In this document: piece after piece, positions 1 to 32,000 of the stretch | How the letters are laid out: every line of letters starts with the position of its first letter | Numbering within the stretch: the first letter of the stretch is position 1 | From: Candidatus Lokiarchaeum ossiferum | GTDB lineage: Archaea; Asgardarchaeota; Lokiarchaeia; Sigyniarchaeales; Promethearchaeaceae | Reading direction: 5' to 3' | NCBI GenBank assembly: GCA_025839675.1 | Contig: CP104013.1 | Coordinates: forward strand, 3,540,001 to 3,572,000 | Length of the DNA stretch: 32,000 nt | The notes under the pieces: model-generated | What the model was told of the DNA's origin: nothing | Database searches by the model: none | The model's input: the letters and a program-made list of their open reading frames with translations, nothing else | Made by a program: the position numbers and the translations under genes

Positions 1-2
1 AA

Positions 3-560
3 AAAGATAGGATAAGGGATGAACGTAAGCGATTAAATCAAGAGAAAGATGATTTAAACAAAGTCCGTGATCGGATTCAAGATGAAAAAGATGCTTTAAG
101 AAAGAAACGGAAGCAAGAAGAAGATCGTATGAACAAAATCCAACGAAATGCTGCTGATGATCTCAAAAAAACACAACAAAAACGAAAACAAGCAGAAAAT
201 GAATGGAATAATTATCGTAAAAAAATTCCTGAAGCCGAACGGAAACTGCGTTCAATGGAGAAAAAGGTTGATGACGCTAAAGGAGATTGGAATCGTATCA
301 AACGTGATAATGATCAATTGAAAAATGAAAATAAACACCTTCAAAATGATAATCGACGAATCAATGATGAAAAGAAACGTCTAAGAAAAGAACGAAATGA
401 CATTGAAAATGAAAAGTCTAAAATCAAGCGATTGGAGAAAGACCTCGAGGGAAGGATGCGCAAAGTTCAAAATTTACAAAAAGATTTAGAGAATCAAATT
501 CAAAAGGCGAAAATAAAATCTAAAACCCCTGGAATTCGGTCTAAAACTCCAGGTTGGTAA
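3..560 (+). CDS. C-terminal part of a highly charged coiled-coil protein (5' end lies outside the window)
   Basis: The frame of the 129..560 track ORF stays open back to the window edge (KDRIRDERKRLNQEKDDLNK...). The sequence is K/R/E/D/N/Q-rich and heptad-like throughout. It ends in a tandem KSKTPG(I/W) motif and is followed by a T9 tract. Confidence 0.6.
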   Translation, partial: KDRIRDERKRLNQEKDDLNKVRDRIQDEKDALRKKRKQEEDRMNKIQRNAADDLKKTQQKRKQAENEWNNYRKKIPEAERKLRSMEKKVDDAKGDWNRIKRDNDQLKNENKHLQNDNRRINDEKKRLRKERNDIENEKSKIKRLEKDLEGRMRKVQNLQKDLENQIQKAKIKSKTPGIRSKTPGW

Positions 561-561
561 C

Positions 562-577
562 TTTTTTTTTCCTTTTT
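562..577 (+). terminator. oligo-T tract (T9 then T5) after the coiled-coil gene
   Basis: The sequence c-ttttttttt-cc-ttttt lies directly after the stop at 558-560. Archaeal RNA polymerase terminates at oligo-T runs. Confidence 0.45.
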
Positions 578-589
578 CTCTAACACGTT

Positions 590-1558
590 TTAATCCAAAA
601 AGAGATGGAACAGATCCTTAATAACATCCAAATGGGCTAAAAAGTCCCAATTCTTGAATAAAAAAGGTTTAATTTGCTCTTTAAACATTTGAGCCCAATC
701 ATGGTCACCCAATGCTTTTGAAATAATCGTGATATAATGTTTTAGGGATGTATTGAACAAATCAATCATAATTTCTATGTCTACATCTTCAACCTTCATC
801 TCAAATAATTTATTTCGATTTGCTTCCACAAAGATGATCTTTTCTTTTTTCATATCTACACGAGGGATAAAGATATGCAATATTTCAAAAGTTTTTTCGA
901 ATCCTTCCTTTCTAGACCATGTTTCAAGAATTAACGGCAACTTCTTCAAATTTAGTAAAATATATTTTAGACGCATCCCACTAAATTTATTTTCTACTAT
1001 TCTAATGAGTTTAATAAAGAGATTTTGATAAATTCCCAGTAGATCAAACATCTCACCTAAATTTGTTGATTGATAGGCTCGCTTCCATTGAAAATGGATC
1101 TTTTCGATTCTGGTATGAAATCCATCGAATTGAGTTGTTTCCTTATCCCAGAAGTCCCAAAAAATACCTTTCACTTTGTATTCATTGATAAATACCCGAT
1201 CTAAGACTTTTAATTGGGAAAGAACTAAATGATAATGACTCGGTTGGTCCGTAGCGGCCACATATAACAAGTTTGCCTCAGAATTAATGTAATAAACCCA
1301 ACTTAAATTTCCCATGTTCACCGATTCAATACCTTGGTTTCCCATTTTCATCTCACTGAATTGATTTAGGGCTGATAGCAATCCGGAAATCATTATTCCG
1401 TCTAATTCGCCATCTTGGGAAAAATCATGGTAGAAAATGTTCAATGATGAGTTTTTCTCAATGATCCAGAAATGTTTGATTTGAAATGATTTGATCACTT
1501 TAACCTCATTTCTCAACTTTTTATCTGATTTTTGATGAAACGCCTCATCATATTCCAT
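590..1558 (-). CDS. hypothetical protein, possibly with an N-terminal longin/roadblock-like domain
   Basis: It is a 322-aa ORF convergent with the upstream gene. The N-terminal ~130 aa shows a beta-beta-alpha-beta-beta-alpha pattern (HFWIIEKNSSLNIFYHDF / DGIMISGLLSALNQFS / LSWVYYINSEANLLYVAATD / HLVLSQLKVLDRVFINEY). I recognise no catalytic motif. Confidence 0.55.
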   Translation of the reverse strand: MEYDEAFHQKSDKKLRNEVKVIKSFQIKHFWIIEKNSSLNIFYHDFSQDGELDGIMISGLLSALNQFSEMKMGNQGIESVNMGNLSWVYYINSEANLLYVAATDQPSHYHLVLSQLKVLDRVFINEYKVKGIFWDFWDKETTQFDGFHTRIEKIHFQWKRAYQSTNLGEMFDLLGIYQNLFIKLIRIVENKFSGMRLKYILLNLKKLPLILETWSRKEGFEKTFEILHIFIPRVDMKKEKIIFVEANRNKLFEMKVEDVDIEIMIDLFNTSLKHYITIISKALGDHDWAQMFKEQIKPFLFKNWDFLAHLDVIKDLFHLFLD

Positions 1559-1712
1559 AGGTTATTTAAAATATTCATATATTAAAAATACCACTTTTTT
1601 GTCATCTGGACCAATTTTGGTTTTGAAGAAAGGTTTTTAATGAAAAGATAATTTAATGGGGTTAATTTGCAGTGATTAAATTTTCATTATTATAAATAAG
1701 AAGGAATATCCT

Positions 1713-1823
1713 ATGAATCGCACAAAATCGATAAATTCTCATTCTCACACTTTATCGTTACGTGGATTTTCTCTTCTTGGTTTATTACACTTGCAATTGT
1801 TAGTTCTTCTTCTCTTATTATAG
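1713..1823 (+). CDS. Leu-rich leader peptide (36 aa) upstream of leuA
   Basis: ATG 1713 to TAG 1821-1823 encodes MNRTKSINSHSHTLSLRGFSLLGLLHLQLLVLLLLL. It has 14 Leu in total, and 12 of the last 16 codons are Leu, running right up to the stop. A partial SD (AAGGA, 1701-1705) lies 7 nt upstream. It is not in the ORF track because it is under 60 aa. Confidence 0.6.
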   Translation: MNRTKSINSHSHTLSLRGFSLLGLLHLQLLVLLLLL

Positions 1824-1824
1824 T

Positions 1825-1900
1825 GGCCTCTTAGATTCTTGGCTATTATAATCCATCTTTCTTTTGAATCTAAGGGGCCGCTGTTGAAACATTAGAATTC
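1825..1900 (+). promoter_or_regulatory. alternative RNA pairings between the Leu leader and the leuA SD
   Basis: S1 (1825-1838, GGCCTCTTAGATTC) pairs with S2 (1866-1879, GAATCTAAGGGGCC) over 14 bp with one G.U. S1 starts 2 nt after the leader stop. S2 (1866-1873) can instead pair with S3 (1892-1900, TTAGAATTC) over 8 bp with one bulged A, ending 2 nt before the leuA SD AAGGAG (1903-1908). Confidence 0.5.
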
Positions 1901-1922
1901 AAAAGGAGATTTTAGACAAATT

Positions 1923-3545
1923 ATGACCCAAAATAAAAATATTTCAGTTTCCCAAATGATGGAAAAGATGCAAAATCAAATGAATTTGCCTCCCCACGCC
2001 TACTACTTTGACACTACTCTACGAGATGGTGAGCAAACCCATGGAATTGTATTTAATATGAATGAAAAACTCGAAATTGCCCGGAGTCTAGATAATTTGG
2101 GCATCGATGTGATTGAAGCAGGATTTCCCGTCGTCTCTGATGGCGACTTTCAAGCCTGCAAAGAAATTGTGAAACTTGGCTTAAAGGCAGAAATTGCTGG
2201 ATTGGCTCGATTAAATCAACAAGACATTGATTGCGCTGTAGATGCCGATCTGGATGCCATCCACGTATTTATCGCTACGTCAGATCTGCATTTGAAGAAT
2301 AAATTAAAAATGACTCAAGATCAAGTCCTATCGAAAATTGAAAGCTATGTTTCCAAGGCGAAAGAAAATTTTACCAATGTAGTCTTCTCGGCCGAAGATG
2401 CTACTCGAACAAACTTGGATTTTCTGATTAAATGCAATGAACTCGCTGTAAATTCTGGGGCAACTCGAATCAATATTCCAGATACAGTTGGGACTATTAC
2501 CCCGATGGCGTATGGATACATAATAAAAGAACATTACAATAAGTTGCCTAAAAATATCCGAATTTCGGCACATTGCCATAATGATTTTGGTTTAGGTGTT
2601 GCTAATACCATTGCAGCTTTTGAAAATGGGGCTTCCGAAGCACAAACAACAATCTTAGGTTTAGGTGAACGAGCAGGAAATGCGGCATTTGAAGAAACTG
2701 CCATGTCTTTGTATGCTCTCTATGGATTGAAATCCAATATTATCTATAACAAAATTTATCCCACTGCAAAACTAGTAGAAAGATATTGCGGTGGAAAAAT
2801 TTCGATTGGAAGACTGACTCCTTTGATTGGGAAAAACGCCTTTTCCCATGAGTCTGGTATTCATGCTCATGCAATGATTCAAAATGCTCGAACCTATGAA
2901 CCAATTTCTCCTTCATTATTAGGAATTCCGCGCTCTGATTCCAAATCAGCAATAGTTGCCCAATCTATAAAACTCGGAAAACACACAGGTAATCATGCCT
3001 TGAGGGCTAAAATTAATGAAATAGGTATTATTCCTACGGATGAGCAGTTTTCAACGATTCGGAATAACATTAAAAGGATTGGCGACAAAGGACATGAAAT
3101 TCGAGAGGAAGATTTTCTCGCTATCGTTAAAGATGTGATGGGGGAGATTCCAGAACAAGAAAAATTCGTAATATTAGAAGAATTGACAGTATTGACCGGA
3201 TCAGTTACCCCGACTGCAACGGTTCGGTTGAAAATTCGAAACAATGGAGATTTCATTGAAAGAATTGCCTCCTCCATTGGTAATGGTCCTGTGGATGCCA
3301 GCATCAATGCTATTGTAAAATGTTTTTCCAAAATGTCGAAAATTCTATTGCTCTCATTTGATATTGAAGCCATCACCGGAGGTACTGATGCTTTAGGGCA
3401 TGTATCCATAGAAGTGGAAGATATTGAAACCAATAATATCGTCTCTTCCAATGCGACCCACGAGGATGTGGTCATGAGTGCCGTATTAGCCATGATTAAA
3501 GCCTTGAACAAACTTGTACGGGAAAAAAATTCCTCCCAAGCATAA
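1923..3545 (+). CDS. leuA: 2-isopropylmalate synthase
   Basis: It is 540 aa with the aldolase motifs FDTTLRDGEQ, HCHNDFGLGVANT and GLGERAGNA, plus a C-terminal regulatory (LeuA-dimer type) domain. The SD AAGGAG is at 1903-1908. The leuA-versus-cimA assignment is supported by the Leu-rich leader. Confidence 0.8.
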   Translation: MTQNKNISVSQMMEKMQNQMNLPPHAYYFDTTLRDGEQTHGIVFNMNEKLEIARSLDNLGIDVIEAGFPVVSDGDFQACKEIVKLGLKAEIAGLARLNQQDIDCAVDADLDAIHVFIATSDLHLKNKLKMTQDQVLSKIESYVSKAKENFTNVVFSAEDATRTNLDFLIKCNELAVNSGATRINIPDTVGTITPMAYGYIIKEHYNKLPKNIRISAHCHNDFGLGVANTIAAFENGASEAQTTILGLGERAGNAAFEETAMSLYALYGLKSNIIYNKIYPTAKLVERYCGGKISIGRLTPLIGKNAFSHESGIHAHAMIQNARTYEPISPSLLGIPRSDSKSAIVAQSIKLGKHTGNHALRAKINEIGIIPTDEQFSTIRNNIKRIGDKGHEIREEDFLAIVKDVMGEIPEQEKFVILEELTVLTGSVTPTATVRLKIRNNGDFIERIASSIGNGPVDASINAIVKCFSKMSKILLLSFDIEAITGGTDALGHVSIEVEDIETNNIVSSNATHEDVVMSAVLAMIKALNKLVREKNSSQA

Positions 3546-3578
3546 TCCTCCCCATTAAATTTATATTGATAGTTATTC

Positions 3579-3585
3579 TTTTTTT
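3579..3585 (+). terminator. T7 tract downstream of leuA
   Basis: The sequence agttattc-ttttttt-cat lies 34 nt after the leuA stop and before the SD of the next leader ORF. Confidence 0.35.
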
Positions 3586-3613
3586 CATATTCTCTTTAGG
3601 AGAAACTCAAATA

Positions 3614-3727
3614 ATGTCACAACTAACCTGTCCTCAAAATACCTCCATTGTTAATCTTTCTAAGGTAGGGTTAGGTTTACGCATTATTACCATTATTTCT
3701 TTGATTATTCTTATTATTATCTGCTAA
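3614..3727 (+). CDS. Ile-rich leader peptide (37 aa) upstream of cimA
   Basis: ATG 3614 to TAA 3725-3727 encodes MSQLTCPQNTSIVNLSKVGLGLRIITIISLIILIIIC. It has 10 Ile in total, and 9 of the last 14 codons are Ile. The SD AGGAG (3598-3602) lies 11 nt upstream. It is not in the ORF track. Confidence 0.6.
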   Translation: MSQLTCPQNTSIVNLSKVGLGLRIITIISLIILIIIC

Positions 3728-3735
3728 GATATTAA

Positions 3736-3833
3736 ACTCTTTGCCGATAATAATCTCGTTTTTACGTTTAAATTTTTGGTGAAGGGTGCAGATTTAATTA
3801 GGATATTTTGGAAATCTTGGAAATCACCAAAAA
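3736..3833 (+). promoter_or_regulatory. alternative RNA pairings between the Ile leader and the cimA start
   Basis: S1 (3736-3745) pairs with S2a (3778-3787) over 10 bp including 3 G.U. S2b (3773-3782, TTTTTGGTGA) pairs with S3 (3824-3833, TCACCAAAAA) over 10 bp perfectly. The two S2 arms overlap, so the structures exclude each other. T5 tracts lie at 3759-3763 and 3773-3777. A tandem direct repeat TTGGAAATC x2 lies at 3808-3825. Confidence 0.45.
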
Positions 3834-3849
3834 CTCACAGGAAATCAAA

Positions 3850-5559
3850 ATGAATACTACACTTGTTCAACTTTACGATACTACTTTACGCGATGGCTTA
3901 CAAATGGCCGGAATAGCGCTATCACAGCGAGACAAATACTTACTAGTTCAGATGCTACACAACCAGTTGAATATTAATCATATTGAGATTTACCCGTTTT
4001 CCAACCCGAAAGATCGTGAATTGATTTCCATGGTAAAACAAAACACACCTGAACTTTTGGATGCGTTGGTGGCTTTTGGGTCTACCAGAAATGTGAAAAA
4101 TATCCCTCAAAATGATCCTAATCTACTATCTCTTTCCACTTGTGGGCTGAAAAAAGCCACAATATTTGGGAAATCTTGGATTTTACATTTAGAAGCTATT
4201 CACGCTTCACCAGAGGAAAATTTGGCAATGATTGCTGATTCCGTAACATATCTCAAAGAAGCTGGGTTAACAGTTATCTATGATGCGGAACACTTCTTCG
4301 ATGGATACAACGAAAATCCAAAATATGCTTTAAAAACTTTGTTAGCTGCCGAAAATGCTGGAGCAGATTATCTGATCCTATGTGATACCAATGGAGGATG
4401 CCTTCCCTCTGATATAAAACAAATTGGACAAGAAATATTGAAACATACCAATGTTCCTTTAGGAATCCATACTCACAACGATTCTGGTTTAGCCGTTGCT
4501 AATTCCATAGTCTTTACACAACTGTGTTTAGATGCGGGGCGACGTTGTCAAGTTCAAGGAACCTTAAATGGGATTGGAGAACGATGTGGCAATGCGAACC
4601 TTATCACCTTAATCCCAATTTTGAATCTTAAATTAAATCAAAAAATCATCCAGAAGGATAATTTTGCGAATTTAACTTCCTTAGCAAATGTAACGCTTGA
4701 AATTATGAACTTAAATCCCTCTGCAAATTCTCCTTTTGTGGGATCCAATGCTTTTTCCCATAAAGGTGGAATGCATATAGCCGCTGTTCGGAAAAATAAT
4801 TCTCTCTACGAACATATTAATCCAAAATGTTTAGGAAACAAACGCAAATATTTAATAAGTGAAATGGCCGGACGAAGTGCTCTTTTACAAAAAATGTCTC
4901 AATTCGAGATTCCTGTTGATAAGGATAATCCTCTCCTTGCTGAAATCTTGAAAAAAATTAAGACAAAGGAGTCGAAGGGATATACATACGAAGGTGCGGA
5001 TGCTTCCCTCGAGATTTTGATCCGGAGTTTAATCGCAGATTCAAATCGGGATATTAATTTTTATCGCCAAAAGTTCTTTGAAGTGGATTATTTTAGGGTT
5101 GTTATAGATGCCCGCAATCTATTTAACAAGAATGCTATTTCAGTTTTTACTGATGCAAATGTGAAAACTTCTTTCTTTCAAGGGGATGTTAAACGCGATT
5201 TTCATACAGCGGATTCTGGAAATGGGCCGGTAAGTGCTTTAGATAATGCGCTCCGAAAAGCCTTGATAAATTTCTATCCTGCGTTAAACGAAATCGAGTT
5301 ATCTGATTTCAAAGTACGCATCAGCAATGTCTATGATAGTGATCATGGTACTGCCTCCCGTGTTCGAGTTTTAGTAGAAACTAAAGATCTAGATGGGCAG
5401 ATATGGAATACAGTTGGAGTGCATTCAAACATTATATTGGCCTCATTTATTGCCTTAGTCGATTCATTTATTTATAAATTACTTAAGAATAATGTCAATC
5501 CAGTGGAACATCAGAGTTCAGTGGAAGTACCTGAGGTGAAATCAGCGATAAAAATGTAG
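3850..5559 (+). CDS. cimA: LeuA-related long-form synthase, probably (R)-citramalate synthase
   Basis: From ATG 3850 it reads MNTTLVQLYDTTLRDGLQ, with HTHNDSGLAVANS, NGIGERCGNANL and a C-terminal regulatory domain. It resembles the LeuA-related branch that contains Geobacter-type CimA (IE..P.SNPKD motif). The track ORF starts at an upstream in-frame TTG at 3808. The Ile-rich leader supports an isoleucine-pathway role. Confidence 0.62.
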   Translation: MNTTLVQLYDTTLRDGLQMAGIALSQRDKYLLVQMLHNQLNINHIEIYPFSNPKDRELISMVKQNTPELLDALVAFGSTRNVKNIPQNDPNLLSLSTCGLKKATIFGKSWILHLEAIHASPEENLAMIADSVTYLKEAGLTVIYDAEHFFDGYNENPKYALKTLLAAENAGADYLILCDTNGGCLPSDIKQIGQEILKHTNVPLGIHTHNDSGLAVANSIVFTQLCLDAGRRCQVQGTLNGIGERCGNANLITLIPILNLKLNQKIIQKDNFANLTSLANVTLEIMNLNPSANSPFVGSNAFSHKGGMHIAAVRKNNSLYEHINPKCLGNKRKYLISEMAGRSALLQKMSQFEIPVDKDNPLLAEILKKIKTKESKGYTYEGADASLEILIRSLIADSNRDINFYRQKFFEVDYFRVVIDARNLFNKNAISVFTDANVKTSFFQGDVKRDFHTADSGNGPVSALDNALRKALINFYPALNEIELSDFKVRISNVYDSDHGTASRVRVLVETKDLDGQIWNTVGVHSNIILASFIALVDSFIYKLLKNNVNPVEHQSSVEVPEVKSAIKM

Positions 5560-5622
5560 GAATTGATCAAAACTTTCTGGTTTCAATAGCAAAGTACCAG
5601 AGATAAAAATGACATTTAAAGA

Positions 5623-5628
5623 TTTTTT
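5623..5628 (+). terminator. T6 tract downstream of cimA
   Basis: The sequence ga-tttttt-aacg lies about 65 nt after the cimA stop. Confidence 0.3.
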
Positions 5629-5781
5629 AACGAAATTCATTCTAATTGCTCAATATTAGAATAAAATATTTTTAGTGAATTTTGAGATTTAATACTTGTA
5701 ATATAGTATTTCAATTTTGATAATTGGGGCATTTTCAAAAAGTTTAATTACTTTTCTTACTTTTAGTAAAACAATATCTTT

Positions 5782-5934
5782 GGAGCCAATCTTAATGTCT
5801 AAAATATTTCACGCTCGAAAAATTCCATTCTTTCTTTTAAAAATTCGCGTGATTTTAGTCATTTTACTTGTACTTATTATTATTTGCTAGATTGGCTCCT
5901 TATCGATTATACTTTATTAGTTGGTAAGGAGTTG
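5782..5934 (+). promoter_or_regulatory. mutually exclusive pairings: a leader-bracketing stem versus an ilvB SD-sequestering hairpin
   Basis: A (5782-5792, GGAGCCAATCT) pairs with B (5889-5899, AGATTGGCTCC) over 11 bp perfectly, enclosing the whole leader ORF. B' (5893-5909) pairs with C (5918-5934) over 17 bp (11 Watson-Crick, 6 G.U) with an 8-nt loop. C contains the ilvB SD AAGGAG (5926-5931). B and B' overlap. Confidence 0.55.
5795..5890 (+). CDS. Ile/Leu/Val-rich leader peptide (31 aa) upstream of ilvB
   Basis: ATG 5795 to TAG 5888-5890 encodes MSKIFHARKIPFFLLKIRVILVILLVLIIIC. Twelve of the last 13 codons are I, L or V. The SD GGAG (5782-5785) lies 9 nt upstream. Its last ~20 nt (CTTATTATTATTTGCTAG) nearly match the end of the Ile leader (CTTATTATTATCTGCTAA). 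Confidence 0.65.
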   Translation: MSKIFHARKIPFFLLKIRVILVILLVLIIIC

Positions 5935-5938
5935 AACA

Positions 5939-7804
5939 ATTATCAAAGGCACGAAAATTATAAAGAAAATCCTAAAAGAAACAGGAAACACCACCCTCTT
6001 TGGGTATCCTGGAGGTGCAATTATGCCCTTCTATGACGAAATCTATGAAGATCCGGATATTCGAAGTATTTTGATGCGACATGAGCAAGCTGCAGGCCAT
6101 GCGGCTGAAGGATTTGCAGTCGCTTCTGGGAAATTGGGAGTTGTTATGACCACTAGCGGACCTGGAGCGACCAACGTAATCACTGCTCTCGCCAATGCCT
6201 ATTACGATAGCTCTCCTCTCTTGGCATTTTCAGGGCAAGTTCCAACTCATTTAATTGGAAATGATGCTTTTCAAGAAGCCGATTTAATAGGTTCTACTAT
6301 GGCTATCACAAAACACAATTATCTAATCAAGAATGTTAATGATGTGGGTCGAATTTTTAAAGAAGCAATTCATATCGCTACAACGGGAAGACCTGGTCCA
6401 GTTTTTATTGATTTACCTAAGGATGTACAAAAGGCCGAAAGTACGGCAAAATTACCTATTCCTATGGATATCTCCTTAGTTGGTTATAATCCAATCACAT
6501 TCACCAATGCAGTAAAACGGCAAGTAAAAACGGCTTTGCAAATAATCTCTGAAGCCCAATATCCTGTAATCATTGCTGGAGGTGGAACTTTACTAGCCAA
6601 TGCCTCCGATGCTCTTCAACAGTTCGTCGACACTCTTAGGATCCCAGTGGTCTATACATTAAAAGGTAAAGGAGTTTTGAGTGATGATCATCCCTATGTG
6701 CTTGGATTGATTGGAATGCATGGTCGGAAACGTGCCAATTTTGCTGTTTCTGAAGCGGATGTTGTGATTGCTCTTGGTTGTCGGTTTAGTGATCGCATTA
6801 CAGGTGATTTACAGAAATTTCCTGGCCAGTCCAATGCAAAAATAATTCATGTAGATATCGATGCTGCAGAAATTGGAAAAAATGTATCGGTCGATCTCCC
6901 AATCGTTGCCGATGCAAGATGTGCTTTGGATGAATTTAATCATCAAATTCAAAAATCTTTGGTAAGAAATGAGTCTTATCCCATGAAATCATGGTGGTAT
7001 AAATTCATAGATGGATTAAAAGCCTCTTCTGGTATCCCCAATGTAACTACTCCTGGAAAAACTGGTCTAATCTTACCCGAAAAAGTGATGTATGAAATTA
7101 ATCAAATATTGGAACCAGATGATATTGTTGTGAGTGAAGTAGGACAAAATCAAATGTACTGTGGTCATTATTTGAATATTCGAAAGCCTCGGACATGGAT
7201 CACTTCAGGAGGCCTTGGTACTATGGGTTTTGGTTTTCCAGCCTCTATTGGAGCGAAGGTGGCAAAACCAGATTCTGAAGTCTGGTTGATAGCGGGTGAT
7301 GGATCCTTTCAAATGAATATGGCTGAATTAGCAACCCTCAAGCAACATAACATCAAAGTCAATATCGTGATCTTGAATAACCAATATCTTGGGATGGTGA
7401 GACAATGGCAAGAATTATTCCATGAAAAACGATATGCTGGAACATGTCTGCAATGCGATAATGGGGAGTATTGGCCTGATTTTGTGAAATTAGCGGAGGC
7501 ATATGGATTCAAAGGTCTACGAGTAACTGATCCCGCCGAAGTACGCATGGCTCTTGAAATATGTCGTTCATCAAAGGAATCCTTTATCGTTGAATTAATG
7601 ATAGAACCAGAATCCAATATTCTACCAATGTTACCTCCTGGGGGGGCACTCAATACATTCTTCAGCCGAAAAAGGGAAAAACGATCAATCTATGATTGGT
7701 ATCGACGACTTCCTCGAATTGAAAGCGAAGTAGTTGGCTATAAAGTACAAAACACCAATGAAGATGCATTTTCGGTGTATTATGAACAGGAGATGTCACG
7801 ATAA
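5939..7804 (+). CDS. ilvB: acetolactate synthase (acetohydroxyacid synthase) large subunit
   Basis: It is a ThDP enzyme with the motifs GYPGGA, GPGATN and GLGTMGFGFPASIGAK. The track ORF starts at ATG 6023, but the conserved N-terminus (IIKGTKIIKKILKETGNTTLFGYPGGAIMPFYD) is encoded in frame upstream with no AUG/GUG/UUG. ATT 5939 lies 7 nt after AAGGAG, and an in-frame TGA at 5933 sets the upstream limit. Confidence 0.85.
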   Translation: MIKGTKIIKKILKETGNTTLFGYPGGAIMPFYDEIYEDPDIRSILMRHEQAAGHAAEGFAVASGKLGVVMTTSGPGATNVITALANAYYDSSPLLAFSGQVPTHLIGNDAFQEADLIGSTMAITKHNYLIKNVNDVGRIFKEAIHIATTGRPGPVFIDLPKDVQKAESTAKLPIPMDISLVGYNPITFTNAVKRQVKTALQIISEAQYPVIIAGGGTLLANASDALQQFVDTLRIPVVYTLKGKGVLSDDHPYVLGLIGMHGRKRANFAVSEADVVIALGCRFSDRITGDLQKFPGQSNAKIIHVDIDAAEIGKNVSVDLPIVADARCALDEFNHQIQKSLVRNESYPMKSWWYKFIDGLKASSGIPNVTTPGKTGLILPEKVMYEINQILEPDDIVVSEVGQNQMYCGHYLNIRKPRTWITSGGLGTMGFGFPASIGAKVAKPDSEVWLIAGDGSFQMNMAELATLKQHNIKVNIVILNNQYLGMVRQWQELFHEKRYAGTCLQCDNGEYWPDFVKLAEAYGFKGLRVTDPAEVRMALEICRSSKESFIVELMIEPESNILPMLPPGGALNTFFSRKREKRSIYDWYRRLPRIESEVVGYKVQNTNEDAFSVYYEQEMSR

Positions 7805-8322
7805 TGTTAGCTACAACTAGTTCAGAGTATATTATTGTACTTTTAGTCGAAGATCATCCTGGGGTAACAATGAAAATTGCGGGTATGTTTGGTAGACGCG
7901 GGCATAATATGATCAGTTTTACCGGGGCACCTAGTGATAAAAAAGGAATGTCGCGGATTGTAATAAAAACGGATGGAACCAAAGAACAAATCGAACAAAT
8001 TCAGAAACAAATGAATAAGCTGATTGAGGTCGTAAAAGTCCAAATTTTACAACCTGATAATTGCATCATTCGAGAACTCGCTTTGATTAAACTGGTCATT
8101 ACGGATGAGCTCACTCATCAAAAAATACTATCTATGGTAGAGATATATCATGGTAAGGTTGTTGATGCAAACTTGAAACAAGTTACTTTAGAAATGGTGG
8201 GAAGCTCGGAAAAAATTGATGCATTTTTAACTACTATGAACAATATGAATGTTTTACGTGAAGCATCCCGCTCAGGAAATGTTGCACTATTTCGCGGGAA
8301 CGATTCAATTTTTTTACATTAA
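7804..8322 (+). CDS. ilvN: acetolactate synthase small (regulatory, ACT-domain) subunit
   Basis: It is 172 aa with the ACT-domain signature IIVLLVEDHPGVTMKIAGMFGRRGHNMISF...MSRIVIKT...QIQKQMNKLIEVVKV. Its ATG overlaps the ilvB TAA by 1 nt (TAATG). Confidence 0.85.
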   Translation: MLATTSSEYIIVLLVEDHPGVTMKIAGMFGRRGHNMISFTGAPSDKKGMSRIVIKTDGTKEQIEQIQKQMNKLIEVVKVQILQPDNCIIRELALIKLVITDELTHQKILSMVEIYHGKVVDANLKQVTLEMVGSSEKIDAFLTTMNNMNVLREASRSGNVALFRGNDSIFLH

Positions 8323-8323
8323 A

Positions 8324-8336
8324 TTTTTTTTTTTTT
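8324..8336 (+). terminator. T13 tract between ilvN and ilvC
   Basis: Thirteen uninterrupted T's begin 2 nt after the ilvN stop and lie 20 nt before the ilvC ATG. Confidence 0.4.
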
Positions 8337-8355
8337 ACAATGGAGAAGAACTAAA

Positions 8356-9372
8356 ATGAAAATCTACAGAGAAAACGATAGTACTTATGAAAAAATTCAA
8401 AATAAGGTTATAGCAGTGATCGGTTATGGCTCCCAAGGGGACGCTCAAGCAAATATGATGAAAGATTCTGGATTAAATGTGATTATAGGATTACGTAAAG
8501 GTGGCAGATCTTGGCAAAAGGCGATGGATGATGCCTTTGAGGTCTATGAAGTGTCGGAAGCGACTAAGAAAGCTGATGTAATCCAAGTATTAATCCCTGA
8601 TGAAATCCAGCAAGTAGTATATGAAAAATCTATCTTACCTAATTTAGCCGAAGGGAAAGTCTTGTGCTTTTCCCACGGTTTTAATATCAGCTATAAACGG
8701 ATAGTCCCTCCAAAAAATGTAGATGTTATCATGATTGCTCCTAAATCACCCGGTCCATCGGAAAGGAAAGTATACTTAGAAGGTTTTGGTGTTCCTGCCT
8801 TACTTGCCGTTCATCAAGATTATTCTGGAAATGCGAAGAATATTGGCTTAGGGATGGCTAAAGCAATGCACTTTACTCGAGCTGGAGTGATTGATCTCAA
8901 TTCCTTAGAAGGAAGTAAAAAAGATATTGCACCCTTCGATAAAGAGACTTTTACCGATCTGTTTGGCGAGCAATCTGTGTTATGCGGTGGGGTTGCAGAA
9001 TTAATCCAATCTGGATTTGAAGTAATGGTGGAAGCGGGATATCCTCCAGAAATGGCTTATTTTGAAGTGTCTCATGAATTGAAGTTAATCACTGATCTTA
9101 TATACAAAGGTGGTATTGAGCAAATGTATGAAAAAGTGTCGAATACTGCAGAATTCGGTGGAAGAACTCGAGGTAAGAAAGTGATTGATCGATCCGTAGT
9201 TAAACCCGTGATGCATCAAATGATGAAGGATATTGAAGCTGGAGATTTTGCGAAAGAATGGATGGATGAAGCAAATAGTGGAATGCCTAAATTGAAAGAA
9301 ATGCGAAAAAATGAAGGTGGCAATCAATTGCAAACTGTTGGGGATGAACTCCGAAAGTTATTTGTTAAGTAA
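8356..9372 (+). CDS. ilvC: ketol-acid reductoisomerase (class I)
   Basis: It is 338 aa with the Rossmann motif VIGYGSQGDAQANMMKDSG and the conserved FGEQSVLCGG and YFEVSHELKLI segments. An SD GGAG lies upstream. Confidence 0.92.
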   Translation: MKIYRENDSTYEKIQNKVIAVIGYGSQGDAQANMMKDSGLNVIIGLRKGGRSWQKAMDDAFEVYEVSEATKKADVIQVLIPDEIQQVVYEKSILPNLAEGKVLCFSHGFNISYKRIVPPKNVDVIMIAPKSPGPSERKVYLEGFGVPALLAVHQDYSGNAKNIGLGMAKAMHFTRAGVIDLNSLEGSKKDIAPFDKETFTDLFGEQSVLCGGVAELIQSGFEVMVEAGYPPEMAYFEVSHELKLITDLIYKGGIEQMYEKVSNTAEFGGRTRGKKVIDRSVVKPVMHQMMKDIEAGDFAKEWMDEANSGMPKLKEMRKNEGGNQLQTVGDELRKLFVK

Positions 9373-9386
9373 ATTAAGCGATTAAA

Positions 9387-11021
9387 ATGAAATCTACTCG
9401 ATTAAAATCCGGTGTTGAAACAACTCCCCATCGCTCCCTTCTCCGGGCTACCGGATTGTCGGATGATGACTTCGGGGATAAACCTTGGATCGGGGTTGCC
9501 AATTCCTACAACAATATCATTCCAGGTCATATGCATTTGGATAAAATCACAGAACAAGTCATGCAGGGGATTCGTGATGCTGGGGGTGTTCCTTTTGTAT
9601 GGGGCGTTCCGGGTATATGCGATGGCATTGCGATGGGAAAGGGTCATGGAATGCGTTATTCCCTTCCATCGCGAAATCATATTGCAGACAATGTCGAATT
9701 CATGGTCGGGGCTCATTCCCTTGATGGCTGGGTAGGAGTGACCAATTGTGATAAAATTACTCCTGGTATGCTTATGGCCTCGGGTCGGTTAAATCTTCCA
9801 GCTATACTCATCACAGGTGGTCCTATGAAGGCGGGAGTGTACCATGGAGAAAAAGCCGATGTAATCAGTTGCTTTGAAGTCGTGGGAGAATATAATGCTA
9901 AGAAAGCTACTCAAAATGATCTTTTGACTTGTGAGCAATCCGCTTGCCCCGGTCCTGGATCCTGCTCCGGGCTATTTACCGCTAATAGTATGGCGTGTAT
10001 GACCGAAATTTTGGGATTATCCTTATCCAATTGTGCTGCTATGTTGGCCATAGATCCTGAAAAGATGAAGTTAGCTTATGAGACAGGGAAACAAATAGTG
10101 ACTTTAGTCCGGCAAAATGTATGTCCTCGAGATATAGTTACAAAGAAATCCTTTGAAAATGCTATCAAGGTTGATATGTGCATTGGTGGATCAACTAATA
10201 CGGTTTTGCATTTACCCGCCATCGCCAAGGAATATGGATTTGACCTACCCTTGGATCTTTTCCAGAAATGTGCAGAAACTACTCCAAACTTAATAAAAAT
10301 CCGACCCTCTGGGAAATTTTCAATGGAAGACTTATATAATGTGGGAGGAATTCCAGCAGTAATGAAGCGATTGGAGAAATTGCTGGATCTTTCCCAGAAA
10401 ACGGTCAATCTGAATTCAATTGGGGAAATCATCACAATGATAGAAGCTTCAGAAATTGATGATCAAGTCCTCCGAAAGTTCGATGATCCTCACTCAGTTC
10501 AAGGTGGATTGCGGATAATTTATGGAAATTTATGTCCCAGAGGCTCAGTAGTTAAAATCGCGGCGGTAAGTGAAAAAATGCTTGTACATGAAGGTCCAGC
10601 TCGAGTATTTGATTCAGAAGATGCTACGATGGATGCAATTTTGGGAAATAAAATTCATCCTGGGGATGTAGTTGTGATTCGATATATGGGTCCAAAAGGC
10701 GCTCCTGGAATGCCTGAAATGCTCTCCCCAACCAGTGCGATAGTGGGAATGGGTTTAATTGATTCTGTGGCTCTAATCACAGATGGGCGATTTTCTGGAG
10801 GGACTCGTGGTCCTTGTATTGGGCATATGGAACCCGAAGCTTTGGAAAAAGGGCCAATAGCTGCTGTTCATGAAGGAGAAAGAATTAAAATCGATTTAAT
10901 TGCTCGTTCCATTGATTTGCAAATTCCTCAAGATGTGATAGATCAACGTTTGTCTGCTCTAACGCTTCCAAAAAGAGAATTAAACGGCTTTTTGCAAACT
11001 TATGTAAGGTCATTGGATTAA
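9387..11021 (+). CDS. ilvD: dihydroxy-acid dehydratase
   Basis: It is 544 aa with the motifs [28 protein letters not shown] and [17 protein letters not shown]. Confidence 0.92.
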
Positions 11022-11055
11022 ATTTTTTTAAGACATTCATTACAGGGTAATAATA

Positions 11056-12354
11056 ATGGGAAAAACTATTGCGCAAAAAATTTTCGATGCTCATCTCATA
11101 GATGATCGTTTCGGGGAAACTGCTATAATAAAGTTAGATCGCGTCTTTGCACATGAAATAACAACGCCACCGGCGATCAAAGATTTAGAACAAAGAGGGT
11201 TGGATAAAGTTTTTGATCCAACTAAAATCAAAGCTGTAATTGATCATGTTACTCCATCCAAGGATTCACTTTCCGCTATTCAAGCTCAAGTGATGCGGGA
11301 TTGGGCTCGTCGCCAAAATATCGAAGATTTCTTTGATGTGGGACGAAATGGGGTTTGTCATGCTCTCTTTCCAGAAAAAGGATTTGTACGGCCAGGATTT
11401 ACAATCATCATGGGTGATAGTCATACTTGTACCTATGGTGCTTTTGGAGCCTTCGCCTGTGGTACGGGTACCACTGCCTTGGAAGTTGGAATATTGAAAG
11501 GAATTGCTGCTCTTCAATATCCAAAATCCATGAAGGTAGAACTAAATGGAGAATTAAAAACTGGTGTATATGCCAAGGATGTGATTTTATCACTTATCAA
11601 AAAATTAACCGTTAATGGTGCCACAGATCAAGTTATTGAGTTTGGAGGGGATGCAATTTCTGCATTTTCGATGGAAGAACGCATGACTATTAGTAACATG
11701 GCAGTTGAAGCGGGGGCAACTTCTGGTATCTTCGCTCCAGACATTCAAACAGTGGATTACTTGTGGGATTTTATTAAAGAAGATTTCAATAATGATAAAA
11801 ATGCCGCTTTACAAGATTATTCCCAATGGGCTTCTGATCCTGATGCTGAGTATACACAAGTAATCTCCCTTGATATTTCGACACTTCTTCCACAAATAAC
11901 TATTCAATATCGCCCTGATCAAGTCATTAATGCAATGGAGGCTAAGATAAATGTGGATCAAGTTTACATTGGGTCTTGCACCAACGGAAGACTTTCTGAT
12001 TTACGCATAGCCGCCAAAATTTTAAAGAATCAAAAAATTGCCTCTCATGTGCGAGGGATCATTGCTCCGGCTACAACTGAGATTTATAGACAAGCCATGA
12101 AGGAAGGATTGATTGAGATATTCATGGATGCTGGTTTTGTTGTCACTGCGACCACCTGTGGTGCTTGTTTAGGAATGAGTAATGGGATACTTGCACCCGG
12201 TGAAGTGGCTATTGCAACAACAAACCGTAACTTTAATGGACGCATGGGAAAAGGAGGGATGGTTCATCTTGCAAGTCCTGCAACAGCTGCTGCATCCGCT
12301 ATTGAGGGAGTGATTACAGATCCTCGAAAGTATTTGGAGGGAACATTATTATGA
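11056..12354 (+). CDS. leuC: 3-isopropylmalate dehydratase large subunit
   Basis: It is 432 aa and aconitase-family, with GDSHTCTYGAFGAFACGTG, IGSCTNGR and CGACLG cluster-ligand motifs. Confidence 0.88.
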   Translation: MGKTIAQKIFDAHLIDDRFGETAIIKLDRVFAHEITTPPAIKDLEQRGLDKVFDPTKIKAVIDHVTPSKDSLSAIQAQVMRDWARRQNIEDFFDVGRNGVCHALFPEKGFVRPGFTIIMGDSHTCTYGAFGAFACGTGTTALEVGILKGIAALQYPKSMKVELNGELKTGVYAKDVILSLIKKLTVNGATDQVIEFGGDAISAFSMEERMTISNMAVEAGATSGIFAPDIQTVDYLWDFIKEDFNNDKNAALQDYSQWASDPDAEYTQVISLDISTLLPQITIQYRPDQVINAMEAKINVDQVYIGSCTNGRLSDLRIAAKILKNQKIASHVRGIIAPATTEIYRQAMKEGLIEIFMDAGFVVTATTCGACLGMSNGILAPGEVAIATTNRNFNGRMGKGGMVHLASPATAAASAIEGVITDPRKYLEGTLL

Positions 12355-12884
12355 ATCCAAAGTTTAGTGGACTAGTATTACTCTTAGATCGGAGTAATAT
12401 CAATACGGATGAGATCATTCCAGCCAAATATCTGACATATATTGAAAAAGAGCCTCTTAAATCCCATCTCTTAGAAGATTTGATCCTCGATGGATTTGAG
12501 CCACCAAGCATTCTTTGGCCACAATATAATGTAATTCTAACCCGATCGAATTTTGGGTGTGGATCATCTCGGGAAATGGCCGTTTGGGCATTTGAAGTAA
12601 ATGGGATCTCAACGATTATTGCAAGTAATTTTGCCCGAATATTTCGCGAAAATGCAGTTAATTCTGGGATTTTGCCCATAGAACTTGGGGAAGACTCTAT
12701 AAATCAAGTATTTTCTACATTTGCAGGGTCTCTGACATTGGAAGTGGAGATAAACTTTGAATTACAAGTTCTCAATTTCAAAACCTCAACTAAAAATCTG
12801 GAACTCTCATTTAATCTTAGCTCTTTTGACAAAGCGGTAGTAGCTCATGGTGGTTTAGTAAATTTCGCTGTGGAGAATTACTAA
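12351..12884 (+). CDS. leuD: 3-isopropylmalate dehydratase small subunit
   Basis: It is 177 aa with the swivel-domain motif NFGCGSSREMAVWA. It overlaps leuC by 4 nt (ATGA). Confidence 0.85.
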   Translation: MNPKFSGLVLLLDRSNINTDEIIPAKYLTYIEKEPLKSHLLEDLILDGFEPPSILWPQYNVILTRSNFGCGSSREMAVWAFEVNGISTIIASNFARIFRENAVNSGILPIELGEDSINQVFSTFAGSLTLEVEINFELQVLNFKTSTKNLELSFNLSSFDKAVVAHGGLVNFAVENY

Positions 12885-12908
12885 TTTTTTTTATATTGAA
12901 GGTGAAAA

Positions 12909-13997
12909 ATGATGAAAAAACAAATTGCTCTTGTAAAAGGAGACGGCATCGGTCCCGAAGTCGTGAATGAAGGAATAAAAGTGCTCAAAACCATTGAAAA
13001 GTATACTGACTATTCTTTTGAGTTCAAGGATGCTCCCATGGGAGGAGAAGTTTGGAAAAACTGTGGTGAAAGTCTACCTCAAACATCCTTAAATATTATG
13101 GCCCAAAGTGATACCATTTTATTTGGGGCGGTTGGTCTTCCCGATATTCCCCAAGGTGTAGCAGAAAAAGCTATCCTCAAAGTACGGCAGGATTTGGATT
13201 TGTATGTTAATCTTCGCCCCGTAAAGTTATATCCCTCTCTTCATGATATGTGTCCGTTGAAACCAGAAATAGTAGAAAATGGAATAGATATCGCTGTTTT
13301 TCGGGAGAATACTGAAAGTGTCTATGCTCAGATCGGAGGTATAGTTAATCAAGAAACCGCTGTTAATTCCATGGTTTATACCCGGAAGGGTGTCTCACGA
13401 ATTATTGAATATGCATTTGAGTATGTTTCTCGAAACAAATTTGATGAATTGATTTCAGTTGATAAAGCCAATGTCCTTACGGTGAGTCAATTTTGGAGAC
13501 AAATCTATCAATCCATTGGAAAAAAATATCCATCAATAAAGCAAACAAGTTATTATGTCGATGCTTTTTGTCAATGGTTGATCCGAGCTCCCTCTTCAAT
13601 TCATACTGTGGTGACAGAGAATATGTTTGGGGATATTGTGAGTGATGAAGCAGCATATTTGGTTGGTTCGCTTGGTATGGGGGCCAGTGGTAATATAAAT
13701 CCTAATGGTGTTTCAATGTATGAGCCAATTCATGGCTCTGCTCCCGATATTGCTGGACAAGGTATTGCCAATCCGATTGGAACCATTTTGTCGGTGAAAA
13801 TGATGTTTGAAGAATCTTTTCAAGATGCCTATCTTGGAGAAATGATTGATAAATCAGTGGAAATAGCCCTCGAAAAAATTCGAACTATTGATATTTATTC
13901 GAAATATGCTCAAAATAATTCACAGATAAATCGTGTAAATTGTACTGAAATGGGGGATGCCGTGTGCATCCAAATAAAATCCGTTCTAAAAAAGTAA
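12909..13997 (+). CDS. leuB: 3-isopropylmalate dehydrogenase
   Basis: It is 362 aa with the motifs GDGIGPEV, NLRP and ENMFGDIVSDEAAYLVGSLGMGASGNI. The SD AGGTGA lies upstream. Confidence 0.88.
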   Translation: MMKKQIALVKGDGIGPEVVNEGIKVLKTIEKYTDYSFEFKDAPMGGEVWKNCGESLPQTSLNIMAQSDTILFGAVGLPDIPQGVAEKAILKVRQDLDLYVNLRPVKLYPSLHDMCPLKPEIVENGIDIAVFRENTESVYAQIGGIVNQETAVNSMVYTRKGVSRIIEYAFEYVSRNKFDELISVDKANVLTVSQFWRQIYQSIGKKYPSIKQTSYYVDAFCQWLIRAPSSIHTVVTENMFGDIVSDEAAYLVGSLGMGASGNINPNGVSMYEPIHGSAPDIAGQGIANPIGTILSVKMMFEESFQDAYLGEMIDKSVEIALEKIRTIDIYSKYAQNNSQINRVNCTEMGDAVCIQIKSVLKK

Positions 13998-14010
13998 TAG
14001 GAAGTAGTCA

Positions 14011-14018
14011 TTTTTTTT
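14011..14018 (+). terminator. T8 tract after leuB (end of the BCAA cluster)
   Basis: The sequence gtca-tttttttt-c lies 14 nt after the leuB stop, between convergent genes. Confidence 0.45.
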
Positions 14019-14025
14019 CTTTATT

Positions 14026-14358
14026 CTATTCATGTTTATGGTCGGGATCTTTATTACATTCGGTACAATATTTTCCTTCGCTTTTGTCACTCGTTTTTAA
14101 ACAAGCAGAGCAAAATTGGCTCCCACAATTTGTACACATTGTTTGGCATTCCTCACATATCCGTTCCCCACATTCTTCACATTGAAGTGAGCATTCTGGG
14201 CATAAATATGCATCACATTCAACACAATATGGTTGACATCCCATACAAAAGTATGTACCACAATCTAAACAATGTAAGATTCGATCTTCAGGTTCTCGCC
14301 AATCTCCACTTGCTCCACATATTCCGCAATAACGACCACCAAAAGTTATGTTCGCCAT
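14026..14358 (-). CDS. small cysteine-rich protein with a periodic CxxC (zinc-ribbon-like) array
   Basis: It is 110 aa with ten CxxC motifs. The central eight follow a 15-residue period, CxxC-x4-CxxC-x3, four times (CLDCGTYFCMGCQPY / CVECDAYLCPECSLQ / CEECGERICEECQTM / CTNCGSQFCSAC). It lies divergent from clpB. Confidence 0.65.
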   Translation of the reverse strand: MANITFGGRYCGICGASGDWREPEDRILHCLDCGTYFCMGCQPYCVECDAYLCPECSLQCEECGERICEECQTMCTNCGSQFCSACLKTSDKSEGKYCTECNKDPDHKHE

Positions 14359-14418
14359 TGTTACGTTTTCCTTTTGTTTGATTTTAAACTCCGATTCTAT
14401 TATCTATTTCTATGTATT

Positions 14419-14512
14419 ATTTTCGAAAATTTAATTGGAAGTAATTTCACCAAATAATTTTCATCTATTTATTGATATACAGTAGATGATTTTAGTGATA
14501 GAATTTCGAAAT
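14419..14512. promoter_or_regulatory. two TTTCGAAA-core palindromes in the divergent promoter region between the CxxC gene and clpB
   Basis: ATTTTCGAAAAT (14419-14430) is a perfect 12-bp palindrome and ATTTCGAAAT (14503-14512) a perfect 10-bp palindrome. Their centres are 83 bp apart. Confidence 0.3.
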
Positions 14513-14602
14513 AATTTATGACAACATTAAGTTCACAAAGTTTAAATATGAGAATTGCTTCTATTCTTTTGAAGAAATAAAAAAATATAGGAGAAAAGAA
14601 AA

Positions 14603-17197
14603 ATGGAATTAAATAGATTTACCGTTAAGTTACAAGAAGCTATCCAAAAAGCACGCAATATTGCTAAAGAGCATAGTCATCAACAAATCGAAGTCGAGCA
14701 TCTTTTATCCGCATTACTTGCTTCCTCCGAGAATGTGGCTTTTACCGTCATATCCAAGGCTGGAGCTAATCCTCAAAAAGTAAAATCAGAAGTTGATAAA
14801 GAAATTGATCGCTATCCTTCCGTAACTGGGAGTTCCATTGGGGATTTATACATTTCACGATCTTTGAACAATGTGATCAATATCGCCATGACCGCGATGG
14901 AAGAAATGAAAGATCAATTTTTATCCTCGGAACACATTCTACTCGCAATAATTCAAGATGACTCAAATCATGCTGGTGGAATTCTTAAGAACAATGGATT
15001 GACCCGGGATAGTATTTTTCGTGCAATTTCGGAAATTCGCGGAAATACGTCCATCGATAACCAAAACCCAGAGGCTCAATATCAACCTCTTCAAAAATAT
15101 ACTAAAAATTTGAATGATATGGCTCGTCAAGGCAAGTTAGATCCCGTAATAGGTCGGGATGATGAAATTCGGCGAGTTATTACTATTTTATCCCGGAGAA
15201 CTAAAAATAATCCCATCCTCATTGGTGATGCAGGAGTTGGAAAAACCGCAATTGTGGAGGGTATTGCTCAACGGATACAGAATGGTGATGTACCTGAATC
15301 TTTAAAAGAAAAAATAGTCCTCAGTTTAGATCTCGGGGCTTTAATTGCTGGAGCCAAATATCGAGGAGAATTTGAAGAACGCTTGAAAAGTGTTTTAAAA
15401 GAAATTACAAAAAGTGATGGTACGTATATTCTCTTCATCGATGAATTGCATACTTTAGTCGGGGCAGGTGCAGCCGAAGGTGCAATGGATGCAAGTAATA
15501 TGCTAAAACCAGCTTTAGCTCGTGGAGAACTTCGGAGTATTGGAGCCACTACTATCAAAGAATATCGAAAATATATTGAAAAGGACACTGCTTTAACTCG
15601 AAGATTTCAACCTGTGCTTGTCTCAGAACCGACCGTTGAACAAACGATAACAATACTGCGGGGTTTGAAAGAAAAATATGAAGTTCATCATGGGATCCAT
15701 ATTAAAGATAGCGCCTTAATTGCAGCTGCAACTCTGTCTCATCGTTATATCACCGATAGGTTTCTACCCGATAAAGCGATTGATTTAATCGATGAAGCCA
15801 GCTCTCGGTTACGAATCGAACTTGATTCTATGCCTTTAGAAATGGATGAAATTCATCGAAAAATAATTCAATTGCAAATTGAACAAGAAGCTTTAAAGAA
15901 AGAATCCGATTCTGCTGCTAAAGATCAATTATCTCAATGTACTGATAAAATCGAATTATTGCAAAAGAGCTATGATCGATTCAAAGAGCAATGGGACCAA
16001 GAAAAAAACTTAATTACCTCGCTTTCCCGTTTAAATCAGCGGATTGAAGAAACAAAAGCTGAAGAAGAGCGCGCAACACGATCTGGTGATCTTGGAAAAG
16101 CTGCAGAATTACGATATGGGGTAAGAAATGATCTCCAACAAGAGCATAAACGCATGCAACAAAAGCTAAATGAATTATCACAAGAAAAGCGAATGTTACG
16201 CGAAGAAGTATCTTCTGAAGATATTGCGAAGATTGTTGGTCAATGGACAAATATTCCTGTCTCCAGATTGCTAGAAGGAGAAAAATCTAAATTACTTGAA
16301 ATGGAATCCCGTCTTAAAAATCGTGTTGTGGGACAAGATTCCGCCTTAATTGTTCTCTCAAATGCTATTCGGCGTGCCCGTTCTGGTATTCAGAGCCCCA
16401 ATCGCCCAATCGGATCATTTATCTTTTTAGGTCCTACGGGTGTAGGAAAAACTGAAACTGCCAAAGCCCTCGCCGAATTTCTATTTGATAGTGAAGAGGC
16501 AATGATTCGCATTGACATGTCTGAATATATGGAAAAACACAGTGTAGCACGGTTAATTGGAGCTCCACCGGGTTATGTAGGATATGATGAGGGAGGTCAA
16601 TTGACTGAAGCCGTTCGTCGCCGCCCTTACTCGGTCATTTTATTTGATGAAATCGAAAAAGCTCACCCCAATATTTTCAATGTCCTTTTGCAGGTCCTTG
16701 ATGATGGGAGATTAACTGATGGAAAGGGGCGAACTATAGATTTCAAAAATACTGTACTAATCATGACCAGCAATATCGGAAGTTCTCTCATGGCCACAAA
16801 GCATGAAGAAAATACAGTATTATCCGAGAAAGATCTAAAAGAACTGTTAAAGCAATACTTCCAGCCAGAATTTCTCAATCGAGTGGATGATGTAATAACT
16901 TTTAACTTTTTGGAAAAAGAACAGATAGAATCAATTGTGGATATTCAAATACAACGTATGAATACGGTCCTAAAACCCAAGAATCTGACAGTATCCCTCA
17001 CCAAAGAAGCCCGTCAATTTTTAGCGGATGTTGGATTTGATCCCGAATATGGAGCGCGACCTTTAAAACGAGCAATTCAGCGACATCTCCAAGATAAACT
17101 CGCGTTGGCAATCTTAAAAGGAGAAATTACAGAAAATCAATCACTTAGAGTTATATTAGTTAAGAACAACGAGCTTGTATTTGAAACAATAGATTAG
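14603..17197 (+). CDS. clpB: ATP-dependent disaggregase ClpB
   Basis: It is 864 aa with a Clp N-domain, two AAA+ modules ([13 protein letters not shown] and [14 protein letters not shown]) and a long coiled-coil middle domain between them. The middle domain distinguishes ClpB from ClpA/ClpX. The SD AGGAG lies upstream. Confidence 0.92.
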
Positions 17198-17234
17198 GCT
17201 AAATAAACATTCTATAAATTTTACAATTAAACTC

Positions 17235-17244
17235 TTTTTTTTTT
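17235..17244 (+). terminator. T10 tract after clpB
   Basis: The sequence aaactc-tttttttttt-atc lies about 38 nt after the clpB stop. The region 17198-17327 also has T runs on the minus strand, downstream of trpS. Confidence 0.45.
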
Positions 17245-17327
17245 ATCATTTCTTAACCCACTTTATTCTTGAATAAAACTTGCATTAAGCTCCTATAAAA
17301 AACAGAAAAAAGATTTAAAAAGATTTT

Positions 17328-18503
17328 TTATTGCTTATCTAAAATTTGTTTGGCTATCGGGATGAATTTTTCTTTGCGTGCGTTATGATCCTTGATATAA
17401 TCCATGATTGTTTTGATGGCTTCTTTCTTACATATCCCACACAGCATTCCCCCGCGGCAGCGGAGGTAACGATCTTGCAGTTTCTCATCGTCTGGTTGGA
17501 AGTGAATTTGCAAGAGTTTGAAAATCATACATTTTTCTGGAACCCCCCCGAGTTTTTCTTGCTCTTCTCGGTTATTTCTTCCTCCCGTATAAGCATTTCG
17601 GAGTTTCTTTTCAATCGCTTTGGGTTCATCATCCATATTGAAGTAACTATTGGGGCGAGATTTGCTCATTTTCTTATTAACATCATCTAATCCAGGGAGA
17701 AGCTTATGATAAGTTGCAGCAGGTTTAAAGAAGGGGATTTCCACTTTCTTTTTCGTTTTTTCGTCAATTTCAGTAGCTTTAAAATGCTTGGTTAAATCCC
17801 GAACGAGTCGCAAATGAGGATCTTGATCAATTCCCACTGGAACGACCGTAGGCATTCGTTCATCTTTCAATTGTGGCATTAAAATATCTCCAACTTGAAC
17901 TAAGGCTGCTAAATATAAGGCAAAATCACGATCTCCGTAGATTGCTTTCATCATATTATTGGTAACATATCGTCCCGCTGTAAAAGGCATGTCTTTCACT
18001 ATGGGTTCTTGAGATTGACGCCATATGTAAGCACGATCAGGATCCAAACCTAAGGTTAAAATATCCGCGAGATTGTCAATCGCATTATGATAGGACTCGT
18101 CATAGGTCATCCCATTATCTGCAAAAGATTCTATGTCTGCAATCGCATAATACACAAATCCTCCCATTTTTTGAAATTCTACTATTTCTGAGGCGGTCGT
18201 CATGGTTCCTAAGTGAAAATGTCCGCTAGGTTTAATGCCACTCATTACGGCCCACGGCTTTTGGTCCTGAATCGCTCGCAAAATCAACTGAAAATCTCGA
18301 TGACCATAGATTATCTTTCTTCGTAAGAAGCGATTTTTTTCATAAAGAGAGTAAGGAATTTCCATCTCTTGTATCATTTTGATTCCAAACTCTTCACAGA
18401 GCCGAACATAGTCCTCATCGGAAACCAAATCATCTCCCCAAGGGTTAAACGCCGGTTCTTGGGGAGTCTCCGAAGGAGGTAATTCATTTTCTTCTTTCGA
18501 CAT
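17328..18503 (-). CDS. trpS: tryptophan--tRNA ligase (archaeal/eukaryal type)
   Basis: It is a class I aaRS with GIKPSGHFHLG (HIGH-like) and KMSKS motifs. The C-terminal segment GGVPEKCMIFKLLQIHF...CRGGMLCGICKKE is typical of archaeal/eukaryal TrpRS. I use ATG 18503; the track ORF begins 3 codons earlier at TTG 18512. Confidence 0.82.
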   Translation of the reverse strand: MSKEENELPPSETPQEPAFNPWGDDLVSDEDYVRLCEEFGIKMIQEMEIPYSLYEKNRFLRRKIIYGHRDFQLILRAIQDQKPWAVMSGIKPSGHFHLGTMTTASEIVEFQKMGGFVYYAIADIESFADNGMTYDESYHNAIDNLADILTLGLDPDRAYIWRQSQEPIVKDMPFTAGRYVTNNMMKAIYGDRDFALYLAALVQVGDILMPQLKDERMPTVVPVGIDQDPHLRLVRDLTKHFKATEIDEKTKKKVEIPFFKPAATYHKLLPGLDDVNKKMSKSRPNSYFNMDDEPKAIEKKLRNAYTGGRNNREEQEKLGGVPEKCMIFKLLQIHFQPDDEKLQDRYLRCRGGMLCGICKKEAIKTIMDYIKDHNARKEKFIPIAKQILDKQ

Positions 18504-18720
18504 TACTTCCAAATAATGTTCGCTTTGATTTTATTTTTTCGTCTTTGGGCGACAAAACTAGCATTTAAATTGAATTGAAAAAAACAGCGATTTTTCAGTT
18601 TTTGAATCACAAAAATTATAATAAATCCCCTATTTTTTCTACTAACTCATGTGAGAATTCTTGGATTGGTATCGTATTACCAACACTCACAAATGAGACT
18701 TAAATTAAAAGGTTAAAAGC

Positions 18721-20331
18721 ATGGCCGGTAAATTTCTAAATCTATTCTCTCCGTTTGTTCGAATTACTCCCGAAATTAAACAACCCGATCGGGAGATTTC
18801 GTTTAAAGATAAATTAATTTACACCCTTGTTGTTTTGGTACTCTATATAATTATGTCTAATACTCCATTATATGGATTGCCTAATACTGAACAAGGTGTA
18901 GATTACTACTTTTGGCTCCGTACGATTCTAGCTTCCCAACGAGGAACATTAACTGAAATGGGTATTGGACCTATAGTAACGGCCGGATTGATCATGCAAC
19001 TTCTCCAAGGATCAAAAATGATCAATGTAAATATGGCTGATCCAAGTGATCGAGCTTTATTCACTGGAGCCCAAAAAGTAATTGCAGTTTTCCTCACAAT
19101 CTTTCAAATTGTCGCATATCTCGCAGGAGGTGCTTTTGGAAACATTGGCACTGCAGATGGAGAATTATCCATTCCTTTAGCGATTGCTATCTTTCTGCAA
19201 TTGATGTCTGCAGGCATTCTTATTATGATGATGGATGAAATTTTGCAGAAAGGTTATGGTTTAGGATCTGGTGTTTCCTTGTTTATAGCTTCTGGGGTTG
19301 CAGGACAAATTTTCTGGAATGCTCTTAGTCCCACCGGTATGTCGGGTGATGGCTCCGATGGCTTAATGCGGGGTATCATTTTAGCTTTCTTCCAAGTTTT
19401 ATTTACCGATCAAGAAATACCTGGTCCTGGTCCCAATACCACGGATCCAGAAAATCCTCTTCTAGGGCATAGATTATTTGGTACTCGAGATGACAATCTG
19501 TTCCGTATACGAGATCTTTGGATTCGAGAAGCGGGTGCTCCCGGTCTTTTAGGATTAATCTTAACGATAGTCATTTTTGGTATTGTAATCTATGTAGAAA
19601 CAATGCGAGTGGAAATTCCCTTAACCTACGCTGGTTACAAAGGTTATCGTGGAAAATATCCCATGAAATTACTATATGTGTCTAACATTCCCGTTATTTT
19701 AGCCCAAGCTCTCTATGCCAACTTTCTCTTCTTCGGTCAGCTGATATGGAAGAAGGCTGAGGGTTCGAGTTGGGAAACATTTGGAAAATTAATCGGATCT
19801 TTTGAACAGGCTTCAGCGCAAAGTGGAGGGGCATCGCATATGACACCAACCGGAGGGTTGATTTATTTTCTCACTCCGCCTCAAGGATTGTCTGCACTTA
19901 TTACGAAGATAAGAGACTATGGGGATAACGAAACTACTGAACAACTTTGGGAGATTATTGCACATCCTATCATTTATTTATTTCTTTTCATCACCATTTG
20001 TGTCTTCTTTGGAAAGATTTGGGTCGAAGTCAGTGGATTGGCTCCTCGTGATATTGCTGGACAGATTATCAATTCCAAGATGCAAATCCCGGGTTTCCGA
20101 CGCAGTGAAAAAGTTATCGAAAAGATTCTTAAACGATATATTCCGACGCTAACGATATTGTGTGGTTTTATAGTAGGGATCCTAAGCTTTACAGCAGATT
20201 TTCTGGGGTGTTTAAGTTCAGGAACAGGTTTGCTATTATCGGTCGGTATTGTTCAAAATTATGCGGAAACTATTTCTAAAGAAGCTGCTTCCGAACAATA
20301 CCCTGGCATGCGTGGCTTGTTAGGAAATTAA
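18721..20331 (+). CDS. secY: preprotein translocase subunit SecY (Sec61-alpha type)
   Basis: It is 536 aa and multi-pass. The N-terminus PEIKQPDREISFKDKLIYTLVVLVLYIIMSNTPLYGL and the segment KLLYVSNIPVILAQAL are typical of archaeal SecY/Sec61-alpha. Confidence 0.88.
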   Translation: MAGKFLNLFSPFVRITPEIKQPDREISFKDKLIYTLVVLVLYIIMSNTPLYGLPNTEQGVDYYFWLRTILASQRGTLTEMGIGPIVTAGLIMQLLQGSKMINVNMADPSDRALFTGAQKVIAVFLTIFQIVAYLAGGAFGNIGTADGELSIPLAIAIFLQLMSAGILIMMMDEILQKGYGLGSGVSLFIASGVAGQIFWNALSPTGMSGDGSDGLMRGIILAFFQVLFTDQEIPGPGPNTTDPENPLLGHRLFGTRDDNLFRIRDLWIREAGAPGLLGLILTIVIFGIVIYVETMRVEIPLTYAGYKGYRGKYPMKLLYVSNIPVILAQALYANFLFFGQLIWKKAEGSSWETFGKLIGSFEQASAQSGGASHMTPTGGLIYFLTPPQGLSALITKIRDYGDNETTEQLWEIIAHPIIYLFLFITICVFFGKIWVEVSGLAPRDIAGQIINSKMQIPGFRRSEKVIEKILKRYIPTLTILCGFIVGILSFTADFLGCLSSGTGLLLSVGIVQNYAETISKEAASEQYPGMRGLLGN

Positions 20332-20337
20332 AAATCG

Positions 20338-20345
20338 TTTTTTTT
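20338..20345 (+). terminator. T8 tract after secY
   Basis: The sequence atcg-tttttttt-aaac lies 7 nt after the secY stop. Confidence 0.45.
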
Positions 20346-20455
20346 AAACCCATTTTTTCTCATAATTCTTTTTCTTCCTTTCTGTTTTATGTATTCTTCA
20401 GATTGCAAAATTTTTTTTAATTTGGTACCCTTTACCTTCCTATCAGTGGAAAATT

Positions 20456-21124
20456 ATGTTCGCAATTATATTCGCTTGGGCTGATTTCATAGCCCTTGTT
20501 TCCAAACCTCCCAATTCATTGTGGTTTATTTTTGTCATTTGTTTGCTCGTTTCAGGAATATCTACCTTTTTAAATCGAAAATTGGTGGATTTAGATCAAG
20601 CTAATCGTATTCAAGCAGTGGTATCGGAACACAATAAAAAGAAAAAAGCGTTACTGAAACTCTCTGAAGAAAATCCGAAGAAATATGCAAAGGAATATGC
20701 AAAATGGCAAAGAAGAGATGCAAGCGTAAAGAAAATGCAGCAATCTATGTCTCTGAATCGATTGAAACCAACGTGTATTACTTTTGTTCCTATGATTGTC
20801 TTCTTTTATTTAATTCGATCTATATATACTCCTGAGGGTTCTGCCATCCAAATTCCTGTTGCTCGGCCTGTGATGAATCCTATGGATGATTTTCCTGCTT
20901 TTATTGTAACAATGATGCGTTCCCAGTTGTTTTCTGTGCTTGGAAATATTCAAATCGTCTCGGGATGGCTTGGGTTTACTGGCTATTACATGTTATGTTC
21001 TTTTACAACTTCAACCTTTATGCAAAAAATCTTTAAAACCTCACCACAAGGAGCTCAAGGTGGAGGTTCTTCCCTTTTCGATACAACTGCACAGATGGAA
21101 TTACCAAAACCGGGTAAATTCTAG
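20456..21124 (+). CDS. DUF106/EMC3-TMCO1-like membrane protein (archaeal Oxa1/YidC-superfamily insertase candidate)
   Basis: It is 222 aa. It has a first TM segment, then a long lysine-rich coiled-coil hairpin (HNKKKKALLKLSEENPKKYAKEYAKWQRRDASVKKMQQ), then two more TM segments with WLGFTGYYMLCSF. This is the topology and motif style of the DUF106 family. Confidence 0.68.
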   Translation: MFAIIFAWADFIALVSKPPNSLWFIFVICLLVSGISTFLNRKLVDLDQANRIQAVVSEHNKKKKALLKLSEENPKKYAKEYAKWQRRDASVKKMQQSMSLNRLKPTCITFVPMIVFFYLIRSIYTPEGSAIQIPVARPVMNPMDDFPAFIVTMMRSQLFSVLGNIQIVSGWLGFTGYYMLCSFTTSTFMQKIFKTSPQGAQGGGSSLFDTTAQMELPKPGKF

Positions 21125-21138
21125 CAAAACCCGATTTC

Positions 21139-21147
21139 TTTTTTTTT
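21139..21147 (+). terminator. T9 tract after the DUF106 gene
   Basis: The sequence gatttc-ttttttttt-cg lies 15 nt after the stop. Confidence 0.45.
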
Positions 21148-21199
21148 CGAATTTTTATAAAACCTTACTTTTTTAGCGAGTAAAACAAACATTTTATTG

Positions 21200-21739
21200 A
21201 TGCCCGAAAAAAAAATTCTTATCGGTGAAACCTTCAATGAAAAAGAAACAGAGATTATAGATGTATCCAATTTCTTTAATTATCAGAAAGCTATCAATTC
21301 TTTAATTGATTATCTCAATATTGCAATCGATGATACAATTGGAGGATTTACACGCTCCGATCAACTACTTTTTACTCATGTAAATAAGAAACTTATATTA
21401 AATGCGATTTTAGAAGCGGGATTCTATGATTTTTGTAAATTTCGTTTAGCGAAAGTCGCTGAAAGTGATGCCTTAGAGGATGAGGGAAAATTCATGGAGA
21501 TGATGGAGATTGTGCAAGGAGAAATTGATTTATTGGCATATCTTCTAGTTAATACACGTTTAGCTCATCGAAATCTGAATTTTGATTTGTTTCTTAGTTT
21601 GTTAAAGGGCGGATTGTTTGTGGATACTATGGAAACCCATGACAAGATTGTAAAAGACATGGAAAATCAAGCAAAAACGGTGAATAGAAAAAATATTAAA
21701 GATAATGTCAAGATTGACGGAGATAATTTATATATATAG
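21200..21739 (+). CDS. hypothetical protein (predicted mostly helical)
   Basis: It is a 179-aa ORF from ATG 21200 (the track starts one codon earlier at TTG 21197). I recognise no motifs. Confidence 0.5.
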   Translation: MPEKKILIGETFNEKETEIIDVSNFFNYQKAINSLIDYLNIAIDDTIGGFTRSDQLLFTHVNKKLILNAILEAGFYDFCKFRLAKVAESDALEDEGKFMEMMEIVQGEIDLLAYLLVNTRLAHRNLNFDLFLSLLKGGLFVDTMETHDKIVKDMENQAKTVNRKNIKDNVKIDGDNLYI

Positions 21740-21766
21740 TTTGAATTTTCACTTATTTTGCCTAAA

Positions 21767-22780
21767 CTAATTTCTTTTTCTTGTTGTTTTTTTCTCTCGC
21801 TTCGTTTTAGGTTTGGTTTCTAAGGTCACGGCTGTTTGGTACATTTTTTTAGTAATTCCTAAATACAGATCCCGTAATATAAGTTGGAAAGAATCTGGTT
21901 GTTCCAAATTGGGAGCAATTCCAATGTTATCCAAGGTTTCTATGACATTTTTAGGTGGACTGAATTTAAAGCCAATCTGCATCGATTTATCAGATTTCGA
22001 AAAAGGAATTTCTTGAATATCTTCCGCGGTTATTGAGGGATAATCAAAGGAATCTTCAGAAAAGTCTATCATTTGATGTAATTTCTTAATCGACTTTGCA
22101 ATTGGTTGTTGAGAACAAGATCTAACGGTTTGTAATTGTTGTAGAATTTCATCTTTATCCATTCCTCGTAGTTTTAAGATAAGAAAAGGATCAAAATCCA
22201 TCACTCGAGCAACATACAATGTCGTTGCTGCAATATGTTTGCAGGGAACTGCTTTGTCGGGGCAAGAACAAGTCGCATTTAAAGTACGATTTGGTGAGGG
22301 ATACAAAGGAAATCCTTTTTCATTGAAGATTTCTTCCACATCTTGAGGCATTTGATTTTCGAGTAATTTTATAATATAACGAGCTTTCTCCGCAATTAAA
22401 CCGATAATACCTTCCCATCCACGTTTTGGAATTGGATCAAAATGAATTTTGACTCGATAAGGCATAGGTGCCGTTCCTTGAACAGAAGCAAAGATCAAAC
22501 CAGGAGTAATTGTCAAATTCGAGATTCGTTCTTCCTGTGCATATCGTAACCCTCTTTGCATCCGAAATGGTCGCCCGTATTCCAAGATGGAGTTCACCCA
22601 CCTTCGTCCCCATTCCGTTCGGGCAAAACTCCGCAATTGATTTTTAATGTCTTCGATTTCCGACTGTTTTCGTCTTCGATCTTGGGGTGTTTTTGATCGA
22701 TATGACGCTGGATCCTTGCGATGTGCGTTTTTGGTCAATTTTCGAAATGATGTCGGGGAGTTATTTTCTTTTTTTGCCAT
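21767..22780 (-). CDS. SWIM zinc-finger protein
   Basis: It is 337 aa with the SWIM signature CSCPDKAVPCKHIAATTLYV (CxC-x7-CxH), encoded around 22233-22272. Both the N- and C-terminal tails are basic. Its ATG lies 1 nt after the stop of the upstream SNF2 gene. Confidence 0.8.
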   Translation of the reverse strand: MAKKENNSPTSFRKLTKNAHRKDPASYRSKTPQDRRRKQSEIEDIKNQLRSFARTEWGRRWVNSILEYGRPFRMQRGLRYAQEERISNLTITPGLIFASVQGTAPMPYRVKIHFDPIPKRGWEGIIGLIAEKARYIIKLLENQMPQDVEEIFNEKGFPLYPSPNRTLNATCSCPDKAVPCKHIAATTLYVARVMDFDPFLILKLRGMDKDEILQQLQTVRSCSQQPIAKSIKKLHQMIDFSEDSFDYPSITAEDIQEIPFSKSDKSMQIGFKFSPPKNVIETLDNIGIAPNLEQPDSFQLILRDLYLGITKKMYQTAVTLETKPKTKREKKTTRKRN

Positions 22781-22781
22781 A

Positions 22782-25700
22782 TTAAATCCCCCCTTCCATA
22801 GAATTTAAGGAGAATAAATCTCTTAGTTCTTCATTGGAAAGGCTCGTTATCCACGTTTCTCCTGAAGAAGTTAAAATTCGATCCGCCAAATCTCGCTTCT
22901 CTTCAAGCATTTGATCAATTTTCTCTTCAATAGTGCCTGTAGAAACAAATTTGTACACATTTACACGGTTCTGTTGCCCTATACGATAAGCTCGATCAGT
23001 TGCTTGATCCTCAACCGCTGGATTCCACCACCGATCAAAATGAAAAACTGTTGATGCTTGAGTGAGATTTAATCCTGTTCCACCAGCGCGAAGAGACAAA
23101 ATCATGACAGGAGGGCTTTGAAGATCTGTGGATTGAAAATCATCCACCATTTCACCACGTTTGTTTTGTGGAATTCCTCCATGGAAGAAGAGGATCGGAA
23201 GTTTATATTTCAGTTCCAAAGCTTTTTGCAGCAAGGTTCCCATTTGTTTGAATTGGGTGAAAATCAAAATTTTTTCTCCATCCTCCAAAATTTCATCGAT
23301 CATTTCTATTAATCGACCCATTTTTACAGATTCCTTAAAGAAATCATCTAAGCTGATGGATTTAAGATGTGAAGATGTGGCCTCCACGAGATTATCATTG
23401 TCGAGGGCTTCTTCATTGGTACTGTCAACGACTTCAGGAGTTAATTCAAAATAATCGGATCCCAAATGTAAATATTGAAAGGGATGATTGCAGATTTGTT
23501 TGGTGTGTGTTAATAAGCGTAAAATCAAGCCACGTCGTTTTTGTTGGTTTTGTTCTAAGTTTTCCAATTCTTGCATAGTTGAATTTACCACTTGAGCATA
23601 AAGTTTTGCCTGCTCCGGAGCCAGTTGTAAATAAACTTTTATTTCATTCTTTTCGGGAAGATCTTTGATGATGTTTTTATCCGATTTTAACCGCCGGAGA
23701 ATAAAAGGTGAAATGAATCGTTGAAGTTTAGCGGAAATTTGTTCACTATGAAATCGCTCAATGGGATAGACAAATTTCTTCTGAAATTCTGCCCGTTTGC
23801 CCAATAATCCTGGATTTAAAAACTGAAACAAAGTCCAAAGTTCCAATAAACGGTTTTCAATGGGAGTTCCGCTGAGAGCAATTCGATATTGACTTTTCAA
23901 GCGCAAAATCGCCTGAGTTTGTTGCGTTTTGTAATTTTTAATGTTCTGGGATTCATCTAAAATGACACCGGTAAAAGGAATCGTTTCAAAGAAATCAATA
24001 TCATTGCGAACGGTTCCATATGTTGTAAGAATAATTCGATGAGGTTGCATAAATTCTTGCAAGTATTTTGCTTCTTTCTTTCGTTCTGGACCGTGATGAG
24101 TGTAAATATCAAAATTCGGCGCAAATTTTTGGATCTCCCGTTTCCAATTAAACAGAACAGAAGTGGGGCAAATGATCAGGATACTATTTTCCATTTGAGC
24201 ATATTTTTCTTTTCGATATTCTAAAAAGGAGATCACTTCTACCGTTTTCCCGAGTCCCATATCATCGGCTAGACAGACACCAAAATTGAATTCCGCCATA
24301 TTACCTAACCATGTAAGAGCCGTTTCTTGGTAGGCTCTTAAATTTCCGTGGAACGTTTCTGGAACTTGTAAAGTTGAAAAAGATTCAATGTCACTTAATT
24401 GATTAACAATTTGTTGGAATTCTCCTTCTAACTCCACGACATATTGAGAACCTTGGGATCCCACTTGGATTTGACCTGCCATTCCCAATTTCAAAGCTTC
24501 CAGATAGGGAATTTCTCCTTTAATACTCTTCTGATTTTTAAAAATTGGACTTAAATTTTCCATGTCTTGAGGATCTACCAAAATCCATTGGTCGCGCCAG
24601 AAAATTAAAGGTTCTCGACTATTAGCTAGTTCGAGGAATTCTTTTTCCGTGAGTAGTTTTCCTTCCAATTGAGCTTCCCAATGGTATTCCATCATAGAAT
24701 TAATATCAAATAATGAATCAGGTTTTCCTAGTCCACTGTGAGATCGAGTTGTTGTAGTTGAAGATTCCTTTTGTTTTACCACCATTCGAGCCGAAAGCCG
24801 TTGTTGACCTTGAAGGCGAAATTGTTCTGGTAAGACAACCTCAAATCCTGCTTGAATAAGTAAATACATGGATGTTCGTAAAAATTCCATAACCTCTGCA
24901 GATTTTAATTTTAGCTGTTGTGGATTCTTGCTATCTAATGATCTGGAAATAGGGGGAAAATATTTCCTCGCAGTACCCAATGCCCGCAATACTTCTTCTT
25001 GTAATTTATTTTCTTCATCACAGACATTTGCATATTCTAAACTATGGGTAATTATTCCATCCCATAAATCATCTAATGGAATAAAATTATCTGGTTCATG
25101 AAAGGGTTGAAGGTAATACCCCAACACCCAATCGGCATTCGGTGTTTTGGGATAATCTAAACGGAAAGAAAATGAAAATCCTAAGGAAAAAGAAAACCCT
25201 TGGCTATTTTGCACCCAATTTCGTAAAATCCCCGGAATGGGAGTGTCACAAAACCGATTAATTTGAAATTTGTTATTTTTTCCAATACAAGCTGTTAAGA
25301 ATCGGAGGTCCCAAGGGCTTGTTTCATCATCAGCACACGCGTTTTCAAATTCTTCTGAAGTATTGAATTCATAATTATAACGTAAAGCCGTCTTCTCTAG
25401 AAATTTGTCATCAATTGAAGACCGAATTAACATATCAGCACTTGTATCGATGTATTGCGCAAACAGAAATGAAGGATGCCATAACCCACTAGTATAATAT
25501 TGATCTTTTATGGTTTGAGAAGGTATAAAATCAATAGGGAGAGGATAACTGGCCCAAACAGAATTCCGAATTAGATTATTAATTCGATTATGGTCCTGCT
25601 GGGTTTTTAGAATGATTTTCCATTGACCCTTATATTCGTGCTCAGTCAATTGGTCTAAATACGGGATGAAATTTCCTCGTGAAAGAAGTTCCATGGTAAA

Positions 25701-26111
25701 TTTAGTTAAATAAGCCCAAGTTTTAATTGAATCCGAATATGAAATAATCTTTCGACTTCGATCTATAGTTTCAGTGATATTTAAGGAGAACAAAATCTTA
25801 ATTGCCGGAAGCAGAGGCATAATTTTCCCTTGAACCTGGCTTAATTTAAGGAATTTTGATGAGTCTTTTGGATTTATTTTTCCATTCTTTTTTGCTATTC
25901 GTAAAGAGCAAGATAAAAGTTTTGCAACTGGTACTTTTGGAAAAATTGTTGCCACTTCTTTCTCAATTTCTTCCAAAGAATCTGTTTGGGAATCCCACAA
26001 AAAAAAAAACCCGCTATCTGCTGGGAGTTTTTTTCCTTTTGTCAATAAGTGAAAATTACTACTTTTTCGGTTCCAGAAGTTCGGAGGAATGAACGTTAAA
26101 TCTAATGGCAT
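22782..26111 (-). CDS. SNF2-family helicase/translocase with a long N-terminal extension
   Basis: It is 1109 aa. The C-terminal half carries SNF2 motifs: [10 protein letters not shown] (I), DESQNIKN (II), [25 protein letters not shown] and [21 protein letters not shown]. The segment [15 protein letters not shown] resembles the SNF2-associated domain found just N-terminal of the core in prokaryotic homologues. Confidence 0.85.
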   Translation of the reverse strand: [1109 protein letters not shown]

Positions 26112-26730
26112 AAAGTAAAAATCTCCTAGTAGAGTGAATTTACTACGTCAAAAAAACTTTGGGCAAGGTTTATCAATAAAAGATCTGGACTTTTTAGAAT
26201 TGGATTTGATGGTTAGATATCAACTTTTTTCGACATATATACATTTTCAAGATTCTTTGGAAATATTCCGAAATGTTTTCAATCCAGAGTTTAAATATTC
26301 AAATGGAATTGATTGTTTGGTGCATTTTTGCAAAAAAAAAAAACTGCTTGAAAAACTGGAATTTTGTCGGGAACTATTGAATATCAATTCAATAGCGAAT
26401 TCCGCTTAAAATTGAAAATAATTTCATTTTAAACATTTATTTGAATCTCTAAATTAACATTTGCTTGGTTAATTTTAGCTTAAATTCTCCCCAATGTAGA
26501 AAAATTAGTTCCTCCACAAAAGATAAATTTCTATCAGAAGATACTATTTTTAGATTGCATTTCCACCAAATTAACAAAATCGGAAAGTTTTATCCATATT
26601 TTTATTAAATTTTTGGAATTTTTTTAATGACTTAAATAAAATATCCCAAGGCATCTCATCATGCTTACAACAAATATCTCACTCAGTAGATTTTTTGAAA
26701 ACTATTGAAAAAAAGAGGTTGTAAACTATT

Positions 26731-29700
26731 ATGAAATTTAAAAATGGGTTTATGAAAACTGCATCTATTTTTGCAATTCTGTTCGTTTCTTTACCAGCAT
26801 TCCAATTTTTCCTTCCATCTGCTAGTGCAGCGGGTGAATTTGATGATGCTTATGAAGAAAATGATGGTATTGCAGAAGCATGGGGATTTTCATATAATGA
26901 GGGATATATTTCCGGGTTGAATCAATCAGATGATGATTGGTATTATTATGATGTTAATCCACATGATAAAATCACCGTAAATATATATTATACTGAATCT
27001 GAAGCTATTATGAATGTATCTTTGTACAATAGTAGCGAAATTCTGTTGGCCACTGAAGTTGATATTGCATATGGCCACAAACGCGTTGAATTTACTAATA
27101 CACATGATCAAAATGAATTTGTGTATTTGAGAGTTTTTGGTAATAATAGTATGAAACTTTATGATTTACAAGCTAGTTTTGACTATGTTTTTGATCTAGA
27201 GCCTAATAACATCCTAGAAGATGCCTCAAAACTCCATTTCCCTGGCTTTTTCTCAGGTGGAATCCAAGAAAATGATGATTGGTTTGAAATTTGGGTAGAG
27301 GCAAATAAATCTCTTCACGTTTTCTTGAGAGACTGGTCTTATTCAAATAAAATTAATATCACTCTGTTTGATGGTACACATTCAATTATTGCAATTCCCT
27401 ATGAATCTTCTAGTGAAAATAATAAGCTCCAGTGGATAAATCCATTTAACTATGATACATCTGTATACTTACTTGTTAATGGTACAAATGAAAGTACTAA
27501 TTATGAATTGGACTTGGACTTAATCATTGATATCGAACCTAATAACATCCCATCAGAAGCAGTGGAATTACCCCATCCTGGGAATTATGATAATGGGATG
27601 GTTCAAGAAGGATATGATTATTACAAAATTTTCTTAGAAAATGGTGATTTTGTCAAATTTTATTTGAACAATCCAAATTATGGTTCTTATAATATCAATA
27701 TGACCTTATTGAATAGTTCCTTAGCACACGTATCTACTGGGTTTGATGAGTATTCTGATGGAAATGTATATCTTAACTATACTCATTATGGAGATGGTCA
27801 GTGGTACTATATTCTTATTGATGGAGATAATATGGGCGGATCCTATTCCCTCGAATTTTACTATTTAATTGATATTGAACCAAATAATGATTTTGGTAGT
27901 GCTAGTTTGATTTATTCTACTGGATTTTATGATCACAATTGGTTAGGGGAAGAAGATTGGTTCTGCTTCAACGTATCTTCAGGAGAAGAGATTGAAGTTC
28001 GTCTAAATGATTTGGGAAGTTCAGAACCGATGAGCTTTGAAATTTACAACTCAACTAATGATCTCTATATGACAAGTTGGGATAAAGATGGTGAGCAATA
28101 TGTTTCTTTAACAAACAATGATATTGGCCAGTTCTATTACATTCGGGTATATAGCTCGGGCATGTATATGGCGTATGGATATCAGTTGGAAATTCGATAC
28201 CCATTTCATGAGGCTGATGATGATTGGTTAGAAGAAAATGATGATCTTTCTTCAGCAACTTGGATCGGCCCATCTCATTATGATTTAATTCAAAAAGATG
28301 CTGATTGGTTCAATACAACAATACCAGGTGGTGATATGTTGGAAGTATCACTGAGTTTTAATGGGGCGAGTAATGATATTGATCTCTTCTTGTACGATCA
28401 ATATAACGCACTCCTAAACAGTTCTACTGGAATTGGAGATTGGGAACATGTGTCCTATTTTGCAGAATATACTATGAACGTAAGTTTCTTAGTCTCTGGA
28501 AATGGAAATGGAGAACCTTATTGTATGGATGTCAATTCGTATTACGTTGGGACAGGTCCAAGTGATGATTGGTTAGAAGAAAACGATGATCCTTATTCTG
28601 CCTCATGGATCGGACCATCCCACTATGATTTGATACAAATGGATAACGATTGGTTCAACACTACAATACCTGGAGGAGATATGTTAGAAATTTCCTTAAA
28701 TTTCAACGGATCGATAAATGATATGGATCTATATCTGTATGATCAATATGGGACTCTTCTAAACATGTCCACTGGAGCCGAAGACTGGGAAAAGGTGACC
28801 TACTATGCTGAAAACTCTCTGAATGTAAGTTTCCTTGTCGTGGGAGATAATAATGGAGAACCTTACAGTATGGATGTTTATTCTTACTATATTCCAATGG
28901 GATCCTCTGATGATACACTTGAAGAGAACGATAACCAAGAACAAGCTGCTTGGATCACTAGTGGATATTACTCCGATCTTTATCAAGGAGATGAAGATTG
29001 GTATAACATATCTGTTTCTCTTGGCAGTGTATTAGAGGTAGAATTGTGGTTTAATGGGTCTTCTAATGATGTTGATTTCGAATTGTTCAATTCTTTCGGA
29101 GATACTGTCGGAGGTTCGTACTCTGCTTCAGATTATGAGTCATTTATCTTTCGTAATATGCAAGAATCGCAAATCATTTCAATCAAAGTTTATGGTTATA
29201 ACAATTTCGAGCCATACACTATGAATATTGACATCTATCCAGATTCGGATGATTGGATGGAAGACAACGATTTTAATAATCAAGCTCACTTCCTTTATTT
29301 GCCATTTGAAGGAGAGAATTTACGTAACTTCGATGATGATTGGTATGAATTTCATTTAGAAACCAATGATGTTGCAGATATTTATTTTGATCTAATTGAT
29401 GCATCTTATCCACTTCAGGTTGAGATCTGGACACAGAGTTGGGAATTGATCTTCAATGTAACTGTTACTGGACCTCATACAATTTCTGTTGAAGCTAATT
29501 ACAATCCATCCGATTACTTCATGAGAGTATCCGGATATAATCTGGGAGAAATTTATAATTTAGAAATTTTTCTGAATGGACTAAGTGTAAACAGTGATGA
29601 TTGGTTTGAACCAAATGACTATCCAGTTGAATCTACAGATCTTCTGTTACCTTTCGAAGATTGGGGTTTAAGAAGCTTCAACGAAGATTGGTACGATATC

Positions 29701-31410
29701 GATCTTGCTGGTGGGGATTACATTGATATCTTTATATGGAATTCTAATCCCACTGATAATCTCCGACTTGTTGTATTTGATCCATCTTGGACTGAAATTA
29801 AAAATCAAACAATCTATGCCGATTCAAACGGTCCTATCTATATTAATCCCGCCGAATCTGGTACGTATTATATTTTGATAACCAGTGATTCTAATGATTT
29901 CTTCGGGAATCATTATGATCTTCGAATTGATTTAAACGGTGAACGATTCAATGATGATGATTGGGCAGAAGAAAATGATGTGCAGACTAATTCCCATCAA
30001 CTTTCTAACAATAATTACTACTCAGATTTAGTTTGCATGGATGATGATTGGTTTTACTTTGGGCCTATCTTAAGTCAAGAAACTCTTAGTGTGGAATTAC
30101 GCTACGATACAGTCAATAATCTTGTCATCGAATTATTTGATGGCACTGGGGCATATCATGGATTTCAAGTAGATGATCAAACTTGGGGAAAACTGCTCAC
30201 TTGGACTGCAGGAGGATACTTCTCTACCGCGTATTTATTGATCAGTGGAGACTTTAATACACCTTACTCCCTTGATTTGAGAGTTAGCACTACTATTAGT
30301 GATGATTGGGCGGAAGAAAACGATGATATTTCATCGGCAAAAGATCTCTCAATCAATCGTCATAATGGTCTCATTCAAAACGATATGGATTGGTATAAAA
30401 TATGGTTAGAGCCAAATGATCTGCTCGATATTATATTAGAATATGATAACGCCCTCCCTGGTTTATGGATGGATTTAGATTTATATGAATGGAGTTCAAC
30501 AGCAGAATCTTTGCTGGTCTCGGGAACAAATGATAATGGGAAAAATATATTATCTTATACAAATGAGAATCTTGCAAAATATGTCTATATTCGAGTAAAT
30601 GGTCCAAATAATGGAGATTGGTATGATTTAGATCTTACTTTGAATCCAAGTACTTCACCTGAAGAACCTTCTCTGGATTGGGTTGCTTATACATCTGGGG
30701 ATTTTGCTGAATGGGATGCTACCGTTGAAATTTTTAATGAAGGTGGAAATTCAACTCTATTTGAAGGTTCCCTCCGGGGTGATATTACTGATGTTCAATT
30801 AGGTGAACACTCTGTGATAGTGAGTTCTAATATGCAATGGTCCAATATTCCTACGGAGTATTTACAAGGATGGATCACTGGGGCTTATAACTTTGATATT
30901 GAAGGTGATGGATTTGCTTATCCCGCATATTTTGGATTCGCATCCGTTTTTGTTGGCGATGGGTTCCATTATAGCGATACCCAAAAAATTTTCACTAACA
31001 TCTTTGACACTAGTTATGATATTCTGGATGACGGGCGGACCTTAGAAGTGGAATATAATCCAAGTGAGGGACCTTACTATAAGATGCGAGTAACTTATAC
31101 GGAAGACGGTTTCTTGAAGGAAATATCTATCGAAGGGGATTTTGTTGATGCTGTGGGAAATATTTTTGCCTATGGAAAAATTCACTTACTTTTAAGCAGT
31201 TCCTCAGTTGTTGAAGAAATAAAAACCGACGATACAATGACGAACTCTACAGATGATGGGAATGGAACGGGTGCGGATAGCAATCCATTTAGTGGATTTG
31301 ATCTTAGCAGTATCCCAGGTTTTCCAGCTGAAATCATTGGAGGCGTTCTTGGTCTTACCATCATTGCAATGATTGTGGCAGTAAAAAAGAAATCGAAAAA
31401 AGTGTTTTAA
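26731..31410 (+). CDS. secreted, probably N-glycosylated surface protein with 11 tandem PPC-like (pre-peptidase C-terminal type) modules and a PGF-CTERM anchor
   Basis: It is 1559 aa. The N-terminal signal peptide is MKFKNGFMKTASIFAILFVSLPAFQFFLPSASA|A. Repeated ~105-120-aa modules carry the signature [DE]xN[DN]...D.DW[YF]...Y.L. The sequence holds many N-x-S/T sequons. The C-terminus IPGFPAEIIGGVLGLTIIAMIVAVKKKSKKVF contributes the PGF motif, a TM helix and a basic tail. The SD GAGGT lies upstream. Confidence 0.8.
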   Translation: MKFKNGFMKTASIFAILFVSLPAFQFFLPSASAAGEFDDAYEENDGIAEAWGFSYNEGYISGLNQSDDDWYYYDVNPHDKITVNIYYTESEAIMNVSLYNSSEILLATEVDIAYGHKRVEFTNTHDQNEFVYLRVFGNNSMKLYDLQASFDYVFDLEPNNILEDASKLHFPGFFSGGIQENDDWFEIWVEANKSLHVFLRDWSYSNKINITLFDGTHSIIAIPYESSSENNKLQWINPFNYDTSVYLLVNGTNESTNYELDLDLIIDIEPNNIPSEAVELPHPGNYDNGMVQEGYDYYKIFLENGDFVKFYLNNPNYGSYNINMTLLNSSLAHVSTGFDEYSDGNVYLNYTHYGDGQWYYILIDGDNMGGSYSLEFYYLIDIEPNNDFGSASLIYSTGFYDHNWLGEEDWFCFNVSSGEEIEVRLNDLGSSEPMSFEIYNSTNDLYMTSWDKDGEQYVSLTNNDIGQFYYIRVYSSGMYMAYGYQLEIRYPFHEADDDWLEENDDLSSATWIGPSHYDLIQKDADWFNTTIPGGDMLEVSLSFNGASNDIDLFLYDQYNALLNSSTGIGDWEHVSYFAEYTMNVSFLVSGNGNGEPYCMDVNSYYVGTGPSDDWLEENDDPYSASWIGPSHYDLIQMDNDWFNTTIPGGDMLEISLNFNGSINDMDLYLYDQYGTLLNMSTGAEDWEKVTYYAENSLNVSFLVVGDNNGEPYSMDVYSYYIPMGSSDDTLEENDNQEQAAWITSGYYSDLYQGDEDWYNISVSLGSVLEVELWFNGSSNDVDFELFNSFGDTVGGSYSASDYESFIFRNMQESQIISIKVYGYNNFEPYTMNIDIYPDSDDWMEDNDFNNQAHFLYLPFEGENLRNFDDDWYEFHLETNDVADIYFDLIDASYPLQVEIWTQSWELIFNVTVTGPHTISVEANYNPSDYFMRVSGYNLGEIYNLEIFLNGLSVNSDDWFEPNDYPVESTDLLLPFEDWGLRSFNEDWYDIDLAGGDYIDIFIWNSNPTDNLRLVVFDPSWTEIKNQTIYADSNGPIYINPAESGTYYILITSDSNDFFGNHYDLRIDLNGERFNDDDWAEENDVQTNSHQLSNNNYYSDLVCMDDDWFYFGPILSQETLSVELRYDTVNNLVIELFDGTGAYHGFQVDDQTWGKLLTWTAGGYFSTAYLLISGDFNTPYSLDLRVSTTISDDWAEENDDISSAKDLSINRHNGLIQNDMDWYKIWLEPNDLLDIILEYDNALPGLWMDLDLYEWSSTAESLLVSGTNDNGKNILSYTNENLAKYVYIRVNGPNNGDWYDLDLTLNPSTSPEEPSLDWVAYTSGDFAEWDATVEIFNEGGNSTLFEGSLRGDITDVQLGEHSVIVSSNMQWSNIPTEYLQGWITGAYNFDIEGDGFAYPAYFGFASVFVGDGFHYSDTQKIFTNIFDTSYDILDDGRTLEVEYNPSEGPYYKMRVTYTEDGFLKEISIEGDFVDAVGNIFAYGKIHLLLSSSSVVEEIKTDDTMTNSTDDGNGTGADSNPFSGFDLSSIPGFPAEIIGGVLGLTIIAMIVAVKKKSKKVF
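26839..30642 (+). repeat. array of 11 divergent tandem coding repeats (PPC-like modules)
   Basis: Module starts are FDDAYEENDG, FDLEPNN, IDIEPNN, IDIEPNN, DDDWLEENDD, SDDWLEENDD, SDDTLEENDN, SDDWMEDND, SDDWFEPND, DDDWAEEND and SDDWAEENDD. Modules 5 and 6 (28213-28560 and 28561-28905) are the closest pair, with a 345-nt period. Confidence 0.8.
31312..31407 (+). other. PGF-CTERM archaeosortase-type sorting signal
   Basis: The PGF motif (31315-31323) is followed by a hydrophobic helix and KKKSKK. It is preceded by a T/D/G/N/S-rich linker (TDDTMTNSTDDGNGTGADSNPFSG). Confidence 0.65.
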
Positions 31411-31411
31411 A

Positions 31412-31431
31412 TTTTTTTACCTCAATTTTTT
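31412..31431 (+). terminator. T7 and T6 tracts after the surface-protein gene
   Basis: The sequence taaa-ttttttt-acctcaa-tttttt-aaa lies directly after the stop. Confidence 0.4.
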
Positions 31432-31455
31432 AAATTATTTCTATATTTTCATCAC

Positions 31456-31953
31456 TTAAGTTTGTAAATTGTTGATGTCTAACACATTAATTTGCACCAG
31501 AGTTTCAGGATCTACTTCTTCCTCTTCCTCTTCATATTCAATTCCTTCTTCACTCTCATTTTCTCCTCCCTCTGATTCCTCTTCTTCTTCATATTCTTCT
31601 TCCGCCTCTCCTTCTTCTTCATCTTCATATTCGTATTCGGGATATTCTGGATCTGCAGGAAAAGTTATTTCGAGAATTTTTGCCTTAGCTACTTTATCAT
31701 CCTTTTCACTGGTGGTACATATGGAAATAGATTGATTCTCCCAAAGTAAAGTATGGCCCTCTTTGCTAAAATCATTGCTGGAAACCATCATTCCGTTTAC
31801 TTCTTCCGTGATCAATTCATTCGCCTTCATAAAAGCAGAAAAAATGGTTTCATTGAAGCTATACCCTTTCTTCTTTGCGATCTTTTTAATGGGATTTTTC
31901 TTCAAACGGGCATTAGGTTGATTTAGAATAAATTGAAGGGCATAAGAGTCCAT
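31456..31953 (-). CDS. hypothetical protein with a long poly-acidic (E/Y-rich) C-terminal tract
   Basis: It is 165 aa. The N-terminal ~105 aa looks globular with a basic patch (KKNPIKKIAKKKG). The acidic tract follows: PEYPEYEYEDEEEGEAEEEYEEEEESEGGENESEEGIEYEEEEEEVD. Confidence 0.6.
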   Translation of the reverse strand: MDSYALQFILNQPNARLKKNPIKKIAKKKGYSFNETIFSAFMKANELITEEVNGMMVSSNDFSKEGHTLLWENQSISICTTSEKDDKVAKAKILEITFPADPEYPEYEYEDEEEGEAEEEYEEEEESEGGENESEEGIEYEEEEEEVDPETLVQINVLDINNLQT

Positions 31954-32000
31954 TTTTTTGGCTGAAATATGCGGAGAATGCTTTATTTCTGATAGCAGAA

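Follow-up and report, generated by a model that had tools for sequence, protein, structure and literature searches.

We have found what is probably the first family of ribosome-mediated (leader-peptide) attenuators in Archaea. The family appears to be widespread in the Asgard lineages Promethearchaeia, Hermodarchaeota and Hodarchaeota, and each of three genes would have a leader specific for its own amino acids: Leu for leuA, Ile for citramalate synthase and Ile/Leu/Val for acetolactate synthase. Its leuA member is predicted to be a three-state switch of access to the Shine-Dalgarno (SD) sequence, with no terminator hairpin. A full-text literature search found no published report of an archaeal leader-peptide attenuator. 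For the single Asgard leuA gene from which the analysis starts, we see about even chances that its leader is a ribosome-mediated, leucine-sensing translational attenuator.

A leucine-rich leader upstream of leuA

The gene presumed to be regulated, leuA (positions 1923–3545 of the window, i.e. of the whole 32,000 nt stretch of DNA that was analysed; all features described here are on its plus strand), codes for 2-isopropylmalate synthase. Its product contains the Pfam domains HMGL-like, HCS_D2 and LeuA_dimer and scores 557 bits against NCBIfam NF002085 (cut-off 517). The closest relatives of this LeuA are encoded on contigs of genomes named Promethearchaeum, Promethearchaeota, Hermodarchaeota and Hodarchaeota, and the window also encodes a SecY with a Sec61 plug domain and an EMC3/TMCO1-like protein; by these signs the host is a Promethearchaeum-like Asgard archaeon and not a bacterium. 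The archaeal host changes the meaning of ‘termination’ and makes the finding far less ordinary than the initial annotation of this DNA had assumed. We know of no use of hairpin terminators by archaeal RNA polymerase.

A TATA-like box, TTTTTAAT (1634–1641), is the putative archaeal promoter of the leader–leuA transcript; six close relatives carry TTTTTAA or TTTATAA at the same place. Some 25–30 nt past the box the alignment contains a conserved 5′-UTR block, TTTGCAGTGATTAAATTTTCA (1666–1686), which may be the transcription start or an operator. The leader ORF has an SD of its own, AAGAAGGAA (1698–1706), with AGAAGGA invariant in the six relatives, and the distance from this SD to the ATG matches the 9–12 nt usual within the window, where SD-led initiation is common and GGAG-to-start spacings of 9–12 nt are frequent.

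The leader ORF (1713–1823) has 36 codons, encodes MNRTKSINSHSHTLSLRGFSLLGLLHLQLLVLLLLL* and ends with TAG at 1821–1823; it is conserved with in-frame indels and synonymous changes of Leu codons. Twelve of its last 16 sense codons (1773–1820) are Leu codons, and it lies directly before leuA, so that the Leu leader claimed earlier for this position is borne out. The run reaches the very last sense codon, and a hairpin begins at the stop codon. We infer that the leader is translated and that the Leu-codon run would act as a sensor of Leu-tRNA supply, with ribosomes stalling on it when Leu-tRNA is short; the sign and the level of control given below are predictions from the modelled folds.

The comparison set consisted of 15 distinct Asgard leuA loci, all that could be fetched; a metagenome scan for more homologues yielded five loci, two of them with upstream DNA and both of these duplicates. 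A common layout is present in all 15 loci: a Leu-rich uORF (26–39 codons), a stop-adjacent hairpin and a near-fixed distance from the stop to the leuA start (86–101 nt). Leu accounts for 7–12 of the last 16 codons in every one of the homologous leaders, with a Leu background of ∼9% as estimated from codon counts; Ile and Val occur at most once each. What the 15 lineages have in common is limited to the Leu run, the place of the hairpin and the spacing; the rest of the peptide varies.

The cluster to which leuA belongs contains two sister leaders, an Ile-rich one before the citramalate synthase gene (cimA) and an Ile/Leu/Val-rich one before ilvB. In all three leaders the amino acid matches the downstream pathway. 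There is no Trp leader before trpS in the window. A second uORF ending at the main start codon was seen in locus L008 and before cimA in the window; it is missing in L007 and was treated as chance.

Predicted competing helices around the leuA Shine-Dalgarno sequence

The main hairpin of the leader is formed by S1, GGCCTCTTAGATTC (1825–1838), and S2, GAATCTAAGGGGCC (1866–1879), as read from the sequence. The 14-bp pairing with one G·U (T1829·G1875) that had been proposed for them is correct, and folding extends it to 19 contiguous base pairs, 1820–1838 with 1866–1884, the stop codon included. The extended 5′ arm (1820–1838) is pyrimidine-rich (GGCCUCUU...) and contains the TAG at 1821–1823; the extended 3′ arm (1866–1884) is purine-rich and SD-like (UAAGGGGCC). 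The fold of 1820–1925 has an energy of −31.1 kcal/mol (z = −3.2), equalled by one of 200 shuffles, and a fold that begins at the stop codon and leaves out the last 20 nt ahead of the start has a z-score of −4.9 (0/200 shuffles). Within the window the S1 motif matches only itself and its complement S2, and a dispersed repeat or mobile element was rejected on this ground. Stop-codon read-through or frameshifting at the hairpin was also rejected, the extended frame not being conserved in L004.

A post-stop hairpin of 50–67 nt with 18–27 bp is present in 15 of 15 leaders, starting −2 to +6 nt from the stop. Its z-score ranges from −1.2 to −5.4, and in 10 of the 15 loci none of 200 shuffles equals it; at nearly every locus pyrimidines dominate the 5′ arm and purines the 3′ arm. 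The initial annotation would have given up its helices if none of them formed or if homologous leaders showed neither conservation nor covariation. The S1:S2 hairpin survives, with a hairpin of the same size at the same position after the stop in all 15 leaders; it is its position and size that are conserved, and alignable relatives have no double compensatory changes.

Alignment-based methods gave the following results. The close-family alignment contains no double compensatory pairs, and its covariation score was equalled by 360 of 500 shuffles. MAFFT with RNAalifold on all 15 sequences returned no shared pairs, because the arms are not alignable by sequence. A covariance model of the close family did not recover the distant leaders; only L025 was hit, in the right place, with E = 0.37. 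L007 and L008 differ by an isolated compensatory change within a pairing that involves the leuA start codon. Since strict covariation is lacking, the structural case rests on position, size and per-sequence z-scores together with this compensatory change. Rfam searches gave no match at the gathering score in the window and none at E ≤ 1 in 1600–6100, and a known RNA family was rejected on this ground. Separately, a possible second compensatory change was seen by eye in the sequences of the L007 and L008 inner hairpin.

In the computed folds a second helix competes with S1:S2. The motifs TTAGATTC (1831–1838) and TTAGAATTC (1892–1900) do lie on both sides of their complement GAATCTAA (1866–1873), and the leuA SD, AAGGAG, is confirmed at 1903–1908, 14 nt before the ATG, with CAAAAGGAG conserved in the close family. 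When S1 is removed in a constrained fold, an 18-bp alternative helix forms between 1855–1873 and 1892–1910, with bulges at U1860 and A1896. Its 5′ strand (1855–1873) consists of the loop AUCUUUCUUUU and the first 8 nt of S2 (GAAUCUAA), its 3′ strand (1892–1910) contains S3 (1892–1900) and the leuA SD, and CTTTTGAAT/ATTCAAAAG is a perfect 9-nt inverted repeat. The S2:S3 pairing is thus the top of a helix that covers the entire leuA SD: the competition suggested earlier is supported, and the second helix engulfs the SD instead of merely abutting it. By itself the alternative helix has a stability at chance level (z = −0.06; 82/200 shuffles), while its effect on SD accessibility is beyond chance (0/100 shuffles). 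As originally drawn, S2:S3 is specific to one lineage (the window and L018) and does not hold generally among close relatives; in other close relatives the predicted SD sequestor is a different segment, GAGGCUUCU.UUG, located 3′ of S2.

A third predicted pairing, overlooked in the initial annotation, would join the Leu codons UCUUCUCUU (1808–1816; the 5′ strand of stem P1) to the SD region AAAAGGAGA (1901–1909). The stem UCUUCUUUU:AAAAGGAGA appears in the RNAalifold consensus of the close family with 91.5% of cells paired, without covariation and with both strands otherwise constrained; the window has a C1814·A1903 mismatch in it. The stem could be a by-product of CUU codons, which complement any purine-rich SD. 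In addition, the anti-SD loop 1855–1865 and the SD could form a pseudoknot while S1:S2 is formed, a structure beyond nested folding.

Ribosome position and access to the leuA start

The energy needed to open the leuA SD was obtained by folding the leader with a ribosome placed codon by codon. In the window, opening costs about 4.2–4.9 kcal/mol without a ribosome, 1.5–3.0 kcal/mol with the A-site on codons −9 to −3 (1794–1814), where S1:S2 stays intact, 6.0 kcal/mol with the ribosome on the last Leu codon and 7.3 kcal/mol at the stop. The values for L004 at the same four stages are 5.8, 1.2–3.0, 5.7 and 5.4 kcal/mol (1.2–2.0 kcal/mol over codons −8 to −3). Opening of the SD on stall is also seen in silico in L004, L021 and L023 and is weaker in L024; L011 is flat until the last codons. 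A rise from stall to stop is found as well in L011, L021 and L023, although L011 and L023 start from a weakly closed state. In L007 and L008, which are unrelated in sequence, both the opening on stall and the rise towards the stop appear at the level of the whole ribosome-binding site (RBS).

In five of six close relatives the stop-minus-stall contrast was equalled by 0, 0, 2, 4 and 0 per 100 dinucleotide shuffles. The scan with its shuffle control detected no SD switch in L024, L006 and L009 and a weak one in L005. Without a ribosome the SD is closed by only ∼1 kcal/mol more than in shuffled controls, and shuffled spacers themselves sequester the SD by ∼3–4 kcal/mol. Taken as predictions, the position scan and the shuffle control support the earlier view that the position of the leader ribosome sets the choice of helix. 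Pausing anywhere on the terminal Leu codons or at the stop had been expected to free S2, but the scan separates two states: a ribosome at the stop or on the final one or two Leu codons does occlude S1 and closes the SD, and pauses at codons −9 to −3 leave S1:S2 in place, with the SD at its most open.

The translational attenuator that we propose would work as follows. Two pyrimidine-rich segments would be able to cover the leuA SD, namely the Leu codons CUUCUUCUC and a second anti-SD next to S2, and the 19-bp S1:S2 hairpin would keep the latter locked away. Without a ribosome the Leu codons would pair with the SD, S1:S2 would be nested inside and the SD would be partly closed. If leucine is scarce, a ribosome would wait with one of the Leu codons −9 to −3 in its A-site; the first anti-SD would then be covered with S1:S2 intact, so the SD would be free and leuA would be translated. 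If leucine is plentiful, the ribosome would reach the last Leu codon and the stop and unwind S1, upon which the freed 1855–1873 would pair with 1892–1910, and the SD would be closed until the ribosome departs. The model would thus follow the three-state logic of the trp attenuator, with SD access as the output.

Several points count against this model. Among those given above are the lack of covariation, the failure of the covariance model on distant leaders, the loci with no switch or a weak one, the C·A mismatch and possible by-product nature of the Leu-codon:SD stem, the small excess of closure without a ribosome and the possible loop–SD pseudoknot. Under steady-state translational control, S1:S2 (−31 kcal/mol) should re-form fast once a ribosome has left. 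Nor does the model account for the conserved composition of S2, which is rich in purines and resembles an SD. The sister leaders behave differently in the scan: the true SD of ilvB is the 3′ arm of a hairpin that starts ∼2 nt past the stop (5892), with the anti-SD CUCCUUA at 5895–5901, and it opens only once the ribosome has reached the last codon or the stop; the cimA leader gave no switch. The idea that the sister leaders share the same three-state SD switch was therefore rejected, the ilvB logic being opposite and cimA flat.

The composition of S2 bears on another explanation, which we consider unlikely. As in erm/cat-type unmasking, a ribosome held up on the final Leu codons by leucine shortage, close against the hairpin, would melt S1 and expose the SD-like S2 as the active element and not as a lock; acting as a standby site, or else as the SD of a mini-ORF (1884–1895), S2 would bring in a small subunit and pass it to leuA. 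The arms themselves speak for unmasking: in almost all 15 leaders the 3′ arm is rich in purines and looks like an SD and the 5′ arm is similar to the 16S anti-SD, a composition that free covariation would not keep. The extension of the Leu run up to the last sense codon, with the hairpin starting from the stop codon, also fits, and the sister ilvB leader shows exactly such logic in the scan. On the other hand, occlusion of S1 is predicted to close the leuA SD, not to open it, in five of six close relatives, and S2 lies 25–43 nt from the leuA start. The mini-ORF, TTG-AAA-CAT-TAG directly 3′ of S2, argues in both directions: it is kept in frame in 7/7 close relatives (TTG, two variable codons, then TAG or TAA, 6 nt past GAGG/GGGG), but it is not conserved among the distant leaders, and its 6 nt spacing is below the 9–12 nt usual in the window.

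It is quite unlikely, in our estimate, that control is exerted on transcription, with the position of the leader ribosome deciding whether RNA polymerase enters leuA. In such a scheme FttA/aCPSF1 might terminate on ribosome-free RNA, by analogy with Rho at tna and mgtA, or termination might occur at U-rich tracts, and the hairpin would shield or expose the RNA. The scheme gains from the proposal that FttA polices archaeal transcription–translation coupling as Rho does in bacteria (PMC11616081) and from the possibility of such coupling in archaea (French et al. 2007, Mol Biol Evol 24:893, as cited in PMC11616081). It also gains from the cimA leader, where two T5–T6 runs occur at equivalent places within the hairpin in 4/4 relatives, and from the lone T-rich run near the stems of the window, TTTCTTTT, which is located in the S1:S2 loop.

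The leuA leaders themselves argue against termination. No bacterial-type terminator (a hairpin followed by a T-run) was found in 1560–1960, and the window has no T-run of at least 5 between the leader stop and the ATG. T-runs of at least 5 occur in just 5 of the 15 leuA leaders, at inconsistent positions, and four leaders have no run of at least 4; neither a bacterial-type terminator nor an archaeal oligo-T signal was retained as a candidate. The simplest polarity model has the wrong sign, because a stalled ribosome uncouples from the polymerase and termination would be favoured during starvation. It counts further against the scheme that, to our knowledge, nothing is known about Asgard archaeal terminators. 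The terminator search and the T-run survey agree with the initial annotation that no oligo-T follows either stem, and for this reason control of translation rather than of termination, as suggested there, is the better reading.

Highly improbable is the explanation that there is no sensor, the ORF being a hydrophobic membrane micro-protein or untranslated, the hairpin a generic element of mRNA stabilisation or processing and the SD pairings by-products of U/C-rich Leu codons near a purine-rich RBS in an AT-rich genome: a membrane helix could be formed by LLGLLHLQLLVLLLLL at the C-terminus, close relatives conserve the peptide motif SLRGFSLLGLLHLQ, sequestration of the SD by the ∼3–4 kcal/mol given above is found with shuffled spacers as well and strict covariation is absent, but the amino acid fits the pathway three times in one cluster (leuA, citramalate synthase and acetolactate synthase), nothing except the Leu run, the hairpin position and the spacing is kept over 15 lineages, and the stall-versus-stop contrast goes beyond shuffles.

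Significance and relation to known systems

If these leaders are indeed attenuators, sensing of charged tRNA by a ribosome on a uORF would not be exclusive to bacteria and would extend to the prokaryotic relatives of eukaryotes, uORF control being common in eukaryotes too. Asgard archaea would read amino-acid supply via translation of short uORFs, and a long-standing gap in archaeal regulation would be filled. The leader would provide a defined cis element for testing transcription–translation coupling, SD-dependent initiation and stalling in a hard-to-grow lineage, and uORF control in eukaryotes could be compared with a prokaryotic counterpart. It also suggests a rule for annotation of Asgard genomes (a Leu/Ile/Val run followed by a stop codon and a Y-rich/R-rich hairpin, with the start ∼90 nt further on) and, for synthetic biology, a compact and portable sensor design.

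Short uORFs that are sensitive to amino-acid supply, or rich in the amino acid concerned, are used elsewhere to tune a downstream biosynthetic gene. The uORF control of GCN4, a eukaryotic case, depends on eIF2, which governs scanning and reinitiation, and involves no codon run. The mycobacterial polycysteine uORFs are leaderless and bacterial (bioRxiv 10.1101/834739). The Asgard leaders would resemble both systems in the use of a short uORF to tune a biosynthetic gene and differ from both in having a stop-adjacent hairpin.

In ermC/ermB and cat, a drug and the nascent peptide stall the leader ribosome, which always opens the downstream SD, and there is no terminator; ermB uses two leader ORFs. 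The likeness to the Asgard leader is that a ribosome stalled in a short leader ORF would remodel hairpins and change SD access with no terminator involved, and the two leader ORFs of ermB recall the Asgard mini-ORF at 1884–1895. Unlike in erm/cat, the trigger suggested by the codon run and the gene context would be Leu-tRNA shortage, not a drug, and opposite outcomes are predicted for stalls at codons −9 to −3 and at codon −1 or the stop.

The actinobacterial LEU element, also located upstream of leuA, has a uORF with a run of Leu codons, a base stem between the Leu run and the SD that encloses a pseudoknot with an alternative fold, and no obvious terminator; those who described it were sceptical of leader-peptide control and suggested that it binds a protein (Seliverstov et al. 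2005, PMC1262725). The Asgard leader shares with it the Leu-run uORF before leuA and the lack of a terminator, and may also have a Leu-codon:SD base stem with an enclosed structure. The two were compared by description only, with no sequence relationship found and with an Asgard base stem that lacks covariation. In contrast to the bacterial element with its enclosed pseudoknot, the Asgard base stem would enclose a long hairpin that starts at the stop codon.

The enterobacterial attenuators of trp, leu, ilvGMEDA and ilvBN have three ribosome-dependent states, mutually exclusive hairpins and leaders matched to the pathway. The output helix of the Asgard leader would differ in covering the SD, in place of a G+C-rich terminator with a U-run, and no Rfam leader family matches the Asgard leader even at E ≤ 1. 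What the Asgard leaders would have in common with the enterobacterial attenuators is the arrangement of three ribosome states and exclusive helices, with separate pathway-matched leaders for leuA and ilvB.

The leuA leader and its competing helices

Leader 1, the Leu-rich ORF that precedes leuA (1923..3545), occupies positions 1713-1823 of the + strand and reads MNRTKSINSHSHTLSLRGFSLLGLLHLQLLVLLLLL up to its stop codon. The initial annotation described two competing helices in the spacer, and its coordinates and sequences proved correct when read directly from the sequence: S1, GGCCTCTTAGATTC (1825-1838), pairs with S2, GAATCTAAGGGGCC (1866-1879), over 14 bp with one G.U; the complement at 1866-1873 is flanked by TTAGATTC (1831-1838) and TTAGAATTC (1892-1900, S3); and AAGGAG lies at 1903-1908. 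Folding extends S1:S2 to 19 contiguous bp (1820-1838 with 1866-1884), with the stop codon TAG (1821-1823) inside the stem. The second helix is predicted as well, S2:S3 being its top, but the description of it as abutting the Shine-Dalgarno (SD) sequence was too weak: the best fold without S1 is an 18-bp helix (1855-1873 with 1892-1910, bulges at U1860 and A1896), in whose lower half the loop segment UCUUUCUUUU is paired to AAAAGGAGA, the entire leuA SD.

Against shuffled sequences the S1:S2 hairpin has z = -3.2 in the region 1820-1925 (matched by 1/200) and z = -4.9 between the stop codon and 20 nt before the start (0/200 as stable), whereas the stability of the alternative 18-bp helix by itself is no better than chance (z about 0). 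The absence of an oligo-T terminator, remarked on earlier, agrees with a search for bacterial-type terminators in 1560-1960, which found none; 1600-6100 gave no Rfam match even at E <= 1. A motif search of the window ruled out S1 as a dispersed repeat.

In the close family (the window and the homologous Asgard leuA loci L004, L011, L018, L021, L023 and L024) RNAalifold predicts a nested ground state, where the Leu codons UCUUCUUUU pair with the SD region and enclose S1:S2; the window pairs 1808-1816 with 1901-1909, with one C.A mismatch. We placed a ribosome on each leader codon, restricted folding to the RNA beyond its 3' leading edge (set at A-site + 12 nt) and took as readout the free energy to open the SD core; these folds are nested, and a loop-SD pseudoknot is outside their reach. 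A leading edge at + 15 nt gave the same pattern, shifted by one codon. Opening the window's SD costs 4.2 kcal/mol with no ribosome, 1.5-3.0 with the A-site on codons -9 to -3 (1794-1814, counted back from the stop), 6.0 on the last Leu codon and 7.3 on the stop. The corresponding values (kcal/mol) are 5.8, 1.2-3.0, 5.7 and 5.4 for L004; 2.5, about 2.2, 6.4 and 6.1 for L011; 4.1, 2.4-4.0 (2.4-3.0 at -5 to -3), 4.9 and 4.6 for L021; 1.8, 1.1-2.5, 5.5 and 5.5 for L023; and 4.3, 2.3-4.3 (2.3-3.0 at -8 to -3), 2.4 and 2.7 for L024, where the scan found no closing at the stop. Dinucleotide shuffles of the spacer (100 per locus) matched the stop-minus-stall contrast in 0/100 cases for the window, L004 and L023, 2/100 for L011, 4/100 for L021 and 26/100 for L024. 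The ground-state SD is only slightly more closed than in random spacers.

With the ribosome on the stop, the window and L018 close the SD by means of the loop segment plus S2:S3; the other close relatives use GAGGCUUCU.UUG, 3' of S2, which reads CCGCU (mutated) in the window. Since the closing segment differs by lineage, the function has apparently been kept by different sequences. Two unrelated loci, L007 and L008, go from closed to open to closed at the whole ribosome-binding site (5.4/0.7-1.4/4.0 and 4.0/0.3-1.1/3.2), the closing helix joining the 3' part of the pyrimidine arm to the region around the leuA start codon (UUUUCCAUUU:AAAUGGAAAA in L007, UUUCGUUUU:AAAAUGAAA in L008, with one C:G to U:A compensatory change). 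The scan detected no switch in L006 and L009 and a weak one in L005; in all, the switch is missing in 3-4 of the 11 lineages tested.

Complementarity also exists between the SD of the leader itself, AAGAAGGAAUA, and two CUU-rich stretches of the ORF, codons 19-22 and 31-33 (1698-1708 with 1765-1778 or 1801-1811). The full-length minimum-energy folds inspected in detail, those of the window, L004, L011 and L021, pair this SD with codons 19-22. Such pairing points to an additional layer of control, by which translation of the leader would govern its own initiation.

Conservation among Asgard leuA loci

All 15 distinct Asgard leuA upstream regions sampled carry an upstream ORF, 26-39 codons long if the shortest version with an ATG start is taken and up to 49 codons if the first in-frame ATG is used. 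Of its last 16 sense codons, 7-12 encode Leu, and Ile and Val occur no more than once each. In 13 of the regions the run of Leu codons continues to the final sense codon; L005 ends in Lys and L026 in His. Every region also has a hairpin of 18-27 bp spanning 50-67 nt, whose first base lies -2 to +6 nt relative to the stop codon's end, and a stop-to-ATG distance of 86-101 nt. In nearly all loci the 5' arm is pyrimidine-rich (GCCUCUU, CACCUCU, CCCCUCU, GCCUUCU and so on) and the 3' arm purine-rich (AAGAGGC, GGAAGGC, AGAGGGG and so on). Locus by locus, z ranges from -1.2 to -5.4, and in 10/15 none of 200 shuffles folds as well. No comparable leader was present at the one Bathyarchaeota leuA locus considered.

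Close relatives have the leader SD AGAAGGA without variation and also keep a TATA-like box and a block in the 5'-UTR; indels in their leader ORFs preserve the frame, and Leu codons swap synonymously with Leu itself retained. The TATA-like TTTTTAAT (1634-1641) is conserved in six relatives, as is, about 25-30 nt 3' of it, the block TTTGCAGTGA(A/T)T..ATTTTCA (1666-1686), which may mark where transcription starts or serve as operator for a protein regulator additional to the leader. A mini-ORF (TTG, two codons and a stop; 1884-1895) shares its first base with the end of S2 and lies 6 nt past an SD-like GGGG/GAGG; it is in frame in 7/7 members of the close family, with codons 2-3 varying and TAG or TAA as stop, and was not found among the distant leaders.

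As to the conservation and covariation expected of the helices, position, size and composition are conserved, but covariation was not found. In the alignable close family every change that preserves a pair is one-sided (G.U to G-C or A-U), with zero double compensatory pairs and covariation no better than shuffles; the distant leaders gave no in-register alignment by sequence, nor does a close-family covariance model recover them. The structure is thus conserved in position, size and composition, and not proven by covariation.

The host and the sister leaders

The host is an Asgard archaeon. Proteins encoded in the window (about 36% G+C) include a SecY whose plug is of the Sec61 type, an EMC3/TMCO1-like protein and TrpRS, which we take to be archaeal or eukaryote-like versions. 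The nearest LeuA relatives (87-89% identity) come from genomes named Promethearchaeum sp. and Promethearchaeota, those at 66-69% from Promethearchaeia, Hermodarchaeota and Hodarchaeota, and in one relative an Arf-family GTPase gene adjoins leuA. The + strand cluster runs leader 1, leuA, leader 2, citramalate synthase (cimA; TIGR00977, 567 bits), leader 3, ilvB, ilvN, ilvC, ilvD, leuC, leuD, leuB. Within 200 nt upstream of trpS (TrpRS; 17328-18720, - strand) there is no Trp-codon leader ORF, so the window's leaders are confined to the branched-chain amino-acid cluster.

Leader 2 (3614-3727, + strand; MSQLTCPQNTSIVNLSKVGLGLRIITIISLIILIIIC, 10 Ile in the last 15 codons) lies directly upstream of cimA, whose product opens the Ile-specific pathway, and has homologues in three relatives (L004 2859-2969, L021 3173-3283, L023 3368-3478). 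Its stop is followed by a hairpin with pyrimidine-rich and purine-rich arms (about 3737-3790 in the window), which holds two T5-T6 runs at equivalent places in 4/4 loci (T5 at 3759-3763 and 3773-3777 in the window); these might act as termination signals of the archaeal kind. No SD switch emerged at the cimA leader in the ribosome scan.

Leader 3 (5795-5890, + strand; MSKIFHARKIPFFLLKIRVILVILLVLIIIC) is Ile/Leu/Val-rich and precedes ilvB. A very stable hairpin (5892-5909 with 5917-5934) starts about 2 nt past its stop; the ilvB SD AAGGAG (5926-5931) is the 3' arm, and the anti-SD CUCCUUA (5895-5901) begins 5 nt past the stop. The computed cost of opening this SD is 12-13 kcal/mol; only when a ribosome occupies the last codon or the stop does it drop, to about 1 kcal/mol. 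Leader 3 is absent in L004 and L010, where the cimA end overlaps the ilvB start. Both sister leaders end in Cys-stop (…IIIC; 3722-3727 and 5885-5890), an ending kept in all four leader 2 homologues, the window's included; the leader 2 codons AUC UGC pair with GCAGAU at the base of the downstream helix. For ilvB there is no ATG, GTG or TTG start (region 5933-5945). Given an in-frame TGA at 5933-5935 and a TPP_enzyme_N profile that aligns from nt 5945 (129 bits vs 102 bits when ATG-6023 is taken as the start), translation must begin at ATT (5939) or ATC (5942), 7-10 nt past AAGGAG. Two other Promethearchaeum genomes keep this arrangement (L004 about 4770-4800; L010 about 3215-3245).

Proposed mechanism and known systems

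That leuA is under a Leu-responsive cis-regulator dependent on leader translation we consider very probable. A specific three-state SD model, resting on the computed folds, merits moderate confidence, its chances being roughly even. Leader 1 would be translated from its own SD; SD-led initiation in this host is plausible, as 12/23 window starts carry a GGAG/GAGG/AGGT-type motif, usually 9-12 nt before the start (AGGA-only matches excluded). The GGAG motifs usually end at that distance from the start codon, e.g. at 7804, 8356, 12351, 14603 and 22782. Bacterial SD-to-start spacing is typically 5-9 nt; with 9-12 nt usual in this genome, the 14-nt spacing at leuA is less odd than it appears. When Leu-tRNA is short, ribosomes would, by established bacterial leader-peptide logic, dwell on the Leu run; with the A-site on codons -9 to -3 they would cover the Leu-codon anti-SD and leave S1:S2 intact, which is predicted to lock the second anti-SD, free the SD and permit leuA translation. 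When leucine is plentiful, the ribosome would reach the stop and melt S1, and the freed 1855-1873 is predicted to close the SD, a possible guard against leaky coupling. On ribosome release the nested ground state would form again. The model yields a physiologically sensible sign of control, which the initial annotation had left open.

Confidence is moderate because covariation is lacking, some lineages have no switch, the ground state is only slightly closed and a loop-SD pseudoknot is possible; S1:S2 should also re-form fast after ribosome release, which counts against the model, and the sister leaders behave differently. Nor does the model account for S2's conserved, SD-like composition or for the TTG mini-ORF that is likewise conserved. 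These limits leave room for rivals. An erm-like unmasking of S2 would give that composition a role. Control of transcription, via FttA/aCPSF1 or U-tracts, finds candidate signals in the leader 2 hairpin and no bacterial-type terminator at leuA. No sensing at all is unlikely beside a Leu run so widely retained.

According to a 2021 paper (PMC8448881), archaea offer no known example of attenuation or antitermination, and a review of archaeal transcription-translation coupling leaves attenuation and leader peptides unmentioned. We found no report of an archaeal leader-peptide attenuator in the full-text literature, a coverage outside which most subscription journals fall, so that an earlier report may exist. 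The novelty would be that of a known kind of control in a new domain of life, with three amino-acid-specific leaders in one Asgard cluster and the leuA leader in every lineage examined.

The closest architecture is the actinobacterial LEU element, with a Leu-run uORF and a base stem of Leu codons and leuA SD enclosing a compact structure; it too is without a terminator, and its mechanism is not settled (PMC1262725). With erm/cat translational attenuation the leuA leader has the output, SD access, in common, but the trigger differs. The closest logic is that of the enterobacterial trp/leu/ilv attenuators: their defining terminator and an Rfam match are both missing, so the leuA leader is not a member of those families, but it would work like a three-state attenuator of the trp type in which an SD sequestor replaces the terminator.

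Follow-up and report, generated by a model that had tools for sequence, protein, structure and literature searches.

Attenuation by leader peptides is familiar from textbooks as a mechanism of bacteria, and a branched-chain amino acid (BCAA) gene cluster of the Asgard archaeon Candidatus Lokiarchaeum ossiferum raises the question of whether ribosomes translating short upstream ORFs could sense amino-acid supply in an archaeon as well. The DNA analysed, called the window here, is a 32,000-nt stretch of CP104013.1 (GCA_025839675.1), and all features given below lie on its + strand unless stated otherwise. The cluster is ordered leuA-cimA-ilvBN-ilvC-ilvD-leuCD-leuB. As a preliminary description of this DNA had claimed, its only long gaps hold three small ORFs (sORFs): a Leu leader (positions 1713-1823, 36 aa, ending in LLGLLHLQLLVLLLLL) ahead of leuA (2-isopropylmalate synthase, 1923-3545; NF002085 at 557 bits, cutoff 517), an Ile leader (3614-3727, 37 aa, ending in RIITIISLIILIIIC) ahead of cimA (3850-5559; TIGR00977 at 567 bits, cutoff 450) and an ILV leader (5795-5890, 31 aa, ending in RVILVILLVLIIIC) ahead of ilvB (TIGR00118, 720 bits), which begins with a weak AUU start codon (ATT, 5939-5941). 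The same description had called all three unannotated, which is wrong for the first two, deposited as the hypothetical proteins NEF87_002999 and NEF87_003001, respectively. In each leader the codon run adjoins the stop codon: 12 Leu in 16 codons (1773-1820), 10 Ile codons, nine ATT and one ATC (3683-3721), and the run of the ILV leader (5849-5884). The claim that every sORF has a Shine-Dalgarno sequence (SD) of its own was also correct, a GGAG- or AGGA-type motif being found 7-11 nt before each start. Reviews describe SD use as not prevalent in Lokiarchaea, which is a point against the explanation proposed here; within the window, 11 of 24 start codons carry such a motif, compared with a background of 10%.

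We looked at how unusual these sORFs are. The ILV residues among the last 12 residues number 10, 9 and 11, the top three counts among the 206 ATG-sORFs of the window. Lokiarchaeial loci totalling 212 kb gave 1882 sORFs; of the 15 that scored best, 13 were leaders standing immediately before leuA, cimA or ilvB and two were located elsewhere. In a negative control none of 76 bacterial cimA loci carried such an sORF.

Leaders of this kind were also found in related archaea. Seven related loci, belonging to three lineages, have a Leu-run leader ahead of leuA, and the peptides, N-termini included, are otherwise unrelated from one lineage to the next. These loci comprise L083, L090, L092 and L095 (85-88% LeuA identity), all with homologues of the window's Leu leader, together with L097 (71%) and L098-L107 (68%); the Leu-run leaders of L097 and L098 are not homologous to it. 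An Ile-run leader stands ahead of cimA in seven loci, among them L082/L095, L083, L090, L092 and L084 (62%), with homologues of the window's Ile leader, and L085 (56%), where an unrelated peptide stands ahead of a stand-alone cimA. Outside the window an ilvB leader was seen in one other lineage, L084, as an Ile/Leu-type homologue ending in YILLRIILIC before the stop codon; it is absent from five close relatives, which counts against the proposed explanation. In every lineage the run residue fits the enzyme encoded next (Leu for leuA, Ile for cimA), and leader ATG, SD-like motif, reading frame and stop position are retained in all of them. The preliminary description had made its case depend on amino-acid-matched sORFs in related genomes, and product-matched leaders do recur there. 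Because of this recurrence the leaders look like ribosome-based amino-acid sensors, a type that has been described to date in bacteria only, and their conservation supports the earlier reading of the locus as a candidate for ribosome-mediated attenuation. The Ile and ILV leaders do share their 3' ends (CTTATTATTATCTGCTAA at 3710-3727 and CTTATTATTATTTGCTAG at 5873-5890), and the suggestion that they arose by duplication is strengthened by the ATT ATT ATY TGC TAR end common to both families.

Taken together, these data lead us to propose, with a probability of about 0.7, that each of the three sORFs starts its own transcript and encodes a leader peptide that senses amino acids. The division into three separate modules is supported by position-conserved TATA-like elements, which are putative promoters, and by the T tracts that follow leuA and cimA; the T tracts are present where they had been described. 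The element of the Leu-leader unit, TTTTTAAT (1634-1641), recurs as TTTTTAA or TTTATAA in five of five close genomes, at positions -74 to -79 relative to the leader's start codon. That of the Ile-leader unit, TTTATATT (3560-3567, within 3560-3585), is followed by the T7 tract at the end of the leuA unit (3579-3585) and is found in six genomes as (T)TAAnTTTAWAT, at -51 to -55 counted from the start codon of the leader. The T6 tract 3' of cimA spans positions 5623-5628, and the element of the ILV-leader unit, AAAGTTTAATTA (5739-5750), has the position -52 or -53 relative to the start of its leader, both in the window and in L084.

In the mechanism that we propose, the ribosome would pause on the terminal run when charged tRNA runs short (tRNA-Leu or tRNA-Ile, with tRNA-Val added in the case of the ILV leader in the window). 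The paused ribosome would keep pyrimidine-rich RNA, in the run or just past the stop codon, from pairing with purine-rich RNA downstream. We infer that ribosomes stall there and that translation of the next gene responds, in the direction set out below for each leader. The output is probably translational and not of the terminator/antiterminator type known from leuL, ilvL and ivbL; on the predicted folds, the output step can be read off for ilvB, and for leuA it is a prediction.

The ilvB leader RNA contains three segments. S1 is the ILV-leader SD region GGAGCCAATC (5782-5791); S2 is an anti-SD segment, GAUUGGCUCCUUAUCGAUUA (5890-5909, with the anti-SD at 5896-5899), that begins on the final base of the stop codon; S3 (5917-5941) holds the ilvB SD AAGGAG (5926-5931) in the 3' arm of a hairpin of 18 bp, followed by the start codon. 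S1 is a perfect 10-nt complement of S2 (duplex of -16.9 kcal/mol), the S2:S3 hairpin reaches -21 kcal/mol (z = -5.6 in the window), and S2 pairs with one or the other in folds 1.9 kcal/mol apart. Both pairings covary between the window and L084, in which both sides are changed (GGAGCTAATC/GATTAGCTCC for S1/S2 and CUCCCUA/UAGGGAG for S2:S3). We suggest that the post-stop anti-SD sequesters the ilvB SD beside its weak AUU, and that a ribosome on the last codons would release it. Since the anti-SD can alternatively pair with the leader's own SD, it may toggle between two ribosome-binding sites. When a ribosome was modelled by masking the RNA it would cover, the ilvB SD core, predicted to be 17% unpaired in free RNA, became 47-82% unpaired with the ribosome on the last two to three codons; little change was obtained for L084. 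These codons are Ile, Cys and stop, and the anti-SD is within reach of a ribosome only there, so that the Val/Leu codons upstream in this leader are not obviously sensed, a point against the proposed explanation.

The leuA leader is arranged differently. Its ribosome-binding region (1696-1711, with GAAGGA at 1700-1705) is the 5' strand of a helix, P1, that RNAalifold predicts from five genomes and whose 3' strand (1764-1779) is an invariant block within the ORF, GGATTTTCTCTTCTTG, closing the leader's own ribosome-binding site (RBS). P1 shows one compensatory change, A-U to U-A, and in L095 the peptide is altered within this block (SLRGFS to SITGIF) with the RBS pairing preserved. In a second helix, P2, bases of the Leu run (UCUUCUCUU, 1808-1816) are predicted to pair with the leuA SD region (AAAAGGAGA, 1901-1909). 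Between the strands of P2 stands P3, a 19-bp hairpin enclosing the stop codon (1820-1884; arms 1820-1838 and 1866-1884, 27-nt loop) with a stability of -29.4 kcal/mol (z = -6.7 against shuffled sequences), equalled by none of 956 background windows. The P3 arms are invariant (20/20, five genomes) and their loops vary, compared with only 23% invariance at third codon positions of leuA; the stop-codon hairpins of the genus-level leuA leaders have z values of -4.7 to -6.7. In free RNA the GGAG core of the leuA SD is predicted to be 1-19% unpaired, that is, sequestered in five of five genomes, and a ribosome on the Leu run, and only there, raises this to 42-76% in four of the five, L083 being unaffected in the masking model. 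The last Leu codons would hold the leuA SD in a helix stacked on a very stable stop-codon hairpin, so that a ribosome stalled on the run would free the SD and one at the stop codon would not. The covariation score observed for this leader was reached by one of 500 shuffles.

For cimA, the sensor part would be the same as in the other two leaders. The Ile-leader SD AGGAG (3598-3602) precedes an ORF with an internal hairpin (3623-3675) that pairs CTAACCTGTCC (3623-3633) with AAGGTAGGGTTAGG (3662-3675); this is the RNAalifold consensus of six genomes, and L084 retains the pairing with a different sequence. A post-stop hairpin (3737-3786) joins CUCUUUGCC (3737-3745) to GGUGAAGGG (3778-3786) and in L084 reads CUCCUUG/CAAGGAG, with a T-A to C-G change on both sides. 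Covariation statistics for the Ile leader could not be told from those of shuffles and were not significant with the 5-6 sequences available. The cimA SD region, CAGGAAATC (3838-3846), is not sequestered: its predicted unpaired fraction in free RNA is 0.61-0.84, and in the masking model a ribosome on the Ile run opens it no further and in the window even closes it.

The structural claims of the preliminary description can be judged on these folds. A hairpin arm does start near the stop codon in all three leaders, at -3 to +9 nt from its last base, and stop-codon hairpins are present in all leader lineages. The three-segment arrangement reaching the downstream SD stands for ilvB and, in a different geometry (Leu codons with SD), for leuA; it does not stand for cimA, where the SD is predicted to be open. 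Helices involving the codon runs are A/U-rich and weak, which is a point against the proposed explanation. A scan against Rfam with E values up to 10 gave no match to a leader family, the Leu, Thr, Trp, His and Leu/Phe leaders included, and two chance miRNA matches, both inside cimA.

With the cimA SD not sequestered, a translational output is without support at this gene, which counts for another output of the same stalling sensor, namely premature transcription termination, at oligo-U tracts past the leader or through aCPSF1/FttA, a termination factor of archaea, working on RNA that carries no ribosomes. Stalling at the leader's end would let a ribosome shield this RNA, as in tnaC/Rho, and the position of the runs against the stop codon resembles tnaC-type occlusion. 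Two T5 tracts in the loop of the post-stop hairpin (3759-3763 and 3773-3777), 32-50 nt past the Ile-leader stop, are kept in five close genomes, and L097 has CCCCCUCCUU...AAGGGGGGG followed by CUUUUU. Against this, the T5 tracts are absent from the cimA leaders of L084 and L085; the leuA leaders have no conserved T tract of at least 5, only L083 carrying a T5 and L092 and L095 having no tract of at least 4; and the ilvB spacer is only 48 nt long and occupied by the SD hairpin. Bacterial-type terminators, a GC-rich stem plus U run, were not found on the + strand between 1500 and 6100, where the post-stop hairpins have no U run behind them. Uncoupling of ribosome and RNA polymerase is known to raise termination (polarity), so that stalling would act in the wrong direction unless the ribosome shields the RNA. 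We regard termination as an unlikely output overall; it may apply to cimA alone.

Two further explanations do without a sensor. The sORFs could encode small hydrophobic membrane or trans-acting peptides whose adjacency to BCAA genes has nothing to do with sensing: the last 14-20 residues of the peptides are sufficiently hydrophobic to form a membrane helix, two of the sORFs are annotated as proteins, a homologue has been called as a gene, and some bacterial leader peptides, such as peTrpL, act in trans too. Such a role is very improbable in our view, as the enriched residue tracks the downstream enzyme in each lineage, the run is all that the lineages have in common, and the L095 peptide changes while its RNA pairing is kept. 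Nucleotide conservation runs past the stop codon, which points to selection on RNA rather than peptide, and the leaders have a single homologue among 1.84 billion representative proteins. That the RNA structure is better conserved than the peptide would also suit a protein- or ligand-binding RNA element or a processing signal with incidental frames, or the runs might be chance T-rich low-complexity sequence, given that (TTA)n and (ATT)n repeats yield Leu, Ile or Tyr depending on the frame and that the window contains one chance Ile-run sORF, antisense, at 26926-27105. We give this the least credence, for the ATG, SD-like motif, frame and stop are maintained in all lineages, the open frame always yields the product-matched residue, top-scoring sORFs are seldom found away from these genes, and no Rfam family was matched.

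Amino-acid-sensing leaders, the reading that we prefer, can be compared with known systems. With leuL, ilvL, ivbL and the corynebacterial leuA and ilvBNC leaders they share a short ORF with its own RBS ahead of a biosynthetic gene, run codons for the exact end product(s), separate leaders for Leu-specific, Ile-specific and shared steps, and alternative RNA pairings, here predicted, under the control of ribosome position. Unlike those leaders, they have no GC-stem-plus-U-run terminator, no antiterminator/terminator pair and no Rfam match; the run adjoins the stop, the leader's own RBS joins the fold, the hairpin arms are anti-SD- or SD-like with SD access as predicted output, and they occur in an archaeon whose promoters are of the TATA type. 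The logic has a precedent in mycobacterial poly-Cys sORFs, where ribosomes stalled in a homopolymeric tract block an RBS-sequestering structure and one amino-acid signal is common to several loci (Canestrari et al., bioRxiv 10.1101/834739). That system is bacterial, with leaderless sORFs and Cys, whereas the present one is archaeal, with SD-led sORFs and Leu, Ile or ILV runs, and at ilvB one anti-SD is common to the leader and gene SDs. As in translational attenuation of ermC and cat/cmlA, a leader-stalled ribosome would open an SD-hiding hairpin; the stall there is drug-induced and nascent-peptide-dependent, whereas the trigger here would be charged tRNA supply. As in tnaC/Rho, arrest of the ribosome right where the leader ORF ends would mask RNA just past the stop; the output there is factor-dependent transcription termination, whose archaeal counterpart (aCPSF1/FttA) belongs to the alternative weighed above. 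Eukaryotic uORFs (GCN4/ATF4, the arginine attenuator peptide) similarly tune main-ORF translation to amino-acid supply, a likeness worth noting, as no known group is more closely related to eukaryotes than the Asgard archaea are; they work by scanning and reinitiation or by peptide-mediated arrest, without product-matched codon runs or SD sequestration.

A full-text literature search found no archaeal case of leader-peptide attenuation, and we lean towards regarding these independently evolved Leu, Ile and ILV leaders across Lokiarchaeia as the first ribosome-mediated, amino-acid-specific attenuation in Archaea. If so, Archaea use the translating ribosome to sense tRNA charging for gene control, attenuation can operate without bacterial-type terminators, and it originated or diversified repeatedly within Lokiarchaeia. 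SD-dependent initiation would then be important in a lineage reputed to use SDs little, a cultured Asgard archaeon would offer a compact, testable cis-element, and recurrent 'hypothetical' genes of 30-40 aa adjoining biosynthetic operons would gain an annotation rule.

Directly 3' of P3 in the leuA leader there is also a mini-ORF, TTG-AAA-CAT-TAG (1884-1895), 6 nt past the SD-like AAGGGG of the 3' arm, whose start codon, length and stop are retained in five genomes despite codon changes.

The cluster contains leuA (1923-3545), cimA (3850-5559) and ilvB (5939-7804), and 3' of ilvB come ilvN, ilvC, ilvD, leuC, leuD and leuB, then clpB, all identified with NCBIfam. The CimA protein shows 100% identity to a Candidatus Lokiarchaeum ossiferum protein named (R)-citramalate synthase at NCBI. 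Other genes of the window are archaeal, among them a SecY with the Sec61 plug and an EMC3/TMCO1-like protein. The same DNA is carried by a 150-kb Logan contig, where a ThiF/UQ_con/JAB ubiquitin-like operon adjoins; the trio is found at 2186-4893 of locus L001, ahead of the cluster seen in the window, and consists of ThiF (E1-like), UQ_con (E2-like) and a JAB deubiquitinase-like protein. Eukaryote-like ubiquitin systems of this type are typical of Asgard archaea.

Looking at the regions preceding leuA, cimA and ilvB, we found the Leu (1713-1823), Ile (3614-3727) and ILV (5795-5890) sORFs as the preliminary description had reported them: their tails, their location in the only long gaps, the 3' end that the Ile and ILV sORFs have in common and the two T tracts were all borne out. 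It had also called the three sORFs unannotated, which holds for the ILV sORF, absent from the protein collection, but not for the other two, which are in GenBank as hypothetical proteins (NEF87_002999, UYP46714.1, for Leu and NEF87_003001, UYP46716.1, for Ile). The 37-aa Ile sORF is also present in a second genome (XEO78182.1), and the Ile leader gave one match in a representative protein library. When the 206 ATG-sORFs of 20-80 aa in the six frames of the window were ranked by the number of Ile, Leu and Val among their last 12 residues, the leaders took the top three places (10, 9 and 11), and the next score, 8, belonged to an antisense sORF in a large gene. This sORF (26926-27105, minus strand, inside a 1559-aa gene) ends in INIIIIPIII, a chance Ile run in AT-rich DNA that provides a calibration point. 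The leaders are thus a genuine feature, well outside what chance would give.

The preliminary description had staked its interpretation on finding leaders with the appropriate amino acids in related genomes. We obtained related loci by exact-protein look-ups of CimA and LeuA relatives and then scanned the upstream regions, and such leaders were indeed present. Homologous Leu leaders ending in SLRGFSLLGLLHLQxLxLLLLL were found in the window and in four close relatives (L083, L090, L092 and L095; LeuA 85-88% identity). The stand-alone leuA of the more distant locus L097 (LeuA 71%) is preceded by a leader ending in KRLLGSLILLNSLLLLLLL, and the leuA-leuCD operons of L098-L107 (68%) by the leader MLLQKTTRIESRNSFKQFYPFLLLLNLLLLLL; the terminal Leu run is the sole feature common to these three groups. 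Ile leaders ending in GLGLxIIxxxSIIILIIIC occur in the window, in L082/L095, L083, L090 and L092 (CimA 77-80%) and in the more distant L084 (62%), and the stand-alone cimA of L085/L086 (56%) has an unrelated leader ending in SEMSHIQESIISIIPIIIQ. Overall, 13 of the 15 best run-sORFs among the 1882 sORFs in 212 kb of Lokiarchaeial DNA are these leaders. As a control, we took 76 bacterial cimA loci from among the matches listed in a cimA-alignment search of genome contigs, all of them bacterial; none had such a leader within 450 nt, a control that is imperfect because those genomes are more GC-rich. A metagenome scan with a Loki-specific sub-alignment gave three loci, none informative, and no convincing leader rich in other amino acids was seen in the examined Lokiarchaeial loci, which contain no his, trp or thr operons.

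The ilvB leader is present in the window and in L084, where it ends in YILLRIILIC, and absent in the five close relatives, where cimA runs into ilvB. In these relatives (L082, L083, L090, L092 and L095) cimA carries a C-terminal extension, QGVEQ(I/L)SKEQKL, whose reading frame spans the SD and start codon of ilvB; in the window (5560-5938) and L084 roughly 370 nt of spacer, with a putative promoter and the leader, stand there instead. This pattern implies a loss in the relatives or else a gain through recombination. No upstream gap exists in L093 and L094 (CimA about 55%).

We then considered what is conserved within the leaders. Only 23% of the leuA third codon positions are invariant in the five close genomes; the 20 nt following the Leu-leader run (TTATAGTGGCCTCTTAGATT) are invariant in all five, as is most of the opposite arm, and the loop between the arms differs among them in both sequence and length. 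The L095 peptide has SITGIF in place of SLRGFS, yet the pairing with the leader's ribosome-binding site is retained. We infer that selection is acting on the RNA as well as on the codon run. Ile is encoded by ATT at 54 of the 58 codons of the Ile runs, and the Leu runs use TTA and CTT; since all three are common codons, rare-codon sensing is not indicated, and rare-codon use in the runs was ruled out. The three sORFs are most likely amino-acid-sensing leader peptides. In L084 and throughout the Lokiarchaeum group, every cimA or ilvB leader has Cys (TGC) as its last sense codon, then a TAA or TAG stop with GA directly behind it (3722-3727 and 5885-5890 in the window). This invariant UGCUARGA context may be part of an outer helix or a termination context.

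How the leaders would act on the downstream gene was less uniform. Upstream of each, a TATA-like element occupies a conserved position, -74 to -79 for the Leu leader and -51 to -55 for the Ile and ILV leaders; a T7 tract follows leuA and a T6 tract cimA, an arrangement that fits three separate transcription units. In their logic the leaders match leuL, ilvL and ivbL of enterobacteria. However, no bacterial-type terminators or terminator-like hairpins were found, nor any match to the Rfam leader families, and the leaders are therefore not members of those families. T-tract termination was also ruled out as a common mechanism, since the leuA leaders do not conserve the tracts. Mechanistically, the nearest precedent is that of the mycobacterial poly-Cys sORFs, in which stalled ribosomes block structures sequestering the RBS of the next gene (bioRxiv 10.1101/834739). 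In the literature searched, which was incomplete in coverage so that priority is not assertable, attenuation by amino-acid leader peptides is not described for Archaea.

In every leader lineage a hairpin starts -3 to +9 nt from the stop codon. Scored as z against dinucleotide shuffles, the leuA hairpin reached -29.4 kcal/mol in the window (z -6.7), -21.8 to -29.2 kcal/mol in L083, L090, L092 and L095 (z -4.7 to -5.2) and about -22 kcal/mol in L097 and L098 (z -2.0 and -2.3); none of 956 background windows was as stable as that of the window. The ilvB hairpin reached -21.0 kcal/mol in the window (z -5.6) and -11.8 kcal/mol in L084 (z -2.1), and the cimA hairpins ranged from -11.3 to -23.5 kcal/mol (z -1.6 to -5.6). 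Within the Lokiarchaeum group, the arms resemble CUCYUU on the 5' side and AAGRRG on the 3' side.

The preliminary description had proposed for all three genes a three-segment pairing reaching the downstream SD. This is not general; it stood for ilvB, whose SD AAGGAG (5926-5931) sits in the 3' arm of the post-stop hairpin, its GGAG facing the anti-SD CUCC (5896-5899). The post-stop segment GAUUGGCUCC (from 5890) is also the perfect complement of the ILV leader's own SD region GGAGCCAAUC (5782-5791), and the two alternative folds are 1.9 kcal/mol apart; in L084 both pairings are altered on both sides (GGAGCUAAUC/GAUUAGCUCC and CUCCCUA/UAGGGAG). For leuA, RNAalifold predicted three helices: P1 joins the leader RBS to the invariant block inside the ORF, P2 is formed by the last Leu codons UCUUCUCUU (1808-1816) and the leuA SD AAAAGGAGA (1901-1909), and P3 is the hairpin enclosing the stop codon. 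The covariation counts were weak: the leuA score was reached by 1 of 500 shuffles, a marginal result, and that of cimA was indistinguishable from shuffles, both being underpowered at 5-6 sequences. A mini-ORF, TTG AAA CAT TAG (1884-1895), has the final base of the Leu-leader hairpin as its first base and lies 6 nt beyond an SD-like AAGGGG; five genomes retain its start codon, length and stop codon, with different inner codons.

We modelled a stalled ribosome by masking a 29-nt footprint at successive codons and computing the unpaired probability of the SD core, a global SD-to-start accessibility measure being too noisy; the values are equilibrium predictions on A/U-rich RNA and speak to plausibility only. 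The ilvB SD core of the window was unpaired at 0.17 in free RNA; a ribosome placed earlier in the run left it at no more than 0.16, and one on the last 2-3 positions raised it to 0.47-0.82. In L084 it changed little. The leuA SD core was unpaired at 0.01-0.19 in each of the five genomes when the RNA was free. Placing the A-site 4-9 codons upstream of the stop raised this to 0.42-0.76 in four of them (no change in L083), and it dropped to 0.00-0.11 with the ribosome at the stop codon, meaning that the model tells a stalled from a terminating ribosome. The ilvB output is most likely translational, as can be read directly in its sequence, and that of leuA probably so.

The cimA SD did not follow the proposed arrangement, being already 0.61-0.84 unpaired with no further opening under masking. 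Its leader has one in-ORF and one post-stop hairpin, the latter CUCCUUG/CAAGGAG in L084 and CUCUUUGC/GCAAAGGG in the other genomes. Here two T5 tracts, conserved in the loop of the hairpin, lead us to keep open a transcriptional route, intrinsic or aCPSF1/FttA-dependent. The proposed mechanism of the leaders can be read in part, and it is distinct from the classical bacterial one. Several other cimA candidates were rejected: a second uORF (3776-3853; TTG start within the 3' arm of the Ile-leader hairpin, 25 codons, ATGA overlap with the cimA start) is found in the window only and not conserved in relatives; an in-frame TTG at 3808 is not conserved either; and a hairpin of the last Ile codons with GAUAAUAAU (3746-3754), then U5, forms in the window only and partly in L092.

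SDs have been stated not to be prevalent in Lokiarchaea. SD-based control is credible here because 11 of the 24 window start codons have GGAG, GAGG or GGTG at a distance of 5-22 nt upstream, compared with 10% of random 18-nt windows; the spacing is typically 9-11 nt. The ilvB gene (region 5933-5949) lacks a canonical start codon, and a TGA stands in frame at 5933-5935. The conserved IlvB N-terminus IKGTKIIKKILKETGNTTLFGYPGG aligns to the acetolactate synthase profile from position 2, and the possible starts left are ATT at 5939 or ATC at 5942, 7-10 nt after GGAG. A canonical start is likewise missing in three relatives (L083, L090 and L092), which suggests initiation at AUU or AUC.

Follow-up and report, generated by a model that had tools for sequence, protein, structure and literature searches.

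A short open reading frame (sORF2) that ends in a run of isoleucine codons and precedes the citramalate synthase gene cimA in Candidatus Lokiarchaeum ossiferum is very probably a leader that senses isoleucine and regulates cimA. We regard it as fairly probable that it does so as a leader-peptide attenuator, i.e., as a sensor on which ribosomes stall and which thereby controls cimA, this overall judgement being a compromise, while the particular termination mechanism described below (hairpin T with U5 tracts) is offered as a tentative proposal. The sensor is well supported, and its output would be termination, translation or stability.

The leader ORF and its probable target gene

The window, by which we mean the whole stretch of 32,000 nucleotides that was analysed, contains the following elements around sORF2:

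3560..3567 (+), TATA-like box TTTATATT with CATTAAA on its 5' side, 54 nt upstream of the sORF2 ATG
3598..3602 (+), AGGAG, a Shine-Dalgarno-like motif, 11 nt upstream of the sORF2 ATG
3614..3727 (+), sORF2, Ile leader ORF of 37 codons (ATG 3614 to TAA 3727), translation MSQLTCPQNTSIVNLSKVGLGLRIITIISLIILIIIC and stop
3850..5559 (+), cimA, citramalate synthase (TIGR00977 match and identity with an NCBI protein)

The Ile run occupies codons 24–36 of sORF2 (3683–3721) and is followed by Cys and TAA. Nine Ile fall within the final 14 codons, with a chance probability of about 2e-7 to 3e-6, and the spacer between sORF2 and cimA is 122 nt long. An earlier note had proposed an Ile-rich leader ORF here; this is borne out, with an archaeon as host, and every element which it had listed was found in place when rechecked on the sequence. 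An independent assembly is identical across 11.6 kb. The box at 3560–3567 is the putative archaeal promoter of an sORF2-cimA unit; a TATA-like box lies 52–55 nt upstream of the sORF ATG in the window and in the related loci L083, L084 and L085, and a similar TTTTTATAGG is present in L087. GGAG stands 9–11 nt before most gene starts of the window (range 9–14), and likewise before the ATGs of sORF2 and of sORF3, a further leader ORF described below. A short ORF enriched for the end product between promoter and first structural gene, as in bacterial attenuators, is what is found at sORF2.

The downstream gene had been taken for a citramalate-type synthase, which appears correct, as its product scores 567.3 bits against the NCBIfam equivalog TIGR00977 (cutoff 450, residues 6–549). 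An NCBI protein from Ca. Lokiarchaeum ossiferum that bears the name (R)-citramalate synthase has the identical sequence (100%). Starting CimA further upstream, at the in-frame TTG at 3808, was considered and rejected, because this N-terminal extension is not conserved. The proposed link between Ile and cimA is kept in L088, where cimA does not adjoin ilv genes. If the leader works as suggested, it would represent independent genetic evidence that CimA feeds isoleucine synthesis in Lokiarchaeia.

Conservation of sORF2

sORF2 precedes cimA in L082–L085 (CimA identity 77–80%) and in the more distant L087 (62%), and a diverged Ile-rich sORF is found before cimA in L088 and probably in L002; conservation reaches down to 57–62% CimA identity. 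The Ile leader is absent before cimA in L089, L202, L203 and L205. As a negative control, genome contigs were scanned with a CimA protein pattern (universal motif); the matches listed all had at most 49% identity and were mostly bacterial, and no such sORF was present at the 77 bacterial cimA loci among them. A phmmer search with the sORF2 peptide against 1.84 billion representative proteins returned one homologous cluster only (36 aa), and the 112 stretches of metagenome contigs that matched the DNA pattern TCTAAGRTAGGRTTAGG were all chance matches.

Within the Ile run, the positions of individual Ile codons shift between relatives while Ile richness is retained, i.e., composition is conserved and not exact order. 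In its N-terminal half, the peptide is conserved in sequence (QNTS..SKVGLGL). The L088 peptide is hydrophilic apart from an Ile tail of 11 residues, and this speaks against a membrane peptide.

Predicted RNA structure of the leader

The pairings and repeats considered in and behind sORF2 are the following:

3610..3688 (+), helix P0, in which 3610–3617 (AATAATGT, with the sORF2 start codon inside) pairs with 3681–3688 (GCATTATT, the first Ile codons)
3713..3754 (+), hairpin T, in which 3713–3729 (last three Ile codons, Cys and stop) pairs with 3738–3754
3736..3787 (+), hairpin S1, with arms 3736–3747 and 3776–3787, beginning 8 nt past the sORF2 stop codon
3759..3777 (+), T5-N9-T5 module in the S1 loop (T5 at 3759–3763 and 3773–3777)
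3773..3833 (+), helix 2, in which 3773–3782 pairs perfectly with 3824–3833
3788..3822 (+), block after S1, which pairs with the Ile-codon run (3690–3724)
3808..3825 (+), TTGGAAATC twice in tandem, a duplication of a conserved TT(A/G)GAAATC element

Hairpin S1, the first of the two helices in the earlier note, is a conserved RNA helix, judging from its presence in the RNAalifold consensus and from two compensatory double changes relative to L087. Its core of 10 bp (3736–3745 with 3778–3787, 3 of them G.U) is lengthened by RNAfold to 12 bp (3736–3747:3776–3787) around a U-rich loop of 28 nt; by composition alone, a 12-bp stem that allows G.U arises in 5% of shuffles of the 122-nt spacer. The block after S1 pairs with the Ile run and thereby lengthens S1 to an imperfect hairpin of about 130 nt, and in each of the five close orthologues this duplex is better than in shuffles (P 0.000, 0.000, 0.006, 0.024 and 0.038). 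The covariation throughout rests on few events, since there are just six sequences to compare, five of which are close.

The start of sORF2 is itself enclosed in structure. P0 is predicted in all orthologues; a comparison of the close clade with L087 reveals two compensatory double changes in it, and it encloses hairpin P1 (3623–3629:3667–3674 and 3640–3644:3663–3667), which is part of the RNAalifold consensus. At the other end of the ORF, hairpin T stops 4 nt short of the first U5, and it and S1 exclude each other. When the RNA present at the moment polymerase reaches the first T5 is folded, hairpin T has -12.0 kcal/mol (P = 0.003 vs. shuffles), and it is likewise predicted in L084 (P = 0.007) and absent from L082, L083 and L085. 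It is followed by CUCG-U5, but it is A-U rich and confined to the window and L084; no U run follows helix 2.

Helix 2 had been proposed as a perfect 10-bp alternative to S1. It is indeed present and perfect (0.6% of shuffles of the 122-nt spacer give such a stem, P = 0.006), and it excludes S1 because the two overlap, but it is absent from the consensus fold, and its pairing in orthologues is no better than composition. The tandem 9-nt repeat fared similarly: it is real but not conserved, being a lineage-specific local duplication where orthologues carry a single TT(A/G)GAAATC, and a third GGAAATC copy lies at 3840–3846, within the cimA ribosome-binding region. As in bacterial attenuators, the regulatory codons lie in or next to a strand of mutually exclusive helices, with a chain of T, S1 and helix 2 in the window. 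Among these alternative pairings, only S1 and that of the Ile run are conserved.

The T5-N9-T5 module consists of candidate weak archaeal termination or pause signals. The view of T tracts as termination signals, already put forward earlier, agrees with the local sequence, where T7–T13 follows almost every stop codon of the window genes and runs of T>=5 are depleted on the sense strand of genes. Mere presence of two T5 tracts in 122 nt is not significant, because intergenic DNA of the window has 12.6 runs of T>=5 per kb. Their conservation is significant: each of the five close orthologues has a T5 in the S1 loop, although the bases around it differ.

Because the 3' arm of S1 is transcribed after both tracts, termination at them cannot depend on S1, and for this reason of timing S1 was rejected as an antiterminator of the T5 tracts. 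S1 with a following U run as a terminator was also rejected, because control would run in the wrong direction; in L087, a U5 does come after S1 itself, where the same simple logic would give the wrong direction of control. Archaeal polymerases are not known to require hairpins for termination, or to respond to them.

Sister leaders before leuA and ilvB

Two further leader ORFs were found in the same cluster:

1713..1823 (+), sORF1, Leu leader, translation MNRTKSINSHSHTLSLRGFSLLGLLHLQLLVLLLLL and stop, before leuA (1923–3545)
5795..5890 (+), sORF3, Ile/Leu/Val leader, translation MSKIFHARKIPFFLLKIRVILVILLVLIIIC and stop, before ilvB

When the 285 sORFs of the window are ranked by I+L+V near the C-terminus, those before leuA, cimA and ilvB take ranks 1–3, and each is enriched for the end product of the gene downstream. 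sORF1 has 10 Leu (the next best sORF has 6), its hairpin 1821–1838:1866–1883 begins at the stop codon, and in the consensus fold of this leader the Leu codons are paired with the leuA GGAG. At sORF3, helix A (5782–5792:5889–5899) masks the sORF3 GGAG and helix B (5896–5909:5918–5931) masks the ilvB GGAG; the two have CUCC in common, and each shows one compensatory double change between the window and L087. A sequestered ribosome-binding site, the hallmark of ermC/cat-type control, is therefore predicted by folding at sORF3-ilvB.

Between sORF and gene, the Leu and the Ile/Leu/Val leaders have no conserved T5, so a termination mechanism common to all three is unlikely. When a ribosome-sized mask was placed at the stop codon or 3, 6 or 9 codons before it, equilibrium folding showed no consistent gain or loss of access to the downstream RBS in any of the three leaders, and the regulatory codons as an anti-Shine-Dalgarno for the next gene were no better than composition. 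Points absent from the earlier note are these two sister leaders, the promoter, the downstream pairing of the Ile codons and the hairpin before the first U5.

Proposed mechanism and alternatives

To hypothesize, transcription would begin about 20–25 nt before sORF2, from its own TATA-type promoter, and a ribosome would translate sORF2 and, if charged tRNA-Ile ran short, be held up at the nine Ile codons of the run. The Ile codons would double as a helix strand, pairing with the block after S1 and, in L. ossiferum, forming the 5' arm of hairpin T. With plentiful Ile, the ribosome would finish and leave, T could form, and polymerase would stop or the transcript would be cut at U5-N9-U5. With low Ile, the stalled ribosome would cover the 5' arm of T, polymerase would pass the U tracts, and S1 would then form, lock out hairpin T and leave cimA to be expressed. 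What the sequences show are sORF2 with its composition and conservation, the helices and the T tracts; we infer that sORF2 is translated, that ribosomes stall on it, which way control runs and, most of all, how the output step works.

The same Ile sensor could instead act on translation, the position of the ribosome on sORF2 determining whether the cimA RBS or its start codon is hidden; in the window, the U-rich loop and 3' arm of S1 would do so by pairing with 3824–3852 (extended 3:4 pairing), and untranslated cimA might then be transcribed less through archaeal polarity (FttA). We regard this as unlikely. In its favour, the ilvB sister leader clearly masks the ilvB GGAG in a 13–18 bp hairpin with a compensatory change, the Leu codons pair with the leuA GGAG in the Leu leader consensus fold, and a mechanism without hairpin-dependent termination would suit an archaeal polymerase. 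When the S1 5' arm is blocked, the cimA AUG becomes paired in the window (unpaired probability 0.08), and AUG accessibility falls in five of six orthologues. However, folding predicts that the GGAAAUC and AUG of cimA stay largely accessible whichever ribosome state is modelled, and no switch recurs consistently among the orthologues (GGAAAUC is 0.5–0.75 unpaired in most states without a consistent change, unlike what is expected of an ermC/cat-type site). Neither the Ile run nor the S1 region forms a better duplex with the cimA initiation region than composition-matched shuffles do, and pairing of the S1 3' side with that region is not supported across all orthologues. An output through mRNA stability, in which a ribosome stalled near the 5' end would block a 5'-to-3' exonuclease or cleavage in the U-rich loop, seems improbable. 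The transcript would then persist longer when Ile is limiting, as has been described for ribosomes stalled on erm leaders in Bacillus, and such an output would give the right direction of control without hairpin-dependent termination; P0 closes the sORF2 start once the first ribosome has passed, so the leader would otherwise be free of ribosomes, and the U-rich single-stranded loop is conserved. Conservation of S1 and of the Ile-run pairing would nevertheless be left unexplained, and strong hairpins would impede an exonuclease in both states.

The remaining alternatives dispense with the sensor. If sORF2 and cimA were separate transcription units, T5 would end the transcript of a small gene for a hydrophobic peptide with its own function, and TTTAAAT in the S1 loop (3766–3772) would be the TATA box of cimA. 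T tracts do end genes in this genome, a TATA-like sequence lies within the S1 loop in most orthologues, and the peptide has a conserved N-terminal half and the one homologous 36-aa cluster. Against this, RNAs that span both T5 tracts are needed to account for the compensatory changes found in S1 and for the significant pairing between Ile run and post-S1 block, the conserved N-terminal codons coincide with the conserved helices P0 and P1, and the L088 peptide is not membrane-like. Moreover, the TATA-like loop lacks the A-rich element found upstream of the three leader promoters, and the three sORFs each match the amino acid of their own pathway step, so we consider separate units quite improbable. 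It is very unlikely that an AT-rich intergenic region merely happens to hold an Ile-rich frame and some stems. ATT-rich low complexity is common in AT-rich spacers, and one antisense ORF within a gene also has nine Ile in 14 codons, but the P estimates, the conservation to 57–62% CimA identity, the compensatory changes and the three cognate leaders in one cluster all stand against chance.

Comparison with known systems

Leader-peptide attenuation is a textbook bacterial mechanism, in which the ribosome translates RNA that is still being made. A full-text literature search for attenuation by leader peptides or ribosomes, in Asgard archaea or in archaea generally, returned no report, and we know of no archaeal case. 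Rfam gave no match at gathering scores in the 32 kb, and its leader families (Leu_leader, Thr_leader, His_leader, Trp_leader, Leu/phe_leader and others) gave none at E<=5 in 1500–6100. At a permissive threshold, Rfam returned one meaningless match (mir-186, E 4.4).

It is fairly probable, in our opinion, that Lokiarchaeia run bacterial-style, codon-specific leader attenuation with archaeal parts (TATA promoters, GGAG and oligo-U), with Leu, Ile and Ile/Leu/Val leaders partitioning BCAA control. If so, this would be, as far as we found, the first ribosome-mediated amino-acid attenuation reported in Archaea, and it would mean that archaea evolved or re-invented the attenuation logic with their own transcription and translation signals. 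It would offer a testable case of archaeal translation feeding back on transcription or initiation, in a cultured Asgard archaeon with a conserved three-part system. The output, whether ribosome-controlled short U tracts or masking of the initiation site plus polarity, would itself be new, and the case would bear on what oligo-U tracts, FttA and Spt4/5 do in regulated termination in archaea. The system would also supply a search image for archaeal leaders, namely an sORF of biased amino-acid content whose start site is closed and whose stop codon is immediately followed by a hairpin.

The candidate stops are U5 tracts, as in archaeal oligo-T terminators and FttA/aCPSF1-dependent termination, but those of the leader are short (T5) and sit within the loop of a conserved hairpin. 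The archaeal terminators known to us are constitutive gene-end signals, none of them linked to a leader peptide. If FttA is involved, tnaC/Rho of E. coli is a possible analogy, with a ribosome held at the end of the leader gating factor-dependent termination downstream. What tnaC detects, by way of its nascent peptide at the stop codon, is free tryptophan, whereas the signal here would be a run of sense codons, conserved in composition and not in peptide sequence. Should the output be translational, the leaders would resemble ermC/cat attenuation, where a paused leader ribosome remodels the RNA at the next RBS; sORF3-ilvB fits this well, while cimA lacks consistent RBS masking, and the signal would be tRNA charging, not an antibiotic.

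In the ilvBNC attenuator of Corynebacterium glutamicum, an Ile/Leu/Val-rich leader peptide precedes ilvB and a terminator hairpin is used; it has several competing hairpins, and what each of them does is still under debate (PMC11857589). The archaeal ilvB leader instead masks the ilvB GGAG and has no T tract. In layout, there is a likeness to the enterobacterial leaders leuL (leu operon), ilvL (ilvGMEDA) and ivbL (ilvBN), which have the same order of promoter, short ORF of end-product codons and first biosynthetic gene, the same placement of regulatory codons within alternative RNA helices, and the same division into a Leu-only leader for the Leu step and a mixed Ile/Leu/Val leader for the common ilv genes. 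Unlike them, the Lokiarchaeum leaders belong to an archaeal host with TATA-type promoters and have no G+C-rich hairpin with a U run as segment 3:4; their sORFs are longer (31–37 codons) and carry the regulatory run at their extreme C-terminal end, the sORF2 start site is closed by a conserved helix, and an Ile-only leader is dedicated to cimA, a gene which E. coli lacks.

Branched-chain cluster and its leaders

The 3850-5559 product matches the NCBI entry '(R)-citramalate synthase [Candidatus Lokiarchaeum ossiferum]' at 100% identity and scores 567 bits against the citramalate synthase equivalog TIGR00977 (cutoff 450), while its next 24 matches, at 54-80% identity, come from Promethearchaeota, Lokiarchaeota or an 'archaeon' wherever the source is named. 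An assembly made independently from a public run showed no difference from the window across 11.6 kb. The gene, cimA, lies in a branched-chain amino acid cluster with three short open reading frames (sORFs):

1713-1823, + strand: sORF1, the Leu leader upstream of leuA, ending LLVLLLLL and stop
1923-3545, + strand: leuA
3614-3727, + strand: sORF2, the Ile leader before cimA, encoding MSQLTCPQNTSIVNLSKVGLGLRIITIISLIILIIIC and stop
3808-3825, + strand: 9-nt tandem, TTGGAAATC twice
3850-5559, + strand: cimA
5795-5890, + strand: sORF3, the Ile/Leu/Val leader upstream of ilvB, ending VILVILLVLIIIC and stop
after cimA, + strand: ilvB, ilvN, ilvC, ilvD, leuC, leuD, leuB

Of the 285 sORFs in the window that start with ATG and span 15-80 codons, counting both strands, the three leaders take ranks 1-3 for Ile, Leu and Val in the last 14 codons (12, 11 and 11; the next two have 9 and 8). 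sORF1 has 10 Leu in its last 14 codons, the runner-up 6, and the 9 Ile in 14 codons of sORF2 would arise by chance with P ranging from about 2e-7 under coding frequencies to 3e-6 for triplets drawn at intergenic composition. The richness matches the biosynthetic step: sORF1 is rich in Leu and precedes the Leu-specific synthase, sORF2 is rich in Ile and precedes the Ile-specific one, and the mixed sORF3 stands in front of the ilv-leu genes that are shared.

The ATGs of sORF2 and sORF3 are preceded by GGAG at a distance of 9-11 nt, as most genes of the window are at 9-14 nt, and sORF1 has AAGGAA about 7 nt 5' of its ATG. A conserved A-rich element and TATA-like box are found about 53 nt before the ATG of sORF2 and sORF3 (52-55 and 53 nt), and TTTAAATT stands 48-49 nt before the sORF1 ATG in two orthologues; from the positions of the TATA-like boxes, transcripts probably start about 20-25 nt before each sORF. 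Since a T7 follows the leuA stop codon and a T6 that of cimA, these promoter-like elements make the cluster look like three separately controlled units.

A 322-aa protein at 590-1558 (- strand), divergent from the Leu leader, has no match in Pfam or NCBIfam, and a 322-aa gene occupies the equivalent position in the relative L084. Elsewhere the window encodes Sec61/SecY, an EMC3-like protein, ClpB and an SNF2 helicase, among others.

Conservation of the leaders

The leaders were surveyed on contigs encoding CimA relatives. All five contigs at 77-80% CimA identity (L082-L086; L086 repeats the L085 sequence) carry an Ile sORF before cimA, and a Leu sORF before leuA where they extend far enough, with the Leu-rich sORF1 kept in L083, L084 and L085. 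L087 (62%) has an Ile sORF ending in SKKMGLGLNISSMIIILILIIC and stop, and its ilvB is preceded by an Ile/Leu-rich sORF built like sORF3, while L082-L085 have no ilvB-leader sORF and their cimA and ilvB lie 8-76 nt apart or overlap. In L088 (57%), where cimA stands apart from the ilv genes, a hydrophilic sORF ends SIISIIPIIIQ and is followed by a 12-bp hairpin; in L002 (49%) an ORF ending ISILLIIIGII precedes a hairpin with T6 in its loop. No leader sORF was found before cimA in L089, L202, L203 and L205, and L204 was ambiguous. All 77 bacterial cimA loci examined lack a leader sORF, so simple co-transfer with a bacterial cimA does not account for the leader.

Across the orthologues, individual Ile, Leu, Thr and Ser residues of the Ile run move while Ile richness is kept, as would be expected if the codons are regulatory and not if the peptide folds. 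Two conserved predicted RNA helices, P0 and P1, overlap the peptide's N-terminal half, which is also conserved.

All elements listed in the earlier note were present at its coordinates, including the 9-nt tandem, which now reads as a duplication of a conserved TT(A/G)GAAATC element similar to the cimA ribosome-binding region AGGAAATCAAAATG. Both copies and that region (3808-3849) share the cimA frame, giving a 583-aa ORF from TTG 3808; this start was rejected because the extension is not conserved in relatives, and ATG 3850 was kept. At L083 5960-6000 the conserved AGAAATCAAAA block is followed by an ATG that opens a short reading frame different from that of cimA. The arrangement resembles a second copy of the cimA initiation region, which fits the block after the hairpin S1 being a copy of the ribosome-binding region. 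In L202, a relative without an Ile sORF, about five tandem TTTAAAGATTTTAAAG copies lie immediately 5' of cimA (5900-5985).

Predicted RNA structure

The predicted helices of the Ile leader are the following:

3610-3617:3681-3688: P0, sORF2 start codon paired with the first Ile codons
3623-3629:3667-3674: P1, conserved helix
3713-3729:3738-3754: hairpin T, -12 kcal/mol, its 5' arm being the last three Ile codons, Cys and stop
3736-3745:3778-3787: S1, hairpin after the sORF2 stop
3773-3782:3824-3833: helix 2

S1 pairs over 10 bp with 3 G.U, as had been claimed, and RNAfold lengthens it to 12 bp (3736-3747:3776-3787). It is part of the RNAalifold consensus of the six informative sequences (five close), and structure alignment shows that L087 differs from the close clade by two compensatory double changes (U-A to C-G, C-G to A-U); P0 likewise has two. 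Helix 2, also proposed in the earlier note, pairs perfectly in the window but is absent from the consensus, and its segments in orthologues pair no better than composition. A perfect 10-bp stem arises in 0.6% of spacer shuffles, a 12-bp stem with G.U in 5%.

The Ile-codon run is predicted to pair with about 35 nt after S1, turning S1 into a long imperfect hairpin; this duplex outdid composition-matched shuffles in each of the five close orthologues, with P of 0.000, 0.000, 0.006, 0.024 and 0.038. Hairpin T appeared when the RNA made by the time polymerase reaches the first T5 was folded; it exceeds chance in the window (P=0.003) and in L084, its nearest relative (P=0.007), and its 3' arm stops 4 nt short of U5. 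T and S1 are mutually exclusive, as are S1 and helix 2, and thus this genome has a 1:2 / 2:3 / 3:4 chain like a classical attenuator, of which only 2:3 is conserved, along with the Ile-run pairing.

The sister leaders fold differently. In the ilvB leader (two sequences) two helices were predicted:

5782-5792:5889-5899: helix A, segment after the sORF3 stop with the sORF3 GGAG region
5896-5909:5918-5931: helix B, segment after the sORF3 stop with the ilvB GGAG

The CUCC common to both makes them alternative pairings, and each has one compensatory double change when the window is compared with L087. In the Leu leader consensus (four sequences) a conserved helix closes the sORF1 start site, a 14-19 bp hairpin lies at the stop codon (1821-1838:1866-1883, + strand) and the Leu codons pair with the leuA GGAG (1901-1909). 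Neither sister leader has a conserved T5 from sORF to gene.

Near the conserved N-terminus of ilvB (5925-5945) there is no in-frame ATG, GTG or TTG; TTG 5932 is out of frame in the window, whereas L082 and L087, differing by 1 nt, have an in-frame TTG or ATG. Past TGA 5933-5935 the frame is open, and ATT 5939 and ATC 5942 stand 7 and 10 nt after AAGGAG. Since an AT[CT] AAA GG motif 9-10 nt 3' of GGAG recurs in L082 and L087 ilvB, the sequences suggest a non-canonical AUY start; L084 has ATC after a weaker GGAA. This start region is identical in the independent assembly.

T tracts

The two T5 tracts, proposed as termination signals, were found at 3759-3763 and 3773-3777. Two in 122 nt is about the intergenic rate here, so their presence alone is uninformative. 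The T5 in the S1 loop is invariant in the five close orthologues, with differing flanks, and a second T4-T6 tract then follows. Runs of T7-T13 come after almost every stop codon, also within the cluster (T13 between ilvN and ilvC), and runs of at least five T number 1.4 per kb on the sense strand of + genes, 4.5-5.7 antisense and 12.6 in spacers. Oligo-T is the established archaeal termination signal, and with this distribution it is plausible that the short T5 tracts are weak, regulatable stops.

The long tracts (8323-8355, 11022-11055, 12885-12908 and most other gene ends) begin a few bases from the stops. In the ilv-leu cluster T tracts also lie between genes without space for a promoter, so they must frequently be read through, which may be a sign that termination is suppressed by a ribosome following close behind.

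Proposed mode of action

We consider it highly probable that an Ile-sensing leader precedes cimA, and support for the sensor is good: a shortage of charged tRNA-Ile would make the ribosome dwell on the sORF2 Ile run, one strand of the conserved helices. S1 was ruled out in two roles: as controller of the T5 tracts, which are transcribed before its 3' arm, and as a terminator, with which the direction of control would be wrong.

For the output we tentatively favour termination, the best fit to this genome with the right direction of control, though we would put it at somewhat below even chances. With plentiful Ile the ribosome would depart, hairpin T would form beside U5-N9-U5 and the transcript would be terminated or cut there; with scarce Ile the ribosome would cover the 5' arm of T, polymerase would pass, S1 would form and block T, and cimA would be expressed. 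This reading has weak points: no use of hairpins by archaeal polymerases is known, hairpin T is absent from three close orthologues, L087 has U5 3' of S1, and the sister leaders look translational. Translational control followed by polarity is a live alternative for cimA; ribosome-sized masks at several positions did not consistently make the cimA ribosome-binding site more or less accessible in the model, and the site is mostly open in every modelled state. Another live alternative is that the stalled ribosome stabilises the mRNA.

Comparison with known systems

A full-text literature search, in which absence is not proof, turned up no description of leader-peptide attenuation from any archaeon, Asgard or otherwise, and no Rfam family matched. 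Differences from bacterial attenuators are that the putative promoters here are archaeal in type, that there is no bacterial-type terminator, and that the 77 bacterial cimA loci do not have the element. The logic is shared with the enterobacterial leu, ilvGMEDA and ilvBN leaders, and the Corynebacterium ilvBNC leader follows it too (PMC11857589). We therefore file the Lokiarchaeum leader as one that works like a bacterial attenuator while standing outside every described family.

Follow-up and report, generated by a model that had tools for sequence, protein, structure and literature searches.

The locus described here belongs to Ca. Lokiarchaeum ossiferum B-35, an Asgard archaeon and not a bacterium, and lies within a window of 32 kb (the whole stretch of DNA that was analysed). 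Its central gene, ilvB, is the first gene of the unit ilvBNCD-leuCDB and encodes a protein 99% identical to one of Ca. Lokiarchaeum ossiferum. No in-frame ATG, GTG or TTG precedes the essential GYPGG motif of ilvB, and an in-frame TGA is found at 5933-5935, upstream of the non-canonical start (Table 1). On the same strand, and ending 48 nt ahead of the ilvB start, is a short open reading frame (sORF) for which an exact-sequence look-up returned no annotated product and which is unannotated in the public record. This leader sORF is probably translated, and the 12 consecutive Ile, Leu or Val (ILV) codons at its 3' end are its presumed sensing codons. In keeping with the general architecture of archaeal promoters, the TATA-box-like motif upstream of the sORF would serve as the promoter, and it places the expected 5' end of the transcript near 5770-5775, slightly upstream of element A. 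Shine-Dalgarno (SD)-like motifs precede 10 of the 19 large ORFs in the window, versus a background of 11%, and presumably drive initiation in L. ossiferum; a review describes such sequences as uncommon in Lokiarchaea (PMC12993045).

Table 1. Coordinates of the features at the leader-ilvB locus, numbered from the first letter of the window.
Feature	Position	Strand	Remarks
TATA-box-like motif TTTAATTA within AAAAAGTTTAATTA	5743..5750	+	52 nt upstream of leader ATG; candidate promoter
Element A GGAGCCAATCT	5782..5792	+	contains leader SD-like GGAG, 9 nt ahead of ATG
Leader sORF, 31 codons + TAG	5795..5890	+	ATG 5795, TAG 5888-5890; product MSKIFHARKIPFFLLKIRVILVILLVLIIIC
ILV codon run, 12 consecutive Val/Ile/Leu	5849..5884	+	3' end of sORF, before Cys-stop
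Element B AGATTGGCTCC	5889..5899	+	anti-SD-like CUCC; perfect complement of A; begins within leader stop codon
SD-sequestering hairpin, 5' arm TGGCTCCTTATCGATTA	5893..5909	+	7-nt overlap with B
Element C, hairpin 3' arm TAGTTGGTAAGGAGTTG	5918..5934	+	contains ilvB SD-like AAGGAG, 5926-5931
Non-canonical ilvB start, ATT 5939 or ATC 5942	5939..5944	+	TIGR00118 alignment begins at residue 3
ilvB, acetolactate synthase large subunit	5939..7804	+	TIGR00118 match, 720 bits

One of the key features of this leader is the set of pairings available to its three short elements. Elements A and B bracket the sORF, and the first-pass annotation was correct in all of its coordinates when it described A as the exact reverse complement of B, with B beginning in the leader stop. 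The second helix that it had proposed, a hairpin burying the AAGGAG of ilvB, was likewise recovered in full: B:C comprises 17 bp (11 Watson-Crick and 6 G.U) around a loop at 5910-5917, with an energy of -20.0 kcal/mol for the isolated hairpin. The further claim that one CTCC element can mask either the leader SD or the ilvB SD is supported, with one correction. A:B and the hairpin have only 7 nt in common (5893-5899), and the minimum free energy (MFE) fold of 5770-5950 retains both helices, A:B with 8 bp and the hairpin with 13 bp, so that the two are not strictly exclusive. In that fold, the ilvB SD is mostly paired even when A:B forms.

An 11-bp perfect inverted repeat is not in itself rare in an AT-rich spacer of 379 nt, as it was matched by 89 of 1000 dinucleotide shuffles. 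The positions of the pairings are far more exacting. The duplex formed between the 25 nt that precede the leader ATG and the 28 nt from its stop, which corresponds to A:B, reaches -20.2 kcal/mol (z -6.8, 0/500 shuffles), and the positional B:C duplex reaches -21.5 kcal/mol (z -5.8, 1/500 shuffles). Furthermore, in a ranking of 1385 natural sORFs from Asgard-type loci, the A:B bracket comes 7th. Based upon these positional duplex tests and the rank among natural sORFs, chance was rejected as the origin of the bracket. The fold of 5770-5950 as a whole has a z of -4.06. Rfam 15 covariance models gave no match at gathering score anywhere in the window, and within 5560-5990 they gave chance-level matches only (E > 2).

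The composition of the leader peptide is also distinctive. Among the 285 sORFs of the window, the leader sORF has the top ILV score and its ILV run of 12 is the longest, the others reaching at most 8. The three top ILV-tailed sORFs of this set are exactly those located before ilvB, leuA and cimA, the leuA sORF being rich in Leu and the cimA sORF rich in Ile. Attenuation driven by amino-acid supply had been proposed from the ilvB leader by itself; this logic is supported, and it is reinforced by the two sister sORFs, which suggest that such regulation may extend to leuA and cimA. The SD/anti-SD bracket is not present at the leuA and cimA leaders in the window, where strong hairpins with U-rich loops are found downstream, and these are not SD masks.

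Conservation in related genomes had been suggested as a refuting test of the complementarity, and the claim passed it. The leader element is absent from the five closest relatives, because cimA overlaps ilvB there, whereas the block AAGGAGTTGAACAA at element C is kept also in relatives without the leader. Homologous leaders are found at the orthologous position in the next outgroups, L103, L107 and L108, of which L103 is sister to the Lokiarchaeum clade in the IlvB comparison. Since these three loci hold the leader at the same site, it was evidently lost by the closest relatives rather than gained by L. ossiferum. The predicted anti-SD switch upstream of ilvB recurs in all three, with A:B and B:C both retained through compensatory substitutions. 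For example, the core of B:C reads CUCCUUA/UAAGGAG in the window, CUCCCUA/UAGGGAG in L103 and CUCCUUG/CAAGGAG in L107. Pairs were counted on a hand-made module alignment, because full-length MAFFT misaligned B of L107; on this alignment of 3-4 sequences, A:B has 11 pairs (90.9% paired, 2 compensatory) and B:C has 12 (88.9% paired, 4 compensatory; matched by 9/500 shuffles). L108 contributes two more compensatory A:B pairs, C-G to U-A and A-U to U-A. A TTTAAWT/TTTAAA motif at 52-53 nt from the leader ATG is also found in L103, L100 and the GC-rich L091. In several relatives, the GGAG lies 0-2 nt from the annotated start codon, and its role as an SD is therefore uncertain in these.

Among more distant Asgard-type ilvB loci, L091, L095, L100 and L102 encode analogous, but non-homologous, ILV sORFs accompanied by anti-SD/SD pairing. 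The order of leader SD, post-stop anti-SD and ilvB SD is repeated in L091, L095 and L102, whereas L100 has B:C only. Both helices are significant in L102 and L095 (p <= 0.01) despite unrelated sequence, and the anti-SD/SD analogue of L091, AAGGAAGGAGT/ACTCCTTCCTT, is likewise unrelated in sequence. A C-terminal ILV tail is common to the leaders of L091, L092, L095, L097, L100, L102, L103, L107 and L108, in which only the composition of the peptide is conserved and not its sequence. Indeed, an ILV-rich sORF is located 49-88 nt upstream of ilvB in all Asgard-type loci with ilvB heading its unit, except L094, whose sORF is weakly ILV-rich. The negative-control set comprised loci of <=49% identity among the matches listed for a full IlvB scan of genome contigs; among these listed matches, an ILV-rich sORF was found in 3 of 80 other ilvB loci. 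The leader is also absent from L105, a cluster of IlvB homologues in a bacterial-looking context. When metagenomes were scanned with the C-terminal extension specific to Asgard IlvB, 12 contigs were obtained, most of them short, and plasmid BLAST gave no match.

Based upon these features, the leader is probably a ribosome-mediated translational attenuator of ilvBNCD-leuCDB driven by ILV supply, with ilvB presumably the gene under its control. In such a system, a short mRNA leader beginning near 5773 would bear A (the leader SD), B (the CUCC anti-SD after the stop) and C (the ilvB SD), and the partner of B could be either A, over 11 bp, or C, in the 17-bp hairpin. Under an ample supply of Ile, Leu and Val, ribosomes would load on A, translate the sORF without delay and depart. 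As long as A is engaged by a ribosome or unfolded, B would close onto the nearby C, and the weak AUU/AUC-initiated ilvB would go untranslated. When charged ILV-tRNAs are scarce, a ribosome would dwell on the 12 ILV codons. If it stalled on the last few of them, it would physically cover B, leaving C single-stranded and ilvB open to translation. If it stalled farther upstream, A, being transcribed before C, would capture B, and C would again be free for translation of ilvB. We infer both the stalling itself and the relative roles given here to ribosome masking of B and to its capture by A.

Predictions of ilvB-SD accessibility agree with this scheme in part. With the leader start masked, the predicted unpaired probability of the ilvB SD is 0.00 in the window, 0.01 in L103, 0.05 in L107 and 0.24 in L108; when the leader is free or A:B is enforced, the respective values are 0.59, 0.26, 0.83 and 0.57. 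Enforcing A:B increases the predicted accessibility in the window (to 0.59) and slightly in L103. The suggestion that a stall on 5849-5884 would expose the ilvB SD must be narrowed, since a ribosome reaches the hairpin arm only from roughly the final three sense codons or from the stop. There, the unpaired probability in the window is 0.31-0.66, with 0.66 at the stop, but for earlier stalls (5849-5873) the SD stays closed at equilibrium. Similarly, masking 5876-5903 does raise SD accessibility as anticipated, but only from 0.20 to 0.37. Equilibrium folding under a ribosome mask is noisy for the distant loci: L095, L100 and L102 follow no uniform trend, and L092 moves in the opposite direction; L091 was left out of this comparison, as its SD motif was not located.

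That the largest predicted exposure occurs with a ribosome at the stop, as in normal termination, is also what would be expected of constitutive translational coupling, in which each terminating ribosome opens B:C without sensing any amino acid, and the abundance of ILV simply reflects a hydrophobic peptide. The overlap of the leader stop codon with B is consistent with this as well. However, coupling leaves unexplained why an ILV-specific tail persists in at least nine divergent loci with the rest of the peptide unconserved, why a Leu-rich sORF precedes leuA and an Ile-rich one cimA, and why compensatory changes have preserved A:B, and we regard it as unlikely. Another possibility is that the position of the sORF ribosome sets premature transcription termination (archaeal U-tract- or aCPSF1-dependent) or RNA processing in the stretch from the leader to ilvB, with the hairpin being a termination or stability element and not an SD mask. 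T5-T6 tracts do occur between leader and ilvB in L092, L094, L095, L100 and L107, the leuA and cimA leaders carry U-rich-loop hairpins in place of SD masks, and archaeal termination is reported to employ U-tracts (PMC8716108). Nevertheless, the window has no T run of >=4 between 5890 and 5939 and no terminator-like site on the + strand in 5300-6200, and it is exactly the GGAG adjoining the ilvB start that takes part in the conserved, covarying pairing, all of which makes control at the level of transcription improbable. Lastly, the transmembrane-like leader peptide, the commonness of 11-bp inverted repeats in such a spacer and the missing spacer of the closest relatives might point to a functional small hydrophobic membrane peptide or to a miniature mobile element, with the SD pairings arising incidentally because any SD can match any CUCC, but this is very unlikely, as only peptide composition is conserved, the helices run 3-7 bp past GGAG/CUCC and covary, and the mobile element was rejected because each arm occurs once in the 32-kb window and L103, L107 and L108 bear the element at the orthologous site.

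If the leader is viewed as a translational attenuator, its closest counterparts are bacterial. Attenuation by leader peptides is familiar from textbooks as a mechanism of bacteria, and the finding is all the more unusual given that the host is an Asgard archaeon. The leaders of ermC and cat similarly consist of a leader ORF followed by a hairpin burying the SD of the resistance gene, which an arrested leader ribosome sets free; the first-pass annotation had already drawn this analogy. In those bacterial systems, stalling is caused by an antibiotic together with the nascent peptide, rather than by the state of tRNA charging. Three hallmarks of the erm/cat type, namely a short upstream ORF with initiation signals of its own, a helix over the ribosome binding site (RBS) at the leader 3' end and a putative stalling signal matching the regulated function, are found in the L. 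ossiferum leader. The bacterial ilvBN, ilvGMEDA, leu and trp attenuators, as well as that of Corynebacterium ilvBNC (PMC11857589), share with it a leader peptide enriched in the amino acids of the pathway directly before ilvB or leuA and alternative RNA pairings set by ribosome position; however, they act upon transcription through an intrinsic terminator (hairpin plus U-run), whereas the L. ossiferum leader has no terminator and places an SD inside the regulated helix. The mycobacterial Cys sORFs ("Cys ribulon", Canestrari et al., bioRxiv 10.1101/834739) are likewise rich in the end-product amino acid and located upstream of its biosynthetic genes, a ribosome stalled in the tract blocks an mRNA duplex that would sequester the downstream RBS, and one amino-acid signal is common to several operons. 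Unlike these bacterial, leaderless and poly-Cys sORFs, the L. ossiferum leader is archaeal, SD-led and ILV-tailed, and it has an additional helix pairing its own SD with the same anti-SD.

A full-text literature search found no example of ribosome-mediated or leader-peptide attenuation in archaea. On balance, we lean slightly toward the view that amino-acid-specific leader peptides operate in Asgard archaea (Lokiarchaeia, Hodarchaeia and relatives), Leu for leuA, Ile for cimA and Ile/Leu/Val for ilvB, and that these represent the first ribosome-mediated attenuation described in Archaea, the ilvB member being purely translational, with two SD-like sites set against one anti-SD and a conserved non-AUG (AUU/AUC/AUA) start. 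If so, archaeal ribosomes would act as amino-acid sensors for gene control, SD/anti-SD interactions would matter functionally in a lineage described as poor in SDs, and sORFs that are unannotated or labeled "hypothetical", NEF87_002999 and NEF87_003001 among them, would be regulatory.

Within the window gene order leuA, cimA, ilvB, ilvN, ilvC, ilvD, leuC, leuD, leuB, ilvB (its product is 99% identical to a Candidatus Lokiarchaeum ossiferum protein) is preceded by a short ORF (sORF) that is not annotated in the public L. ossiferum record and terminates in a run of Ile/Leu/Val (ILV) codons. As the first-pass annotation described, with all coordinates correct, this sORF is bracketed by two perfectly complementary elements, the leader Shine-Dalgarno (SD) arm A and the post-stop CUCC anti-SD B, while a 17-bp hairpin between B and a downstream arm C buries the ilvB SD AAGGAG (5926-5931). 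The hairpin folds in isolation at -20.0 kcal/mol, and none of 200 dinucleotide shuffles of 5770-5950 folds as stably as the native sequence (z -4.06). It had also been claimed that one CTCC element can mask either SD. Both complementarities do exist, but they are not strictly exclusive, as they contest only 5893-5899 and the minimum free energy structure of 5770-5950 keeps 8 bp of A:B together with 13 bp of the hairpin. The sequence TTTAATTA, 52 nt upstream of the leader ATG, resembles a TATA box, and TTTAAWT/TTTAAA motifs occur at matching distance in L103, L100 and the GC-rich L091 (L numbers denote relatives' ilvB loci); this constant spacing suggests that the leader may head its own transcript. 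Directly 3' of the cimA stop, a hairpin CTGGT...ACCAG (5577-5600), with T6 22 nt on (5623-5628), is a possible archaeal terminator dividing the cimA and ilvB units.

Features of the leuA, cimA and ilvB leader regions (window positions)
Feature	Position	Remark
Leu-rich sORF MNRTKSINSHSHTLSLRGFSLLGLLHLQLLVLLLLL	1713-1823	100 nt 5' of leuA; annotated hypothetical NEF87_002999
Hairpin, 18 bp, U-rich loop	1821-1883	about -30 kcal/mol; begins at leuA-sORF stop codon
leuA	1923-3545	
Ile-rich sORF MSQLTCPQNTSIVNLSKVGLGLRIITIISLIILIIIC	3614-3727	precedes cimA; annotated hypothetical NEF87_003001
cimA	ATG 3851 to 5559	
A, GGAGCCAATCT	5782-5792	ends 2 nt 5' of leader ATG
ilvB leader sORF, MSKIFHARKIPFFLLKIRVILVILLVLIIIC	ATG 5795, TAG 5888-5890	31 codons
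Terminal I/L/V run	5849-5884	12 consecutive Val/Ile/Leu codons
B, AGATTGGCTCC	5889-5899	perfect reverse complement of A; first bases within leader stop codon
Hairpin, 17 bp	5893-5909/5918-5934	11 Watson-Crick, 6 G.U; loop 5910-5917

Since an 11-bp perfect inverted repeat arises somewhere in the AT-rich 379-nt spacer in 89 of 1000 shuffles, the repeat by itself is weak proof. The positional pairing test is strong: the 28 nt from the leader stop pair with the 25 nt 5' of the leader ATG at -20.2 kcal/mol (z -6.8, 0/500 shuffles), and with the 25 nt 5' of the ilvB start at -21.5 kcal/mol (z -5.8). Among 1385 natural ATG-sORFs of Asgard-type loci the bracket ranks seventh, outranked by brackets on the GC-rich contigs L091 and L092 and in coding sequence of L100. 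Ranked by I/L/V content of the last 12 residues, the top three of 285 six-frame window sORFs (11, 10 and 9) are those preceding ilvB, leuA and cimA.

Homologous leaders were found in L103 (IlvB 72%; sister to the clade of closest relatives), between cimA and ilvB (ttGGAGCTAATCaagaATG...ILLRIILIC-TAGATTAGCTCCCTAGA...TTTTAGGGAGatg), in L107 (71.6%; GGAGCCAA/TTGGCTCC with CTCCTTG/CAAGGAG) and in L108 (GGAGTCTATC/GATAGAC(g)TCT with CGTCTTTGAAAA/TTTTCGAGGCG; duplex tests p = 0.02 and p = 0.006). When the modules of the window, L103 and L107 are aligned by hand, 90.9% of A:B cells are paired with two pairs altered on both sides, and 88.9% of B:C cells with four (reached in 9/500 shuffles); L108 contributes two further compensatory A:B pairs. 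The conservation expected by the first-pass annotation is thus present in these outgroups and fails in L081, L082, L083/L099, L085 and L104, the five nearest by IlvB (82-87% identity). These lack the cimA-ilvB spacer (window 5560-5917) entirely, and their cimA genes run at the 3' end into the ilvB start. There the block AAGGAGTTGAACAA sits within cimA, whose frame reads through the ilvB SD, implying that translational coupling replaces the leader. Given the outgroup leaders, this comparison indicates an ancestral leader that the closest relatives have since deleted.

Constrained partition functions on the leader RNAs gave unpaired probabilities for the ilvB SD. In the window this was 0.12 when free, 0.59 with A:B enforced (a state about 2 kcal/mol above the ensemble) and 0.00 with a ribosome footprint on the leader start; the corresponding values were 0.20, 0.26 and 0.01 for L103 and 0.83, 0.83 and 0.05 for L107, while L108 fell from 0.57 (free) to 0.24 under the footprint. 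Robustly and across loci, the models predict that the ilvB SD would be shut by leader initiation, and exposed when B lies under a ribosome or is captured by A. A ribosome stalled on 5849-5884 had been expected to expose it; in the window models this held for a P site at the stop or the final sense codons (0.31-0.66), but not for earlier stalls in the run (0.01 or less). Masking 5876-5903, a comparison the same annotation proposed, opened the site partially (0.37 vs 0.20 unmasked). ILV shortage would presumably make ribosomes linger on the terminal ILV codons and might let A:B form ahead of C transcription, turning ilvB on. As the host is an Asgard archaeon, bacterial terminator logic should not be taken for granted. 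In the window the hairpin is followed by neither a U-run nor a terminator-like site, so control in L. ossiferum is most likely translational.

The leuA sORF is kept in L099 (4108-4218) and lacks an SD/anti-SD bracket in the window, hence its mechanism may differ. Homologues of the cimA sORF precede cimA, which opens the citramalate pathway to isoleucine, in L099, L081, L085 and L103; all terminate in ..IIC-stop, as does the ilvB leader, and T5 tracts lie downstream of the sORF. The mechanical cimA ORF begins at TTG 3808, with the conserved N-terminus (MNTTLVQLYDTTLRDG) and profile match favoring ATG 3851. In the more distant Asgard-type loci L091, L092, L095, L097, L100 and L102, some of them from MAGs labelled Promethearchaeota and Hodarchaeota, sORFs of unrelated sequence but with the same ILV tail lie 49-88 nt 5' of ilvB; of 80 non-Asgard loci, just 3 have such an sORF. 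The leader SD pairs with the post-stop CUCC element in L102, L095 and L091, and this element with the ilvB SD in L100, L102 and L095. L105/L106 (IlvB P0046 cluster) form a sub-cluster of the IlvB clade labelled Deltaproteobacteria or "bacterium"; these labels, neighboring MatE, Fe-ADH and 7TMR-DISM/HD genes, and the lack of an ILV leader before their ilvB suggest horizontal transfer or mis-binning. A C-terminal IlvB extension of ~50 residues (..SIYDWYRRLPRxExE..YKV..; window 7630-7804), common to the Asgard-type clade and missing in homologues with ~50% identity and a length of about 558 aa (those named being methanogens), served as a clade-specific probe.

SD-like 4-mers (GGAG/GAGG/GGTG/AGGT at -20..-4) precede 10 of 19 large window ORFs, where the background rate is 11% (P about 1e-5), at odds with a review describing SDs as rare in Lokiarchaea (PMC12993045). 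The ilvB start itself (5932-5944, TGA ACA ATT ATC AAA GGC) contains no in-frame ATG/GTG/TTG, likewise in five other independent assemblies (L081, L083, L085, L104, L095). The codon preceding (K/R/N)-G-(T/S) is ATG or GTG in L092, L094, L097 and L108 and ATT/ATC/ATA in the remaining loci, with SD spacing of 6-10. A 1-nt insertion relative to L082 and L103 throws TTG 5932 out of frame, and a +1 shift would yield MNNIKGT, the L082 N-terminus; PGAP calls ATT 5957.

The original reading, erm/cat-like attenuation driven by ILV supply, stands in its core, with its details revised: the host is an archaeon, a ribosome touches the hairpin only from the terminal codons, the two pairings are only partly exclusive, and the leader has been lost from the closest relatives. 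Closer than erm/cat, whose logic is matched, are the mycobacterial cysteine-responsive sORF attenuators, where ribosome stalling at a poly-Cys tract prevents the duplex that sequesters the downstream RBS (bioRxiv 10.1101/834739). Classical ilv/leu/trp attenuators possess a terminator, unlike the ilvB leader. Rfam holds no matching family, and our non-exhaustive literature search found no report of archaeal leader-peptide attenuation. The logic of the regulatory function we infer for this leader is known from erm/cat and the mycobacterial Cys sORFs; what sets it apart from these and the classical attenuators is the archaeal host and the additional leader-SD:anti-SD helix.
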